39,593 bases of DNA from a virus (taxonomy: Duplodnaviria; Caudoviricetes), in IMG/VR virus record IMGVR_UViG_3300037782_000060, positions 1 to 39,593 of that record, one strand, 5' to 3'. The position numbers and the translations under genes were made by a program. Below, in pieces: positions 1 through 39,593 of this stretch (the stretch's first letter is position 1; each line of letters begins with the position of its first letter). The notes under the pieces are model-generated. The model saw only the letters and a list, made by a program, of their open reading frames with translations, was not told the DNA's origin and did not search any database.

Positions 1-141
1 TTCCACGCAAACCTCCTGTTATGGTTGTATTACTCAGCGCATTGCCTTTAAACCGTACATTCCCTCTAAACGAAAAATCAAACACTTAAACTGACTGTAT
101 CAGTGAGGGAGTGAATGAATGGAAAAAATTCCCCCTAATCC

Positions 142-170
142 TTGACGCATCCGGTATCAGCCTCTATCAT
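142..170 (+). promoter_or_regulatory. sigma70 promoter of tRNA-Asn
   Basis: TTGACG (142-147), 17-bp spacer, TATCAT (165-170), 14 bp upstream of the tRNA. Confidence 0.8.
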
Positions 171-184
171 ACGCATCTTTCTGT

Positions 185-260
185 TCCCCGATAGCTCAGT
201 TGGTAGAGCAAATGACTGTTAATCATTGGGTCGCTGGTTCGAGTCCAGCTCGGGGAGCCA
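185..260 (+). tRNA. tRNA-Asn (GTT), intact, prophage integration target
   Basis: 76-nt cloverleaf: acceptor TCCCCGA/TCGGGGA, D arm GCTC..GAGC, anticodon GTT at 218-220, GGTTCGAGTCC T-loop, encoded CCA. Confidence 0.98.
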
Positions 261-311
261 AGGATACCAAGGGTTTACGTTTTTGACGTAAGCCCTTTTT
301 TATTGTCTCCC
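213..311 (+). repeat. att direct repeat, left copy (tRNA 3' part plus terminator)
   Basis: Identical by eye to 39495-39593; begins in the anticodon stem (TGACTGTTAATCA). Confidence 0.96.
269..301 (+). terminator. Intrinsic terminator after tRNA-Asn
   Basis: AAGGGTTTACGT-tttg-ACGTAAGCCCTT hairpin followed by a T run. Confidence 0.8.
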
Positions 312-330
312 TAAAATTCTCCCTAAAATA
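306..330 (+). promoter_or_regulatory. Putative integrase arm-type sites (tandem TCTCCCTAAAA)
   Basis: TCTCCCTAAAA at 306-316 and 318-328; the same motif recurs at 39391-39403 inside the other end. Confidence 0.6.
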
Positions 331-429
331 AAGCTGATTTTATGTAGTGGAGTGAGCCTGCCGGCGGAACATCGACGAATCGCTAAGCCGGCCACTCCAT
401 CCTTGGTAACCGACAGGCTCAGATGGAGC

Positions 430-969
430 TTACATGACTACGCGGTGGCGCATCCAGCCATAGAGGAACTTCCGGTCTTTCTTTCTGGCTTCGGTGAGTT
501 CAAGGTAGCGATCACCCTGAGTGCAATTCAATGCAGTGAGCAGAACCTGCTCCCCTTCTTTGCCTCGCTTACTGAGAAATGCAGTTAAGGCTCTCATCGT
601 GATGCGGCCAACACGACCGTCCACAAACAGATCTGGATACTCGCCCAGGTTGAAGCCATTCAGCCAGCGCTGCAGGAACTCAGCTGCACGGTGTGGGCCC
701 ATATTGATCCCGGTATCTATCAGCTCGGCAGCGATAGATTCGCTGTGGTCGATGACCAGGTGGAAGTTTGGCTCATTGATGTAGCGCTTTGTGTAGACCT
801 GCCTGGCGAATGACAACGGCATATCAATCATCGGTCTGTGATAGCCATTCTCTCTGGCGACTTCTATGGTGATGCCATAGTTTGTCTCACCGCCAGAGTC
901 ATCCGGATCATTCACATAGCCTTTCTCGATGGCCAGCACATCATCAATGATACGGTCAATTTGTATCAT
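430..969 (-). CDS. Endolysin, glycoside hydrolase family 108 with C-terminal peptidoglycan-binding domain
   Basis: EKGYVNDPDDSGGETNYGIT motif, VDGRVGRIT, FLYGWMRHRV C-terminus. Confidence 0.92.
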   Translation of the reverse strand: MIQIDRIIDDVLAIEKGYVNDPDDSGGETNYGITIEVARENGYHRPMIDMPLSFARQVYTKRYINEPNFHLVIDHSESIAAELIDTGINMGPHRAAEFLQRWLNGFNLGEYPDLFVDGRVGRITMRALTAFLSKRGKEGEQVLLTALNCTQGDRYLELTEARKKDRKFLYGWMRHRVVM

Positions 970-1409
970 GGTCTTTCCACATAGTAAGGGTTGCGCATAC
1001 GCTTAGCGCGGGGATTGAAGAAGCGGCTGCCAGCCATGCGAACGGCGATATAGGCCAGCCATGCTTTTGTTGCTCTCATGCCGGACTGTTTGATGATGCC
1101 GTAGAAATGCTGATCGGCTTCTTTGCGTGTGATCCACTTGTTCTCAATCTGCTGGTATTCATACAGGTAGTCATGCACCAATGCAGCCACAATCACATGA
1201 CTGTCATCGCGGTTGAGATAGCCGTGCAGGATGCGAGGCACTGAGGCCTTATCAAAGGCAAAGCCTGGATGAATATAGACAACCCGATCATCCGGCAGCG
1301 TCATGTGAAAGCCGCTCTCTGTCAGCCACTGGTCAACATAGACCTGGTTAACTGCATCCCATACCCGCTTGAGTGAGGGGTATTGCAGTGGATCGAAGCG
1401 ATAAGTCAC
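966..1409 (-). CDS. DUF1353-family protein
   Basis: GFAFDKASVPR, AALVHDYLY, TRKEADQHF, YIAVR motifs; ATGA coupling to both neighbours. Confidence 0.85.
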   Translation of the reverse strand: MTYRFDPLQYPSLKRVWDAVNQVYVDQWLTESGFHMTLPDDRVVYIHPGFAFDKASVPRILHGYLNRDDSHVIVAALVHDYLYEYQQIENKWITRKEADQHFYGIIKQSGMRATKAWLAYIAVRMAGSRFFNPRAKRMRNPYYVERP

Positions 1410-1825
1410 AGTGTGAGCCTCGCGGCCTGGTCAATCCAGTCCAGCAGTGTGAGCAGCATGATCTTCTGTTCACCGAGTGGCATGTCTGGCCGGACATCGA
1501 TGACGGCTTGCTGGATATTGTTGAACAGGATCATGAGCAGCAGCCGATCTGAGGGGTCGAAGCTATCAAGCCCTATCCTGCTGATCGCTTCCTCGACCAG
1601 CCGGGTGACATTGATCTCGGTATTGGTTTCAGCAACATGACTGACGATGACCTGCCTCACCCGTTCGGTGTGCTGCAGCACATCACGGGCAGCGATGCTG
1701 TCTGAATCTTCAATGACCTTGAGTGTGGCGTATTGCACAGGCACACGGGCACTGGACTCCTGCAAATCGACCGCTGCACAGCCGGTCATCAACAGCATGA
1801 GACACACGAGAAATAACGCTTTCAT
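1406..1825 (-). CDS. Lipoprotein in the lysis cassette
   Basis: GGAGG RBS then MKALFLVCLMLLMTG-C lipobox (start moved from 1840 to 1825). Confidence 0.75.
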   Translation of the reverse strand: MKALFLVCLMLLMTGCAAVDLQESSARVPVQYATLKVIEDSDSIAARDVLQHTERVRQVIVSHVAETNTEINVTRLVEEAISRIGLDSFDPSDRLLLMILFNNIQQAVIDVRPDMPLGEQKIMLLTLLDWIDQAARLTL

Positions 1826-1841
1826 ATTTCCTCCAGGCAAT

Positions 1842-1863
1842 AAAAAACCCGCTGGAGCGGGTT
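1842..1863 (-). terminator. Intrinsic terminator between tail and lysis genes
   Basis: AACCCGCT-cc-AGCGGGTT followed by TTTT on the minus strand. Confidence 0.7.
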
Positions 1864-1883
1864 GGGTTAGATAATAATCCTTG

Positions 1884-2648
1884 TCAAGAACCTGCGCTGT
1901 AGAGGTTCGAAATATCGGTGCTGGTCAGTTCAGTGCCTAGAAAGAACAATGCTTCATCAACAAACCCATCCCAAAACTGTGAGCGAGTGCCCCCGCCATT
2001 ATCAGAGCAGCCGATAGTAAGCGGTCTTGTTGTTGTTACGCTTTCTCCAGCCATGCTGCCGCTTACAGTTCCCGTGGCTTCCAGAGAGCCGTTAACATAA
2101 AGACGCATTCTTTCGTTTGCGTTACTCCATGTCAGTGCAATCATTCCTGGCACAGAAGTAGATATGCCTCCATAACCGGATTGTTCTGATACACCGATAA
2201 CGGCATTGCCGCCATTGGCTGTCTCAATAACAGTGTTATTGATGCCGGTGCTGGTAAAACCAATCTGCCAGCCAGGTTGTGTCCCCGCAGCGCCACTGCC
2301 ACGCTTTTGCATAGGTCTCTGCACAGCGCTGAGCGTGTCAGGCTTAACCCAAAAAACCACCGAAAAATCAGAATCATCAGGATTAAGAACATCACCCATT
2401 GTCACTAGCTCGTTTGCCCCATTAAGTCCCACGCATGGGTTTTCGTCGCCAACGACAAGACTATTTTGATTGAGTGACGGGCTGGCAACGTATGTTCCAT
2501 CGAAGGCCCCATTTTCATCAGTGGCAATAACCCCCGATGACTCGCCAAGCCTCCACCAAGCAGTTGGTGATAAGTCGGCCACCGCAGCTTCCCAGTCAGT
2601 GGCGCGCCCAAACATCTGAAAACTATGCGGCATAAACATCAGGGCCAC
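1884..2648 (-). CDS. LamG/concanavalin A-like lectin domain virion protein
   Basis: AWWRLGE, FSVVFWVKP, LYVNG, WDGFVDE..LTSTDISNLY pattern of LamG-3 domains; located in the tail module. Confidence 0.82.
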   Translation of the reverse strand: MALMFMPHSFQMFGRATDWEAAVADLSPTAWWRLGESSGVIATDENGAFDGTYVASPSLNQNSLVVGDENPCVGLNGANELVTMGDVLNPDDSDFSVVFWVKPDTLSAVQRPMQKRGSGAAGTQPGWQIGFTSTGINNTVIETANGGNAVIGVSEQSGYGGISTSVPGMIALTWSNANERMRLYVNGSLEATGTVSGSMAGESVTTTRPLTIGCSDNGGGTRSQFWDGFVDEALFFLGTELTSTDISNLYSAGS

Positions 2649-3226
2649 TCCACATCTTTGACTGCTTTACCGTTCTTGCAAGCATCAACATCAGCTTTCA
2701 GCGCTTTGGCAGTTTCAAAAATACTCTCGCCATGCTCAGCAAAAGCCGCCACCATCCCCAGCACGCCAGCCGCATCTAGCACCACATCGGTGTTATCCGA
2801 TACTGTCCAGGTAACAGAAAATGTCTCGCCTGCATTAATCGCAGCCTGTGCCGCAAGTGCTGCCACCTGTATCCGGTCAGCGCTGCGCTGGTCAGAGTCA
2901 AATAGCTTGCCCTGATACAAAAAACCAGCGGTTTCTCGCTGGTCTCGCTCTGCGTTGATTTCGTCTTTCTTTCGACGCCTCACATCCTCAAGCGGCTTAT
3001 CTTCGATGAGATAAGTGCCGTCGTCCTGCTCAACGGGCTTTTGGTAATAGCTGTCATAACTTGGCACGGCAGGCTTCTCATGGCGAGTGACACCCAGCGC
3101 CTCCAGCTTGTCAGTAGTCTGGCTGTCGAACCAGGATGCCTTTGTGTACTCAATGCCGGTGACTGGATCCTCCCAGCCGTCGTGAATTTTGATGCCGTTG
3201 TAGCGGTAGATATATTGAGTTGCCAT
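2639..3226 (-). CDS. Tail fibre assembly-like protein (DUF4376-like)
   Basis: INAERD..GF...FDSD..S, WTVSDN, ends in WP; lies downstream of the fibre gene. Confidence 0.75.
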   Translation of the reverse strand: MATQYIYRYNGIKIHDGWEDPVTGIEYTKASWFDSQTTDKLEALGVTRHEKPAVPSYDSYYQKPVEQDDGTYLIEDKPLEDVRRRKKDEINAERDQRETAGFLYQGKLFDSDQRSADRIQVAALAAQAAINAGETFSVTWTVSDNTDVVLDAAGVLGMVAAFAEHGESIFETAKALKADVDACKNGKAVKDVEWP

Positions 3227-4305
3227 TATGCTGGATACCCTATTAAGTAGACTTTCAAGCCCTCACCCGGGGTTGATGAGCCAACCTGATCAATATCAAT
3301 AGTGATCTCTGCACCGTTTGCCAGTGCTGAATCTGAAATCACTGCCGGGGTGACGGCTGTTGCCGAATCTTTTTCACCCGCATCAATGCTCAGCACCGTG
3401 GAAAGGATTGATGTGCCGTTCTCATTAATATCGACCTCAATGTTGGCCCCCACCGGTGCGGTTTTTACTGACGCCCTGACTGCTGTCACGACAAAGGCGC
3501 TGGTCATAATGAACGTGACGGCCGCAGTCGTGGCTTCCAGATCGCCATCCTCTGCTGACGCCGGGATGGTGAGCGGCAGCGTCTGAATGGCGGTATCGGC
3601 TTTAGCCCCCTGAGCAGCAGTGGCAAAGTCCCCTGTATCTGCTGCAGCGGCTGTGCCTAGCGTGGGCTTATCAGTCAGATCGTTATAGCTGCCTGAAAAT
3701 GGCGTGGGCGTGTTGATGAGGTCGTTGTAGTCGCCGCTTGTGGCCACATCGGCCAGTGAGGCTGTCGGCGTGTAATCTGCGGCCGTTTCAGCGGCCATTG
3801 TGCCGAGCGTGGGCTTATCGGTCAGATCGTCATAGCTGCCGCTGGTAGCGACGGTGGCCAGTGATGAGCTGGCTGCTTTGGCGTCCAGCGCTGACTGCAG
3901 GTCTGTCTGGTCTGACAGCGTGCCGGTGATACTCCCCCATGAAGCCCCGCCCCCACCAGGCGGTGCAGCCCATACCATGTCACCGCGTAAGAACTTGGTG
4001 TTGTCGGGTGTGCCGGTGGCGTCAATATCCCCCACGGCTACGGCATCTTTTGTGGCCAGATCACCCAAACCCGATGTTGGTGTATAGTCTGCCGCCGCCT
4101 CTGCAGCCATTGTGCCCAGTACCGGCTTGTTAGTCAGATCGTTATAATCACCGGTAGTGGCTACCGTGGCGAGTGAGGACGAATCTGCTTTATCATCAAC
4201 GGTATCAGACAGGTTACTTGTGGCGGTTTCCTGGGCGCTAAAGTTATCGTTTATTGTGTCAGCAATATCACTCCACTGACCGCTATCAGGTATGGTTGTC
4301 GCCAT
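3226..4305 (-). CDS. Tail fibre protein with LATVATSGxYxDLxxKP repeats
   Basis: Four GxYxDL repeats, FLRGD and WGSITGTLSDQTDLQSAL fibre motifs, beta-rich C-terminal domain. Confidence 0.8.
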   Translation of the reverse strand: MATTIPDSGQWSDIADTINDNFSAQETATSNLSDTVDDKADSSSLATVATTGDYNDLTNKPVLGTMAAEAAADYTPTSGLGDLATKDAVAVGDIDATGTPDNTKFLRGDMVWAAPPGGGGASWGSITGTLSDQTDLQSALDAKAASSSLATVATSGSYDDLTDKPTLGTMAAETAADYTPTASLADVATSGDYNDLINTPTPFSGSYNDLTDKPTLGTAAAADTGDFATAAQGAKADTAIQTLPLTIPASAEDGDLEATTAAVTFIMTSAFVVTAVRASVKTAPVGANIEVDINENGTSILSTVLSIDAGEKDSATAVTPAVISDSALANGAEITIDIDQVGSSTPGEGLKVYLIGYPA

Positions 4306-4340
4306 GTTGGCACTCCGCTAATGCTTGCCCGGATGGGCGG

Positions 4341-5876
4341 TTATACGAATGAAACGGTTTCTGACTGCTCGCGGACGATTTGCCCGGTAATGGGATGATA
4401 GGTGGCGTCAATAGCATCCAGATCAGTCACGTCAGTCCGGGTTGAATCCGCGTTATCCGGGCCGATGTGGTAGCCGATTTGATAGCCGGGGTTATAATTG
4501 AGCGTCACGATCATGTGCACCAGTTTGTTGGTGCTCTGAATCACCTCAAAGCTGGGTAAGTCTAAGCTGAGTGATTCAAAAAGCTTGGCTTCGGTGCTGG
4601 TGTAGTAGCTACTGCCGTAGTTGATTTCCAGTTCAGCATCCAAGCCCTCACCGTTGTACTCTGCTATTTTGGTTTCTGTGTCAGAAAAATCGGGTGAAGG
4701 TGGCCCTGATGTCTCCACCAGGTAAGGGTCGCTGACCAGGTTCCAGACTGGTTCCTGATCCCTGAAATGCTGATTTCGGATCAATTCTTCGACCTGCTCC
4801 AGGATAATCTCGTATTCATCCAGAACAGTGCTGTCACGGCATAGCTGATAGGTATAGGTTTGCCGCTCAGTAGTGGTATAGGTTTGGTCAATGAACAGCG
4901 ATCCTGTCATTGAGCCTGCCGTGTTGTGATAGCCCTGCGCCGTCCAGCTGCCGCTGGTTGATCCCACCACTTCATAATCGTAGTAATCTTCTCGGGAATA
5001 GATGGTGGAATAAAAGTGCAGCCCGCCGCTGGCATCGTAGTTGGCCCAGAAAAAGCGTTCTTCCGAGACCGTCTGTTCCCTGGTTTCCCTGCCGTTGCCA
5101 TAAGAAGGATTAAGGAAGCCCATCTCCCCCGTGATGTCATAACTGCCACTGACGGGGCTGCTGCTATAGTCGATATAGCGATCACCTACCGGCCCGTCAT
5201 AGCCTGTGGCTCCCCAGTAGCTGCGTACTTGGACAAACTCAACTGGGTCAATGGTTTCCACCTCTGGCGTGGACAAGTCCTCTGTCATGTCAGAGAGTGA
5301 CTTTTCCACCACCACAGTGGCCGCAAGCTCAGCAAGCGTGATGGTGAAAATCGCCTTGTCATTCGCTTGTGCGGCAATGAACACAGCCTGATTACCATCT
5401 GGCCGCACATCCATTAGCGTAATGCCTTTAACCTCAAACAACCCCATATCCGGCAGGGTGATGTTGAGAACAATTTCCTCTGGCTCAACGTATTCCAGCC
5501 GAATCACGCCGAACTCGGCCAGTGTCAGCGTGACGCTGTTGCCCAGCGTATGTGACACGGTCACTTGCCACACCCTGCCATCAGCATCTTTGTGCAGCCA
5601 CGGGCTACCAATGCCACGGCCATGCAGTTGATTGGATGCAATAATGGCATCGGTTCGCCATTCATAACCTGCCAGGTCATCATCGGCCTGTTGCGCCGGT
5701 GTGCGCTCAACGGCAGGCACGCCGGAAAACTTCACCAGGTAAGTATCGCCTGAACCCGGTTGCGGGTAACTCATCGTCTCCGCATTTGGCAGGGTTAATT
5801 GCCCGCCTTTAACCAGGCCATGGAAGGGTGAACCCCATACCTTTAAATCATTAAACGGCAGCAGCGGTACAGTCAT
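4341..5876 (-). CDS. Putative tail tip/structural protein
   Basis: 511-aa acidic ORF with N-terminal WGSPFHGL; coupled within the tail operon. Confidence 0.6.
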   Translation of the reverse strand: MTVPLLPFNDLKVWGSPFHGLVKGGQLTLPNAETMSYPQPGSGDTYLVKFSGVPAVERTPAQQADDDLAGYEWRTDAIIASNQLHGRGIGSPWLHKDADGRVWQVTVSHTLGNSVTLTLAEFGVIRLEYVEPEEIVLNITLPDMGLFEVKGITLMDVRPDGNQAVFIAAQANDKAIFTITLAELAATVVVEKSLSDMTEDLSTPEVETIDPVEFVQVRSYWGATGYDGPVGDRYIDYSSSPVSGSYDITGEMGFLNPSYGNGRETREQTVSEERFFWANYDASGGLHFYSTIYSREDYYDYEVVGSTSGSWTAQGYHNTAGSMTGSLFIDQTYTTTERQTYTYQLCRDSTVLDEYEIILEQVEELIRNQHFRDQEPVWNLVSDPYLVETSGPPSPDFSDTETKIAEYNGEGLDAELEINYGSSYYTSTEAKLFESLSLDLPSFEVIQSTNKLVHMIVTLNYNPGYQIGYHIGPDNADSTRTDVTDLDAIDATYHPITGQIVREQSETVSFV

Positions 5877-6124
5877 AGCAAGCTGGAATCCACCATGATT
5901 TCAAACACAAAGATGCCGTCTGTTGATGTGACGGTTTTAGCCTCGTAATCAATACCGCTGGCGCTCTGGTTATCTGATGTGCTGGCGGAATCACGCCCCA
6001 CACCCAGCGAGCCATTCAGCGGGCGGCGTGTTGGCGGCTCTGTCAGTGCATTTTGTTTGCGTCCGGCCAGGCTGAGTCGGTCAATATCACGCCGGACATC
6101 ACGTTGCGTACGGCGGTTAGCCAT
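5873..6124 (-). CDS. Small tail-module protein
   Basis: Overlapping start/stop with both neighbours; TSTDGIFVF motif. Confidence 0.6.
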   Translation of the reverse strand: MANRRTQRDVRRDIDRLSLAGRKQNALTEPPTRRPLNGSLGVGRDSASTSDNQSASGIDYEAKTVTSTDGIFVFEIMVDSSLL

Positions 6125-6540
6125 TACAGTGTCTCGGTAATGTCGTTGGTTTCCAGCGTGATTTCTGTGCTGCTGTTGGAAATGGCAGGCGTATCACTGC
6201 GGATATAAATCGGCACTGCATTAGCTACGCCCCCATCAATAGACGTACCGACATCCAGTGGATCGCCTGCAGTGGCACTGTCCAACCCGCCGGAACTGAG
6301 CGCCAGCTTGATATTGGAGGCCTGCACACCACTGCCGGGGCTGGCATCCTCGATGGTGATTTCAATCTGATCGACACCCGGATCACTGGTCGCCTCAAAA
6401 GTAGAGGTATCGACCGTGCTGCCGAGATAAACCAGTTTATTGACATCGCCGGTGGAGCCGTCAGCCAGTTGATTGATGGTGACTGAGGTGATTTCCGTTG
6501 TCAGGCTGGAGTCCTCATAGAACTTGAGTGATACTGCCAT
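6124..6540 (-). CDS. Putative minor tail protein
   Basis: GAGGA RBS; beta-rich acidic 138-aa ORF in the tail operon. Confidence 0.65.
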   Translation of the reverse strand: MAVSLKFYEDSSLTTEITSVTINQLADGSTGDVNKLVYLGSTVDTSTFEATSDPGVDQIEITIEDASPGSGVQASNIKLALSSGGLDSATAGDPLDVGTSIDGGVANAVPIYIRSDTPAISNSSTEITLETNDITETL

Positions 6541-6557
6541 TGCGTTGTCCTCTGTTA

Positions 6558-9149
6558 TTAACCGTAGTCGCTCATCTCAGTGGTTGGTGTGAGCTGTGTT
6601 GTTGGAATCAGGTAATTAAAGCCGCTGGCGTTATCCACCACGAAGATGGACAGGGTTTCCTGCGGTATCGCCACCTCGGTTTCATGTGTGGCGCTATAAA
6701 CCTGTTGTTCGCGGAAATCATCCCCGACATCCGGCGTCTCAATCCTGAACTCATGCGGGTATGTCACCGCGTTGAATGTTCTCAGGCCCGCCAGGTTGCC
6801 GAGAAAACCCCGCCAGTCCGGATCGTGCGGCACGGTGACATCACTGCCGCCGAGATAGGTCTGCAAATCCATATCGGTATCAGCCTCATCCGGCTCAGTG
6901 GCTGGCTGGGCTGGCAAAGTAATGCCGTCATCATTCTGATCAGCCACGTCCGGTGCAAACACATTGACTGACAGCGTTGAGTGCGCGCGGCCAGCGTCTA
7001 TGTCGTACACCTCCACCATCTGACCGAGCGTGCCGGTGGCATCAATCGGCGCGGTGTCCACTGCCACTGTCTGACCAATATCCACATAGGGGTTGAGCAG
7101 CGTTGTGACAGTCACCTCGTTCTGGTGGTGGCTGCGGAGAATATCAGTCGTAGCAATCGCCTGAACGGTCTTTATCGCCTCGTTGAACTGGCTGCGCTTG
7201 TCATCATCCAGGTAATAGTCATCCCCTACCCGCTCAGCCCCTGCCGGTGGCGGCAGATAACTGCTGGTTGATAAGCTGCCGTATTCATTCAGTGCCGGCG
7301 TGGACTGCTGAACCTGCTCGAAGCTGTCATCAATCGGTATTTGGTAGGCATAGCGATTGACCTGCTTGGCCTCGCCAAATCGGGCAATGGATGCGGGCGC
7401 GGTGACAGTGATCAGATAATCTTCCTCAACGTCCTGCACCCAGCGTTTGGCCAGCACCGCATTAGCGCCGATAATCAGCGAGCTACGCAGTGCATCATTA
7501 ATCACCCAGTTGACCGGGCCGGAATCAGTGTCATAAGTGCCAGAAGGTGGCAGCGGCGTAAACGCCAGCGACTTGACCCACCATGATTTATCAATGGCCG
7601 AGATGAACATCTCGCGATTAGGCAGATCACTCGACAGCACCAGGTAATCACGAAAAGCGCGGTTGTATGACCAATAAGCCCGGACTTCACGCTGCCACAA
7701 ACGGCCATAAGCAAAGCTGAACTCAATATCCACATGGTTCACCACATCACGGCTGGTGTTCTGTGTGAGGCCGATAGAGCCATCCACTACATCGCCATCG
7801 GTGACTGTGATGTCTGGTGAAGCTTTAGCCTCCCATGACCACTTGCGGAGCTGGCCGTTGACATCCTTATCCAGGCTCGCGGGCTGCGTGGACATACGCT
7901 GCTGCGCATACTCCCAGCCGTCATCAGTCTCATCGAACACGGCATCAGAGTGAAAGCCGCCCACCCAATCATCAATCAGGGTGAAGTCCTGCGCCTCTAA
8001 TGAACCCTGCAGGTTGTCAGTGCAGACAAAATCCACCAATCGTGTGACCGGATCGAACGTCGCCTCATCAACAATGCCGGTGAACCGGCGGTGATGCGTC
8101 TGCAGCGTGCCGGATGAATAAGTCAGGTAGTCGATAACCACCGCCTTTTTCACATAAGCTTGTGGATCAAGCGGCCCAGCAAAAGGCCGGAATACAAAAT
8201 CAGCCAGACGCGCTGCACCTTTGTTGGCCTCGATGCGAACCTGACCGGTGATTTGCTCAGTCACATCCACACCATCAAGCCACACCTTGAGCTGCCACTG
8301 CTTGCCAGCAGATTCAGCCTGTGGGCGATACTCCACCGTGAGTGAAGCTTGACCGGTACTGGCTGGCTGATGCTTGAGCGTGAGAGAAACACTGCCGGTT
8401 ATCGGCACAACATTGTGTTCAATACCCAGCGTAGGCGCGCCGGTTTGTGTCACCCAGTGATAGAGCGTAATACCAACCACGCCCGTGACAGGCTCTGGCA
8501 CATGCTCCAGTGTTAATGTTGCCGTGCCGGACTGCTGCACCAGGTGCGAAAGCGTCAGACTTACCGCTCCGGATTGTGTGGCTACATGATCCAGCGTCAG
8601 CGTGGCCTGTCCGAACTCGGCAGGTACATGCTCCAGCGTCAGGCTGGCATCGCCTGATTGCGTGGCTACATGATCCAGTGTGAGGGTTGCCGTGCCGTAC
8701 TCATAGGCTGGCGGGCTGAATCCAGTGGCAAAGGTGCGGGTTTCACCATCAGACCAAGGTGACTCACCGGTAACAGTCGCAGCCGTTGTCCAGCTGCTGC
8801 CATTATCGCTGTATTGGATCGTGAAATCTTCTGGCGCATAATCGCCGCCACCCGTTGAGTTATCGGCTGTAATGGCGACCTGAACAACCGTCTCATCATC
8901 GCCCGAACCAAAGTCATACCCCAATATCTCAGGCAATACATCAATGCCATCGCCGGAGTACCAGTAGGTGCCGGCATTATTATCAAAGGCATTGTCTGCC
9001 CCGGTGGCTGTGCCTGCAGTAAAAGCTGTGCCGCTGCCGGTTAAATCAGCCCCACCGGATGAGCCTCGCAGTTCAAGCTTTGCAATTCGGGCAGAACTTC
9101 CATCTTCGGTATCAATTACCCTGATTCGCCAATAACGATGTGACGACAT
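6558..9149 (-). CDS. Tail hub/tip protein with N-terminal discoidin (F5/8C)-like domain and 14-aa repeats
   Basis: HRYWRI..LELR and PEDFTIQYSDNGSSWTT discoidin-like motifs; second gene after the tape measure. Confidence 0.7.
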   Translation of the reverse strand: MSSHRYWRIRVIDTEDGSSARIAKLELRGSSGGADLTGSGTAFTAGTATGADNAFDNNAGTYWYSGDGIDVLPEILGYDFGSGDDETVVQVAITADNSTGGGDYAPEDFTIQYSDNGSSWTTAATVTGESPWSDGETRTFATGFSPPAYEYGTATLTLDHVATQSGDASLTLEHVPAEFGQATLTLDHVATQSGAVSLTLSHLVQQSGTATLTLEHVPEPVTGVVGITLYHWVTQTGAPTLGIEHNVVPITGSVSLTLKHQPASTGQASLTVEYRPQAESAGKQWQLKVWLDGVDVTEQITGQVRIEANKGAARLADFVFRPFAGPLDPQAYVKKAVVIDYLTYSSGTLQTHHRRFTGIVDEATFDPVTRLVDFVCTDNLQGSLEAQDFTLIDDWVGGFHSDAVFDETDDGWEYAQQRMSTQPASLDKDVNGQLRKWSWEAKASPDITVTDGDVVDGSIGLTQNTSRDVVNHVDIEFSFAYGRLWQREVRAYWSYNRAFRDYLVLSSDLPNREMFISAIDKSWWVKSLAFTPLPPSGTYDTDSGPVNWVINDALRSSLIIGANAVLAKRWVQDVEEDYLITVTAPASIARFGEAKQVNRYAYQIPIDDSFEQVQQSTPALNEYGSLSTSSYLPPPAGAERVGDDYYLDDDKRSQFNEAIKTVQAIATTDILRSHHQNEVTVTTLLNPYVDIGQTVAVDTAPIDATGTLGQMVEVYDIDAGRAHSTLSVNVFAPDVADQNDDGITLPAQPATEPDEADTDMDLQTYLGGSDVTVPHDPDWRGFLGNLAGLRTFNAVTYPHEFRIETPDVGDDFREQQVYSATHETEVAIPQETLSIFVVDNASGFNYLIPTTQLTPTTEMSDYG

Positions 9150-9665
9150 TTAGATTTCCTCTGCGATCAGCGACCAGCCGTAATCTGCTGTCCTGGCCCC
9201 CCGTGTTTCTTCCGGCCCGTCTGAGTAACACTCAATCTCTGGCCAGTAATAGGCTTGATACGCCGTTGCGCCTGCTACTGTGGTCAGGGTCGCTGTGTTG
9301 CCGCTCATGGAAACTGGGGTGTCAACCAGTTGCGTACCGACAAGCGCTCGACCGACAACGCCATAATCGCTTCGGCGGTTCGGGTGTACCTCAATGACAT
9401 TGCTGCTACTGGTGACCGCCCGTTCAGCAATGCACTTGATTGTCACCGGCACTGACCAGTCAATCAGCTGCAGGCCGGAAGGTATCAACCCATCACCCTG
9501 TATTTCAGTCAGCAACTTACCGCGCCAGGCGCTTTGCTGAGTCAGGCCGCCATCCATCATCCGCACGCGGCTCACCGCCTGAATCGGGGTGTAATTTTGA
9601 GCGAGCTGGTGAGATGCGCGAATCGGAATCTCAATGCCGCCGATAACCAGTACCCGTGAGCTCAT
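9150..9665 (-). CDS. Putative distal tail protein
   Basis: Directly after the tape measure gene with ATGA overlap; 171 aa. Confidence 0.6.
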   Translation of the reverse strand: MSSRVLVIGGIEIPIRASHQLAQNYTPIQAVSRVRMMDGGLTQQSAWRGKLLTEIQGDGLIPSGLQLIDWSVPVTIKCIAERAVTSSSNVIEVHPNRRSDYGVVGRALVGTQLVDTPVSMSGNTATLTTVAGATAYQAYYWPEIECYSDGPEETRGARTADYGWSLIAEEI

Positions 9666-11404
9666 CGCTTACCTCTTTTCGTTGCTTCTCGGGAAAACTG
9701 GCGTTGCCAAGAATCGACATCATCCTGATTGCCATAAACCTGCATGGTCTCGCCGCCCGGCAGGTTAAGATTAACCGGCCGCATTTGGTTGCCATTAGAG
9801 ACCTGCTGCGCAGCAGTTGGGATCCGTGACTGGTCAATTATCAACTTCTGAACCAGCGGGTTTTCATCCAGCAGTTTCTGCATGGCCTGGTTGCCTTGCT
9901 GCAGCTGCTGAATCACGCCATCTGTATCGACCAGCACCTTTGCCTCAACATCTGCTAGGCTTTTTTGTGAAATCTGATCGCCCACGGCTTTGAGCTTTTC
10001 TGCCATGCCCTGCAAAACGATTCCTGATTCCGAGCCGGCATCTTTCATCTTGTCCAGCACATCGAATGCGCGGTTGATGGATTTGGTCGCGCCGTCAATA
10101 TCGCCTTTTTCCAAGGCTTTTTCGGCATTCAGCTCAAGAATGGAAACATCCAGCACGCTGGTCTGGCTGCTGGCCTCTGGTGTGGTTACATTATCGAAAC
10201 GATCCTGGAATTTTTTGGAGAGGCTATCTGACTTTTTGGCAGCTTTCTCAAGCTCACTCTCCATCGTTGAGAGCTTATCTGTTGTCGCTTTTATGCTGGC
10301 CTCAATGATATCTTGTGCTGCTTTAATAGGTGCCGCCAGTTGGCTACCTGTCGAACCTGCGCCGCCTTCAATCTTGTCTGCAGTGTCATCCCAGATATTT
10401 TGAAGCTCCTCGATCCCTTCAGACACACCGTTAATGGCATCGAGGTTGCTCTCTTTCCATACCCTGCCGGCGCCTTTAAAGTCCCCCTCAAAAACCAAAG
10501 AAGCCTGTGCCGCAATAGCGCCAAGCTTTTTACCGACCACCTCAAGCGCGGTCGATAGGACAGTCCACACCGTGGTAGCGACTTTCATCGCGGCATTAAC
10601 GCTTTGCATCATTTTCTCTACGTTGCCGCTTTCCTTTGACCAGGCGACCATGCGCTTAGTTATTTCTACAAGTTTTGGGAGAGCCTTTTCCATCACCCGG
10701 AGATACACACCCTCCATGGCTGTACGCAACCGAGTGAGGTTATCGTTTGTGGCTTCTGCCGCTTTGGTTAGGCGTCCGCTCATTGTTATTCCTAACTCAT
10801 CAGCCTCCTTTCTCATAGCCTCAAGGCCATCTCGACCATTATTTAAAAATGGAATCATTTTGGCCCCGGCGCGACCGAACAACACCTGTGCTAATGCTGC
10901 TTTCTGCGCGCCGTTTTCCATCTGTGCGAAGCGATCAGCAACATCAAGCATGACTTCTTCGGTATCACGTAACTTTCCATCGCTACCAGCTACAGAGACC
11001 CCTAAGGCATCGAACGCATCAGACTGTGTTCGCAGGCCCTGTTCAGCGTCATACATAGAGCGCTGCAGCCGGGTGACACCCTTGGTGATTTCTTCAAAGT
11101 TGCTGCCGGTCAACTCCGCCTGATAGCGCAGCCTGCTCAGCGTTTCCGTGCTTAAACCGGTTGACTGGCTGAGCTTGCCGATACGATCGGCCAGATCCAA
11201 AGTTTTCTTACTAAGTAGCGCCAGGGACCCGGCAATTGCCGTTATGCCAACCACACCGGCTTTTGCCATATTTTTTAATGCCGATCTGGTTTTACTCGTC
11301 TGACGCTCAAACTGACTTAATTTTTTGTTAGCGGTATCCAGGTCTTTTCTCAGCCGTGCTGAATCAGACTCCAGCTTTACCACCAGTTTTGCCAGGTCAG
11401 CCAT
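9662..11404 (-). CDS. Tail tape measure protein
   Basis: Ala/Lys/Glu-rich helical ORF of about 580 aa starting MADLAKLVVKL, LFGRAG motif; follows the tail chaperones. Confidence 0.9.
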   Translation of the reverse strand: MADLAKLVVKLESDSARLRKDLDTANKKLSQFERQTSKTRSALKNMAKAGVVGITAIAGSLALLSKKTLDLADRIGKLSQSTGLSTETLSRLRYQAELTGSNFEEITKGVTRLQRSMYDAEQGLRTQSDAFDALGVSVAGSDGKLRDTEEVMLDVADRFAQMENGAQKAALAQVLFGRAGAKMIPFLNNGRDGLEAMRKEADELGITMSGRLTKAAEATNDNLTRLRTAMEGVYLRVMEKALPKLVEITKRMVAWSKESGNVEKMMQSVNAAMKVATTVWTVLSTALEVVGKKLGAIAAQASLVFEGDFKGAGRVWKESNLDAINGVSEGIEELQNIWDDTADKIEGGAGSTGSQLAAPIKAAQDIIEASIKATTDKLSTMESELEKAAKKSDSLSKKFQDRFDNVTTPEASSQTSVLDVSILELNAEKALEKGDIDGATKSINRAFDVLDKMKDAGSESGIVLQGMAEKLKAVGDQISQKSLADVEAKVLVDTDGVIQQLQQGNQAMQKLLDENPLVQKLIIDQSRIPTAAQQVSNGNQMRPVNLNLPGGETMQVYGNQDDVDSWQRQFSREATKRGKR

Positions 11405-11729
11405 TGTTTTTCTCCACTGCGTTGGCATTTAAAAATGCCACTAGCTCATCAAAGCCCTTGTTAGGCCTGTCATCACCGGTTTTGAGCATGAAGTTATCCG
11501 GTGTGACCGGGGTTTGCTGCTTACCACGATGCACATTGGCCACCGTGGCAGCGATAATCGCTGCATGCAGGTTGTCACGCTCCGGGCCGAATGGATAAAG
11601 CTGGTAAAACGCCAGCCAGTGGCTATACTCTGAACTGGACATGCTGGCTTCCAGTTCGCTCACTGTCCGCCCCATAGCCAGCGCCAAGCGATGCTTAAAC
11701 GCCAGTTCGGGACGGCTTAAGAGTTTTTT
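11397..11729 (-). CDS. Tail assembly chaperone, frameshifted T part (gpGT-like, DUF4035-like)
   Basis: Open -1 frame from the slippery site: LLSRPELAFKHRLALAMGRTVSELE..W..FY..PFG. Confidence 0.8.
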   Translation of the reverse strand, partial: KKLLSRPELAFKHRLALAMGRTVSELEASMSSSEYSHWLAFYQLYPFGPERDNLHAAIIAATVANVHRGKQQTPVTPDNFMLKTGDDRPNKGFDELVAFLNANAVEKNNG

Positions 11730-12022
11730 TCGGCGCTCTCATCGCCCAGCCCGGACAAATCAAGAATGTGATCAGCAAGCTCTGTGAGCACATCGCTATT
11801 CAGCGACCTGACCGCCTCGAGATCGGCCTTGTCGTTCTCATCGAAAAAGTCACACCCCATACACACAACCAGGTATTGCGCCTCAGCCGGAGACTTTCTG
11901 ATCACCGGTGTTAAGCGCTCACGCTGCGCCAGGTTTAACTCATTGATGACCAGTTCATCATCACCGATTTTGACTGTTTTTGACTTAAGCCCGTGGGCTT
12001 TCAAAAATTGACTTTTATCCAT
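11717..12022 (-). CDS. Tail assembly chaperone (gpG-like)
   Basis: Between the major tail and tape measure genes; ends GAA AAA AAC TCT TAA. Confidence 0.82.
   Translation of the reverse strand: MDKSQFLKAHGLKSKTVKIGDDELVINELNLAQRERLTPVIRKSPAEAQYLVVCMGCDFFDENDKADLEAVRSLNSDVLTELADHILDLSGLGDESAEKNS
11723..11729 (-). other. Programmed -1 frameshift heptamer A AAA AAC
   Basis: X XXY YYZ in the correct phase; the -1 frame joins the downstream ORF without a stop. Confidence 0.85.
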
Positions 12023-12027
12023 AACGA

Positions 12028-12471
12028 TTAAGGCTGTGCTGTGACGGTACGAGTGATGTCACCGCTGATTTTCAGGGTAAACGCCACGTTGTTTTTATCT
12101 TCCCAGCTGGGTGCAAAATCCCACTCCAGCGGAACGACAGCAAAGGCAAATTTGATAATGTCATTAACGCCATTATCAACCTCAACCTCAAAGTTCACGT
12201 TGGTGCGATTATCGACAGCTGCCAGCAGCTGCTTCTGCTCTGTGTTATCAGGCAAAAAGCTCTGATTCATGGTGATTTCTTTGCCATCAGCCAGACCCGC
12301 GATATATTCACGCGCACCTGTTGAATCAAAAGACGAATCTTCTACCAGCGGATTGGTTTTGCCGAGACCGGCAAAGGAGTTCACCTTTTTAAGGGCCACG
12401 AAGTTTTCTGTTGGATCACCGCCATCACCCAAGCTGATAGTCACTGCACCGATAAAGGATTGATCTGCCAT
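12028..12471 (-). CDS. Major tail tube protein
   Basis: REYIAGLADG and FTLKISG motifs of siphovirus tube proteins; gene order. Confidence 0.85.
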   Translation of the reverse strand: MADQSFIGAVTISLGDGGDPTENFVALKKVNSFAGLGKTNPLVEDSSFDSTGAREYIAGLADGKEITMNQSFLPDNTEQKQLLAAVDNRTNVNFEVEVDNGVNDIIKFAFAVVPLEWDFAPSWEDKNNVAFTLKISGDITRTVTAQP

Positions 12472-12490
12472 TTGTCTTTCCTCCAGACAT

Positions 12491-12513
12491 AAAAAAACCG
12501 CCGGCGTGGCGGT
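12491..12513 (-). terminator. Intrinsic terminator upstream of the major tail gene
   Basis: ACCGCC-acgcc-GGCGGT followed by a T run on the minus strand. Confidence 0.65.
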
Positions 12514-12540
12514 GATTGTTATCGTTAATTGCTTTTCAGG

Positions 12541-12948
12541 TTATTCGTAAACGGCGGTTTCAAACGTGTCCGCCCACCACACCATGCGTTTGCTTGTGGT
12601 GATAACTCTGCCATTAACCCAGGTCACTGGCTTATTGAAAGCGGTGGGCTGATAACCGGCCAGTGCGGCTCTGACCTCCTGCCTCAAATCTTCCAGGGGT
12701 TCTGAGCCTGCATCGAGATCGATGTTCCGGCAAACAATAATCACCCCAAACCGCTGGTTAATCCTGGCTTCATCACCGAACACTTCATTGCCCGGCGAGT
12801 CTTCATCAGCCGAGTAAACAAACGCCATGGGCAAGCTGTTTTTAACCTCATCATCCGGCAACGCTTCAAGCGACTGGGCTGGCTCAACACGGCTATCGAA
12901 AGAGGGGCATTCGGCTTTTATCCGATTAATAACGGGAATCACCTTCAT
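12541..12948 (-). CDS. Tail terminator/completion protein
   Basis: LPMAFVY, QRFGVII, LRQEVRAALAGYQP, WWADTF; lies before the tube gene. Confidence 0.72.
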   Translation of the reverse strand: MKVIPVINRIKAECPSFDSRVEPAQSLEALPDDEVKNSLPMAFVYSADEDSPGNEVFGDEARINQRFGVIIVCRNIDLDAGSEPLEDLRQEVRAALAGYQPTAFNKPVTWVNGRVITTSKRMVWWADTFETAVYE

Positions 12949-13247
12949 GAAGCACGCTCCAGCTCAACGGTCACCCAGTTCACGTCATCAGCAAGAAACC
13001 CCAGCACCTCAAACTCGTTGCCGGTACGGTCATGGGTAATCACATCACCTCGCCGTATGCTGTTGTCTGCGATTACGGTATGCGTAGTTTGCGCAGTAAG
13101 ACGCTCACCCAACTGAACTTCACCGTAATCCGTGTTGGACACTTCATCAGCAAATGTCGGCACCATCGTAAAAGCGCCGTTATTAAACGCATCGCCAATA
13201 GTCAGACAGGCTTCATCCAGCGCGCTTGTATCAAATGCCATAATCAT
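12945..13247 (-). CDS. Head-tail joining protein (gpFII-like)
   Basis: About 100 aa, beta-rich, between the head decoration and tail terminator genes. Confidence 0.6.
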   Translation of the reverse strand: MIMAFDTSALDEACLTIGDAFNNGAFTMVPTFADEVSNTDYGEVQLGERLTAQTTHTVIADNSIRRGDVITHDRTGNEFEVLGFLADDVNWVTVELERAS

Positions 13248-13309
13248 TCAGCCCATTGAATAAAATTAAGCCCGGACAGGCCGGGCTTAACAGTTGTCAC
13301 CATTCAGCG

Positions 13310-13690
13310 TTAGTTGATGGTGCCGGCGGTACCGGTCAGACGAACCTGACAGGTTGTATCGCCGTTTTCACCATCGGCGGCGGCAACTACCGCACCAGTC
13401 ACATCACCGGTTGCCGGTGTGGCCTGGTTGTCATCAAACTTGCTGGTTGAGACATCCCACATCAGGGACTCACCTTGCTTGAATACGGCCGCTGTGACCT
13501 TGGGCAGCGTGAACACACCGTTATCAATTTGAACAGCGCCTGAAGCACCGTCAGCAATATCGACCAGCGCCACGCCGATAGTGGCATCACCGGCAGAGCC
13601 CATAACGACTGGGTCACCAGAACTGACATCTGAGCCTGTGCCATTGGTCCAGTCCAGCACATCACCGTTTTGTACGAAGTTTTTAGCCAT
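13310..13690 (-). CDS. Capsid cement/decoration protein (DUF2190-like)
   Basis: MAKNFVQNG..VSSGDPVV..GVA..GVFTLPK; GAGGA RBS; follows the capsid gene. Confidence 0.82.
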   Translation of the reverse strand: MAKNFVQNGDVLDWTNGTGSDVSSGDPVVMGSAGDATIGVALVDIADGASGAVQIDNGVFTLPKVTAAVFKQGESLMWDVSTSKFDDNQATPATGDVTGAVVAAADGENGDTTCQVRLTGTAGTIN

Positions 13691-13712
13691 GGAAGTTTCC
13701 TCTTTAATCAAT

Positions 13713-13739
13713 AAAAAAGGCCGCCCAGTGGCGGCCTTG
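13713..13739 (-). terminator. Intrinsic terminator after the capsid gene
   Basis: AAGGCCGCC-act-GGGCGGCCTT-TTTT on the minus strand. Confidence 0.7.
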
Positions 13740-13757
13740 TTTCAGTTCAGGTTAGTG

Positions 13758-15809
13758 TTACTCGCCTGGATTCTTGAATGCGCCTTCCCAGCCAACAGCG
13801 CCGACTGCAAAGTCACTACGTACTTTGTAAGTGGCACCGTCTTGAGTGAAGTTATCTTTAACTTCCAGGTAAGGATCTTCGTTACCGTCGAGGAAGCCGA
13901 CTTCCAGTACTGGTGCATCCATTGGATCTGCAAACATGTACCAGGGAGCAGCAACCCGAGGACTACCAACAACATCATTGAACAAGCCACGATTGGTGTT
14001 CGGTTTTTCCTGGCGCTTCTGAGCTTCATCGTCATAACGCATTTCGTTGATGCGGGTTGCTTCATCCGCATTGCCCACATTACCCACAAACACTGATGGA
14101 ATGATGTCCAGATAGTCGTTACCATCATGGTCTTGCTGAGATGCCATGGCGTTTTTACCGGCAGTGATCAGCGCAGATGTCACTGATGCACCTGAACTTG
14201 CCAGGTTGCCGTGGTCAGCATGGAACAGTGCCTTGCCATCCGACATGGTTGGGTTTGTTGCCAAATAAGCATAAACAGCTGACTCAATAGTACGGCCAGC
14301 CGCATAAGCCATTTGCTGGGTTAGCTCAACCAAGGCGCCCATGTCATCATTGATAATCATTTCACGGCTGATGGTGATCAGATTACCTTTAGTCGCCAAC
14401 TGAATACTTTCTTTCAATGCATCAGACAGTGTTTTGTGTTTGAACTCGTTGTTTTCGGTCTTGCTGTCCAGATTACCGAATGAGCCAACACGATACCGGC
14501 CATGAGGGCGGAAGTCGCTTAAGTTGCCAGTCTTGCAGAAACGGCGCCAGGTAAACTCGCGGCGGCGATAGGCTGTCAGCAAGACTTTATGCATGATGTC
14601 TTCCAACAGGTTAGGAAAATCACTGGTTGAGTGAGTCATGGCCGCGCCAACCACTTCGAGTTTATCCATCCCACGATGGTTAACACCCGAAATATCCAGA
14701 GAAGCACGCGCCATATCCATCATGGTCATGCCACGGAACTCGTTTCCGCTTTCATGTTTAACAACGCCTGTCCGCATTAAAACGGCATTAGTTGCTGCTT
14801 CAACAAATTTTTCACCCTGTGTCGCCTCAACACTGATACGCGGATCACCAGCCAGCGGCTCAGCATTGCTACCCAGATGCTTGAGCAACTTATCCTGCGC
14901 TGCTTGCACTGACATTTGGGGATCATCCAGGGCGGTATCGAGCACCGCTTGCACACCATCACGGCTGGCGAACGGCTCAAAGACTTTACGCACCCGCTCA
15001 CGGCGGTCTTTTTCAGCAGCAAGGACCTGCTCTTTTGATTGGGCAGCAGGTTGCGCTGGTTGTTGGCTTGGCTCCTGCACTGGCTGCGCTGCAGCTTGCA
15101 CAGGTTCTTGAACAGGTTCAGCGGCCGCTTGAGTCGTGGTCGCTGGCTCTTGGTGCTGTTTAGGCATAGTAGTTTCCTCAGGTTTGAGATGATTAGCAGC
15201 GACCCACGCCGCTGGAGGTTGAAACCGATCCAGTTTGATACCGGATGCGGCGATTTCCACAGCTTCTGTCACCTCGGTGGCAAAACCATCCGAAAGTGCT
15301 TCATCCGCTGTGTAAAAGTGGTCTTCACCGTCTTTCAACAGTGAGTCGACGTCTGATTCGTTCATGCCGGAACGGGCGTATGACGACACCATCGCCTCGG
15401 CATATTTATCAAGCATTTCTGCGGCTGTGCGCATATCTTCGGCGTTGCCCCAGATTCCAGAAATGGGTGCATGAATCATTAACAGGGAGTTGGCCGCAGC
15501 CTGGCGCTCATCACCAGCCATGAAAATGAGTGACGCTGCTGACATCGCCACGCCGTCATTAGTAGTAATGATCCGGGCCGGGTGACGTCTCAAGGCATTG
15601 AAAATGGCGGTGGCGTCAGCCACTGAGCCACCTACACTATTGATGCGGACAGTAATCTCGTCAGCATCCATTGAATTCAACTTCTCGATGAATGACTTGG
15701 CGTCGTTACTCTCTTCTGCCCAGAAGTCATAGCCGATATCGCCGTAGATATAGATCGTGGCCTGACCGTCAGCCAGCGCCTGCACTTGAAAGCGGTTTTG
15801 TTTTGGCAT
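13758..15809 (-). CDS. ClpP-like prohead protease / major capsid protein fusion
   Basis: INSVGGSV, AMSAASLI, MIHAP ClpP motifs; Q/P/A-rich linker; HSTSDFP and SREMIINDD capsid motifs; GGAGG RBS before 15809. Confidence 0.92.
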   Translation of the reverse strand: MPKQNRFQVQALADGQATIYIYGDIGYDFWAEESNDAKSFIEKLNSMDADEITVRINSVGGSVADATAIFNALRRHPARIITTNDGVAMSAASLIFMAGDERQAAANSLLMIHAPISGIWGNAEDMRTAAEMLDKYAEAMVSSYARSGMNESDVDSLLKDGEDHFYTADEALSDGFATEVTEAVEIAASGIKLDRFQPPAAWVAANHLKPEETTMPKQHQEPATTTQAAAEPVQEPVQAAAQPVQEPSQQPAQPAAQSKEQVLAAEKDRRERVRKVFEPFASRDGVQAVLDTALDDPQMSVQAAQDKLLKHLGSNAEPLAGDPRISVEATQGEKFVEAATNAVLMRTGVVKHESGNEFRGMTMMDMARASLDISGVNHRGMDKLEVVGAAMTHSTSDFPNLLEDIMHKVLLTAYRRREFTWRRFCKTGNLSDFRPHGRYRVGSFGNLDSKTENNEFKHKTLSDALKESIQLATKGNLITISREMIINDDMGALVELTQQMAYAAGRTIESAVYAYLATNPTMSDGKALFHADHGNLASSGASVTSALITAGKNAMASQQDHDGNDYLDIIPSVFVGNVGNADEATRINEMRYDDEAQKRQEKPNTNRGLFNDVVGSPRVAAPWYMFADPMDAPVLEVGFLDGNEDPYLEVKDNFTQDGATYKVRSDFAVGAVGWEGAFKNPGE

Positions 15810-15822
15810 GGTGCCTCCCAAT

Positions 15823-15855
15823 AAAAAACCCGCCGTGATTGCTCAGGGCGGGTTT
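15823..15855 (-). terminator. Intrinsic terminator between the portal region and the capsid gene
   Basis: AAACCCGCC...GGCGGGTTTTTT on the minus strand. Confidence 0.65.
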
Positions 15856-15879
15856 ATAAATAATTAATCTTGTTTATTG

Positions 15880-16029
15880 TTAGTTTGCTGACTGCGGTAT
15901 GTATCCAACAAAAACGTCTTCACCATCCTTTGAAATATGAATTCCATCATCATCAGTTGTGTAGTAGATGGCTGCGTTATTTTCCTCAAGAAGCTTGAAG
16001 AGCTGCTCCAAAAATTCCTGTTTATTCAT
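15880..16029 (-). CDS. 49-aa hypothetical protein (not in the ORF track)
   Basis: MNKQEFLEQLFKLLEENNAAIYYTTDDDGIHISKDGEDVFVGYIPQSAN; ATG overlaps the portal end; GAGGA upstream. Confidence 0.6.
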   Translation of the reverse strand: MNKQEFLEQLFKLLEENNAAIYYTTDDDGIHISKDGEDVFVGYIPQSAN

Positions 16030-17521
16030 CACCCAAATCCTCAAAAATCAATTCCGGAACGTTTTTATCGTATTTCGGATCAGTGGTGAACACCAATTGC
16101 CGACTGTCAGCCTCCTGCCGCCAGCTTTCAATCTCATCCATGACTTCATCCGGGTTACCGCCGCGCTGTCTGATTGACTGCTGTGTACTACGACGGCCTG
16201 CACGTTCGCCCCGATCCAGTGCTTTCTCTTCTTTCTCCGGGTCAATCCATGGCATGGCCGGGCCACGGCACTCAGCATCAAACAGGGTGTCCCTGTCCAG
16301 ATCTGCTGGCAGCCTGAGCTGACCTGACAGAATCGCCATATTGAGCCAGCGCATATACACCGGATAGGTGTGGCGCATGGCGAAGAACTTGGTCAGGGCC
16401 TTGTAGCTGGTGTAGCCCTCGACAAGCTCCTGCCGCTGGCTGGAGTAGCTGCCTTCATATTTACGGGCAGTGCTGGAGAAGGTGGTGCGGGCTGCACCGG
16501 CGATGGTGCGAACCATGGAGTCACGAAAGCCTTCCAGCAGTGATGATGGCCGGTTGCTATCGACTGTGCCGATGTCTTCACCCGGTTCCAGACGGTCAAA
16601 GATCATGCCCGGTTTTACTTTGAAGCTGCGATCGTTACTGCCAGGAGTAGGTGACTCATAGTCATCTGGCGTGCCTTTGCGGATATAGGCACACATGGCG
16701 GCAGCAATCCTCGCGGCTACGCGCTCTGATTCTTCATAGTCTTTGAGATCTTCAATGCGGCGCAGCATGGGGGCAAAGATTGAAACACCGCGCGCCTGCT
16801 TGAAACGCTTGGTGAGTTTGACGTGTTCAATACGGTCTGCTGGTACGCGCTTGGTATTCAGCGAGAGACCAATGTAATTAATGTCGCCGGGGTGTTCTTT
16901 ATGCAGATGATAGGCAAGCGGTCTGCCCCAGGCATTGCGCTCAACACCCTGGGTGACACGGTTGATGCCGTTTTTGCCATCTTTGCTGAATGGCAGAAGA
17001 TCCGCTTCAATCAGCTCTATTGAATAGGGAACCTTGGTGCCATGGTCCAGATCACCACGGAGGCCTTCGATGTGTTGAACCAGGTATTCACCATCCCGGC
17101 AGACGGTGCGAAATGCCAGGCGCTCAACTTCCGGATCGCTTAGCTCACCGGTGACTTCGGGTTTGCGCTGCCAGTCCCGGCGAAGCTTGGTGATCTGCCT
17201 GGCAAAGTCTTTATTGATTTTACCGTCTTTGTTTTTGGGCGTGGGCTCAAGGCTGATACCGTCCGGCCCAATGACATGATCGACCAGTGTGGCCAGCACA
17301 CTTTCAGCCAGGTCATAGTTTTGCTCCTGGACGCGCGCATACCCGCGAATGCGGCTACCGGCTTTAGCTGTCAGCGCATCACCACTGCGGTTGTCTGGTC
17401 TGTCTTTACGCAGACGTGACGGGTTAGCCGCCTCGTAGGCTGCCATCGCTTTTCTTGTGCGCATGCGATTGAATGCGGCAGAAGGCGAGAACAAGCCGAT
17501 AATGCGATCAACGGGATGCAT
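16022..17521 (-). CDS. Portal protein, lambda family
   Basis: YEAA, RDGE, QGVE...GRP.AY, QARGVS, SYSSQRQEL, WIDPEKE motifs. Confidence 0.95.
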   Translation of the reverse strand: MHPVDRIIGLFSPSAAFNRMRTRKAMAAYEAANPSRLRKDRPDNRSGDALTAKAGSRIRGYARVQEQNYDLAESVLATLVDHVIGPDGISLEPTPKNKDGKINKDFARQITKLRRDWQRKPEVTGELSDPEVERLAFRTVCRDGEYLVQHIEGLRGDLDHGTKVPYSIELIEADLLPFSKDGKNGINRVTQGVERNAWGRPLAYHLHKEHPGDINYIGLSLNTKRVPADRIEHVKLTKRFKQARGVSIFAPMLRRIEDLKDYEESERVAARIAAAMCAYIRKGTPDDYESPTPGSNDRSFKVKPGMIFDRLEPGEDIGTVDSNRPSSLLEGFRDSMVRTIAGAARTTFSSTARKYEGSYSSQRQELVEGYTSYKALTKFFAMRHTYPVYMRWLNMAILSGQLRLPADLDRDTLFDAECRGPAMPWIDPEKEEKALDRGERAGRRSTQQSIRQRGGNPDEVMDEIESWRQEADSRQLVFTTDPKYDKNVPELIFEDLGDE

Positions 17522-17733
17522 CAGGTAAAGTCCGCCACGCTGTAGAGTGATGAGCCACGACCTGATCCGGCCGATTCATTCTGTACTTTCTGATCCCAAT
17601 ACCGATAACCGGCTCGGATTTCCTGCAGGTTTTCGTGAGTCATGGTGCGGCCATTGACGCTGATTGACTTGCCTTTCAGCACGGCTTTTTCGGCCTCAAT
17701 GTAGAGCGCCCTCATTTCAGTTGCTGTACTCAT
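17521..17733 (-). CDS. Head completion protein (gpW-like)
   Basis: YIEAEKAVLKGKS...GRTMT..NL.EIR; between terL and portal. Confidence 0.8.
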   Translation of the reverse strand: MSTATEMRALYIEAEKAVLKGKSISVNGRTMTHENLQEIRAGYRYWDQKVQNESAGSGRGSSLYSVADFT

Positions 17734-19823
17734 ATCCAGTCTTCACCATCGTCGATTAAATTTTGCTGAACAGGTTTTGGTTTGCTTTTTTCCGGTACCG
17801 GCTTTTCGCCTTGCTGGAAGACTTGCGTGTTGTCGTCCCACTCTTTTGCCCAGATTGGCGGGTTATCCCAGTCAATGTGGGTGAGTTTTTCTTCCTGCAG
17901 CTTGGCTTTCAGGCAGGCATCGCTGTAGCAGATAAGGTCAAATGATTCGTTAGGACGGCGTGCAGGGTTTTCCCAGCCTGACTCCGTTCTAACCTCTGCT
18001 GTCAGCTCATCGTAGAAGCTGTCTGACAGCCAGTTTGGAAAGTGAATAAAACCGTTGCCGGGCCTGTCCCTGGACAAGTCATTGCTGACGGCGTCTTTAA
18101 GCAGCGTGGTATTGAGGATCCACACTGGAATCTCACCTTTTGCATTGGCCCGTCGACGGCTTTTTTCAGTGTTTTCCGGAAAGCTTTTCTTGATGCTGGG
18201 CTTGTGGGCCTCTGGTTTTGGCCGCTCACCTTTCAGCAACATGAATTCTTTGATACGCCTGTTCTTTCTCAGCTTTCGCCAGTAGTCATAGGCGTGCTCT
18301 GTCACACCTTCCTTACCCGCAGAGTCACAGCCGGTTTTTACCGGACTCATCACCCGGCCTGAGCCATCAGATAGCGGATAGGTGGTGTTAAGCACTTTTT
18401 CAGTGATTAGATCCCAGTCTTCCAAAAAGCCGTGAGGGCTACATGGGACCGGCTCGCCCCGCTCTTTCCGTTTTGAAATACGGATTTCATAGCGGTCAAT
18501 AATCCAGCGCTCTTTATTCAGGCCGTAACCGGTGACTTGTACAACAAAGCCGCGAGCCTGAACGTCGATAGCGGGGATAATGAATCTGCAGCCCTCTGGG
18601 ATTTGCCGCTCTGGCAAGTCCTCTGAGCGTCGTTTGTAGTCCTCGGCGCTGATGTCGGAGATGCTGTTGCGCGATATGTACGGTGCCCCGAAATCAACAT
18701 TGATACAGGCCTTGAGGTTTTCCTCTTCGCCGGTGATGTCGTATTCGCGCATCCCCTCCAGAAACTTCTGCGCCAGCATCTCTGGGTTTGAGTAGGCGGC
18801 GAAGATCCCCGGAAACCAGAATGAGGCGACACGGGTTTTTCTGTGCTGACCTACAACCTGGTCATTCTCGATAGTGCAGCCTTGCGGTACCCACTTGGCT
18901 GTTTCATTCATTGCCCGTTTATGTGAAATGTCGATCAGGCAACCGTTCTTTGTGCAGATATAGGATACCGGGCGGGTCATCTCGGTGATGGTCGCTCCGA
19001 ACATATCCTTGGTGAAGCTGAAATCCAGCCCCTTTTCATCAGAAGGCGGCATGAACCATTCGCCGCATTCCGGGCACTTAACGTAATAACGGTGCATGGT
19101 GCCCATATTGAAGATGGACAAAGCGCCAGAGCATGGCGGTGCAGCATGTTCACGGCCAGCCGGCGGACGCCATGCGGGATCCGAAACAACGAAACCCGGC
19201 GAGGTATCAACCACTGTCATACCACGGCTCAGAAATTTTGTTGTCCGCTTTTGTGACAGTGAGAAGGGTGACCCCTCACCATCAATGTTCTGTGTCATCC
19301 GATCATAGTCGGTGATCAGCATGAACTTGAGCGGCTTACCTGACAGCTCGTTAATTGATGGCCAGCGCTGAAAAAGGATGGCGCCGGACTTGAACACCTT
19401 GTCGAAGGTGTTATCACTTTTGCTGCCAGGCGCTATTTCTGCTTTCAGTTCCGGGCTGTCTCTGAATGCACGCTTGATAACCTGTGTGTCAAAGTCGCGG
19501 GCTGTGCCTTTTGTCGTCTGCAAGATCATGAAGTCAGACGGTTCACACTTCACGATGTAAGACATAAAGCCAGTGATGAGGCTTTGTGTTTTACCGCTCT
19601 GTGCTGGTCCGACAAAAACAACCGCATCATATTCACGGCTGTTGAGCAGGTTCATCGGCTCAATCATGTATGGGGTCAGTGCCGGGTTCCAGTTGTCGAT
19701 ACCGCCGCTGGCTGTTCTGACTTTCACGTACCGTTCAGACGCTTCACTGACTTTCATCCGCTCACGGGGTCTGACCATTCTGGCCACTTCCCGGCGAACC
19801 TCTTGAGCAAGTGCTAATCCCAC
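17730..19823 (-). CDS. Terminase large subunit, lambda GpA family
   Basis: TPYM, GPAQSGKT Walker A, Cys zinc motif, IDVQ nuclease aspartate, NESFDL..Y. Confidence 0.95.
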   Translation of the reverse strand: MGLALAQEVRREVARMVRPRERMKVSEASERYVKVRTASGGIDNWNPALTPYMIEPMNLLNSREYDAVVFVGPAQSGKTQSLITGFMSYIVKCEPSDFMILQTTKGTARDFDTQVIKRAFRDSPELKAEIAPGSKSDNTFDKVFKSGAILFQRWPSINELSGKPLKFMLITDYDRMTQNIDGEGSPFSLSQKRTTKFLSRGMTVVDTSPGFVVSDPAWRPPAGREHAAPPCSGALSIFNMGTMHRYYVKCPECGEWFMPPSDEKGLDFSFTKDMFGATITEMTRPVSYICTKNGCLIDISHKRAMNETAKWVPQGCTIENDQVVGQHRKTRVASFWFPGIFAAYSNPEMLAQKFLEGMREYDITGEEENLKACINVDFGAPYISRNSISDISAEDYKRRSEDLPERQIPEGCRFIIPAIDVQARGFVVQVTGYGLNKERWIIDRYEIRISKRKERGEPVPCSPHGFLEDWDLITEKVLNTTYPLSDGSGRVMSPVKTGCDSAGKEGVTEHAYDYWRKLRKNRRIKEFMLLKGERPKPEAHKPSIKKSFPENTEKSRRRANAKGEIPVWILNTTLLKDAVSNDLSRDRPGNGFIHFPNWLSDSFYDELTAEVRTESGWENPARRPNESFDLICYSDACLKAKLQEEKLTHIDWDNPPIWAKEWDDNTQVFQQGEKPVPEKSKPKPVQQNLIDDGEDWI

Positions 19824-20314
19824 TATTCCACTTCCTCTAGTTTGTCAGCCCACTTGTGTCTGACCGCATCGATACGTTCTTCAATTGCCCCAACAATGGT
19901 CGGAGACAAATCAAAATCTCTTTCAAGCTCGTCAGCCAGGCCATCCAGAACAGGCAGAGCTACCGAAATAACTTCAACGATTTGCTGCCGGCAGTCCTCG
20001 ACACTGACCAGCATCCCCATCTCTTTCTCAAGCTTGATCCTGTCGTTTTCAGAAGCAAACCAGTGTCGACGATCGGATGGCGCCAGCATGTCTGGGTTAT
20101 CAACCATGCCTGTTGATGTCGACTGCGGCAGTAAAATCGCAGTCGCGGCATCTTTCACAGAGTAAACGGCATGACCACGACGGCTGCCAGACGGCTTAAC
20201 ATTTGAATCCGCCAACCGCTTCGCCACAGTCTCACGGGCAATACCGAAGGCGCGCGAAAGCTGGTTGAGTGACCAGTTGCTGTAATCACTCTGAGTTAGC
20301 ACTTCCGCAGTCAT
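19823..20314 (-). CDS. Terminase small subunit (DUF1441-like)
   Basis: N-terminal HTH (SLNQLSRAFGIARETVAKRL), PSDRRHWFASE, ELERD; precedes terL. Confidence 0.88.
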   Translation of the reverse strand: MTAEVLTQSDYSNWSLNQLSRAFGIARETVAKRLADSNVKPSGSRRGHAVYSVKDAATAILLPQSTSTGMVDNPDMLAPSDRRHWFASENDRIKLEKEMGMLVSVEDCRQQIVEVISVALPVLDGLADELERDFDLSPTIVGAIEERIDAVRHKWADKLEEVE

Positions 20315-20432
20315 AAGATCATTTTCTCAATCGATTATTTGAGACCACCTTGTAAAACCAGTAATACCAACGCCTAACAGCTATCAACTAACCATGTAGT
20401 TGAGACCCAAGAGGCCACAAAAACTCAAAAAT

Positions 20433-20479
20433 ATCGGGGTGCGAATAACCCCCGATGTAGGAACCCTGGAAAAGGACCC
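20433..20479 (-). other. Putative cos site (cosQ plus cosN)
   Basis: GGGTCCT, identical to lambda cosQ, at 20479-20473; 22 nt later the dyad ATCGGG-GGTTATTCGCAC-CCCGAT; upstream of terS. Confidence 0.7.
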
Positions 20480-20480
20480 G

Positions 20481-21074
20481 TTACTTTTTCATCGTTGACA
20501 GTGCTTTCTTGAGCGCCTGCCTCATGGCGGGAGTTATTCTCTTGTTTGCTTCAATCACAACAATGTCTTTGAAGTCATACCGGCGCTTGTACACTGCGGT
20601 TGACTCGAAGGCTATCAGCATCTTCAACTTTCCTGACTTCATTCGTTGATAGATGCCGGCCTTCTCGCTATTACTGACAACGAACACATCGCTGCGAGTG
20701 AGCAAAGACTGAATCTTTTTTCTTGGGATGTTGCCAAACTTGTTCAGTCTGGCTTTGACGGGAACTGTGATAGCCCTGTTCGCAGGCCTTCTTGTTCCGC
20801 CAAAAATTGCATATTTCAGGTAGTCTGCCTGGATATCCTTGATGAATACCGCTGACTGTAATTTTCTTTTAGAGCTTCTGGATACCCCAATACCACGGAT
20901 AGTGAATGGCGTTGGTCTATCCAGATCAATCCGCAATCTTCTCTGGGCCCGACGCTGAGCATCCTGAGCGACTTGGTTTAGCGCCAGGGAGGTAGCAAAC
21001 GGAATCTGTTTCCTTTCGAGATCAGAAAGGTTTTTCGTAAGCTTACTGATGTCTTTGCTGAGTTCAGAAGCCAT
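20481..21074 (-). CDS. Basic phage morphogenesis protein (gpZ-like tail completion candidate)
   Basis: KQIPFATSLALN, DRPTPFT, GGTR motifs; very basic; immediately upstream of cos. Confidence 0.6.
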   Translation of the reverse strand: MASELSKDISKLTKNLSDLERKQIPFATSLALNQVAQDAQRRAQRRLRIDLDRPTPFTIRGIGVSRSSKRKLQSAVFIKDIQADYLKYAIFGGTRRPANRAITVPVKARLNKFGNIPRKKIQSLLTRSDVFVVSNSEKAGIYQRMKSGKLKMLIAFESTAVYKRRYDFKDIVVIEANKRITPAMRQALKKALSTMKK

Positions 21075-21093
21075 TACATTTAAACCAGGTTAA

Positions 21094-21462
21094 TCAGGAT
21101 AATAAGTTGGGTCTGCCTTTTATGATCTCTTCAACCCTGTACATGATTTGCTTGATACTGAATGGCTTCCATATCAAATCATTTGCACCAGCCTTCATTG
21201 CCTCATGAATATCTTCATACTCATCTTTGACGGTGACCATGATGATCGGCGCTTTGAAATCGTTTGCTCTGGCAGCCTTAATGAAATCAATTCCGGTCAT
21301 TCCCGGAAGCTCCCAATCCATGAGAACTAGATCTGCTTTCTCAAGCAGCGGAAGCGCTGCGAGTGGGTTATCAATACAATCCCTGGTGAACCCCATCAAC
21401 TGAACAGCCTGGCACAGCATTGTGCGTGATGTTGTCTCATCATCAACGATAAGGACATGCAT
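21094..21462 (-). CDS. Single-domain response regulator receiver (CheY-like)
   Basis: VLIVDD, DLVLMDWELPGMTG (phospho-Asp), PIIMVT, AGANDLIWKPF; ATG lies 1 nt after the upstream stop. Confidence 0.92.
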   Translation of the reverse strand: MHVLIVDDETTSRTMLCQAVQLMGFTRDCIDNPLAALPLLEKADLVLMDWELPGMTGIDFIKAARANDFKAPIIMVTVKDEYEDIHEAMKAGANDLIWKPFSIKQIMYRVEEIIKGRPNLLS

Positions 21463-21463
21463 A

Positions 21464-21712
21464 TCAGACCCTGTCTTGTTTTTTATCAATGCGGTCATTC
21501 GCGTGCCGGATTTCTCCGCGCAGATTCTTCGTTAATGACTGATTGGCCCTGTGCAATATATCGATATCCTTATCATGCCGCTCATTAGTGACATGCTTTA
21601 ACCTGATATCTTGTATCTGCAAAACCAGCCACCAAACAACCGCACCGATGAAGGGACCGACAGTAAAAGCCACAACCCAAAACCACGTTGGTATTCGGTC
21701 AATGACTTCCAT
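21464..21712 (-). CDS. Holin-like membrane protein, first late gene
   Basis: One N-terminal hydrophobic segment (WFWVVAFTVGPFIGAVVWWLVL) and a charged coiled-coil tail; lambda S position. Confidence 0.5.
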   Translation of the reverse strand: MEVIDRIPTWFWVVAFTVGPFIGAVVWWLVLQIQDIRLKHVTNERHDKDIDILHRANQSLTKNLRGEIRHANDRIDKKQDRV

Positions 21713-21762
21713 GGCCCTACCATCAATCAATCATCAGCACACCCGGCTGAACGGAACGCAAT

Positions 21763-21800
21763 AAAAAAGCCCCGACGACTCAGAGAATCATCGGGGCTTT
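21763..21800 (-). terminator. tR'-like terminator
   Basis: AAAGCCCCGA..TCGGGGCTTTTTT, about 40 nt downstream of the late promoter. Confidence 0.78.
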
Positions 21801-21838
21801 GCTTTGTTCTTTAGTCACCAATCGGCACTATGGGGCTA

Positions 21839-21867
21839 ACCTTACGATCGATTTGCGCAAATTGCAA
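21839..21867 (-). promoter_or_regulatory. Late promoter pR'-like, with a palindrome in the spacer (possible Q-binding element)
   Basis: TTGCAA-17-TAAGGT on the minus strand; spacer contains ATTTGCGCAAAT; directly after the Q-like gene. Confidence 0.68.
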
Positions 21868-21890
21868 AACATTTTTTCTATTTTCCCAAT

Positions 21891-22301
21891 CTATGCGCCC
21901 TCAGTAACTATCTGAGGATAAGCCAAGGCCATCGCCACACGCCCAATTGCGCTATCGATGCAGCTATCAAACCGATGCCTGTTCATACTAATCCCCTGCT
22001 CCCTGCAGCGACGCAACACAAAGCTCCGGTTGCAGGCCACCGGCTCATTCTTACGCTCACTATCCGGATAAGGCTCGTAATACATCTTCACAATCTGTCG
22101 CTCTTCATCATCCAGGCAATTAGTCACAACGAACCCGACCGTTTCAGTAATATCATCATGCCAATCGACGGGGATCCCTTTTGCCTTTGGCACAAAGTTC
22201 GCCTCTCTCGGATAAGCCTTTGGCCCACCATAACGCTGACGCCTTCCCCACAATGCCAGCGCCTGGTTAGCAAACTCCTTATCAGCCGGGTGACCATACA
22301 T
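21891..22301 (-). CDS. Late antiterminator Q-like protein
   Basis: L..WG N-terminus, helical C-terminal HTH-like region; sits before promoter plus terminator. Confidence 0.68.
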   Translation of the reverse strand: MYGHPADKEFANQALALWGRRQRYGGPKAYPREANFVPKAKGIPVDWHDDITETVGFVVTNCLDDEERQIVKMYYEPYPDSERKNEPVACNRSFVLRRCREQGISMNRHRFDSCIDSAIGRVAMALAYPQIVTEGA

Positions 22302-22714
22302 CAGTGCTTAACCTCCGTCTCTTTACCTGATAACTGCTGCCTTATCAGCGCCAGCTGCTGCTTGCCATGAGACTTATCTCGCCTCACTGGCTTACGGTTC
22401 TCCACCGCCTGCTCCACCACATCGACAAAGCTGGCCAAAGACGGTGGCAATGAATTACCCAAACAAACCTGCACCGCCTCCCGTATATCCCGTTCGCTAA
22501 ACCGAGATAGCGAGTTCTGCCACTCATGCGCGATAGCCTCACACCCTGCCTGGCTCACCATTCGGCGGCGCCACTCATCCTTCCACCTTTCCAGGAAGCG
22601 ATAGAACACATAATCAACCGGCCCGTAACCTCTCGGCGCCTTGATAGTTTTATCCACCTTTCCGCGCCCCTCACCGGCCATATTCAACAACTGCTCATGC
22701 CCTGAATTAGCCAT
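22301..22714 (-). CDS. Replication protein P-like (helicase loader-like), copy 2
   Basis: GGAGGTG RBS; EWQNSL...LPPSLASF pattern parallels the upstream gene. Confidence 0.5.
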   Translation of the reverse strand: MANSGHEQLLNMAGEGRGKVDKTIKAPRGYGPVDYVFYRFLERWKDEWRRRMVSQAGCEAIAHEWQNSLSRFSERDIREAVQVCLGNSLPPSLASFVDVVEQAVENRKPVRRDKSHGKQQLALIRQQLSGKETEVKH

Positions 22715-23264
22715 CCTGATCACCTCCGAACAAAATGCGGTTTGCATCATCAAGCTGTCGCTGATGCTCCCTGACACTCACCTGACCAGACAGCATCGCC
22801 TTTGCTTTACCCAGTGCTGAATGTGCCTTTTGCTTATCCGCTTTCTTCTCAATGCCTTTCCTTGCCCGCTCAGGAATGAACGGAATATAAGCCGCCGTGT
22901 TATGGCTCAACCCCTTGCTGACATCCCCGCCAGTGCATAGCACCCGGAACTCATCCACCGTGGGTGGCCAGGACTTCGGCAAATTACCCAGCCCGACCAT
23001 AATCTGCTCATCAGTCATACCTGCTAACTGCTCCTGCCAATCAGCAATCATCATCTGGTAAACCTCATCATCATCGGTGAGTGACAACCACTTGTGGCCG
23101 TAGCGGACTCTCAGCCTCGCGAAAATCCTCAGCACCCTGCTCCTCTGCAACGGCTGCCTCATAGAGGCGCTTGTCCCGCTGGTGAGCGCGGCTGGCTTTG
23201 CTTCTCCCTTGCTGCTGAGAATCGCCCCCACTGGCCGCATCGTTGTTGCCTCGCTCTTTGTCAT
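22707..23264 (-). CDS. Replication protein P-like (helicase loader-like), copy 1
   Basis: IFARL...YG.KW, DWQEQL, I..GL, WPPTVDEFRVLC; follows the initiator; start uncertain. Confidence 0.62.
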   Translation of the reverse strand: MTKSEATTMRPVGAILSSKGEAKPAALTSGTSASMRQPLQRSRVLRIFARLRVRYGHKWLSLTDDDEVYQMMIADWQEQLAGMTDEQIMVGLGNLPKSWPPTVDEFRVLCTGGDVSKGLSHNTAAYIPFIPERARKGIEKKADKQKAHSALGKAKAMLSGQVSVREHQRQLDDANRILFGGDQDG

Positions 23265-24063
23265 AGCGCCACTCCCATCGTTTGCAATATTTCACTAACT
23301 CAGCTGCCCAGCTCATCGACACATAACCACTCGACTCATTGGCTGCCCTGAACTCCTCCAGAAAGAACTCAGCCACCTCCAAGCGGACGCCCGCCATCAC
23401 CAACCGGGTGCGCACCGTCTCATCAATGCGGAAATCCTCTGGAATCAACAACGCCTCGCGCGCCGGCGGGCGCGGGGTAGTATCTGTATTAAGATCGGGA
23501 TCCGGTGGTATGTCGCACTTCTCCGTTTTGGTCTGTCGCACCTCTCCGGATTGGTGTGTCGTAGGTGGTGCTGTTCTTCCCTGCTGCTCCGGCTGTGAAC
23601 CCGCATAAACGCTTGATTCGTCCGGATTGCTGCCCTGCCGCACTTCCTGTCGCGCTTCCTGCTGCGCCTCTGTCGTGCTTCCTGTCGTACCTCTGTCGTA
23701 CTTATTTCGGACAGACCTATCCACATCAGCCAAAAGACACCGAAAAACGAGGCAAGCAGAACGGTCACCATGACCAGTCACCCGAGCAATCAGCCCGACA
23801 TTTATCAGCGTGCTAACAGCATGCCTAAGCGCCGACATGGAAGGTTGTTGGGAGCCATTGCGGCCCTGTTTCTCATGTACCTCGACCTGCTCACGAATCA
23901 CCTGGTAACTGATTCTCTTAGTTCTACTGGTGCGAATACCGACGACACCAGTGCCATAATCCATGTTCGGCCTTATGACGCGCATATAAACAAGCTGGGG
24001 CAGCCAGGGCAGACCCCAAAGCGCCTCCAGTTCATCCTCATTGAATGAAACTCGGCTAACCAT
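23071..24063 (-). CDS. Replication initiator (O-like) with C-terminal DnaT-like domain
   Basis: N-terminal wHTH-like region, internal iterons, IPEDF..LEEF..W C-terminal domain. Confidence 0.75.
   Translation of the reverse strand: MVSRVSFNEDELEALWGLPWLPQLVYMRVIRPNMDYGTGVVGIRTSRTKRISYQVIREQVEVHEKQGRNGSQQPSMSALRHAVSTLINVGLIARVTGHGDRSACLVFRCLLADVDRSVRNKYDRGTTGSTTEAQQEARQEVRQGSNPDESSVYAGSQPEQQGRTAPPTTHQSGEVRQTKTEKCDIPPDPDLNTDTTPRPPAREALLIPEDFRIDETVRTRLVMAGVRLEVAEFFLEEFRAANESSGYVSMSWAAELVKYCKRWEWRYDKERGNNDAASGGDSQQQGRSKASRAHQRDKRLYEAAVAEEQGAEDFREAESPLRPQVVVTHR
23631..23701. repeat. Replication origin iterons inside the initiator gene
   Basis: About six tandem 11-12-bp units (e.g. GCTTCCTGTCGT, ACCTCTGTCGT); further TGTCG copies at 23511-23560. 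Confidence 0.72.
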
Positions 24064-24214
24064 CTTTGCTGCCTATTTCAGCCCAGATGCCAGCTAAAGC
24101 AGCCAAGTTAAGCTGCTGGAAACCTGTTTCGTTTTCACCCGCTATCACACTCATGCATCCGGAAACAGCAAGCGCAATACTGGCAAGCTTTAGAATGCGG
24201 TTTTCAGCTTTCAT
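24056..24214 (-). CDS. Small hydrophobic hypothetical protein
   Basis: GGAG RBS; coupled to neighbours; 52 aa. Confidence 0.55.
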   Translation of the reverse strand: MKAENRILKLASIALAVSGCMSVIAGENETGFQQLNLAALAGIWAEIGSKDG

Positions 24215-24402
24215 ATCTCCACCCCACGCCGACGCGCCCGCTGCAGCTTCCTCGAACACTTAGGATGTGGCTGACTAGAATGCTTCTTCTGTTTGCACCA
24301 CGGACACACCGTTCGCACAGGTAAGCCAGGTGACTCCTGGTAGCCAACATCAAACCTTGTGTTGGTGTCAGTATTCGTCGTTCGACCCATATTCCGAGAC
24401 AT
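24211..24402 (-). CDS. Small basic Cys/His (zinc-finger-like) protein
   Basis: CPWC...H..C; TAATG and ATGA coupling. Confidence 0.55.
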   Translation of the reverse strand: MSRNMGRTTNTDTNTRFDVGYQESPGLPVRTVCPWCKQKKHSSQPHPKCSRKLQRARRRGVEI

Positions 24403-24902
24403 TAGTCAGCCTGCCTCTTAAGAGCTTCCGGCAAAAAGCTGTCTACAAGCTCGTTATCTGAATAAGGCTCGAATGTGCTTTTCATCCGTTTCAAAACGAA
24501 GAGAGGCACGTTATGACTGTTTTCAAAGTTACCGGCGACATCGATAACCCTGATCAGTGCCCGATGCGTTGACGCCAACTTTCTGTAGGGCTCAAGGTCG
24601 GATAAGAGCGGGAAAACATCACTGACAACCACATCCTCTCCACGAGCCAAAGCAAAGTCAGCCAAGTGCTCAACCATTTTCTGAGCCTCTTGAAATATTT
24701 GAAGGTCAAAGCGATAAGAGCCGCGTGTATCACACAAGAGATGATCTGGCTCATAATGCAAATGACTCGGAAACTCCTTTTTAGCCTTGGTACTTTTGCC
24801 GCTACCTGGCAGACCTCTCAAAATAACCAGCTCTGGCTCAGCTTTTACCCGCTTGCCAATTGCGGGTCCGCTACGCTCTGGTTGAGTCGACGCCACGCTC
24901 AT
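24402..24902 (-). CDS. P-loop kinase (AAA_33 / polynucleotide kinase-like)
   Basis: LVILRGLPGSGKST Walker A; HNVP...RM..FEP C-terminal motif. Confidence 0.85.
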   Translation of the reverse strand: MSVASTQPERSGPAIGKRVKAEPELVILRGLPGSGKSTKAKKEFPSHLHYEPDHLLCDTRGSYRFDLQIFQEAQKMVEHLADFALARGEDVVVSDVFPLLSDLEPYRKLASTHRALIRVIDVAGNFENSHNVPLFVLKRMKSTFEPYSDNELVDSFLPEALKRQAD

Positions 24903-25063
24903 CGTTCACCTCCCAATACATTCAGCAGCCTCACTGGCAGCCCAAATATCCAAACAACCGAAGACACCACCACCATCAAGGCGCAGATGCCGGCAAGAAA
25001 AGTAAAAACAAAGCCTGACAGCAACCAAACAAAAGGCGCCCGCCCGTTAAACTCCTGACTCAA
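24899..25063 (-). CDS. 54-aa membrane protein (not in the ORF track)
   Basis: GGAGG RBS, TTG start, long hydrophobic core FVWLLSGFVFTFLAGICALMVVVSSVVWIFGL; ATGA overlap with the next gene. Confidence 0.55.
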   Translation of the reverse strand: MSQEFNGRAPFVWLLSGFVFTFLAGICALMVVVSSVVWIFGLPVRLLNVLGGER

Positions 25064-25075
25064 GCTGCCTCCCGC

Positions 25076-25525
25076 TTAAAAATCACCAAAACAATCAAGC
25101 CATAATTGGATCTGCTTTCTCCCCCATGGGCGACCACTACGGTTAATGCGAACCCTTAACCCATGACGGCCGCGAATCATTGGCCGTTTCTCAGGCACCT
25201 CTACTGGAGGCTTAGCGTCACTCTCTGCATAGGCCTTGTCAGGAATCAGGGCATTGCCGACACCAGACACCATCAAGCACAAAACCAGCGTTTTCTTAGC
25301 CTTGGCGATCCCCTCTGCATAGAGATAAGTCATCAGCGACGCCAGGTTATCCACGCCAGCCACATTGAAAGCCGCCTGCATATGCGTGTTCACCGTGTTA
25401 ATGCCGATATGCAGCGCCAGAGCCACCGCCTCACGGTTGCGACCCTCCATAATCAGAGACAAAACCTCATTAACACGACGCGAAAAAGGTGACTTCTCTG
25501 CATCAATCTCAACTTTGTATGCCAT
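25076..25525 (-). CDS. LuxR-type HTH protein
   Basis: FSRRVNEVLSLIMEG...VALALHIGINTVNTHM..AF...GV; AGGAGG RBS before 25525. Confidence 0.8.
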   Translation of the reverse strand: MAYKVEIDAEKSPFSRRVNEVLSLIMEGRNREAVALALHIGINTVNTHMQAAFNVAGVDNLASLMTYLYAEGIAKAKKTLVLCLMVSGVGNALIPDKAYAESDAKPPVEVPEKRPMIRGRHGLRVRINRSGRPWGRKQIQLWLDCFGDF

Positions 25526-25821
25526 TGAGCCCTCCTGAAAAATCACAGTTTTCTGGGATGTACGCAGATAACTGGCGAGAGAAAATCTCACCATAGGAAT
25601 AAAAAACAAGGGCCCAAAAATGCAGACCCAAGAACGCAACATGAAGCTGAAAAACTCCGTTGCACGAGAGAAATCGTTGGTTGCCAGGTACCGGCAACAA
25701 ATATTGAGGCAAGCGGGCTATCTGCTGAGTATTGACCTGCAACATCAGCGACCACCCCGCAGAACAGCGCTGCAAAGCGCACAAATGAAAGCGGATATCG
25801 TAATAAGGGGACAGAAATGAC

Positions 25822-26064
25822 TCATGCCACCACCGCCTCAGTGCCGCGGATATACGCCCAATCGACATCAGGGCGCAAATCCTCACACCTGACAAACCCG
25901 GCAGTTTCCCGTTCAAAATTAATGCACACCGACTCTCTAAGAGGCTGGCGGCTATACCTTATTTTCTTAATGTATCCCCAGGACGTGCCGCACCGAGCAC
26001 AAAAAGCTTCGCGCTCTTTATCGCTTAAATACTCAGTCTTAAGGTATCCAATTAATTTATCCAT
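25822..26064 (-). CDS. Cro-like repressor (YdaS-like)
   Basis: FCARCGTS.GY, ETAG.V..EDLRPDVDWAY; divergent from the cI-like gene. Confidence 0.88.
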   Translation of the reverse strand: MDKLIGYLKTEYLSDKEREAFCARCGTSWGYIKKIRYSRQPLRESVCINFERETAGFVRCEDLRPDVDWAYIRGTEAVVA

Positions 26065-26070
26065 GCAGAA

Positions 26071-26099
26071 ATACTACCCATAGGTATATCTCTAGTCAA
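26071..26099 (-). promoter_or_regulatory. pR promoter overlapped by an operator
   Basis: TTGACT-17-TAGTAT; operator TACCCATAGGTA at 26075-26086. Confidence 0.82.
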
Positions 26100-26126
26100 T
26101 ACCTAAAGGACATTTACCTAAAAGTA
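26075..26126. promoter_or_regulatory. OR operator array (consensus TACCYnnRGGTA)
   Basis: TACCCATAGGTA 26075-26086, TACCTAAAGGAC 26100-26111, TACCTAAAAGTA 26115-26126. Confidence 0.8.
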
Positions 26127-26141
26127 ATGATTTCTTACTAT
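26113..26141 (+). promoter_or_regulatory. pRM-like promoter
   Basis: TTTACC-17-TACTAT, ending 6 nt before ATG 26148. Confidence 0.65.
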
Positions 26142-26147
26142 CAAGCC

Positions 26148-26654
26148 ATGAATATTTATGAAATGCGCCGCCTAGACCTGATTGATCTCAGGGAGAGCAT
26201 TGGGGTAGGTGCATACAGAAAGATGTCTGATAGAACAGGTATTGATGCTTCATACCTGTCTCGGTGTGCTTATGAAAAAGGCAAGGCCGGTAGAAAAAAC
26301 ATAAGTGACAAAATTGTTGAAGAACTAGATAAAGCTTACCCAGGGTGGCGTAAGAGAGAGCTGACCCAGATAGAGAGACGAACAGGTAGCGCTAAGCTAT
26401 CGCTTTTACACGAAGTAAAAGAACCTTCCGATAGCAACGCATACAATACTGAAGCAACCTCAATACCTTATTATCAGAGTTGTTCACCAGCTGCAAAAAA
26501 GCTAATCGCCCGCATCATCGCTGCCGAAGCAAATCACACCAGCAGCCCTCAACTTATTAGCGCCCTGACACAAATGATGGACGCGGTTATCCCGGAAACA
26601 AGTAATAACGACTACAAGAAACTTATGGACGAGTTTAATGAGCCAGATAGTTAG
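26148..26654 (+). CDS. CI-like prophage repressor (no S24 peptidase domain seen)
   Basis: N-terminal HTH (MSDRTGIDASYLSR..RKNISDK); divergent from cro across the operators; start moved from 26127. Confidence 0.8.
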   Translation: MNIYEMRRLDLIDLRESIGVGAYRKMSDRTGIDASYLSRCAYEKGKAGRKNISDKIVEELDKAYPGWRKRELTQIERRTGSAKLSLLHEVKEPSDSNAYNTEATSIPYYQSCSPAAKKLIARIIAAEANHTSSPQLISALTQMMDAVIPETSNNDYKKLMDEFNEPDS

Positions 26655-27459
26655 CCTGATCGGCAGAAACAGTTACTCAGGCTTTATCAACTGGGCCAGC
26701 AAAGAAGACAAGCACCTCAATGCCGTCCATATTGCCAGGTTCAATCACCCTGACCACGGCAAATGCGAAGCCTATGCAAAAATGTTCCCCTACGAGAACG
26801 GTGCCAACCGGGGGTTAATTAACGAAATAACCGGCTATCTGTTTGCCCATGCCATAGGCATACCGCAGCCTGAAATAGCCTTTGTCGCAGAGATCCCGAC
26901 ATGGAAGCTCGCCAATAAACCCAAATGGCTAAACGGCATCGACTTCTACCCCGCATTCTGCACAAAAAGAATGGACGCCAGAGCCGCAGCGTTCCGCCTG
27001 CCTGACGCCCAAATCCCCAGCCTCATTGCCAGCGTTGACAGGTGGGAACACATCACCCCCACAGTGTGCATGGATGAAAGCGTCTCCAATACAGACAGGC
27101 ACCTCAACAACCTGCTCAAAACGGGCAAAGACCAATATGCCATCATCGACACAGACAGAATCGCCTCCACGGTCACCCACCCGCACTGGACCACCCAGTC
27201 ACTCGACCACGCTGCGCTGTATGAAAATAAACTCTCGCGAATTGTCTGGAACCATCAGCCTAAAAACAAAAACGTCAGCCTCATGCTCTCTCATTCCCCG
27301 GCGATCAGCAGCGCTTTCTCGCAAATTAAAGATGAGATAAACTATTGGACAACTAAACTGCTTGAAAAAGAAGAAAAAGCAGCGTTTACCCAATTCCTTG
27401 CTGCCCGTTCCAATCAGCTCGACCAACTACTAAGGCAGCGTTACAACAGGCTTCTGTAG
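26638..27459 (+). CDS. HipA-like Ser/Thr kinase
   Basis: AYAK (ATP Lys), LINE, NTDRHLNNLL catalytic loop, IIDTD Mg-binding Asp. Confidence 0.88.
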   Translation: MSQIVSLIGRNSYSGFINWASKEDKHLNAVHIARFNHPDHGKCEAYAKMFPYENGANRGLINEITGYLFAHAIGIPQPEIAFVAEIPTWKLANKPKWLNGIDFYPAFCTKRMDARAAAFRLPDAQIPSLIASVDRWEHITPTVCMDESVSNTDRHLNNLLKTGKDQYAIIDTDRIASTVTHPHWTTQSLDHAALYENKLSRIVWNHQPKNKNVSLMLSHSPAISSAFSQIKDEINYWTTKLLEKEEKAAFTQFLAARSNQLDQLLRQRYNRLL

Positions 27460-28362
27460 ATGACGTTTAAAACCTTATTCTCTGGTGCGCCTGATCTTGA
27501 TGCCCCCGCCGTCGTGGGCGAATGGTTTTCTATCAGCATCATTCCTGATCTGGCTACTGATGAAAGACTAAACATCGGTATAGGCCTGGCTCACCAAGAC
27601 CAGCTCAACTTTAAAATTGTCGAAGACCTGCAAGGCTTCAAATGTCTTTATGGCAAAAATGGGCTGGCCAGCATCAAAGACCTCATTCACCTCAGCATTG
27701 AGCACTTTAAAGAATCAGGTAATATCGAAAGCCCCTCAAGCCATATACTGATCGGCGAAAAGCGGCCAGCTGCAGGCAATAGCGTTGATGAAATATTGAA
27801 CGACCTGTTCTATACCATGGTGCCCATCGCCTTTGCACACCATGGTGACAAAATGCTGCAACTCAAAGAGCCAGCCCTTACCGTAGATAACAAACGGCTT
27901 AGGCGAGAAGTATTCAAGCAAATTGAAATGGCCGCTAACGACAACTATCACAAAATCATTCAGCAGCAAGCCGTGATGCTTGATGATAAATCGGGCATCA
28001 CCCACCGACTCGACCTGCCTATTCTGGATAGATACGGCGACCACTTCTCCAAGAGCCTCTATGGCTCCATCGTCTCGGCGCACTATGTCTCTGACGTGCA
28101 TCGGGGTTTTTTCCTCAATGGTGCATCGACATCACTCATCACCGCCAGCTCACTGCTCAGCAACTCACACGGCAGCCTGTTCATCTTGCGACCAGAAGAA
28201 GGCACCCCGGGATACACCGATGAAATGCTGGACATCATTGATGAAGAAATCGACAACACCGCCTGGCCACTGAAAAACCGTTTTGACATAGAAGTACACG
28301 TTGAAAGCTCATCAGAAGCGATTGCCCGAAATGTATTACACATGATCGGCCAGCATCATTAA
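27460..28362 (+). CDS. DUF3037-like protein, kinase partner
   Basis: PDLATDERLNIGI N-terminal motif; ATG abuts the kinase stop; the HipA-like kinase/DUF3037 pairing is a recurring gene pair. Confidence 0.72.
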   Translation: MTFKTLFSGAPDLDAPAVVGEWFSISIIPDLATDERLNIGIGLAHQDQLNFKIVEDLQGFKCLYGKNGLASIKDLIHLSIEHFKESGNIESPSSHILIGEKRPAAGNSVDEILNDLFYTMVPIAFAHHGDKMLQLKEPALTVDNKRLRREVFKQIEMAANDNYHKIIQQQAVMLDDKSGITHRLDLPILDRYGDHFSKSLYGSIVSAHYVSDVHRGFFLNGASTSLITASSLLSNSHGSLFILRPEEGTPGYTDEMLDIIDEEIDNTAWPLKNRFDIEVHVESSSEAIARNVLHMIGQHH

Positions 28363-28373
28363 TACAAAACACA

Positions 28374-28748
28374 ATGCAAGGAGCAAACATGGCAACAGGA
28401 AAAGTCGTCAACATACTCAAATCAAAAACAGAACTAAGTCGGGAAGAGATCGAAGCCCTCACCAACCAGCAAGCATGGGAAATGGTCTACTCACTGCCAT
28501 CAAAGAAACAAAACTATCTCATGGAAGTGTGCTTCACCGGCTTCACACCTTCTGAAAAGGCCGCATTAGTGGCAATGGCTGAGGAAAGCAAAATAAAAGT
28601 CCGCACGAGCGTAACAAAGAACCTCGACTATCTTGTCACCGGTGACGACCCAGGCCCATCAAAGCTGGATAAAGCCGAATCAACCGGAAAAGCCATCATC
28701 ACAGGGAAAGAGTTTGAATCTAAACTCAGAGAATTAAAGGAAGACTGA
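28374..28748 (+). CDS. BRCT domain protein
   Basis: VCFTGF, SVTKNLDYLVTG..PGPSKLDKA, as in the ligase/PolIII-epsilon BRCT; start may be 28389. Confidence 0.88.
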   Translation: MQGANMATGKVVNILKSKTELSREEIEALTNQQAWEMVYSLPSKKQNYLMEVCFTGFTPSEKAALVAMAEESKIKVRTSVTKNLDYLVTGDDPGPSKLDKAESTGKAIITGKEFESKLRELKED

Positions 28749-28749
28749 T

Positions 28750-29184
28750 ATGAAAACCGTTTTTATATTGATCAGCCTGCTGCCTATTTATGCCCATGCC
28801 GGCCAAATATACAAATGCACTGACAAACTCGGCAACACCGCCTTTCAGCAACAACCCTGCAGCCAAAGCCAGGGCAAGGCCGAAGTCATCGACATGCCAT
28901 CCGCCCCTACAACGCAATGGCAACCCACCCCACAACAACCCGAAGACCCCTATGCCCAGGCACTCGAAGACATCCAACGCTCAGAACAGCAAAGACAAGC
29001 AGACTATGACCGACGGATTCAAGAAATAGACCAACAACACTGCCAATACTACAGAGACCAACTCACCGACGTTCAGGAACGCTGGCAAACGCTTAAACGG
29101 CAAGGCTACACCCAACAAGAACGCGACCGCTGGGAAAACCGCATCGCCAGCCGCCAGCGTGATGTTGAGCGTGAATGCCGCTGA
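28750..29184 (+). CDS. Exported DUF4124-like protein
   Basis: Signal peptide ending AHA, IYKCTDKLGNTAFQQQPC, Gln/Arg-rich coiled coil. Confidence 0.8.
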   Translation: MKTVFILISLLPIYAHAGQIYKCTDKLGNTAFQQQPCSQSQGKAEVIDMPSAPTTQWQPTPQQPEDPYAQALEDIQRSEQQRQADYDRRIQEIDQQHCQYYRDQLTDVQERWQTLKRQGYTQQERDRWENRIASRQRDVERECR

Positions 29185-29694
29185 CTACAGCCGCCCCGCC
29201 ATCACATCCACGGCGATTAAAGACTCTGTTTCAGTGTCAAAATCACACTGATAAACCATGTTTGACCAGGCACCGAATCCGTTCTGGAACCGCACCTTAT
29301 CGCCGAAGTAACTGATGATCTTACCGCTCTCATCAAACTTATAACCGCTGAGCGTCACCACCAGGAACCCATCATCCCACTCAACGCCATATTTAGCGCG
29401 GCGCTCAACCTCCCGCTTACATGGCCCGACAGCGTAGCCCATATATTCATCGGCAATGCACTGCCTGGTTGTGCATTGAGGTTCAGGCTCTGACTTCTCC
29501 GCAGTGTTCTGGGTTTCAGCTCCATCCTCACTCCCCGCAGAAAAGAACACCAGAAACACCAGCACAGATAGCGTAGCCGCCAGAAACTTCTCAACGGGCC
29601 GCATCTTCTTTTTTACCTTGGCACCACAATGCGGACAAGTCGCCGCCTTGTCTGACACCTCGTTCCCACACTCATCACAATCAATAATCGCCAC
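29185..29694 (-). CDS. Zinc-ribbon membrane protein
   Basis: CDECGNEVSDKAATCPHCG, one TM helix, periplasmic domain with QNGFGA. Confidence 0.8.
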   Translation of the reverse strand: MAIIDCDECGNEVSDKAATCPHCGAKVKKKMRPVEKFLAATLSVLVFLVFFSAGSEDGAETQNTAEKSEPEPQCTTRQCIADEYMGYAVGPCKREVERRAKYGVEWDDGFLVVTLSGYKFDESGKIISYFGDKVRFQNGFGAWSNMVYQCDFDTETESLIAVDVMAGRL

Positions 29695-29776
29695 TCAAGA
29701 TCCCTCTCAAACATCACTTTTAAAGACCTTAAATATCTCAGTAAGACGACCACTTTTCAATATTATTAAAAAATAA

Positions 29777-29817
29777 TACCCGTGAGTATTGACTTGCTAA
29801 TTACCTTTAGGTACATT
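29777..29817 (+). promoter_or_regulatory. pL promoter with OL operators
   Basis: TTGACT(29789)-17-TACATT(29812); operators TACCCGTGAGTA 29777-29788 and TACCTTTAGGTA 29802-29813 match the OR consensus. Confidence 0.85.
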
Positions 29818-29908
29818 TTATCACGCAGTCAACGAAAACGGCCTCACCCGGCGGAGAAACCAATTAACCAAGTTGTTAAGCCGGATGAGTTTTTGAAATG
29901 GAGTAGTT

Positions 29909-30112
29909 ATGAGCGACAAAGCTTTTTCATTGAACCTCAGAAACAGGCGCGCCTCATTGGGCCTGTCTCAAAAAGCACTTGGTGAAGCGATATCAATTTC
30001 ACGGGTGAGTATTAATCACTACGAGACAGGTAAAAAGCAGCCCTACCCCACGACGCTGAAAAAAATGTGTCGCTTCTTCAAGTGCACATCAACACAGCTT
30101 CTCGGATTTTAG
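29909..30112 (+). CDS. XRE-family HTH regulator
   Basis: LRNRRASLGLSQKALG..ISRVSINHYETGKKQP; GGAG RBS. Confidence 0.88.
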   Translation: MSDKAFSLNLRNRRASLGLSQKALGEAISISRVSINHYETGKKQPYPTTLKKMCRFFKCTSTQLLGF

Positions 30113-30128
30113 GGGTATAGAGACTGAT

Positions 30129-30515
30129 ATGAAAGCGAATGAGGAACAGAAAATAATGCTCGGCAGGTTTTACGCTGTATACCTTGAGCCAATCATCTCC
30201 TCTGGTGAGCGCTTCAATATCGCTGTTGTTGCCGAATGTGAAAGCGCTAAGTCCGTAACCCAAACGCTCTCTGAGGCAAAGATATCCTGCTTGTTTAGCA
30301 ACCGGGCGCCGGAATTTGCAGCACTTGTTAACTCAATCATTAAGAGTCTGCAGGAGCACGTTTACGACAAAGGGTTGTTCGACCAATGGCAGGCACCTTT
30401 TAACGGCATCACAACCAGCAGAACATACAAATGGAAAGGCCGTGACATCGAACAACTGGAACGCCAGGCCATAAGTAGTACAGCGAGCCTTTTTGATGAA
30501 TCGGAGGTCGCTTGA
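30129..30515 (+). CDS. Stand-alone DUF3037-like protein
   Basis: EPIISSGERFNIAVV motif; aligns by eye with the N-terminal ~125 aa of 27460-28362. Confidence 0.7.
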   Translation: MKANEEQKIMLGRFYAVYLEPIISSGERFNIAVVAECESAKSVTQTLSEAKISCLFSNRAPEFAALVNSIIKSLQEHVYDKGLFDQWQAPFNGITTSRTYKWKGRDIEQLERQAISSTASLFDESEVA

Positions 30516-30691
30516 AAACCATCCTCATCAGCACAGGCCAGGAAGTTTACCCACTGCACTACGCAGGCCAGCAGCAATATTGGCCGATCAACTTCTGGCG
30601 CGTGCTTATCCCCACACAAAACGGCAAAGCACGGATCCAATACATCCGTAAAAACCGCCTGCGCCAAATCAAAACCAACGCAGGTAAATAG
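30512..30691 (+). CDS. 59-aa hypothetical protein (not in the ORF track)
   Basis: GGAGG RBS; TTG start overlapping the upstream stop; MKTILISTGQEVYPLHY... Confidence 0.5.
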   Translation: MKTILISTGQEVYPLHYAGQQQYWPINFWRVLIPTQNGKARIQYIRKNRLRQIKTNAGK

Positions 30692-30700
30692 GAGAAAGTC

Positions 30701-30853
30701 ATGCAAGCACACAACACCATCGAATACCGGGGTAACCCGCCAAAAAAGCACCAAATCACACTGGGCGCCGTATTTTTCGGCGCTGGCGCGCTCGGTTTTC
30801 TGGGTGGGCTCGGCACGATCATTATTGTCGTTCTCGCCGGAACGCCAGCTTAG
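30701..30853 (+). CDS. 50-aa membrane protein (not in the ORF track)
   Basis: AGGAG RBS; C-terminal Gly-rich hydrophobic helix. Confidence 0.55.
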   Translation: MQAHNTIEYRGNPPKKHQITLGAVFFGAGALGFLGGLGTIIIVVLAGTPA

Positions 30854-30941
30854 GTCTGCCCGCCATGGTAGATGCCAGCGTCATCATCGCCATCCTGGCA
30901 ATCGCCGCCTGGGCCAGTGACCACTTTTCAGGGCTTATTGC

Positions 30942-31166
30942 ATGAGCTACCAGCAACAACTGGAAAAAACCCGGCAGATAGACATGAGCCTTGCCGTGAT
31001 CGACATCGTCCGTGAACCCGGCGTGCCCATCACCAGCAGAGTCATTGCCGAGATCTGTGGCTGCTCACACACCGCCATACAAGACATAGAAAGGCGCGCC
31101 CTCCAAAAGCTGCGGCAAAAGCTCAGTCATGACCACCCCATCCACCTACACCTAACGGAAGCCTGA
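30942..31166 (+). CDS. Sigma70 region 4-like HTH protein
   Basis: TSRVIAEICGCSHTAIQDIERRALQKLR. Confidence 0.75.
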   Translation: MSYQQQLEKTRQIDMSLAVIDIVREPGVPITSRVIAEICGCSHTAIQDIERRALQKLRQKLSHDHPIHLHLTEA

Positions 31167-31167
31167 T

Positions 31168-31875
31168 ATGTCACAACACAACCCACGCACAGCAGAAATC
31201 GTCATGGCCCACATCTACGGCTGGACCGACGGCAAGCAAAACACCGCCGACATCAAATTCAGCCGCGGCGCGCTTATCTCAGCCGTCAACATGGTGGACG
31301 ACAGCATCAGCATCCTTGTACTCAAAGCCACGCTTGACCACCTGGTAGCCACCAAACACCTCAAAAAGCTTGGCAGGCACATCTATGGCCTCGGCACCGG
31401 TAAAGGCCTCAAGCGCTACCCAGTCAACGACCAAAGCCTGCTACACAAGCCGCACAACCCCGGCTTTAACAACAAAAATAACAAAAACAAACTCGCCCAA
31501 GACGCTGCAGCGCCCACCATCGCCAGCTCAGGCAAAAAAACTAACAAAGCACCCCACGTCACCCTCGGCGACGAAGTGCCGGCAAAAATGCCACCGGGCA
31601 AAATTGTTGAATCAGTTCCGGCGCACACCGTCATTGCGAGCGAAGCGAAGCAACCCAGCCCCAGCGCTGAAAACAACGCCCAGCAGGACAAACACTCAGC
31701 CGTTATCAAACAAGTCGGCCAGCTGCGTCGCTGCCTGAATGGCCGGTTTCAAAACATCGCGTTCAAAACCGTCGTCCTCGAACACCTGGCGGATGCACTC
31801 AAAGAACAATCCCCCGATCTGGCAGAAACCCTGATCGACATCAAAAACGACCTGCAACAAGGAGAAGCAGCATGA
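31168..31875 (+). CDS. Hypothetical protein (possible N-terminal winged helix, basic linker)
   Basis: 235-aa ORF coupled within the early operon. Confidence 0.6.
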   Translation: MSQHNPRTAEIVMAHIYGWTDGKQNTADIKFSRGALISAVNMVDDSISILVLKATLDHLVATKHLKKLGRHIYGLGTGKGLKRYPVNDQSLLHKPHNPGFNNKNNKNKLAQDAAAPTIASSGKKTNKAPHVTLGDEVPAKMPPGKIVESVPAHTVIASEAKQPSPSAENNAQQDKHSAVIKQVGQLRRCLNGRFQNIAFKTVVLEHLADALKEQSPDLAETLIDIKNDLQQGEAA

Positions 31876-32135
31876 GTCGCGTAGACATTACCGCATTCAC
31901 CAAAGGTAAGCCTTTCATTATGCGCGCCAAGACAAGGACCTATACGGACCACTTGGAGCGGCAAAGCGAAATAAGCGTTTTAGACATCGAAGTCAATGGT
32001 TTTGAGGTGACGGTTCACTTTGAATCCGCTCAAGAGTTAATCGCCTTTTGCCAAAAACGAAACATATCCTGCGCCGACATCCGGAGCAGAACCGGTGTTG
32101 AAAGGTACCTCTTAGCAAAAAGGAGCGCCGCATGA
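31872..32135 (+). CDS. Hypothetical protein
   Basis: GGAG RBS; ATGA overlaps on both sides. Confidence 0.6.
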   Translation: MSRVDITAFTKGKPFIMRAKTRTYTDHLERQSEISVLDIEVNGFEVTVHFESAQELIAFCQKRNISCADIRSRTGVERYLLAKRSAA

Positions 32136-32395
32136 ACCACCAACAAGCCATGTCCCAAATGGGTGAAGCACTTGATTATCTCTGTGCCATGTTCCCAGAG
32201 GCAGATAACACCGTTTCCTTCGACATTACCGACTTTGGTGATAACGGTGCCAGGTGCCCATCTTTTGTGGCCATCTCAACCACAGGTGCGGGGTACACAG
32301 AATCCAACACCCCTATGGGCGCAGTAAAGCGGCTGCTCAGCTACAACCGCATCACCACCGTCGAACAATACATCCGCTTAAAGGCAGCACAATAA
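32132..32395 (+). CDS. Hypothetical protein
   Basis: AGGAG RBS; overlapping start/stop. Confidence 0.6.
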   Translation: MNHQQAMSQMGEALDYLCAMFPEADNTVSFDITDFGDNGARCPSFVAISTTGAGYTESNTPMGAVKRLLSYNRITTVEQYIRLKAAQ

Positions 32396-32748
32396 TGCAC
32401 CCCATCTACCCACTAAACAAAAAGCTCGAACTCGACCGGCACAACATCCTCGACCTGCAAAACATCGTCGACGAATGCCAGCGCCTCATCGAGCAAGCCA
32501 ATCTCAAAGCCTGCGGCCACTGCGGCTCTGTCGAACACGTTGAAATCGTCCCCTGGACACACCCAAACCCAGAACACGACGACAACGCCGTTATCACCCA
32601 GTGTCAGCGCTGCCAGATCCAAACCCAACCGCAATACTGGTTCATGAGCTCACCCGCCAGCGCCATCAACGCCCTGCAATCCAGCATCGACTGCTGGAAC
32701 AACCGGCCCGTTGAAAGCCAGCTGCCAAGCATGGAGGCACAGCAATGA
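32395..32748 (+). CDS. Lar-family restriction alleviation-like protein
   Basis: LKACGHCGS...CQRC...WNNR pattern; TAATG coupling (start moved from 32254). Confidence 0.65.
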   Translation: MHPIYPLNKKLELDRHNILDLQNIVDECQRLIEQANLKACGHCGSVEHVEIVPWTHPNPEHDDNAVITQCQRCQIQTQPQYWFMSSPASAINALQSSIDCWNNRPVESQLPSMEAQQ

Positions 32749-33056
32749 CAGCCACACAAACCTGCATCCTCTGCCACGAAGAAAAGCCAATCACCGAATT
32801 TCACGGCTCAGAATGCCACAGCAGCGGCATAGACACCCGATGCAAAAACTGCAAAAACGCCATCACCCGCGACTACAAGCGCCGTAAAAAGCTGGGACTG
32901 GTTCAGGCCAGGACGCCCATGAAAAAACCGTCAGAAGTTCACGTTGAACCCTTCGACCCTGAACTAGAAGAAAGGCGCCACGTTAAAAACCTCATCGCCC
33001 AATTCGGCGAAGAAGGCGCCAGAGCCAAAATCAAACTAGAGGCCTTTGCTACATGA
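32745..33056 (+). CDS. Zinc-finger protein
   Basis: CILCHEEKPITEF....CKNC followed by a basic helix. Confidence 0.65.
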   Translation: MTATQTCILCHEEKPITEFHGSECHSSGIDTRCKNCKNAITRDYKRRKKLGLVQARTPMKKPSEVHVEPFDPELEERRHVKNLIAQFGEEGARAKIKLEAFAT

Positions 33057-33238
33057 TCAACCAAATACCCAACGCGGCCAGTGGGGCAAATAACGCCGCA
33101 GCAGTCAGCAGAGCGCTCCTAGATTAAGACTCTGCAGCAACTGCCGGCCGCTGCCGAGGCAACGGTCAGTGAACCACCACCGGGCACGCACAACGCGGTG
33201 TCTCTGGAACCGTAACCAGAACAAACAACCCGAGGCGT

Positions 33239-33595
33239 CTGCCAGTCCAGGACGCTGGAGCTTTTAAACGAGAGCCGGATACCGACTGGCAGCGGTAGGC
33301 CGGACCCCAAGCAGCCCCTTAACTGGGGTTAAAGAGTGCCAGCGATGCTGGATTGATGAATAGAGGCAAACTCAACCAACACGGAGGGAATAACCATGTA
33401 TCCAACATTCAAAGGCTAAGCGACAGCGTGCCGGGCGCTTAATCCCGGCACGTATTACAGAGCAACCTGGGCTTTTTTTATAAACCAACGCGATTGTGTG
33501 AAAAGTTCGTTGACGCTCAGGTTGTTCTCTAATGCGGTAAACGTCCATCAGGGCAACCAATAACGGGCTGGCAGCGTTCAATCACTGCCACCGCA
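33239..33595 (+). ncRNA. Candidate structured RNA elements
   Basis: Successive stems at 33239-33292, 33427-33452, 33459-33528 and 33533-33595 in a tract without a long sense ORF. Confidence 0.45.
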
Positions 33596-33619
33596 GCTTA
33601 AATGACAAGGAGTAAGGCA

Positions 33620-33985
33620 ATGCAATGCACATTAAAACTAGATGAAGGCCGGATTATGTTGGAGGCGATTTTCAACATAGACAGGGCGAAATTCACCGAC
33701 GAAATGGCAAGGACGATTAACCAGTTTTGGAGTGATTCGGATACAAGGGAGCTGCTTGCGGGATCTCATTTCAATGCCGCATTAAAGCTGATCGGCCAGA
33801 AGTGCTTTGAAGAGATCGCTTTCAATAACTTCAAGACCAAGTCCTGGCTAACAGATCAGTTCGACTGGTCAAAAGGCAACGGAATTGAAGGGTTCCCGTC
33901 TTTTAATGAGGCAGGCTTGGAGCTGGTTGAGATAGACACATGGTTTATTGAAGACGACCTAATTGAACTCGAATTTTCAGAGTAA
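33620..33985 (+). CDS. DUF2528-like phage protein
   Basis: INQFWS, EGFP...GLEL motifs; AAGGAG RBS. Confidence 0.6.
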   Translation: MQCTLKLDEGRIMLEAIFNIDRAKFTDEMARTINQFWSDSDTRELLAGSHFNAALKLIGQKCFEEIAFNNFKTKSWLTDQFDWSKGNGIEGFPSFNEAGLELVEIDTWFIEDDLIELEFSE

Positions 33986-33998
33986 GGCGCTTAAGACA

Positions 33999-34304
33999 AT
34001 GAACATCGGCTACTGCCCCACCTGCACCAACCCCGACTGCAGCGCCCCGCGTGTCATGCAAACACCGCAACGCGACTGCCCGAAAGGCCAGGCATGGACA
34101 GACGGCAACCCGGTCAAGATTCGCCAGCGCGACATCATCCAGGTTGACCACAAAAGAGACTTTTTCAAAGGCATCCCCGACGGCAGCACCGTCACCCGCC
34201 GCCTGGACCAATGCCCCAAATGCACCGGCCACATGCCCGGACTCACCTGCAACGACTGCGGGTATGAATTTGAATTGGAACCAACACGGAGTGAAAAACA
34301 GTGA
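33999..34304 (+). CDS. Cys-rich zinc-binding protein
   Basis: CPTC..C and CPKC..CNDCG; overlaps the methyltransferase start. Confidence 0.55.
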   Translation: MNIGYCPTCTNPDCSAPRVMQTPQRDCPKGQAWTDGNPVKIRQRDIIQVDHKRDFFKGIPDGSTVTRRLDQCPKCTGHMPGLTCNDCGYEFELEPTRSEKQ

Positions 34305-35971
34305 ACAATCTGTTCAGGGAAATCATAGTCGACAACTTCGCCGGTGGCGGCGGTGCCAGCACCGGTATCGAGCAGGCAACGGGCCGCAGCGTGGATATTG
34401 CCATCAACCACGACCCCGACGCCATTGCCATGCACAAGACCAACCACCCTACCACCGAGCACTATGCCGAGTCGGTCTGGGACATCAACCCGCGTGACGT
34501 AGTGAAAGGCCGCGCCGTGGCGCTGGTCTGGCTCTCGCCTGACTGCAAGCATTTCAGCAAGGCCAAAGGCGGCAAACCGGTAGAAAAGAAGATCCGTGGC
34601 CTCGCATGGGTTGCCGTTCGCTGGGCTGCCACCGTCAAGCCCCGCGTCATCATGCTCGAAAACGTGGAAGAGTTCCAAACATGGGGCCCGCTCAACGGTG
34701 ACAAGCCCTGCCAGAAACGCAAAGGCCGCACCTTCAAATCATTCATCAATGCACTTAAGCGCCAAGGCTACCAGGTAGACTGGAAAGAACTCCGCGCCTG
34801 TGATTATGGTGCCCCCACCATCCGCAAGCGCCTGTTTCTGATTGCCCGCCGTGATGGCCAGCCAATCACATGGCCCAAACCAACACACGGCGCGCCCGAC
34901 AGCCTGCCAGTCAAAGCCGGCAAGCTGCTGCCATACAGAACCGCCGCCGAGTGCATTGACTGGTCAATCCCCTGCCCGTCCATATTCGACCGCAAGCGGC
35001 CACTGGCTGAGAACACCATGCGCCGGATTGCCCGTGGCATTCAGAAGTTTGTGCTTGATAACCCTGAGCCGTTCATTGTGAAGTGCAATCACACTAGCAC
35101 CAAAACAGTATATGACTGCTTCCGTGGCCACGGCATCAAGCAACCGCTTGGCACCATCACAGCATCACCCGGTTTCGCTGTCGTGCAACCATTCATCACC
35201 GAACACGCCAACGCCAGCAATCAACGCAACATGCCGATTGATGAACCGCTGCGCACCCAATGCGCTGCAGTCAAAGGTGGACACTTTGCCATGGTGGCAC
35301 CAGTCATTGCCCGCCAGTTCGGTAACAGCATTGGTCACAGCCCGCTGTCGCCGCTGGGCACGATCACCTTGGGCGGTGGCGGCAAGTCACAATTAGTCAC
35401 AGCACACCTGGCACAACATTATGGCGGTGGCTATACCGGCGCTGGCCAGCCACTATTCAAACCGGTACCGACCATCACTGGCATCGATCACAATGCGCTC
35501 GTTACCAGCAACCTGATCAAACTGCGCGGCACCAACACCGGCACCAAAACAGACGAACCAGTACCCACTATCACAGCCGGTGGTCTGCATATCGGTGAAG
35601 TCCGGGCATTCATCCTCAAATACTACGGCACCAACATCGGCCACAAAGTGGATGAGCCCCTGCAAACCATTACCGCCAAGCACCGCTTCGGTCTGGTCAC
35701 CGTCAAAGGCGAAACTTATCAGATAGTCGACATCGGCATGCGCATGCTGCAACCGCACGAACTGTTCAAAGCGCAAGGCTTCCCCGATGACTACATCATC
35801 GATGTAGACCTCAACGGCAAGAAGTACCCCAAGCACAAACAAGTGGCCCGCTGCGGAAATGCCGTGCCGCCACCCTTTGCAGAACACCTGGTGAAAGCCA
35901 ATCTGCCCGAAATGTGCCAAGGCGGTCGCCTCTACGACGAAGCCAAAACCAGACGCGGAGAAGCATCATGA
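34301..35971 (+). CDS. Orphan DNA cytosine-C5 methyltransferase
   Basis: Motif I FAGGGG, IV SPDC, VI ENV, VIII RKR, X GNAV. Confidence 0.95.
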   Translation: MNNLFREIIVDNFAGGGGASTGIEQATGRSVDIAINHDPDAIAMHKTNHPTTEHYAESVWDINPRDVVKGRAVALVWLSPDCKHFSKAKGGKPVEKKIRGLAWVAVRWAATVKPRVIMLENVEEFQTWGPLNGDKPCQKRKGRTFKSFINALKRQGYQVDWKELRACDYGAPTIRKRLFLIARRDGQPITWPKPTHGAPDSLPVKAGKLLPYRTAAECIDWSIPCPSIFDRKRPLAENTMRRIARGIQKFVLDNPEPFIVKCNHTSTKTVYDCFRGHGIKQPLGTITASPGFAVVQPFITEHANASNQRNMPIDEPLRTQCAAVKGGHFAMVAPVIARQFGNSIGHSPLSPLGTITLGGGGKSQLVTAHLAQHYGGGYTGAGQPLFKPVPTITGIDHNALVTSNLIKLRGTNTGTKTDEPVPTITAGGLHIGEVRAFILKYYGTNIGHKVDEPLQTITAKHRFGLVTVKGETYQIVDIGMRMLQPHELFKAQGFPDDYIIDVDLNGKKYPKHKQVARCGNAVPPPFAEHLVKANLPEMCQGGRLYDEAKTRRGEAS

Positions 35972-36111
35972 CCACCCGCCTCTACCACTGCACAGCCTGT
36001 CACCACGACTTTGACGCCAGGCAAGCACCAGACGACGAACCAATAAAACACTGTCCCCGCTGCGAACACCAGCAAGTGGACGAAATCACGGAAATGGAGG
36101 AAGAAGGATGA
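35968..36111 (+). CDS. FmdB-like zinc ribbon protein
   Basis: YHCTACHHDFD...CPRC; GGAG RBS; ATGA coupling. Confidence 0.6.
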   Translation: MTTRLYHCTACHHDFDARQAPDDEPIKHCPRCEHQQVDEITEMEEEG

Positions 36112-36326
36112 AGCGAAGATCGTTAATTTTCAAGCATCAAGGCCCGATGCTTATCGGCGCAACCCAATTAAAAAATTGGGATGTCCAGGAAAAGCGAACC
36201 TGCCCGGTTGCTGGTGAATATTGGGTGCCTGCAAGACCGTTATCTATGACCGGAATTAAAACCAGAATCATGCTGGCCTGGAAAGTTTTTACGGGCGAAT
36301 GTGACGCCCTCACATGGAGAAGTTAA
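36108..36326 (+). CDS. Hypothetical phage protein
   Basis: [21 protein letters not shown]; coupled to neighbours. Confidence 0.62.
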
Positions 36327-36328
36327 TC

Positions 36329-36514
36329 ATGTTAATACTCACCCGCCGCATCGGCGAATCACTCATCATCGGCGACGACGTAGTAGTCAACGTCCTCGGC
36401 GTCAAAGGCAACCAAGTCAGAATCGGCGTGGACGCCCCAAAAGACGTCTCCGTTCACCGTGAAGAAATCTACGACCGCATCCAGGCTGAAAAGCCAAAGG
36501 CGGTGAAGTCATGA
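36329..36514 (+). CDS. csrA: Carbon storage regulator CsrA/RsmA homolog
   Basis: [48 protein letters not shown], very close to the E. coli CsrA sequence; GGAG RBS. Confidence 0.96.
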
Positions 36515-36738
36515 GTATCAATATCGATTATCTAGACCAACTTTACACTGAATACTTCGACTCAGTCTCCAGGCTAAATAGCCTGGAGGCTGTCACCGAC
36601 TTTCCTGATGATCACTACTCAGACCGAGTTCATCACGAACTTGTCATGCAAGCAAAAACAGACCAGTCAAAGGCTCGTAACAGGATATATACCTACATTG
36701 AGCACCACTCTGAAACGCCAAAGGCGGTGAAGTCATGA
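36486..36738 (+). repeat. 29-bp direct repeat (36486-36514 and 36710-36738) flanking one gene
   Basis: CTGAAA(A/C)GCCAAAGGCGGTGAAGTCATGA, 28/29 identical. Confidence 0.9.
36511..36738 (+). CDS. Hypothetical protein
   Basis: 75 aa; ATGA coupling; ends PKAVKS, as CsrA does. Confidence 0.6.
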
Positions 36739-36935
36739 ACCGCATGGAAGCAGAACTTGCCATGAAGTCTGGCTCAAGGGTTCAACACACACTTTTCGGG
36801 GCTGATGAATGGATGGAGCAGAGACCAACTGACGGCAGATACATATTCGAAGATGGCTGCTCATGCGAATCAGAAGAGTTCTGGCACTACAGACAAGGCC
36901 CTGAGTGGAATAGCGGATGGAGGATAACAGAATGA
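36735..36935 (+). CDS. Hypothetical protein (possibly Tad2/DUF2829-related)
   Basis: MNxxEAxxAMKSGxRV N-terminus; terminal GW. Confidence 0.55.
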   Translation: MNRMEAELAMKSGSRVQHTLFGADEWMEQRPTDGRYIFEDGCSCESEEFWHYRQGPEWNSGWRITE

Positions 36936-37117
36936 TCGGAAAAGCAGAACTCACACAAGCACTCGCCCTGATTAGTGCCACAGGCATGCAGGCTATGCAA
37001 AACCCTGTCGGCACATTCAACCGTCTGAACAGCTACCAATCACCACGCAGAGGCAAATACGGCAGGAATCTCAACCGCACCTGCAAACTCCTGCGCCGAA
37101 TCAAAACGACTTGTTGA
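36932..37117 (+). CDS. Basic hypothetical protein
   Basis: GGAGGA RBS; ATGA overlap. Confidence 0.5.
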   Translation: MIGKAELTQALALISATGMQAMQNPVGTFNRLNSYQSPRRGKYGRNLNRTCKLLRRIKTTC

Positions 37118-37126
37118 GGTGATCTG

Positions 37127-37351
37127 ATGAGTGATGATTTTAAAGAATTAAGCATCGAGATAGAGGCAAACAACAGCAGCGGGAAACAGACGCTGCATTT
37201 TGCTTCTCAGATAGAAGATGGCGAACGCGAATACTATTTCACAATTAGTGGCGTGTATGAAGGCAAACCGTTTCAGCTGGATTTCGACTTGCTGTCAAAA
37301 GAAAAGCTTGAAGAACTGGAAGCCATGTTCAGCTTGATTCGTGAGGAATGA
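37127..37351 (+). CDS. Acidic hypothetical protein
   Basis: GAGGTG RBS; 74 aa, Asp/Glu-rich. Confidence 0.6.
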   Translation: MSDDFKELSIEIEANNSSGKQTLHFASQIEDGEREYYFTISGVYEGKPFQLDFDLLSKEKLEELEAMFSLIREE

Positions 37352-37355
37352 GGTG

Positions 37356-37538
37356 ATGGCAATTATCTACCTAAATGAAGAGGCTGGAAAAAGGGCTTAC
37401 ATGCAGGACGTTGAAAACATGCCACTGTATCCTGATGGAAAACCACGAAAGACGTGGGATGAGTTGCCAGAATTCGCAAAAAAATCATGGATAAAAAATC
37501 CATATCCACGATTCGGAAAAGAAGCGTATAAGCAATGA
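37356..37538 (+). CDS. Hypothetical protein
   Basis: Y..D....P.YPDG.PRKTW..L....K.SW..NP; coupled to the xis-like gene. Confidence 0.6.
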   Translation: MAIIYLNEEAGKRAYMQDVENMPLYPDGKPRKTWDELPEFAKKSWIKNPYPRFGKEAYKQ

Positions 37539-37738
37539 CCAACCAGAACGTCCTCACCTTTGAAGACCTTCAAGATCTAACCCAGTACGAACGGCCGGGG
37601 GATGTTGAGCGCGTGCTGCAGAAAAGCGGTATCCGCTACTTCCCCAGCCGTCGAGGCTGCTGGACGACGCTTGCGCTGGTTAATGCAGCCGGTGGTATAG
37701 TAACTATCCAGCAGCAGGATAGTGGAGACATCTTGTAA
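37535..37738 (+). CDS. Excisionase-like protein (DUF4224-like)
   Basis: LTFEDLQDLT.Y.R.....L...GIRYF; TAATG coupling to the integrase. Confidence 0.72.
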   Translation: MTNQNVLTFEDLQDLTQYERPGDVERVLQKSGIRYFPSRRGCWTTLALVNAAGGIVTIQQQDSGDIL

Positions 37739-38895
37739 TGGAAAAGCGCGGCCGTAAACGCAAGTTCAACCCCAAAATTCCTGCCCACATTAATCAGGAA
37801 CAGATCCCCGACAACTGCTACTGGGACAACTCCGGGTCCGGGCGGTGGTTTACCACCTACAAAAACGAAGCAGGCCGCCAATGCACCAAGCGTATCGCGG
37901 GGCCACTGGCCACGCTCAGCGAACTGCATAAACTCATCGAAGAACACAACGGTATCGAGCGAAACAACTATCGCTGGGTATCAAAACAATTCCAGAAAGA
38001 AGCGGCATTCACCAGTCTGGCCAGCAACACGCAGATCGGCTATGAATATGCCCACCGCCTTGTGTGCGAGTTCCCCAGCCTGACAGGTAAACCGCTTGGC
38101 GATACACCGCTTAATAAATGGACCAGCGTGACCGTGCAAAAACTGGTCGATAAACTGGCTGTCAGCAATGGTCCGCGTGCAGCAAACCTGGCACTTTCCT
38201 ACACGCGCCGACTGTTCCGTTGGGCAAAGAACCGCGGTTACATCGTCGAGAACATTGCAGAAGGTGTGGAAAAAGCCAAAGAACGCAAACGGCAGCGGCT
38301 GCCCAGTGATGAGGTCTATCTCAAGATCACCAACTACGCCAAAGCCTGCGGGCAACTCAAACCCAAAACCAAAGGCTCAGCGCCCGACTATATCTGGATG
38401 GTGCTCGAACTCGCCTACCTCTGCCGGCTGCGCGGAACAGAAGTCTGCACCATGACAGAAGCCAGAGCGAACGACATTGGCGTTATCTGCGAACGACTCA
38501 AAGGCAGCCGCACCAACATCGCACAATGGAATCCGCGCCTGCGTAAACTCTGGGACACCATCATCGCCAGGCGTGACAAAATCTGGAAAGACCAGAAGCA
38601 CGCCATCCCCCTCAAGCCAGAACAGCGCCCCCTTTTCGTCAACAACAGCGGCGATGCCCTTAAAAAATCCACCTTTGATAGCGCATTCCAGCGTCTCATG
38701 CATCGGGCCATGAACGAAGACCCGCCCATCATCACCGAAAAAGAACGCTTCAGCGCTCACGATATGAAACGAAAAGGCGCCACCGACACACCAGGCACCC
38801 GGGCAGACAAGCAAGACGCCGGCGGCTGGAAGTCACCCCAGGTGGTGGAGGTGTATGATAAATCGATTCCGGTTGTTAAACCGAGTGGGGAGTGA
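37738..38895 (+). CDS. int: Tyrosine integrase
   Basis: LRGTEV (Arg), LKGS (Lys), HDMKRK, GGW, VYD (Tyr); next to att. Confidence 0.93.
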   Translation: MEKRGRKRKFNPKIPAHINQEQIPDNCYWDNSGSGRWFTTYKNEAGRQCTKRIAGPLATLSELHKLIEEHNGIERNNYRWVSKQFQKEAAFTSLASNTQIGYEYAHRLVCEFPSLTGKPLGDTPLNKWTSVTVQKLVDKLAVSNGPRAANLALSYTRRLFRWAKNRGYIVENIAEGVEKAKERKRQRLPSDEVYLKITNYAKACGQLKPKTKGSAPDYIWMVLELAYLCRLRGTEVCTMTEARANDIGVICERLKGSRTNIAQWNPRLRKLWDTIIARRDKIWKDQKHAIPLKPEQRPLFVNNSGDALKKSTFDSAFQRLMHRAMNEDPPIITEKERFSAHDMKRKGATDTPGTRADKQDAGGWKSPQVVEVYDKSIPVVKPSGE

Positions 38896-38897
38896 TA

Positions 38898-39119
38898 ATG
38901 GATCAACAGAAGCTAAAAGACCAGACATTGGCAGCTATTGATGCATTGAGAAAAGCTGTTGAAGAAGGAACTATCGAACGCTTCAATATTTCATCTGAGT
39001 CGGTGCCACAACTAAAGAAGATAACCGGCACAGACTGGTCTAACGGAGTTAAGTTTGAACCATCACCAAAGCGGGACATTATCTTTGAAGTAACGCTCAG
39101 TTCAAAAAACCAATCATGA
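38898..39119 (+). CDS. Hypothetical protein
   Basis: GGGGAG RBS at the int end; 73 aa. Confidence 0.5.
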   Translation: MDQQKLKDQTLAAIDALRKAVEEGTIERFNISSESVPQLKKITGTDWSNGVKFEPSPKRDIIFEVTLSSKNQS

Positions 39120-39198
39120 CTGGCGCTAATTCTCCCCTTACATAACTCAAAACCACCCTATAAACTGATTCATAGCCTAACTAGCAAAGGTAACCGCC

Positions 39199-39387
39199 AT
39201 GGATAAGTGCATCTACCACACAAGCAAACTCATCAAATCAAAAGAAGTCCGAGCCGATCGCCAGATAACAGGAAGGACAATTCAAAAGTGCCGGCACCCA
39301 GACTTCAAGCAAGCCATATTTAATAAGCTGGAATGCGGAGGTGATTTGGCAAAATGCCAAGTGGAAGGATACGGGAAAAACGCCTGA
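39199..39387 (+). CDS. Cys-containing hypothetical protein
   Basis: 62 aa, four Cys, AAGG RBS. Confidence 0.4.
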   Translation: MDKCIYHTSKLIKSKEVRADRQITGRTIQKCRHPDFKQAIFNKLECGGDLAKCQVEGYGKNA

Positions 39388-39494
39388 TTTTCTCCCTAAA
39401 ATAATCTATAAGCCTTTGTTTTATAAACCCCTGAAACACTGCTTTTACCTAAAATAAATGCGCATAACCTATTGAAGTAAAAGCTAATTACGTC

Positions 39495-39593
39495 TGACTG
39501 TTAATCATTGGGTCGCTGGTTCGAGTCCAGCTCGGGGAGCCAAGGATACCAAGGGTTTACGTTTTTGACGTAAGCCCTTTTTTATTGTCTCCC
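39495..39593 (+). repeat. att direct repeat, right copy (tRNA-Asn 3' fragment plus terminator)
   Basis: Identical to 213-311; lacks the tRNA 5' part; runs to the window edge. Confidence 0.96.

Follow-up and report, generated by a model that had tools for sequence, protein, structure and literature searches.

Gene content of the locus

The window, that is, the whole stretch of DNA analysed, is a linear virus record of 39,593 bases that is 66% complete. Its layout is that of a lambdoid temperate phage, in which the minus strand carries the terminase and structural genes and the plus strand an early operon that ends with the integrase. Among the other genes are a lone response-regulator receiver gene near the terminase genes (21094-21498) and, within the early operon, a homologue of CsrA (36314-36514). 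The features around the short gene considered here are collected in Table 1.

Table 1. Features of the immunity and early regions of the window and the matches on which they rest
Feature	Position	Strand	Basis
Cro-like small regulator	25822..26064	-	PF15943 YdaS, E 1.9e-7
pR-type promoter	26099-26071	-	consensus scan
Three operator-like sites related to TACCTTTAGGTA	26075..26126 (26075, 26100, 26115)	.	cro/cI divergent promoter region
Putative CI repressor	26127..26654	+	divergent from cro; phrog_5736 regulator, E 1.5e-4
HipA-like kinase, 273 aa, overlaps cI 3' end	26638..27459	+	PF20613, E 1.7e-5 (below curated cut-off); kinase profile A4, E 1.9e-18
Full-length kinase partner, 300 aa, DUF3037-like N-domain and C-domain	27460..28362	+	phrog_27972, E 6.9e-26
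Putative pL-type sigma70-like promoter, TTGACT-17-TACATT	29789..29817	+	consensus scan
Operator-like palindrome TACCTTTAGGTA	29802..29813	.	between both hexamers, in promoter spacer
XRE/HTH_3 regulator, 67 aa, first gene after pL-type promoter	29909..30112	+	PF01381, E 1.3e-13
Stand-alone DUF3037-like domain gene, 128 aa	30129..30515	+	phrog_21150 N-half, E 5e-20
59-aa ORF, TTG start, GGAGGT upstream	30512..30691	+	no family match (Pfam, PHROG)

The 128-aa gene has an ATG start preceded by a purine-rich stretch and is, as the first-pass annotation had it, the second gene at the head of the early operon, behind a pL-type promoter that contains the operator-like palindrome. The operator-like pattern occurs five times in the window against 1.6 expected, and four of the five matches lie at the pL-type and cro/cI promoters; with an operator common to pL and pR, the pL-type promoter would be repressed by CI. 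One site (26115-26127) runs right up to the first ATG of the putative cI gene, whose true start is uncertain, and suggests that the cI message may be leaderless, as is that of lambda. At its other end, the TGA stop of the 128-aa gene overlaps the TTG start of the 59-aa ORF, so that the end of the stand-alone gene appears integrated into the operon. The order at 29909-30515, an HTH gene and, immediately after it, a putative counter-defence gene, is reminiscent of Aca/Acr pairs.

The sole kinase of the record lies 2.7 kb away from the short gene together with its own partner, and three accessory genes follow the pair. An adjacent HipA-like kinase and DUF3037-containing partner, as in the HipAD/DS-6 module, are present at 26638-28362. 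The cassette proteins have no direct match to PDC-M66 in PADLOC, and P0007, a relative of the partner, is named DUF3037 and matches both PF11236 and PDC-M66B; the cassette is a remote member of the HipAD/DS-6/PDC-M66 module. Behind the partner, a contig of X5, a relative found in public runs, skips the BRCT gene that separates the partner from a DUF4124 gene (28355-28797), and loose ends are present in X9 at both of these positions, which marks this cargo slot as swappable.

Homology and fold of the 128-aa protein

A relationship between the 128-aa protein and the N-terminal domain of the own kinase partner had been proposed from residue pairings, which profile alignment reproduces. Pairwise BLAST between the two proteins is marginal (18% identity over 73 aa, E 0.015), but profile comparisons establish the homology. 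HHalign of the short-protein family against the partner family covers 100 columns with a probability of 97.3% (E 2.3e-11), and the single short sequence against the partner family reaches 77% (E 2e-5). Both proteins match phrog_21150, the short one at positions 13-125 of 286 and the partner with E 4.7e-7.

The DUF3037-like label first given to the protein stands through remote profile and structure links and fails as a direct Pfam assignment. Since the protein has no match to Pfam DUF3037 (PF11236) at E<=0.1, the label is remote and transitive: HHalign of the short-gene family directly against classical DUF3037 gives 59% (E 9e-5), and the own-partner family reaches 94% against the same profile. 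In the ESM Atlas, feature matches of the short protein score 0.92-0.93, a DUF3037 cluster is matched with a TM of 0.69, and its feature and structure neighbours carry PF11236 in a minority or majority of their members. By remote homology, the 128-aa protein belongs to the DUF3037-like superfamily. The Atlas matches also include several clusters of DUF3037-like proteins of 110-129 aa, with 59-252 members and often viral, as well as Acidobacteriota proteins of ~263 aa that join the DUF3037-like fold to an S24 peptidase domain.

The AF2 model of the protein is confident (pLDDT 93.7) and superposes on a 287-aa viral long form with a query TM of 0.85 and an rmsd of 1.0. No solved relative of the fold was found, either with Foldseek against the PDB (best E 0.14) or in a wide structure search with VIA (best match Z 3.5, rmsd 2.8, 69 residues aligned). 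A word-index protein search returned the protein itself only, and no RNA run contained more than 7% of the sequence words.

The open reading frame ends 7 residues past the domain, and the C-terminal half is missing, as the first-pass annotation had noted. tblastn with 10 long forms finds no C-domain remnant downstream of 30515, which rules out a nonsense or frameshift truncation that left one, and no kinase remnant lies beside the gene. Against a profile of the long forms the protein scores 110 bits, where held-out long forms have a median of 122.6 and 23 of 87 score lower. Seventeen of 26 family-conserved columns are kept and nine differ or are missing, the motif columns among the 26 being fixed by the design of the search.

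Placement relative to the own partner

Relatives of the short protein number 169 among 50% representatives; they are mostly 270-310 aa long, and the best is 37% identical. The short protein prefers phrog_21150 and the own partner phrog_27972, and in a 53-row tree the own-partner family is set apart at 100/100. A placement of the short protein as sister to the own partner is rejected (AU p=0.002), a result that, with the 18% identity, also rejects a recent duplication of the partner; the AU test does not reject a basal placement beside the own-partner family (p=0.39). The kinases paired with the closest long forms of the short gene are at most 20-37% identical to the own kinase (partial alignments). 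The short gene thus belongs to a different subfamily from the own partner and originates outside the own-partner family. Its branch is long, at ~1.0 changes per column, and since the nearest long form is only 37% identical and the placement in the tree is unstarred, any choice of a cognate target kinase would be tentative.

A single origin of all stand-alone forms is likewise rejected (AU p=0.0014). In the 53-row tree, the short Pseudomonas forms group in a clade of their own (100/99), whose sister group consists of Pseudomonas long forms (95/91); the same short-only clade comprises 11 rows, with an SH-aLRT of 96, in a quick tree of 141 rows.

Stand-alone forms elsewhere

In a viral motif scan, all 69 loci contain a long form whose kinase lies upstream or, in one case, is fused to it, and a second viral scan of 16 loci contains seven true matches, all of them long and with a kinase. 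Stand-alone forms are thus rare, at 0 of 76 true viral motif matches, in a scan that is strict, is built from long forms, may undercount diverged stand-alone genes and missed the window's own record. The genome scan contains 47 long forms accompanied by a kinase, 19 loci that lack the domain, five short forms without a kinase, two long forms without a kinase, two loci cut by the locus end and one broken form. The metagenome scan (at least 119 loci) contains at least 53 long forms with a kinase, at least 42 loci cut by the locus end, at least 17 without the domain, at least three short and at least three long forms without a kinase, and at least two short forms with one. Scans of viral contigs with the short protein, P0009, the L112 protein and a 235-aa early gene yielded no true relatives, and a short classical DUF3037 protein had no match in GenBank phages.

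The credible stand-alone loci are L111, L112, L128, L229 (same as L128), L188 and L218, together with the plasmid records L006, L008 and L009. Every one of these forms ends 3-9 residues past the domain. One setting is the replication operon of an Ignavibacteria-type prophage (L112 and L128/L229), where the gene lies between a primase-helicase gene and small phage genes; further copies are on Pseudomonas plasmids (L006, L008, L009, L111 and, from a metagenome, L218) and in L188, and the viral motif scans contributed none. Several candidates were set aside: L109, with an open 5' end and a transposase-like ORF downstream, and L133, L095, L211 and L222, which are broken or lie at a contig end. Also left uncounted are 30 proteins below 215 aa among 150 matches examined, one of them the query's own entry, for which context is mostly absent.

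The neighbours of the stand-alone forms vary. In a 1.06-Mb plasmid contig of Pseudomonas serbica (L111:136-4468), the gene lies directly behind an NAD salvage cluster with matches to a phosphoribosyltransferase, an NAD synthetase and an adenylyltransferase, a neighbourhood that recalls NAD-rebuilding counter-defence; in L006 and L009, the neighbours are small unknown plasmid genes. Full-length partners without a detectable upstream kinase occur as well, in prophage-like or mobile contexts (L096:4941-5768; L231:4911-5828), and are possibly orphan full antitoxins or decayed cassettes. A short partner is also found beside a kinase: at four of eight PF11236 loci in 151 sampled genomes, a ~130-aa partner without the C-domain lies directly behind a kinase-like ORF, so that the domain plausibly carries the kinase-controlling function.

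Selection, kinase absence and variation among relatives

The other stand-alone forms are under purifying selection. L112 and L128 differ with dN 0.023 and dS 0.356, and L006 and L111 with dN 0.31 and dS 1.79, the latter near saturation; in two close stand-alone pairs dN/dS is ~0.38 on 9-11 changes. A matching kinase is found in none of six replicons or genomes that carry a stand-alone copy, namely three complete plasmids and three genomes (G001-G003). As PF20613 is too insensitive for these kinases, a purpose-built profile was used instead, which was positive in 3 of 3 controls. For G001-G003 the absence is weak evidence, since they come without completeness figures and two are MAGs. Conversely, no second copy of the domain was found in 49 other virus records with the full cassette, 28 of them at least 90% complete; these were taken from 77 viral cassette loci, and the window itself was positive twice as the control.

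The relative X5 covers the 128-aa gene without a gap, with at least three differences listed, of which two are synonymous, and contains pieces of both the short gene and the cassette. One contig of X9 skips 29708-30512, with kinase pieces at similar depth, a hint from a single contig at a lax threshold that the HTH gene and the short gene form an accessory unit.

Comparison with known systems

HipAD/DS-6 systems were validated only in 2025-26 (PMC13092281; PMC12548924; both in excerpt). For Retron-Sda1, deletion of the kinase abolished defence, and deletion of the DUF3037 gene was toxic (PMC12548924, in excerpt). DS-6 defence requires kinase activity, AF3 predicts a DS-6A:DS-6B complex, and DS-6 has been modelled as a 2:2 complex (PMC13092281, in excerpt). 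The window's own cassette resembles HipAD/DS-6/PDC-M66 in its order, with the HipA-like kinase first and then a partner whose N-terminal domain is DUF3037-like, here behind cI. The short gene shares with these systems its homology to the N-domain of the partner. However, it lies in an early operon, belongs to the remote phrog_21150 subfamily and has no direct match to PF11236 or PDC-M66B. HipAD/DS-6 partners lie directly downstream of a HipA-like kinase and have a C-terminal second domain (DUF1829 in DS-6B), and the 128-aa gene has neither. Within the phrog_21150 subfamily, kinases match PDC-M66A only at E 1e-5 to 4e-7, and none of three long partners matches PDC-M66B; given this distance to the validated systems, a defence role of the subfamily is an extrapolation. 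Short classical PF11236 partners of HipA_2 kinases are similar in being ~130 aa long, single-domain and of the same remote fold family, but they lie directly behind the kinase, whereas the window's gene does not.

The short gene fits the description of a putative orphan antitoxin: it is an antitoxin homologue encoded without a cognate toxin, on a mobile element and in a position from which it would be expressed early. The antitoxin role of the long partner rests on a remote relative (PMC12548924, in excerpt). Precedents for mobile elements that set a toxin-less, antitoxin-like protein against toxin-antitoxin defence are AdfB of ICP1 (PMC11481870, in excerpt) and AdfN of T4-like phages (PMC11825919, in excerpt), both shown experimentally to counter DarTG. 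Their target is an ADP-ribosyltransferase, whereas that of the short gene would be a kinase. The short gene also differs in being one domain of a two-domain partner, in having arisen several times and in having a carrier that is itself equipped with another, different cassette of this class. Toxin-less antitoxins in plasmid leading regions, e.g. orphan hipB, have been proposed to inhibit the defences of hosts or rivals (PMC11541004, in excerpt); the stand-alone copies on Pseudomonas plasmids fit this idea but belong to another protein family.

Function of the stand-alone domain

The leading explanation, put forward tentatively and at nearly an even chance, is that the short gene encodes an orphan antitoxin mimic directed against foreign kinase modules, those of other prophages or of the host, and not against the phage's own kinase. 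The short protein has kinase partners as its relatives, without exception in the viral scans; stand-alone forms recur with the same boundary, from multiple origins and under purifying selection; no matching kinase was found in the six carriers searched; and the short protein folds confidently and scores like an intact member of its family. In the published systems, moreover, both toxicity and defence come from the kinase, which the DUF3037 gene neutralises (as described in the available parts of the papers cited above). On infection or induction, the short protein would be made early, and its N-domain alone would neutralise a kinase; the published neutralisation used the whole DUF3037 gene, with its C-terminal region (PMC12548924, in excerpt). 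The targets would be kinases of its own subfamily, i.e. those of phrog_21150-type cassettes, which are common in proviruses, and a resident module of that subfamily would then meet additional antitoxin made early by the incoming or induced element, in the manner of AdfB and AdfN against DarTG. Complex prediction for the short protein and the L178 kinase, which comes from the long-form clade nearest to the short protein, gave a score of 0.00 in two runs (88-row alignments each; controls not folded) and weighs neither for nor against this explanation. The first-pass annotation had named two targets for such a domain; the data favour the second of them, homologous modules carried by rival prophages, with the neutralising step presumed, and the general idea of a decoy or antidote domain acting on kinase modules is retained in this form.

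A rather unlikely alternative is that the short protein is a decoy that binds the partner protein or a phage trigger instead of the kinase. It could act as a dominant negative in a partner oligomer or as a sponge for the activating signal, so that the foreign module is silenced, or it could strip the partner from its kinase, so that the rival's module fires. Partner-partner contacts are plausible given the 2:2 model of DS-6 (PMC13092281, in excerpt), and the trans-acting pattern, the repeated origin and the purifying selection would fit a decoy equally well. However, the ~130-aa DUF3037-only partners directly behind a kinase point to the kinase as the direct binding partner. Improbable, in turn, is a co-opted domain with a role outside kinase defence, e.g. 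one that binds another host or phage protein in early development. The varied neighbours (phage replication in L112 and L128, NAD salvage in L111, small unknown plasmid genes in L006 and L009) would agree with this, as would the often viral Atlas clusters of 110-129 aa and the long forms with an S24 peptidase domain. Yet the full-length relatives in viral contigs all occur together with a kinase, and the simplest reading of truncations that recur at one position is that a single activity has been retained.

The version that the first-pass annotation had put forward, a self-antidote split between the lysogenic and lytic programmes, in which the early gene product would hold the own kinase in check and induction would therefore not set off the phage's own defence, appears quite improbable. 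One genome does combine the cassette behind cI with the short gene behind pL, X5 has pieces of both, and the basal position beside the own-partner family is compatible with it. It nevertheless goes unsupported, since the short gene is of a different subfamily, with low identity, another PHROG and sister status rejected, since the other stand-alone copies occur without a kinase and since no second copy accompanies the cassette in the 49 other records. The distance between the own kinase and those of the closest long forms tells against it too, as does, weakly, the X9 contig, which skips the short gene with kinase pieces present. Just as improbably, the gene would be a functionless relic, a truncated piece of a former foreign cassette left by recombination: broken or frameshifted long forms exist (L095, L211, L133), the branch is long, nine of 26 conserved columns are altered or missing and X9 may be without the gene, but no kinase or C-domain remnant adjoins it, its stop codon, which overlaps the start of the next gene, falls at the boundary common to the other stand-alone forms, its frame is intact, intact forms score in the same range against the profile and it is free of gaps in X5.

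A wider reading may be entertained, with slightly less confidence than the mimic itself: phages and plasmids would repeatedly have cut the kinase-inhibiting domain out of HipAD-type partners, in each case from cassettes found in their own range of hosts, and the phage would arm its lysogen with one version of the module, made from the lysogenic transcript, and use the early antidote to disarm the version of another subfamily carried by rivals. The stand-alone copies possibly constitute an uncharacterised anti-HipAD family, maybe as wide as the short viral DUF3037-like clusters of the Atlas. The literature searched, which did not include the reported HipAD paper of Brenes and Laub (2025), contains no counter-defence or domain-level mechanism for HipAD/DS-6, and the available parts of the DefensePredictor and retron papers make no mention of stand-alone DUF3037 copies; the neighbourhoods in the S1 File of PMC12548924 might already show such genes. 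Within that literature, the strategy of antitoxin mimicry is known, and its use on a HipAD-type kinase through repeated truncation appears new.

Should the stand-alone domain inhibit the kinase, it would be a counter-defence candidate for HipAD/DS-6 and would identify the inhibitory domain of the partner; it would also mean that counter-defence proteins can arise repeatedly through the truncation of a defence gene. The naturally occurring short and long forms allow a direct comparison of specificity between subfamilies. A further natural variant is found in a viral contig (L077:3047-4801), in which kinase and full partner are fused in one ORF of 584 aa, an arrangement helpful for mapping the kinase-partner interface.
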